Assembly: GCA_003280965.1 (NCBI GenBank)
Contig: QCDI01000016.1
Coordinates: 1 to 15,498, forward strand
Length of the DNA stretch: 15,498 bases
Source: Prochlorococcus sp. AG-355-B18
GTDB lineage: Bacteria; Cyanobacteriota; Cyanobacteriia; PCC-6307; Cyanobiaceae
Reading direction: 5' to 3'
A program made the translations under genes and the position numbers. Within the stretch, counting starts at the first letter, position 1. Every line of letters starts with the position of its first letter. This document shows, in pieces, positions 1-15,498 of the stretch. The notes below the pieces were generated by a model that made no database searches, was not told the origin of the DNA, and saw only the letters and a list, made by a program, of their open reading frames with translations.

Positions 1-241
1 CTGTCAATTCCTCTCTACTTTCTGCCTGCTCATCAGTTCCAGAAGAATAAAAAGTATAATATCTCGCGCAAATCTCTTTATATCTTAGTAACTTTACATT
101 TTCATTTAAAATATTTCTATTTTCTTTAAGAGTACTTGAAATAGAATATGAATTGATAGCTACAATAGCCATAAAAATATTTAATGAATATTTTCTTAAA
201 AAGTTTATTGTTTTTGTTTTATAAATATTTAATTTGTTCAT
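1..241 (-). CDS. Hypothetical membrane-anchored protein, runs off the left edge (MNKLNIYKTKTINFLRKYSLNIFMAIVAINSYSISSTLKE...)
   Basis: Hand translation: ATG at 241, 80 stop-free codons to the window edge; basic N-terminus followed by a hydrophobic stretch. Not in the ORF track. Confidence 0.6.
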   Translation of the reverse strand, partial: MNKLNIYKTKTINFLRKYSLNIFMAIVAINSYSISSTLKENRNILNENVKLLRYKEICARYYTFYSSGTDEQAESREELT

Positions 242-528
242 ATGAAATCAGCTAAATAAGGCGTCAATATTTAGTCGAAAATTTAGAGTAAGTAACGAAA
301 ATTAAGAGGTAATTAATTTAAAAATAAATTTGTTTAAAGAAAGTCAAGACGCTTAAAAAATTTAAAGAAGCTATTAATCTTAAGGTCAATATAAATTAAT
401 AGTTGAAAATATTAAGATTTCTCGATTCGAACGACTTATCAAAATGAGTAAATTTACTAACTGACAAATTATTTTTTTTACTTATTATTAAAAATAACTT
501 AAGAAAAATTTAAGTAAAGGTTAACATT

Positions 529-768
529 GTGGCAAAATCAAAAGCAAAGAGAAAAAAAGCTATTTTATCTCTAAAAACTCCAGCTATTCTGGCAGATGGA
601 GTTATCCAGTTCAGCACAATCGTAACTTCTATCACACTTGTTTTTTTAACAGTTGGATTTTATTCGGCTTCTAATCAAGCTAATAATTTAAATAAAAACT
701 TAGAAAGAATTACTTCACAAAATTCAGTAAATATGAGTGCTGGAAATTATTGCGATTTAGCTCTTTGA
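529..768 (+). CDS. Hypothetical single-pass membrane protein (79 aa)
   Basis: GTG start, Lys-rich N-terminus, hydrophobic segment IVTSITLVFLTVGFY; divergent from the ORF starting at 241. Confidence 0.55.
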   Translation: MAKSKAKRKKAILSLKTPAILADGVIQFSTIVTSITLVFLTVGFYSASNQANNLNKNLERITSQNSVNMSAGNYCDLAL

Positions 769-881
769 TAATTAAACTTTAGTGCTTAATGCCTTAAAAA
801 TTTATATCAAAAAATTTACTTTTGCTATGCCAGAATCAGAGAGATAAAACAATAAAGGAATGCATTAACTCTGCAAGGTAA

Positions 882-1082
882 TTATAAAAAAGAAAAAATC
901 ATCATTTGTTTATATTTTGAGGAACCAATAACTAAATTTAAACTTGATATCTTATGGAATTTTTTATGCGTAAAATTACAAAATTCATTTTCATCTGAAT
1001 AGTTAATTAAATCAACTGCATTAATATTTGAATCAAACCACAGGTCATATTCTATGTAATTTGGCTCTGCAAAATAAGCCAT
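882..1082 (-). CDS. Small hypothetical protein (YFAEPN-x-IEYD-x-WFD family), paralog of 5318..5500
   Basis: Clear residue-level similarity to the ORF at 5318 over ~55 aa. Confidence 0.8.
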   Translation of the reverse strand: MAYFAEPNYIEYDLWFDSNINAVDLINYSDENEFCNFTHKKFHKISSLNLVIGSSKYKQMMIFSFL

Positions 1083-1096
1083 ACCAAATTTATTTC

Positions 1097-1142
1097 AAAA
1101 AGAAAAAGCTTCTCTATTTCGTGTGAGGAGAATATAGAAGCT
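1097..1142 (-). ncRNA. Putative Yfr1-like small RNA or leader hairpin with CUCCUCACAC in the loop
   Basis: Minus strand reads AGCTTCTATATT-CTCCTCACACGA-AATAGAGAAGCT-TTTTCTTTTT (12-bp stem, one mismatch, U-tract). A TAAACT -10 (1154-1149) lies 6 nt upstream. The loop matches 10 nt of the Yfr1 motif ACUCCUCACAC. Confidence 0.6.
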
Positions 1143-1414
1143 AATTTCAGTTTAAAAGATTAAATGAACTCTTCTTTAAGAATTAAATAAGATACTAATA
1201 AGAAAAAATAAAATATTATTTTAATTTAAAAAAATGATTAGTTTACTTTTTGCATACTATAAAAAATTGCATCCAAGACCACTGCTTTAGAAGAATTGAA
1301 TGCATTATTAGAATCACATTTTAAAGTTATAAGCATGTTATGAATTGTTTAAAAGAAAAAAAAAGAAACAAAAAGAAAGGGATTTTTGCAAGTTATATTT
1401 TTAATAAAAAGTAA

Positions 1415-1759
1415 TTATCTAATTTGTGTTTTTGCTTCTAAACCTATTAATTTCATAAGGACTTTTGCATTACTTGCAACTGCATAATATTGTTTTTCTC
1501 TCATTGCTCTATGCATTGCATTTTCTAATGTACATACTAATTTCGCTGTCATTTCAGGGCGATTTAAGTCCCCTTCCTCAATATCATCTTTCAGCAAAAG
1601 ATAAGCATTGGAGGTGATCTGCCTGGCTCTTCTTCGTGAGATTCCATATTTTGCGGCAATATGGGAAGTAATAGATGAATAAGCTTGTCCTTCCGCAACT
1701 AATTCAGCAGCATGTGCAACTCTTAATTCGGTTTCTTGTTTAGTTGCTCTTTTAGTCAT
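1415..1759 (-). CDS. Hypothetical helical protein, possibly HTH/terminase-small-subunit-like, associated with a mobile-element end
   Basis: 114-aa ORF with an HTH-like segment (SITSHIAAKYGISRRRARQI) and a C-terminal AMREKQYYAVASNAKVLMKLIGL reminiscent of TerS helices; ~340 bp from the tRNA fragment. Function is inferred. Confidence 0.75.
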   Translation of the reverse strand: MTKRATKQETELRVAHAAELVAEGQAYSSITSHIAAKYGISRRRARQITSNAYLLLKDDIEEGDLNRPEMTAKLVCTLENAMHRAMREKQYYAVASNAKVLMKLIGLEAKTQIR

Positions 1760-1811
1760 TACTACTTGGTTTGCCTATCCTTGCATCTAGCTCTTGCTCA
1801 AAAACAGACAT
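1752..1811 (-). pseudogene. Possible 3' remnant of a truncated upstream gene (MSVFEQELDARIGKPSSND*)
   Basis: 19-aa frame overlapping the start of 1415..1759 by 8 nt; an in-frame stop lies 4 codons upstream in AT-rich DNA. Confidence 0.3.
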
Positions 1812-2006
1812 AAAGTAGGTTTAACTATTGTATTTATAGCATTAAATATTATAGATTTGTAGAATAAATTCAGTTCTAACAAGGGTTATAGCTTAGCTTA
1901 CCTAATCTTAATTAACATTTTATGTTCGTCTGAATGTAATTAAAGATTAGGGTAGAACTATTTATAAAACTAGAAACTAGCCCTTCCCTTGAGGGGATTA
2001 TTCTCT

Positions 2007-2030
2007 TCGCACTAGTTATCGCACTAATTA
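2007..2030 (+). repeat. Tandem 12-bp repeat TCGCACTA(G/A)TTA x2, candidate recombinase arm site
   Basis: 2007-2018 TCGCACTAGTTA and 2019-2030 TCGCACTAATTA; AAACTAG x2 at 1967-1980; ~65 bp from the tRNA fragment. Confidence 0.5.
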
Positions 2031-2094
2031 GTTAACGCTTAGTAATATTTACCCCTAAACTTCAGTTATACCAATAGTTTTGAAATACTTTTGA

Positions 2095-2141
2095 TTCCCT
2101 TGGTAAGGGAGAGGTCTCGGGTTCAAGTCCCGACGAGGGCA
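2095..2141 (+). mobile_element. 3' half of tRNA-Thr(GGT); att-site remnant, not a functional tRNA
   Basis: Anticodon arm TTCCC-TTGGTAA-GGGAG, variable loop AGGTC, T-arm TCGGG-TTCAAGT-CCCGA, acceptor 3' strand CGAGGGC-A. No D-arm and no GCCCTCG 5' strand upstream. Confidence 0.9.
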
Positions 2142-2253
2142 CTCGCGGGATTGATTGATATTAATCTTAGTGGTGAGTATAAGCAATGCGGATAAAAACA
2201 ATCTTATAATTTCAAATAGCTTGTCTTCAGTAATGCCACTATCGTCATACCGG

Positions 2254-2415
2254 ATGCACAAAATTTATCTTGCAGCGACCATGAATTATGGTCTGGGTTC
2301 TTATGATCCAGAAGAGTTGGCCTACTACAACAAAATCAAAAAAGATATGGCTAATATGAAAAAAGAACCAGTTAAAAAGGGGATACCCCTAAATTGGGAT
2401 GCCCTGAAGGGATAG
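2254..2415 (+). CDS. Small hypothetical protein (MHKIYLAATMNYGLGSYDPEELAYY...)
   Basis: C-terminal part of track ORF 2155..2415; ATG at 2254 (or 2281) is more plausible than the TTG inside the post-tRNA hairpin. Confidence 0.6.
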   Translation: MHKIYLAATMNYGLGSYDPEELAYYNKIKKDMANMKKEPVKKGIPLNWDALKG

Positions 2416-2419
2416 ATAA

Positions 2420-2512
2420 ATGAATCTGAATACTTTTTTACTAATTGATGGAAGTCTAATGTTGATTGGTCTGCCTTTACTGATGATTCTTAAAGGGAAA
2501 AAAAATAATTGA
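2420..2512 (+). CDS. 30-aa hydrophobic peptide MNLNTFLLIDGSLMLIGLPLLMILKGKKNN
   Basis: Hand translation; ATG 4 nt after the previous stop; one TM-like helix plus a basic tail. Confidence 0.5.
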   Translation: MNLNTFLLIDGSLMLIGLPLLMILKGKKNN

Positions 2513-2651
2513 AATTTGCCAAGATTTTAACCATATTTTAATTTAATCGTTGATCCTTTATCCGTATATAGGAGTACCCCAAACCGTACATACCCATCAG
2601 TCCGATGGATAGTCTGATTAGTTAGAACATAGATGTAGTCGTCATGAGAAA

Positions 2652-2789
2652 ATGTCTACCAAATCTACATTGAAAGAAGAACATAAATCTGAGATTAAAG
2701 AAAGATCAGAAGAAGAACTTCTTGAGGAAGAAATTAAAAATCAGCAAACCTTGGAAAGCTTTATTGAATCCGAAAAAAACTGGAACTGA
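2652..2789 (+). CDS. 45-aa Glu-rich hypothetical protein MSTKSTLKEEHKSEIKERSEEELLEEEIKNQQTLESFIESEKNWN
   Basis: Hand translation; coding-like purine-rich composition; directly upstream of 2817..3002. Confidence 0.65.
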   Translation: MSTKSTLKEEHKSEIKERSEEELLEEEIKNQQTLESFIESEKNWN

Positions 2790-2816
2790 TTAAAACTTAC
2801 TTATTAGGAGATATTT

Positions 2817-3002
2817 ATGAACTTAAAAAGATCACCATTCTCAATCCTTGATAAAGAAAGAAGAGAAATTGATTACATCAAAGGAATCTATAAGAAAAAA
2901 ATTCAAGCTGAAATTGAATCTTATAAAGATTCCGATGATGAAGATAAGAGAGATACAATTCAAGCACAAGATGTATTGATGCTTGATAGGATCTCAATTT
3001 AG
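2817..3002 (+). CDS. Small hypothetical protein (61 aa)
   Basis: AGGAG Shine-Dalgarno 6 nt before the ATG; convergent overlap with the next gene's stop. Confidence 0.75.
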   Translation: MNLKRSPFSILDKERREIDYIKGIYKKKIQAEIESYKDSDDEDKRDTIQAQDVLMLDRISI

Positions 3003-3301
3003 TTATTCTTCTTTTTCTTCTTTTTATCTTTCTTATTTTTTTTTACCTTCTCATAAACCTCATCAGCTTTTTGTTCAATACTATCCAGCTTATTTGAGAT
3101 TTCCTTTATAGCTTTTGCTTTTCCTTCTTTAACAACTTTTCCTTTTACCTCTTTAATTTTAACTGGCTCTTCTATTTCAAAAGTATCTCTTTCCAATCCT
3201 GTTTTAATTCCAAACTTAACTTTAATAAAATTGGCTATAAAAATAAGAATTGGCACATGAGCTAAACCGCCTATTACTATCCTTGTCTCTGAATAAGCCA
3301 T
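2999..3301 (-). CDS. Hypothetical protein with N-terminal membrane anchor and Lys-rich tail
   Basis: IVIGGLAHVPILIFIANF hydrophobic segment; KKNKKDKKKKKK C-terminus. Confidence 0.75.
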   Translation of the reverse strand: MAYSETRIVIGGLAHVPILIFIANFIKVKFGIKTGLERDTFEIEEPVKIKEVKGKVVKEGKAKAIKEISNKLDSIEQKADEVYEKVKKNKKDKKKKKKNN

Positions 3302-3441
3302 TTATTATTAAAAGAACTGAGATATTTAAGCATAAATTTAATTTTAAATTCCTTATTATTAAGCCAATAAATATTAATAATCCTTTCTTGATTCATAGAT
3401 CCATAATCTTGCTATTAATTAAGTAGATACTTTTTTATTAA

Positions 3442-3531
3442 ATGCCATTAGACGTATTTCTAATGAATATGTGCGTTGTAGTTTTAGTTTTGCTCATCAG
3501 AAGAGAAATCAAGCTTAAGAAAGCGAGATAG
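3442..3531 (+). CDS. 29-aa membrane peptide MPLDVFLMNMCVVVLVLLIRREIKLKKAR
   Basis: Hand translation; TM helix followed by a positively charged tail. Confidence 0.6.
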   Translation: MPLDVFLMNMCVVVLVLLIRREIKLKKAR

Positions 3532-3681
3532 ATTATGAAGACAAAAGTTTTTAGAGCGCAATACATTCCAAATGTCCATGCTATGACTCTTTTACTAATG
3601 CTTCTTATATGTCTTTGGTTACCTCTAGTACTCAGATTCTTATTGATAATTTAGTCAAACAGATTAGTTAATACTCTTACC

Positions 3682-4071
3682 TTAAACTCTGCTATAACCT
3701 AATTTTGTTTTAAAGATCTTATATGGAACTCCTGTTCCATTCATGGCTGCAATAACTTTATCTCCCACAGTTCCGTAAAATTCAACAGAAAAATCAGTTC
3801 CTAGTTCAGCATGAGCTTCAAGATAAACACCAACTGCTGGATTAGCTAAATGAGCAAGTAAAGCATCATCATTCTTATAAACTTCTGACCATACAAAACG
3901 AAGAGGATCATCTGGATCTTGATCAAAAGTATGATGGAGCATACCTGGTTCTTCAGCCTCAACAGCTTTATCTGTCTTATCAGCTATTTCTAAATATTCT
4001 GCAACCTTGTCTTTCTTAACTTTAAGTTTTGCAAGAAGCATAAATGGAGTATCTGATCCAAAACTAGACAT
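3682..4071 (-). CDS. Antibiotic biosynthesis monooxygenase (ABM)-family / putative quinol monooxygenase-like protein
   Basis: Typical ABM pattern: EEPGMLHHTF...DPDDP..FVWSEVY.NDDALLAHLANP. Confidence 0.85.
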   Translation of the reverse strand: MSSFGSDTPFMLLAKLKVKKDKVAEYLEIADKTDKAVEAEEPGMLHHTFDQDPDDPLRFVWSEVYKNDDALLAHLANPAVGVYLEAHAELGTDFSVEFYGTVGDKVIAAMNGTGVPYKIFKTKLGYSRV

Positions 4072-4108
4072 AAAAAAAAAGACTCTTACGAGCCTGAGTG
4101 ATGGGGAT
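4072..4108 (-). promoter_or_regulatory. Leader of the ABM gene: AUCCCCAUCAC seed plus a terminator-like GNRA hairpin and U9 abutting the ATG
   Basis: Minus strand: ATCCCCATCACTCA-GGCTC-GTAA-GAGTC-TTTTTTTTT-ATG; extended -10-like TGtCATGAT at 4121-4113. Confidence 0.6.
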
Positions 4109-4173
4109 TTCTATCATGACAAATTAAACAGAAACAAACAACCCCATCAATAGTCCATTTTTATTACTTACAA

Positions 4174-4189
4174 ACACCATATGTAGTGC
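4174..4189. promoter_or_regulatory. NrdR-box-like palindrome ACACCATATGTAGTGC
   Basis: 13/16 match to the acaCwAtATaTwGtgt consensus; weaker copy ACCCCATCAATAGTCC at 4141-4156. Confidence 0.35.
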
Positions 4190-4200
4190 TAGTATTTTAT

Positions 4201-4262
4201 AAAAGGCTGGGTGATGGGGATGATCTAGCTTTTATATTGGGCGTGGCTAACGCCCTTTTTTT
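4201..4262 (+). ncRNA. Putative ~60-nt two-hairpin sRNA with GUGAUGGGGA loop and intrinsic terminator
   Basis: Extended -10 TGcTAGTAT (4187-4195); stem AAAGGCTGG/CTAGCTTTT (G-U pairs work only on +) around GTGATGGGGATGAT; terminator GGGCGT-GGCTA-ACGCCC-T7. Confidence 0.65.
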
Positions 4263-4410
4263 ATGGATATAACTTCTCAATAGCTTCTTTTTGTTCTTGT
4301 TTTTGTATTTCTTCAGCATCATAAAGAGGACAAGTGTTCTGATTAAGTGATGAGAAAAAAACACTCTTTTTAAAACGTTTGAAAAAAGGAGTAAGTAGTA
4401 AGCGTTTCAT
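4261..4410 (-). CDS. 49-aa hypothetical protein ending QKEAIEKLYP
   Basis: Part of track ORF 4261..4446; the ATG at 4410 avoids overlap with the upstream gene. Confidence 0.65.
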   Translation of the reverse strand: MKRLLLTPFFKRFKKSVFFSSLNQNTCPLYDAEEIQKQEQKEAIEKLYP

Positions 4411-4426
4411 TAAGTCTTCTCTTCCC

Positions 4427-4717
4427 TCATATGTAGCTAATTTCATATTGATTAATTAATTTTTTAAAAAGATCAACTCTTTTTTGTCCATTTTTTAATG
4501 GTCTAGACGAGTCAAGGACAGCTGCACAACATAGTTGCCAACAAGATTTTTCATCTAGGCCTAATTCCTCACATATATTTTTTGGAGCTTTAAAAACTGT
4601 ATTAATTTCTGCAATATGTTGAGTAGTTTCCCACAATTCCCCTTCAAGAAAGTCGAGTTCAATACTTGATAACAATTCAGTTGCTACGTAATCCTTGATT
4701 AGCTCAGTTAAATCCAC
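4427..4717 (-). CDS. Hypothetical protein (DLTELIKDYV...SCWQLCCAAVLD)
   Basis: Track ORF 4427..4750; GTG at 4717 is the probable start (uncertain). Confidence 0.75.
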   Translation of the reverse strand: MDLTELIKDYVATELLSSIELDFLEGELWETTQHIAEINTVFKAPKNICEELGLDEKSCWQLCCAAVLDSSRPLKNGQKRVDLFKKLINQYEISYI

Positions 4718-4828
4718 AATATTTTTAGAGCAGAGATAAAGTTGGATCATCTCTTAGTTTTTATATAGATATAGCAAGATAAAAAAAAAGGAGCTAGTTA
4801 CTAATTATTTTGGATCAAGTATCAATTA

Positions 4829-5176
4829 TCAAGAAAAGACAGGTGGATAAGGTGTTTGTCCATTCATTAAAGCTGTGTCAATCGGTTTACATATATTCAT
4901 CAATGCATCTTGTCCGAACCCCGGACCAGAAGGTCCATCAATAAACTCCTGAAATTCCTCAGCAGAAATACCCTCTTTTACTTCCCAAAAACAATACACA
5001 GGGCCAGTTTTAGTTACAGCATTTGCAGAATGGTTATAGAATCCTTTTTCTTTATTAGCTGCAACTGCATCATCCCATCCACCACCAGGTGACATTGCTG
5101 CATATGCTGTTTCCCACCATTTTTCAGATTTTCCTACCTTAAATTCATGATGAACAATATAAAACGTAGAAGACAT
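4829..5176 (-). CDS. Hypothetical protein (115 aa), possibly dimeric alpha/beta-barrel-like
   Basis: Well-formed ORF with globular composition (FYIVHHEFK, PVYCFWEVK strands). Fold is a guess. Confidence 0.85.
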   Translation of the reverse strand: MSSTFYIVHHEFKVGKSEKWWETAYAAMSPGGGWDDAVAANKEKGFYNHSANAVTKTGPVYCFWEVKEGISAEEFQEFIDGPSGPGFGQDALMNICKPIDTALMNGQTPYPPVFS

Positions 5177-5317
5177 GGATTAAATGATTTCGCTCACTTC
5201 TTTCTAGCAACAAATCTTTGCGTACAAGTTAAAAATTCGGATACATGAATAAAAAAATAATCTTTATTTGGTATCGCATGTACCGTTTATATATTTTTTG
5301 GTAGCTATTAATTGAAT

Positions 5318-5500
5318 ATGAGTTATTTTGCTGAACCTAACCATATTGAATATGATGCATGGTTCGATGAAAATATCGACCCACTAGACTTAGTTAATTA
5401 TTCAAATGAAAAGGAGTTCAGTGATTCGGTACATGAAAAGTTCCATAAAATTTCAGCTCAAAATTTAACAATTGGATCTTCTGATAATTTTCACTGGTAG
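5318..5500 (+). CDS. Small hypothetical protein, paralog of 882..1082
   Basis: MSYFAEPNHIEYDAWFD... aligns with MAYFAEPNYIEYDLWFD..., which places the start at ATG 5318. Confidence 0.85.
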   Translation: MSYFAEPNHIEYDAWFDENIDPLDLVNYSNEKEFSDSVHEKFHKISAQNLTIGSSDNFHW

Positions 5501-5537
5501 GTAAAGGAATCTTTTTATTTATTTGATTTTGTTAACT

Positions 5538-5915
5538 TTATGCAGAATATGTCCCATCACTTTCTCTTCTTAACTTAGCCAATACAATTTCATTTACAAC
5601 TTTTTCAATCATGTAGGCACTTTTCCTACCAAAGCATTTTTCTTTTTTAATGTTATTAAAATCGCTTTGAAGGTTATTAATATGTTTACAACAATCGCAT
5701 TTAATATCGATTTTCTTACCTTTGTAAATCTCCAAAGCCCTAGAAAAAATCCATTGCTGAATTGCAATACTTTCCCAACCATCAAAATTCGACCACTTAT
5801 CAAAATCCATATTCAGGATATCTTTTAATCCTTCTACTTGATTTATATATGCTATAGATGCATTATTTCTTGATTGATCATTAATACCAATAACTTTTAC
5901 AGAATTTTGATTCAT
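5538..5915 (-). CDS. Hypothetical protein with CDCC motif (125 aa)
   Basis: Long ORF for such AT-rich DNA; AAGGG before the ATG; Cys cluster KCDCCK...KCFG. Confidence 0.8.
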   Translation of the reverse strand: MNQNSVKVIGINDQSRNNASIAYINQVEGLKDILNMDFDKWSNFDGWESIAIQQWIFSRALEIYKGKKIDIKCDCCKHINNLQSDFNNIKKEKCFGRKSAYMIEKVVNEIVLAKLRRESDGTYSA

Positions 5916-6378
5916 CCCTTATAAATCAATAAAGTAATTTTTTATAAATCTATAACAAAATTTATTAAATTAAAAACCAAAAAATTTTTAAATAATTTAA
6001 ATAATTGCTTAATCCAATCTCAAAACATAATTTGTCAAGATTTCAAAATCCTTAAAATCATATTAAAAAATATTTGTAAAATTTAAAACTTTATAATGTG
6101 ATGAGCTACCTACTAAAAAACCTAAATTAAGAGCGAATAGATAAAAGATTAACGTTTTCATTTTTTAGTACAATTAACTATTTTTTTATAAAGTTCTTCT
6201 GAGATAGGTTGCATAGATTTAGAAATTTTTTATAAGCTAATTTCTTTTAACTTTTTGTTTTGTTTCTAACTATACTAATTAATACCTAAATTTATAGAAA
6301 AACATATCTTTTTAATAAGATGAACTTATATCAGTTCAATCAAAAGAATTATATAGAAAACTTATCAACTCTAAAAAA

Positions 6379-6522
6379 TTAAGCGCAAATAACAGACAAA
6401 TCTACAAAATTCTTATTTTCATCTGCCAATTCAGTAATAATTCTATTTAGCCATTCTGAGGTGCTCTCACAATAACCAACGTTTAGGATAGTTTTTTGTT
6501 TCGTTGTTTTTTCTGTGTTCAT
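6379..6522 (-). CDS. 47-aa hypothetical protein MNTEKTTKQKTILNVGYCESTSEWLNRIITELADENKNFVDLSVICA
   Basis: Hand translation, ATG 6522 to TAA 6379; amphipathic helix pattern. Confidence 0.55.
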   Translation of the reverse strand: MNTEKTTKQKTILNVGYCESTSEWLNRIITELADENKNFVDLSVICA

Positions 6523-6703
6523 AATATAAGTATTTTTATATAACCTAGTCTCGAATTAAATCTATGTGAATAAGTTTTAATTACTATCTATTTCAAAAAG
6601 TTGTATTTAATACAAATATAAGAAATACTCATCAATAAATAAAATAAATCTCTTGACAAAAAATCTATCTAAGTTTGAGTAGAAAAAATTTACTCTTTAG
6701 CCT

Positions 6704-6874
6704 ATGAATAACATCAAAATTGAGGAATTGATGAAAGTAAGGTTCGATGGTATCGCAAATAGACTCGGGCAATTAAGCAAAGGGGAAAGTGAATCTTTAT
6801 TGCTAGAACATCTTGAATGGTTGGAAGGTGGTTGGGAGACGGAAGAAATCTTATTTTTAAAAAAAACCAACTGA
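6704..6874 (+). CDS. 56-aa hypothetical protein MNNIKIEELMKVRFDGIANRLGQLSKGESESLLLEHLEWLEGGWETEEILFLKKTN
   Basis: Hand translation; fits the gap before the thiD stop without overlap, unlike the two track ORFs here. Confidence 0.75.
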   Translation: MNNIKIEELMKVRFDGIANRLGQLSKGESESLLLEHLEWLEGGWETEEILFLKKTN

Positions 6875-6907
6875 AAATGGTGGTTCTAAGCACACTGTTA
6901 AAAATAA

Positions 6908-7687
6908 TCAATGATGCCCAAGAGGACCTGGTCCGGAACCTATTTTATAAGAATTTTCTAGAGATTTTTCAACAAATAATTTTGCTTTCTGAATGGAATC
7001 AATTAAATCAAACCCTAAAGCAGTGTAACCACAAATTGCTGCGCTTAAAGTACAACCACTACCATGAGAATTTTTTGTTTTAATAAAATTATTCAACAAC
7101 CACTCTCTCCTACCATTTGAATCAAGAAAAAAATCTTTACCTTTCATATTTTTCAAACCGCCACCTTTTATAAGTACAGCTTTAGCACCCATCCTAATAA
7201 TGTTTCTTGCAGATTTTTCAATATCTTCTTTATTACTAATTTCTAAACCAGAAAGTAACTTTGCCTCAAAAATATTGGGTGTTACCAAATCCGCAGTTGG
7301 TAATAAGAGTTTCTTATAAGCATTAATTGCAGAATCTTCAAGTAATTTAGACCCAGTTCTTGTAACCATTACTGGGTCAATAATTTTGGTTATTTTATAT
7401 GTATTTAATTTTGAAGCAGTATCATTTATTATCCTTTCATTAAGTAACATTCCAGTTTTCAAAGCATTAATACCAAAATCAGAGAATAAGGTATCTAACT
7501 GACCTAATAAAGTATTCTGATCTACTGCCTCAACGCATGTAACTTCAATACTATTTTGTGCAGTTATACATGTAATTACAGAGCAACCATGTACTTTAAG
7601 TGCCATAAAAGTTCGAAGGTCAGCCTGGATTCCTGCTCCCCCTCCGGAGTCACTTCCCCCTATTGTAAGTGCAATTTTAGAATACAT
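6908..7687 (-). CDS. thiD: Hydroxymethylpyrimidine/phosphomethylpyrimidine kinase
   Basis: [52 protein letters not shown] motifs. Confidence 0.96.
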
Positions 7688-7736
7688 AATTTATTAAGTC
7701 GTTTTTGAAAGTACTATAAATAAATTTTAATTTAAA

Positions 7737-8360
7737 TCAGAAATCTGAATATGCATTAAAAAAATCTAACTCCAATTCCATAGCTCTCCTGTATAAATAT
7801 TTGGCATGATTAATATCATATGTTTCTTTATTAGTCTCAATAAGATTTTCAAGTGAATCTGCTAGCTTTTCAAAGCTCTCATCAGAATAAGTAATTATCC
7901 ATTCTTTATATTTAATGTCAAAATCCTCCTTATACAAACTTTTTCCTATCCAAGAATAAAGTCGCATACATGGAGTCATTGCAAACATTATTTCAACGGA
8001 GCTAAGTCTTTTGGAAGTATCATCAAGAAAATCTGTATAATTTTTAGTAGCTTTTTTTATATAGTTATTAGACAAATCAATATCCCATTCTTTTGCATAC
8101 GTTTCATGAAGTATTAACTCCTCTGAAACGCCCATTAATAGTTCACTTAACTTCCTTATTGAGTACTTATCTTTTGATTTGGAAACAGCAAGACCATAAG
8201 CCTTAGCAAAAGTCTCTAAAAAGAAATAATCTTGAGCTAAATATTCTTGAAATATATTTTTAGGGAGACTTCCATTCTTTAAACCTTGAACAAATTTTGT
8301 ATTTAAACTTAGTAAAGCAATCTCATAATTATCCTCCCAAAGTTTTTTTGTTATTTTCAT
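7737..8360 (-). CDS. tenA: TenA/THI-4 family aminopyrimidine aminohydrolase (thiaminase II), Cys-type
   Basis: FQEYLAQDYFFL, PCMRLYSWIG (catalytic Cys), YKEWIITYS, ELELDFF motifs; directly upstream of thiD. Confidence 0.93.
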   Translation of the reverse strand: MKITKKLWEDNYEIALLSLNTKFVQGLKNGSLPKNIFQEYLAQDYFFLETFAKAYGLAVSKSKDKYSIRKLSELLMGVSEELILHETYAKEWDIDLSNNYIKKATKNYTDFLDDTSKRLSSVEIMFAMTPCMRLYSWIGKSLYKEDFDIKYKEWIITYSDESFEKLADSLENLIETNKETYDINHAKYLYRRAMELELDFFNAYSDF

Positions 8361-8443
8361 TTTTTTTTTTAGTTATTCTAAAATTTTTTATATTTTTTAA
8401 CTACAAACTTAATCTTATTTTTCTAGGATTAAAAGAAAAAATT

Positions 8444-9940
8444 ATGAAAGAAATAAATATCTTATGGTTTAAGAAAGATTTAAGAATTTTTGATAACGAA
8501 GCTCTCTGTGAGTCTATAAAAGATAATGATATTTTACCTATTTATATTATTGAGTTAGATATTTGGAGCCAAAATACTCATTCAGATAGACAATGGCAAT
8601 TTTGCAAAGAAAGTTTAATAGATTTAAGAAATGCACTTGCTGAGATTGGACAACCATTAATTATTAGGACTGGCAATGTTATTAATATTTTTGATGAAAT
8701 TAGTTTACAATTTAAAATCAAAGGTATATATAGCCATCAAGAAACAGGAGATTGGCTTACTTATAAAAGAGATCAAAAAGTAAGAGAATGGGCTTTAAGC
8801 AAAAATATTATTTGGAAGGAATTTCTACAATTTTCAGTTTTTAGAGGAAATTTAGATAGGAATAATTGGTCTAAAAAGTGGCAAGAAAATTCCGAAAAAA
8901 ACTTACTTAAAGCTCCATTAAGAATTAATTCTATTAACTTTGATATTGGAGAAATACCCTCAGACGAAATTTTTACCTTTAAAAAAGAAACTTGTCCAGG
9001 AAGAATGCAAGGTGGAAGAAAGAAAGGTTTAGAGAGAATGCAATACTTCTTTAGTTATAAATTAGATTCTTATTCAAAAGATATATCTAGCCCAGAAAAA
9101 TCATTTAATAGTTGTACAAGACTATCCCCATATATTTGTTGGGGATGCATTTCATTAAAAGAAATTTTTAAAAAGGCAAATATATCAAAAAACAATAATT
9201 CCAGGATGTTAAAAAGCAGATTAACTTGGCATTGTCATTTTATTCAGAAACTTGAAAGTGAACCAGAACTAGAGTTTAGGGAATATCATCCTTTTTTTAA
9301 AAATATTAGAGAAAAAAATAATGAATTACTTTATTCATGGAGTTCAGGTAATACGGGCTTTCCTTTTATAGATGCATGTATGCGTTCATTAAATTTCAAT
9401 GGATGGATTAACTTTAGGATGCGAGCGATGTTAATGTCTTTTGCTAGCTATAATTTATGGCTACCATGGCAAGATTCAGGTTCTGAATTAGCAAATAAAT
9501 TTGTAGATTATGAGCCTGGAATACATTGGAACCAATGCCAAATGCAATCTGGAACTACGTCTATAAATACCAATAGAATTTATAATCCTATTAAGCAGGG
9601 AAAAGATCATGATCCTCAAGGAAAATTTATAAAAAAATGGATACCAGAATTAAAGGATATATCTCTTAATTTCATTCATGAACCATGGCTATTATCTAAA
9701 TTTAATCAAGAAGAATATGAACAAATTAATTACATAAGACCAATAATTGACATCCCATATAGCACTAAAACTGCAAAGAAAAAAATTCAGGAAATCACTA
9801 AAAAGGGTGGGTATTGGGATATTTCAAAAGAAATTTATTTAAAGCATGGCTCTAGAAAAAGGCTTAGAAAAAATATAAATAACAAAAAAATTATTTCTAA
9901 GGTAAAGGAAAAACAATTCGAACTGAAATTAGATTTCTAA
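8444..9940 (+). CDS. Cryptochrome/DNA photolyase family protein (498 aa, atypical subclass)
   Basis: LWFKKDLRIFDNEAL N-terminus, TRLSPYICWGCIS, GNTGFPFIDACMRSL, GWINFRMR, RIYNPIKQGKDHDPQGKFIKKWIPEL. Start reassigned to ATG 8444. Confidence 0.93.
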   Translation: MKEINILWFKKDLRIFDNEALCESIKDNDILPIYIIELDIWSQNTHSDRQWQFCKESLIDLRNALAEIGQPLIIRTGNVINIFDEISLQFKIKGIYSHQETGDWLTYKRDQKVREWALSKNIIWKEFLQFSVFRGNLDRNNWSKKWQENSEKNLLKAPLRINSINFDIGEIPSDEIFTFKKETCPGRMQGGRKKGLERMQYFFSYKLDSYSKDISSPEKSFNSCTRLSPYICWGCISLKEIFKKANISKNNNSRMLKSRLTWHCHFIQKLESEPELEFREYHPFFKNIREKNNELLYSWSSGNTGFPFIDACMRSLNFNGWINFRMRAMLMSFASYNLWLPWQDSGSELANKFVDYEPGIHWNQCQMQSGTTSINTNRIYNPIKQGKDHDPQGKFIKKWIPELKDISLNFIHEPWLLSKFNQEEYEQINYIRPIIDIPYSTKTAKKKIQEITKKGGYWDISKEIYLKHGSRKRLRKNINNKKIISKVKEKQFELKLDF

Positions 9941-10067
9941 ATTTTATTGTTAGAAATTTCCAGATTCCTTTAAGCGCCAAGGAAAGTTTTTTAAATTTTG
10001 AAATTAAATATATAAATCCACGATGAACTAATGCAAGCTTTAACGTATTTATTAGATTTTATTAATT

Positions 10068-10241
10068 ATGTCTGAAAGATTTGAATGGGACGATACCAAT
10101 AGTTCAGGTATATGGTGGAGTACTAATGTCAGTATTAGAGACGAGTGCATTTTGCTCAAAGAAGATACTAAATGCGAAGATTCTGATATCGTCGAACTTC
10201 TTAGGAGTATTGCACAAAATATTGAAGATAATGGCCTTTAA
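10068..10241 (+). CDS. 57-aa acidic hypothetical protein MSERFEWDDTNSSGIWWSTNVSIRDECILLKEDTKCEDSDIVELLRSIAQNIEDNGL
   Basis: Hand translation; ATG start and no overlap with pip, so preferred over track ORF 10081..10311. Confidence 0.8.
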   Translation: MSERFEWDDTNSSGIWWSTNVSIRDECILLKEDTKCEDSDIVELLRSIAQNIEDNGL

Positions 10242-10264
10242 TTGTGAAAGGAATATTCTCTCTT

Positions 10265-11215
10265 TTAGATATTTTGAATTCCTTTTACAGCTTTTATTAA
10301 TTCGATACTAATACCTTTTTCACTCATTGAATGACCAGCATCATTAACAATAATTAATTCAGAATTCTTTAATTTCTTATTTAGATCCCAAGCACTCCTA
10401 ACAGGACATACTACGTCGTACCTCCCTTGAATTATTTTTGTTGGAATCGATTCTATTATTTTTATATTTTTCAAAATAAAATTATCTTCTAAGAAAATAT
10501 TATTAACAAAATAATGGCATTCGATCCTTGCAAATGCATCTGAAAAAGAATTAACTTGAGACTTATCAAAATCGAATTTTTTATTTATTAAATGACTAGT
10601 TGAAAGTTCCCATTTTGTCCAAGCTGCTGCTGCTTTTGATCTAAGATTTGAATCTGATGATGTTAGATATTTATAAAAAGAACTTATCAAATCATTTCTT
10701 TCTTCTTTTGGTATTACAGAAATATATTCTTCAAATTCATCAGGGAATATCTCACTTGCACCATATTGATAGAACCACAATAATTCAAAAGTTCTACATA
10801 AAAATATTCCTCGCAAAGTTAAGCTCGTAACTCTTGAGGGATTTTTTATTGCATATATAAGTGAAAGTGTTGAGCCCCAAGACCCACCAAACAAATGCCA
10901 ACTATCTATTTTTAATAGAATCCTTAATTTCTCAATATCATCAACTAAATGATTAGTCGTATTTTCTTTTAATTCTGAGAAAGGAGTTGAAGAACCGCAA
11001 CCCCTTTGGTCAAATTGAATAATATCGAATTTATCCGGATCAAAGTATCTTCTATATCTTGGTTGACTTCCTCCTCCTGGGCCTCCATGAATAACTAGTA
11101 TTTTTTTACCATTTGGATTGCCAGATCTTTCCCAATAAATCGTATGAATATCACTTACTTGTAAAAAACCCTTTTCACGAACTTCAATTTTAGGAAACAA
11201 GACTTGATCTTTCAT
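10265..11215 (-). CDS. pip: Proline iminopeptidase (peptidase S33)
   Basis: HGGPGGG, FDQRGCG, GGSWGS nucleophile, GRYDVVCP, AGHS. Confidence 0.96.
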   Translation of the reverse strand: MKDQVLFPKIEVREKGFLQVSDIHTIYWERSGNPNGKKILVIHGGPGGGSQPRYRRYFDPDKFDIIQFDQRGCGSSTPFSELKENTTNHLVDDIEKLRILLKIDSWHLFGGSWGSTLSLIYAIKNPSRVTSLTLRGIFLCRTFELLWFYQYGASEIFPDEFEEYISVIPKEERNDLISSFYKYLTSSDSNLRSKAAAAWTKWELSTSHLINKKFDFDKSQVNSFSDAFARIECHYFVNNIFLEDNFILKNIKIIESIPTKIIQGRYDVVCPVRSAWDLNKKLKNSELIIVNDAGHSMSEKGISIELIKAVKGIQNI

Positions 11216-11286
11216 TGTGAAATATTTTTAAACACTTAATAAATCTATATTATCCAAAAAGGAGTCTAGTTTAGAAGTAATTTGTT

Positions 11287-11318
11287 AAAAAAAAAGGACT
11301 GGTGGTACAGTCCTTTTT
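11287..11318. terminator. Bidirectional intrinsic terminator
   Basis: A-tract then GGACTG-GTGGTA-CAGTCC then TTTTT; the longer U-tract is on the minus strand. Confidence 0.8.
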
Positions 11319-11390
11319 GATATTTGATTTCCTTCTAACAGGATATAAAATTACATATTTAAAGTCTATTTACTCATAAACCTAGAATAC

Positions 11391-11583
11391 GTGAATTCGG
11401 GGATTTCTCTCGATAATTTCAGTCCCTGTTGTCGCTAGTAATTATAAAGCGAAGTCTTATCAGACTAATTGATTGAACTTTAATTTTCGAATAATCCCAT
11501 TCTCAGGAATACGCTTCCTATATTTTGGAATTTGCTAAATTTCAGGCGGACTATCAATCATTTAGATTGCCTCCGAACTCAAC
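11391..11583 (-). ncRNA. ~190-nt structured RNA, probably the manA RNA motif
   Basis: Closing helix TGAGTTCGG/CCGAATTCA, inner helix TGATTGA/TCAATCA, four or five hairpins and two crossing pairings; locally GC-richer intergenic DNA. The manA name comes from recalled architecture and size. Confidence 0.7.
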
Positions 11584-11720
11584 ATTTATAAATTACTCCT
11601 TTTTATATTTTCAGTAAATCCGTAAATATGCTGATTTACTTTTTTCTTAATTTGTAAGAGGATTTTAATGATCCTTTGTTTTTAAAGATAAATATAACAA
11701 TTAAAGCCAATAATACTTAG

Positions 11721-11903
11721 TTATTCAGATTCATATAGCAAAATAGATTCAATTATTCTTTTATCACTTACAGAAAGTTTATAATCTTCCAATTTCCACT
11801 CAACAAACTTTATGCAATCATCAATAGAAGGATTTTTATCGCGGCACTTTCTCCACTCTCTAATCCAATCTGCCAAGGCAAAAGTTATTTTTGTAGTAAG
11901 CAT
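11721..11903 (-). CDS. 60-aa hypothetical protein (MLTTKITFALADWIREWRK...)
   Basis: ATG 11903 lies 2 nt after the stop of the upstream ORF. Confidence 0.8.
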   Translation of the reverse strand: MLTTKITFALADWIREWRKCRDKNPSIDDCIKFVEWKLEDYKLSVSDKRIIESILLYESE

Positions 11904-11905
11904 AT

Positions 11906-12046
11906 TTACCAATCAGGATAATTAAAATCTCCGCCAATAGGTTCTTCATAAAATTCCCCTTCTTTTATACCCTTATCATGTTTTTCAATAATCTTTTTGT
12001 AAGAAGCTATTGAGGGAAGTAAATCTCCCACATATATGGGTTCCAT
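11906..12046 (-). CDS. 46-aa hypothetical protein MEPIYVGDLLPSIASYKKIIEKHDKGIKEGEFYEEPIGGDFNYPDW
   Basis: Hand translation; TAA-AT-ATG coupling to 11721..11903. Confidence 0.75.
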   Translation of the reverse strand: MEPIYVGDLLPSIASYKKIIEKHDKGIKEGEFYEEPIGGDFNYPDW

Positions 12047-12120
12047 CGTAATTGTTATAATTATTTTAATTATTTATTATTTTATAAAGGAATTTAATAA
12101 ATAGATTATTAATATCCATT

Positions 12121-12216
12121 ATGGATTTCATCAAAAAGAACAAGATTCTAACGCTAATGGCGGTAATTGCACTTTTATCTTTTGCATTAGAAAAAGTAGG
12201 CATAATACACCCTTAA
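12121..12216 (+). CDS. 31-aa membrane peptide MDFIKKNKILTLMAVIALLSFALEKVGIIHP
   Basis: Hand translation; basic N-terminus plus a hydrophobic helix. Confidence 0.6.
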   Translation: MDFIKKNKILTLMAVIALLSFALEKVGIIHP

Positions 12217-12217
12217 A

Positions 12218-12331
12218 TTAATTAGGTTTATTGAATACTTCCTAATGGAATAAGTAAACTGATACTATTACTGCAAAAATAAGCAATGGAGATAATAATG
12301 TAAAAATTAAAGTTGAAAGATTAATAACCAT
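12218..12331 (-). pseudogene. Hydrophobic peptide gene MVINLSTLIFTLLSPLLIFAVIVSVYLFH*EVFNKPN*, possibly with a premature stop
   Basis: TM-like ORF with TAG at 12244-12242, then 7 more sense codons to TAA at 12220-12218. Confidence 0.35.
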
Positions 12332-12419
12332 AAATTTTAAATAAATACACAAATTTAATAAACAGCACTTTTAAGCATTTGCAATAAGTAAAATTTAAAT
12401 TATTACGATATAAAAAAAT

Positions 12420-12617
12420 TTGAATAAAGAAAGATATAAAGAAGAATATGAAGAGGGCTCAGACTTACTATGGCCTAGTGATAAAGAAGATAAAATAACT
12501 CGGCAATTTTATAAAGATTTATCTAATCTTTCAAAAAACATAAACTATAGTAAAAAGAAAAAGCTAAAACTTTTTGAACAAGTAGTTAGAATAATAAAAG
12601 GCAAAGGTTGGGGTTAA
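12420..12617 (+). CDS. Hypothetical protein (65 aa)
   Basis: TTG start, charged composition, directly upstream of the CPBP protease gene. Confidence 0.6.
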   Translation: MNKERYKEEYEEGSDLLWPSDKEDKITRQFYKDLSNLSKNINYSKKKKLKLFEQVVRIIKGKGWG

Positions 12618-12634
12618 TTAATATTCAAACAAAA

Positions 12635-13495
12635 ATGAAAAATTTAATGATATTAATTAAAAACTTTTTTCTTTTAAGACCAAGATTTTTATCCACTATA
12701 TTTTTTATTCCAATTCTTTATGGGATTGGCTGGGCTTTATCTAAGCCACTTCTATTATTTAATTTTGAAGAAGAAAATTTATCCTTAATTGGTACTATTT
12801 TTACTTTCTTACTTTTTATTTTTTTACTCCCATATTGGTTTTATATCAAACGAAACAAATCAAGTGCTTGGGTACTTATTGGGATAACTAAAGACAAATT
12901 CTTAAAAAACTTTGTCAATTTTTCTAAAGGTATTTTATTTGCCTTAGTTTTAATAATTCTAATTCTGGTACCACTATTGCAAAAAAATTATATTTCTTGG
13001 ATTGGTGAATTCTCGCCAATAATATTGTTAAATTCTATTGTTCTGGGATTAGGTGTTGGATTCGCAGAGGAAATAATTTTTAGAGGCTGGTTACTAGAAG
13101 AATTAAAATTTGAATATGGTACAAAAATATCAATAGCTTTACAAGCTATAGTTTTTAGCTTTGTTCATAATTTATCAAATGTGATCTTTTGGAACATAAT
13201 AGGATTACGTTTAGGATTTATTTTACTTGGGATATTTCTGTCATTAGTAAAAATTAGAGATAAAGGTTCTCTATGGAATTGCATAGGAATTCATGGAGGA
13301 CTTGTGGGGATTTGGTTTTTTATAAATAACGGATTAATAGAATTCAAAGAAAATACACCTTCTTTTTTAGCAGGGCCTTTTACACAAAATATTCCGAACC
13401 CAATCGGAAGCTTTAGTGCAATTTTAATATTGCTTTTGTTATGTATTTTTTATGCAGTAAAATCAAAAACATATTTCCTTAGACGTTTTAATTAG
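12635..13495 (+). CDS. CPBP (Abi/CAAX) family intramembrane glutamic endopeptidase
   Basis: Multiple TM helices; motifs AEEIIFRG, FSFVH, IGIHGGLV. Start at ATG 12635 or 12647. Confidence 0.9.
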   Translation: MKNLMILIKNFFLLRPRFLSTIFFIPILYGIGWALSKPLLLFNFEEENLSLIGTIFTFLLFIFLLPYWFYIKRNKSSAWVLIGITKDKFLKNFVNFSKGILFALVLIILILVPLLQKNYISWIGEFSPIILLNSIVLGLGVGFAEEIIFRGWLLEELKFEYGTKISIALQAIVFSFVHNLSNVIFWNIIGLRLGFILLGIFLSLVKIRDKGSLWNCIGIHGGLVGIWFFINNGLIEFKENTPSFLAGPFTQNIPNPIGSFSAILILLLLCIFYAVKSKTYFLRRFN

Positions 13496-13557
13496 ATATA
13501 AATACCGATTGATTTTTTATTAGTACTTGTCAGATTAAAATAAAGCTTAATACTCTT

Positions 13558-13722
13558 ATGAACTTTGAGGCAGGAATAAGATTTATTGTCTTTTTAGTAA
13601 TTTTTGGATTTACAAACTATCTAATGATGTTGAGAAGATATGAAAACGACATCAAAAAAAAGAAATTTTTACAACAGGAAAAAATTTCCAGGCTATACCC
13701 TAAAGGTTCATTTATTTTCTAA
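13558..13722 (+). CDS. 54-aa membrane-anchored protein MNFEAGIRFIVFLVIFGFTNYLMMLRRYENDIKKKKFLQQEKISRLYPKGSFIF
   Basis: Hand translation; TM helix plus a QQEKISRLYP motif shared with 4261..4410. Confidence 0.7.
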   Translation: MNFEAGIRFIVFLVIFGFTNYLMMLRRYENDIKKKKFLQQEKISRLYPKGSFIF

Positions 13723-13748
13723 TATTAAAAAGTTTTTGTAAAATTTCC

Positions 13749-14006
13749 TCACCATTTTTTATTAGTTTTTTGCCACCCTTCATTTAACAATTTTTGCCAT
13801 AATAATCTTGCTTCTTCGATATCAATTTTTTTTCTAGTTTTCATTAATGGAGGATTTCCTCCATGAATTCCCATAATTATTCCTTCTTCAATAAACATAT
13901 AATCAATAGATTTATCAGAATGATCTTTATCTTTGTGGAAACGCATCACCCCTACAAAATTGGAGTCAATTAACCAGAAATCATTAGTTGAATTCAATAA
14001 AACCAA
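13749..14006 (-). CDS. DUF1651-family protein
   Basis: PPLMKTRK...EARLLWQKLLNEGWQ...W pattern typical of this picocyanobacterial family. Confidence 0.8.
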   Translation of the reverse strand: MVLLNSTNDFWLIDSNFVGVMRFHKDKDHSDKSIDYMFIEEGIIMGIHGGNPPLMKTRKKIDIEEARLLWQKLLNEGWQKTNKKW

Positions 14007-14069
14007 AATAAAATTAAATTTATCACACGTTTGATTGCAATCTGGGAGGATAATATTTATTCATTTTAT

Positions 14070-14501
14070 TCATATTTGATATGTTTTTTCTTTTTGTCTA
14101 CTTTTTTTCAATTCGCCATGTTTTTTCTTAACCTCAACTCTTTTCTTTTGTGATGCTTTAGTAGGTTGTGTAGATTTTCTTAATTTAAATGGTTTATTTA
14201 AAGCATTTTTTATGATTGAACTAAATTTCATTAAAGCTAGCTGCCTATTTAATAATTGATTTCTGTGTTCTTGAACTGCTAAACGTAAGCTATTATTATT
14301 CACTAATTTATTATTCAAGTTTCTCTTAAGAATTTCTTTCTGATAATCATTTAATACTTTGGAATCTTCTAAATTAAAAATAATCTCTACTCTGCTTTCA
14401 ATTTTATTTACATTTTGCCCTCCAGGACCGGAGGATCTGGAAAATCGCCATTTAATTTCGTTGGATGGGATTACTAATGTTTTAGTAATTTTTAAATCCA
14501 T
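14070..14501 (-). CDS. arfB: Alternative ribosome rescue peptidyl-tRNA hydrolase ArfB (YaeJ)
   Basis: FSRSSGPGGQNVNK GGQ motif, RNQLLNR, basic C-terminal tail. Confidence 0.93.
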   Translation of the reverse strand: MDLKITKTLVIPSNEIKWRFSRSSGPGGQNVNKIESRVEIIFNLEDSKVLNDYQKEILKRNLNNKLVNNNSLRLAVQEHRNQLLNRQLALMKFSSIIKNALNKPFKLRKSTQPTKASQKKRVEVKKKHGELKKSRQKEKTYQI

Positions 14502-14706
14502 TTATAGTTCTTTCTGATTTAGATTTTTAGAATCATCTCCTTAATACTTTAAAATATACCTTAAAAATTAGATCGGTAAATACTGGGCGGTTATGTTAGG
14601 TAAACCGAAATTCGGTGTATTTGCCGTATTAATATCTTCGGTATTTATCCTTTCATATTTCAAAGAATCATCTGATATTGAATTTGTACTAATTCAAAGG
14701 TCACTT

Positions 14707-14943
14707 ATGTATTCAATGTTTGATCTTCTTTTTGAAACACCTTCATATCGTCCAGTATATGTTATTTCCGATAGTGAAATGAAGGAGTTAAAGAAAAACC
14801 AACATCAAGAAGAGCTTGATGAAATTAAAACACAAAAAGTAAGACTTGAAGATGCTTTTAAAGCTCAACTAAAACATCTTGAAGAGAGAGAAAAAGAAGT
14901 AAAGAAAGAACTTAAAGTTCTCTCAGCCTCAAAAGATAAATAA
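14707..14943 (+). CDS. 78-aa coiled-coil hypothetical protein (MYSMFDLLFETPSYRPVYVISDSEMKELKK...)
   Basis: AAAGGT SD-like element before ATG 14707; followed by a terminator. The track's upstream extension covers promoter-like motifs. Confidence 0.8.
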   Translation: MYSMFDLLFETPSYRPVYVISDSEMKELKKNQHQEELDEIKTQKVRLEDAFKAQLKHLEEREKEVKKELKVLSASKDK

Positions 14944-14970
14944 TTTATTTTTAGAGAAATTACTTTTTTC

Positions 14971-14997
14971 AAAGACGGTTCAAAACCGTCTTTTTTT
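14971..14997 (+). terminator. Intrinsic terminator
   Basis: AAAGACGGTT-CAA-AACCGTCTTT followed by further Ts, 27 nt after the stop. Confidence 0.85.
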
Positions 14998-15063
14998 AAT
15001 TCTTCTAGTTTTAAAGTATCTATTAAATCCACAGATTTTAAAAATATTTTCCATAATTAAAAA

Positions 15064-15168
15064 ATGAATAACAAAAAAGAAAAAATAAGAATGTTCTTAC
15101 CCTTTAGCTGGGTCATTTGTGCAGCAATATCTTTCGCTTATATAAATTCACATTTAATAAATACTTAA
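15064..15168 (+). CDS. 34-aa membrane peptide MNNKKEKIRMFLPFSWVICAAISFAYINSHLINT
   Basis: Hand translation; the stop is 5 nt before the next ATG. Confidence 0.55.
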   Translation: MNNKKEKIRMFLPFSWVICAAISFAYINSHLINT

Positions 15169-15173
15169 CATAA

Positions 15174-15498
15174 ATGTCTTATCCCTCAAGAGACGAAATA
15201 CTTGCATCTTCAAAAGGGTGGGTAGCATCTTTTTTAAATTTCCTTCCTGGTTTAGGATCGGGTTACTTGTATCAAAGAAGATGGAAACCCTATTTTTTTA
15301 CTATCGCTGCTAGTATTTAGGTTTTTTTTTTCAAGGAGATTCAGAACCTTCTCAAAGTGAACAAATAATTGGGATTTCTGGTCTTTTTTTTATATCAATA
15401 GTTACTGTTATAGAAGCCAATTTGGCTTTCAAAAAAGCAAGTAATAAAACAAAAGCTGAAAAAGAGACAATAATTTCCTCTAAGAAAAAAGGTTGGTT
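15174..15498 (+). pseudogene. Frameshifted membrane-protein gene (GWVASFLNFLPGLGSGYLYQRRW family), runs to the right edge
   Basis: The first frame stops at TAG 15318-15320 after 48 aa; the -1 frame continues LGFFFQGDSEPSQSEQIIGISGLFFISIVTVIEA... to the window end. Confidence 0.75.

Follow-up and report, generated by a model that had tools for sequence, protein, structure and literature searches.

A multicopy cassette of two divergent, complementary RNAs in Prochlorococcus and its putative link to the repressor NrdR and the sigma factor RpoD4

In the stretch of 15,498 nucleotides from Prochlorococcus sp. AG-355-B18 analysed here (the window), positions 4072–4267 form a multicopy cassette of the genus which lies in front of varied genes and carries two divergent, complementary small RNAs. 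The 1.58-Mb genome contains three copies of the seed motif GTGATGGGGAT, two of them in the window and the third at the start codon of the sigma factor RpoD4. On balance we favour the reading that the cassette belongs to a three-part RNA circuit which is placed under the dNTP-sensing repressor NrdR and gates RpoD4. The RNAs appear to be already named, whereas the proposed wiring, that is target, partner and regulator, is new.

The two seeds are a direct repeat identical at 14 of 15 positions, CTGAGTGATGGGGAT at 4094–4108 and CTGGGTGATGGGGAT at 4207–4221. The repeat pattern, which was derived from the repeat itself, has two matches in the window, and none of 200 shuffles reaches two. Each RNA is preceded by an extended −10 element, TG-T-CATGAT at 4121–4113 on the minus strand (6 nt before the seed) and TG-C-TAGTAT at 4187–4195 on the plus strand, the latter recognised in the sequence and in the alignment; TG-n-CAT(G/T)AT recurs in nearly all of 72 two-arm cassettes. 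A scan for −35/−10 promoters called no promoter in the cassette region. Terminator-like hairpins face outward at 4239–4255 (+) and 4095–4080 (−), and a 15-bp duplex including one G–U pair is predicted between the two RNAs. The initial annotation of this DNA had described the repeat, both terminators and both −10 elements, which are confirmed, as well as this predicted pairing. Its proposal of two complementary divergent RNAs is supported: both seeds are intact in 75 of the 85 two-arm cassettes, and a published start site exists for the minus RNA (see below). It had overlooked a third CCCCATCA at 4142–4149 and the palindrome 4174–4189, which belong to a pair of NrdR-type boxes between the two promoters. 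The element TGACAAAT flanks the minus promoter at 4118–4125, and in small low-light-type genomes (L053, L056–L058, L062) a conserved TGACAAAT...TTGACA is found 5 nt before the −10 element of the plus-type RNA; it is possibly the site of a second regulator. Four assemblies from seawater RNA libraries span the whole stretch and are uninformative on strand, ends and level, and the loose assembly ends at 4072 and 4267 mark paralogous flanks only.

The plus RNA (4202–4262) has a predicted length of 61 nt, in agreement with the approximately 60 nt expected at first, and folds well (z −4.9) into a hairpin with a GGGG loop (4216–4219), which resembles the RpoD4 start region, followed by the terminator 4239–4262. 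The seed motif had been assigned to the loop as a whole; only the GGGG is displayed there, and its other nucleotides form part of the stem. Covariation across strains, one of the checks proposed for this locus, is found for the hairpin. In 36 hand-picked sequences, from which the structure had also been named, 86% of the cells are paired with 17 two-sided changes, a value reached by 0 of 500 shuffles, and slid controls stay at or below 49%. The compensatory changes fall in the lower stem, and the seeds show no two-sided compensatory change in the 85 two-arm copies. Six of the seven minus-seed variants are C-to-U changes which retain a G–U pair, such transitions being also the commonest mutations; a pair is lost in two of the three plus-seed variants, and one of these two occurs in the second copy of this genome. 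Among the start regions of the genome the plus RNA has no standout target and ranks the rpoD4 start at 264. A small convergent ORF (4261–4446, minus strand; 49–73 aa among relatives) ends within the plus-RNA terminator. That the hairpin is a mere terminator of this ORF, which would have spoken against a plus RNA, is unlikely, because the arm is kept with other convergent ORFs or none.

On the minus strand the short RNA (4072–4106) consists of a free 5′ C-rich seed (seed 4094–4108), which has complements in the plus RNA and at the start of RpoD4, and an intrinsic terminator (4072–4095) with a 6-bp stem and a U9 tract; its fold has a z of −4.0. As initially noticed, the U9 directly precedes the ATG of a gene with an ABM domain (3682–4071, minus strand; Pfam PF03992, E 1.4e-12), which serves as cargo 3′ of the minus leader only in this copy. 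That the minus arm encodes a short leader peptide was considered and discarded: the U-tract varies in length (7–10), and this shifts the frame of the peptide against ABM. A longer minus form of about 80 nt (4072–4150, fold z −5.6) is possible in view of the published length of Yfr22. Its 5′ G-run is predicted to pair back on the seed and to hide it, so that only about −3 kcal/mol would be gained with the plus RNA.

Both RNAs can be related to published transcripts of strain MED4. A start site is listed 33 nt upstream of PMM0367 (PMC5607370), and in the relative locus L086 a 33-nt leader has the first C of the seed as its first nucleotide, with TG-n-CATGAT 6 nt before it. The distance from PMM0366 to PMM0367 is 745 nt in the tables of the same study, and 744 nt separate the upstream gene from ABM in L086. 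The matching distance and the leader geometry indicate that PMM0367 is the ABM gene, support the short leader (start at 4106 in the window) and equate the plus RNA with Yfr23. A minus start near 4108 had been suggested; the short leader is thus borne out, with 4106 as the likelier first nucleotide. In island 1 of MED4, Yfr23 is encoded on the strand opposite to PMM0367, within 64–287 nt upstream of that gene, the same arrangement as here, and a transcript antisense to Yfr23 is reported at MED4 348681–348904 (PMC7368042). The published lengths are 67 nt for Yfr23 and 80 nt for Yfr22 (supplementary tables of PMC7368042). Position, strand and length of the plus RNA (744 against 745 nt; 61 nt predicted against about 67 nt published) fit Yfr23 by geometry, not by sequence identity, and the early caveat that the sRNA could be a named Yfr was well placed. 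For Yfr22, one conserved solo locus per strain is described together with paralogues of about 73% beside Yfr23, and in one strain a 73% Yfr22-like match lies 20 nt from the Yfr23 match (PMC7368042). The same pattern is found here: a solo minus-arm copy at C1:241448 shares 73% identity with the window arm across 41 nt. Judged by the lengths in the literature and by geometry, again not by sequence identity, the minus RNA therefore fits a member of the Yfr22 family. The start site at the ABM locus implies a minus RNA of 33–35 nt versus the 80 nt published for Yfr22, and in two start-site tables of PMC5607370 there is no start for the plus RNA, for Yfr22 or for an 80-nt form.

Other named RNAs fit less well. 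No Rfam family matches the cassette, including the Yfr8, Yfr13, Yfr17 and Yfr19 models; Yfr13, Yfr17 and Yfr19 are located by Rfam elsewhere in this genome. On account of length, position or a separate Rfam locus, Yfr11/16, Yfr13, Yfr17 and Yfr19 were set aside, and Yfr103 was excluded as a multicopy RNA of 290–328 nt versus 35–90 nt for the RNAs here. Voigt 2014 is said to be the paper naming Yfr22 and Yfr23, and their complementarity may already be noted there. No function of either RNA was found in print, the supplements in the parts searched hold no sequence carrying the seed, and in open full text (subscription papers being outside the scope) there was no main-text mention of Yfr22/Yfr23 together with Prochlorococcus. 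Elsewhere in the window a Yfr8/9 RNA is found at 11358–11583 (Rfam RF02360, 262 bits), which accords with a Prochlorococcus genome of the high-light type, as well as two similar small ORFs in opposite orientation and of no Pfam family (882–1082, minus strand; 5312–5500, plus strand).

The genome-wide seed scan that had been advised yielded the one further GTGATGGGGAT at the GTG-ATG start of a 339-aa protein (C3:56023), behind an AGGAGG. This protein is a cyanobacterial RpoD-family sigma factor; the published rpoD4/PMM1697 primers match its gene at 19/19 and 20/23 positions and at the published 102-nt spacing, and judged by its sequence the gene is rpoD4, encoding a group 2 sigma factor. The genome has three minus RNAs, and by duplex energy the rpoD4 start region ranks first of 1637 for every one of them. 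When accessibility is included it ranks 5, 6 and 2 of 1639 for the three seeds and first when these are summed. A conserved predicted pairing over the start codon of the target is what is expected of a trans-acting sRNA that represses translation; the ranks of 2–6 with accessibility speak against it. A codon-degenerate search of 151 genomes of the family returned 51 matches, 50 of which are the RpoD4 start with an identical core. Codons 2–5 of rpoD4 are invariant in 31 of 31 loci, whereas control codons have 3–6 synonyms each (18 loci), and three of the codons 2–5 are rare codons in this genome. An ORF beginning MMVVEETLNK on the minus strand of contig C2 is a possible second target of the solo minus RNA, whose seed ranks the start region of this ORF level with rpoD4. 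It has been published that rpoD4 mRNA peaks at the light–dark transition, when the cells replicate (PMC2921402), and that in S. elongatus RpoD4 sets cell size and shows a pulse at division (bioRxiv 2023.06.28.546855). A PMM1697 leader–gfp fusion has also been published, on which Yfr1 had no regulatory effect. Apart from this negative Yfr1 test, the literature listings, subscription papers being outside their scope, contained no sRNA acting on rpoD4.

In most of 30 loci the rpoD4 start region itself folds into a GGGG-loop hairpin like that of the plus RNA, with a stability no greater than that of shuffles (z −0.8). As the same loop and stem are found in the rpoD4 mRNA and in the plus RNA, the hairpin could also be a protein site: a protein would hold the rpoD4 mRNA, the plus RNA would sponge the protein, and the minus RNA would neutralise the sponge, a logic for which CsrA/CsrB is the model. 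Decoy-type copies are numerous and a similar hairpin is present in unrelated phage contigs, as such a scheme would allow. Nevertheless, both the mRNA and the decoy are predicted partners of the short minus RNA, with energies of −12.9 kcal/mol for rpoD4 versus −8.6 for the plus RNA, and no candidate protein was identified, so that we regard a protein site as unlikely.

The distribution of the cassette points beyond the ABM gene. With 3900–4450 as the query, matches were obtained in 186 of 200 genomes from the genus, 4072–4267 being the commonest partial match among the matches listed. This genome holds a second two-arm copy (C1:82339–82529, 87%) besides the solo minus arm. Among 72 high-light-type two-arm cassettes, a sample enriched for ABM loci by the choice of loci, the cargo is ABM in 40, a DUF3303 ORF in 21, another ORF in four and none or other in seven. 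Copies with the minus arm alone are directed towards the 3′ end of a convergent gene and, where they have no downstream gene, retain the seed. These observations bear on the possibility that the cassette is a local attenuator only, in which the plus RNA opens the leader terminator for whatever gene lies behind it, ABM included, and the match to RpoD4 is a coincidence. The layout of an attenuator is indeed present, since the terminator stands between ABM and the start site, which in the case of the ABM orthologue lies in the seed and 33 nt upstream of the gene, and the U-tract abuts the ATG. In a dimer model, moreover, the predicted pairing within the leader terminator drops from 0.87–1.0 to 0.13–0.75 once the decoy is bound; the opening by the plus RNA is a matter of this model only. 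On the other side, the cargo varies among copies, the seed is kept in minus-only copies without a downstream gene, and the RpoD4 site is invariant at silent positions. We thus consider attenuation as the sole function rather improbable, and it may hold as a second one. For the same reasons, variable cargo, minus-only copies and a conserved trans partner at the RpoD4 start codon, the self-contained ABM switch of the initial annotation is not supported.

A strict seed-plus-palindrome pattern is found in 43 of 401 genomes of the family and 11 of 64 genera, and its reversed control gives 0. Seed-only searches retrieve the same terminator-plus-seed and hairpin RNAs, often paired, also from genomes of 2.1–3.0 Mb and high G+C content; relatives of the cassette occur in genomes of marine Synechococcus and Cyanobium size. 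In high-G+C members of the family (L162:1430–1660) a decoy-type RNA lies just past the 3′ end of pyrB with a box pair spaced 15 bp. Some genomes carry a minus-type RNA with seed and terminator between a DUF3288 gene and trpD (L144:1490–1550, L152, L164, L168, L172), without NrdR boxes; it is possibly an attenuator or the ancestral locus. Outside the family, seed matches in 150 genomes across the phylum looked coding or due to chance by eye, a weak test because many of these genomes are non-photosynthetic. The cassette is absent from the viral contigs and phage records searched. Eight viral contigs (L259–L266, for example L265:5860–6140; L265 carries terminase and portal genes) share a structured non-coding element of about 200 nt which contains the 18-nt start of the decoy and the GGGG-loop hairpin. 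It has no Rfam match, an NrdR-like pair is present in only one of the eight contigs, and it might be a viral decoy or else a new phage RNA without relation to the cassette.

Between the divergent promoters lie the two NrdR-type boxes, box 1 at 4141–4156, which includes the third CCCCATCA, and box 2 at 4174–4189, 17 bp apart. The conserved positions of NrdR boxes are C4, A6, A8, T9, T11 and G13 (PMC13584703). Box 2 has all six of them and overlaps the TG of the plus promoter; C4, A6, T11 and G13 are present in both boxes of the window and of 84 of 101 cassettes, which had been selected for box 2. In these 84 the second box is at 16–18 bp in 73 and at 24 bp in 11, and most cassettes without the two-box pattern are one lineage with an A at position 11 of box 1. 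Binding of NrdR in vitro has been reported for linkers of 14–18 and 24–27 bp with a preference for 15–16 and 25–26 (PMC12051234). Over all 51 decoy-type hairpins outside the genus the spacers are 15, 18, 24, 25 and 27 bp, so that across lineages they keep the helix phase (15–18 or 24–27 bp). The linkers vary in sequence and not in length class. When hairpins were chosen by seed alone, the box pair was found upstream of 27 of 40 decoy-type hairpins, two of which are likely chance matches, versus 92 of 4000 random windows. In this genome the three cassette copies are the top three of 164 box pairs. The minus-only copies keep their box pairs as well (16 of 16), which suggests that NrdR may repress both RNAs.

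The genome contains nrdR and a like box at nrdJ. With a matrix made from nrdJ boxes only (10 boxes) the three copies rank 2–4 of 344, after nrdJ itself; a strict matrix of nrdJ pairs holds just two boxes and is uninformative. Conversely, a matrix seeded on 4174–4189 recovers sites before cob-dcd-thyX (rank 4 of 18), before nrdJ (rank 6) and over the nrdR start (rank 9). Upstream of nrdJ, a cassette-type box occupies a fixed position in 27 of 30 loci, with a partner box in only 5 of 30. In this genome neither the nrdJ nor the dcd-thyX promoter passes the strict two-box test, each pair missing a key position. The box over the nrdR start codon (C6:24920) would allow autoregulation. Before the cob-dcd-thyX operon (C6:85136) the pair is spaced 31 bp, in a promoter region common with a divergent gene which we take to be CRP/NtcA-like. 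From the box pattern and spacing we regard the pair as a putative NrdR operator, where binding and dATP/ATP-dependent repression would take place. It is scarcely probable that the RNA circuit exists as proposed and the palindromes are sites of another regulator or overlapping promoter elements: the spacers of 17–18 and 24 bp are at the edge of the preferred 15–16 and 25–26, the canonical targets here show weak partner boxes and no NrdR test in these cells was found in the literature, but the cassette-box matrix leads to cob-dcd-thyX, nrdJ and nrdR at the ranks given, the box before nrdJ is the same one at a fixed place, and the linkers are free in sequence and constant in length class.

When compared with known systems, Yfr23/Yfr22 of MED4 are alike in the 67-nt length of Yfr23, in adjacency and in strand and position relative to PMM0367, and the 80 nt of Yfr22 would correspond to the possible long minus form; the comparison is by geometry only, as PMC7368042, in the parts consulted, gives no sequence, target, partner or regulator. 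Yfr1/Yfr10 and the Yfr2 family (PMC2518516, PMC6778093) are likewise neighbouring and multicopy with complementary C-rich and G-rich motifs. The analogy to Yfr1/Yfr2 with another seed, drawn at the outset, holds for the layout and the lack of a common seed; in the cassette, the G-rich RNA reproduces the start site of a single mRNA. The regulator of Yfr1/Yfr2 is of the GntR type (PMC6191309), that of the cassette is predicted to be of the NrdR type. The known NrdR regulon (PMC13584703, PMC12051234) shares with the cassette two 16-bp boxes with C4, A6, T11 and G13, helix-phase spacing and promoter overlap; the genes putatively regulated here are small RNAs and not reductase operons. In the literature covered (titles and abstract openings, subscription papers being outside the scope) no NrdR-controlled sRNA was found. 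Target-mimic RNA sponges include chb/ChiX and SroC/GcvB, and rnTrpL is an attenuator-derived RNA acting in trans. As in these systems, a decoy would titrate an sRNA and a terminated leader would act in trans, whereas decoy and sRNA of the cassette share one promoter region and one putative operator, and a sigma factor would be the target.

For the circuit we suggest the following course. The minus RNA of the Yfr22 family would pair with the start codon region of rpoD4 in the cell and block its translation. The plus RNA, Yfr23, copies the RpoD4 start in sequence and in fold with its GGGG loop and would act as a decoy titrating the minus RNA; at loci with a gene behind the leader, such as ABM in the window, the decoy could also weaken the leader terminator. 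At high dATP, NrdR on the box pair would shut the decoy promoter and probably the promoter of the long minus RNA too. When dNTPs are in demand, the decoy would be made, the minus RNA taken up and rpoD4 freed, so that RpoD4 would be translated. Because box 2 overlaps the plus promoter, the decoy should rise together with nrdJ when dNTPs are needed; if NrdR represses both RNAs, a pulse or a threshold instead of a simple switch may result, and the net direction of control would depend on it.

More tentatively, and with somewhat less than even confidence, the whole can be read as a replication checkpoint of picocyanobacteria at the level of RNA, in which NrdR reads dATP/ATP and acts through a start-codon mimic and an antisense RNA, the division-linked RpoD4 would be translated only with dNTP synthesis on, the cassette copied into genomic islands would put genes such as ABM under the same timing, and the seed in some phage contigs might be a viral decoy. 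Two named, functionless Prochlorococcus RNAs would thereby gain a precise target, a partner and a regulator. If the proposal is true, NrdR extends from a repressor of reductases to the control of a sigma factor via small RNAs, and there would be a mechanism for the dusk timing of replication and division in cells without a full clock. This suggests a link between the supply of DNA building blocks and the cell cycle in the commonest photosynthetic bacteria of the ocean.
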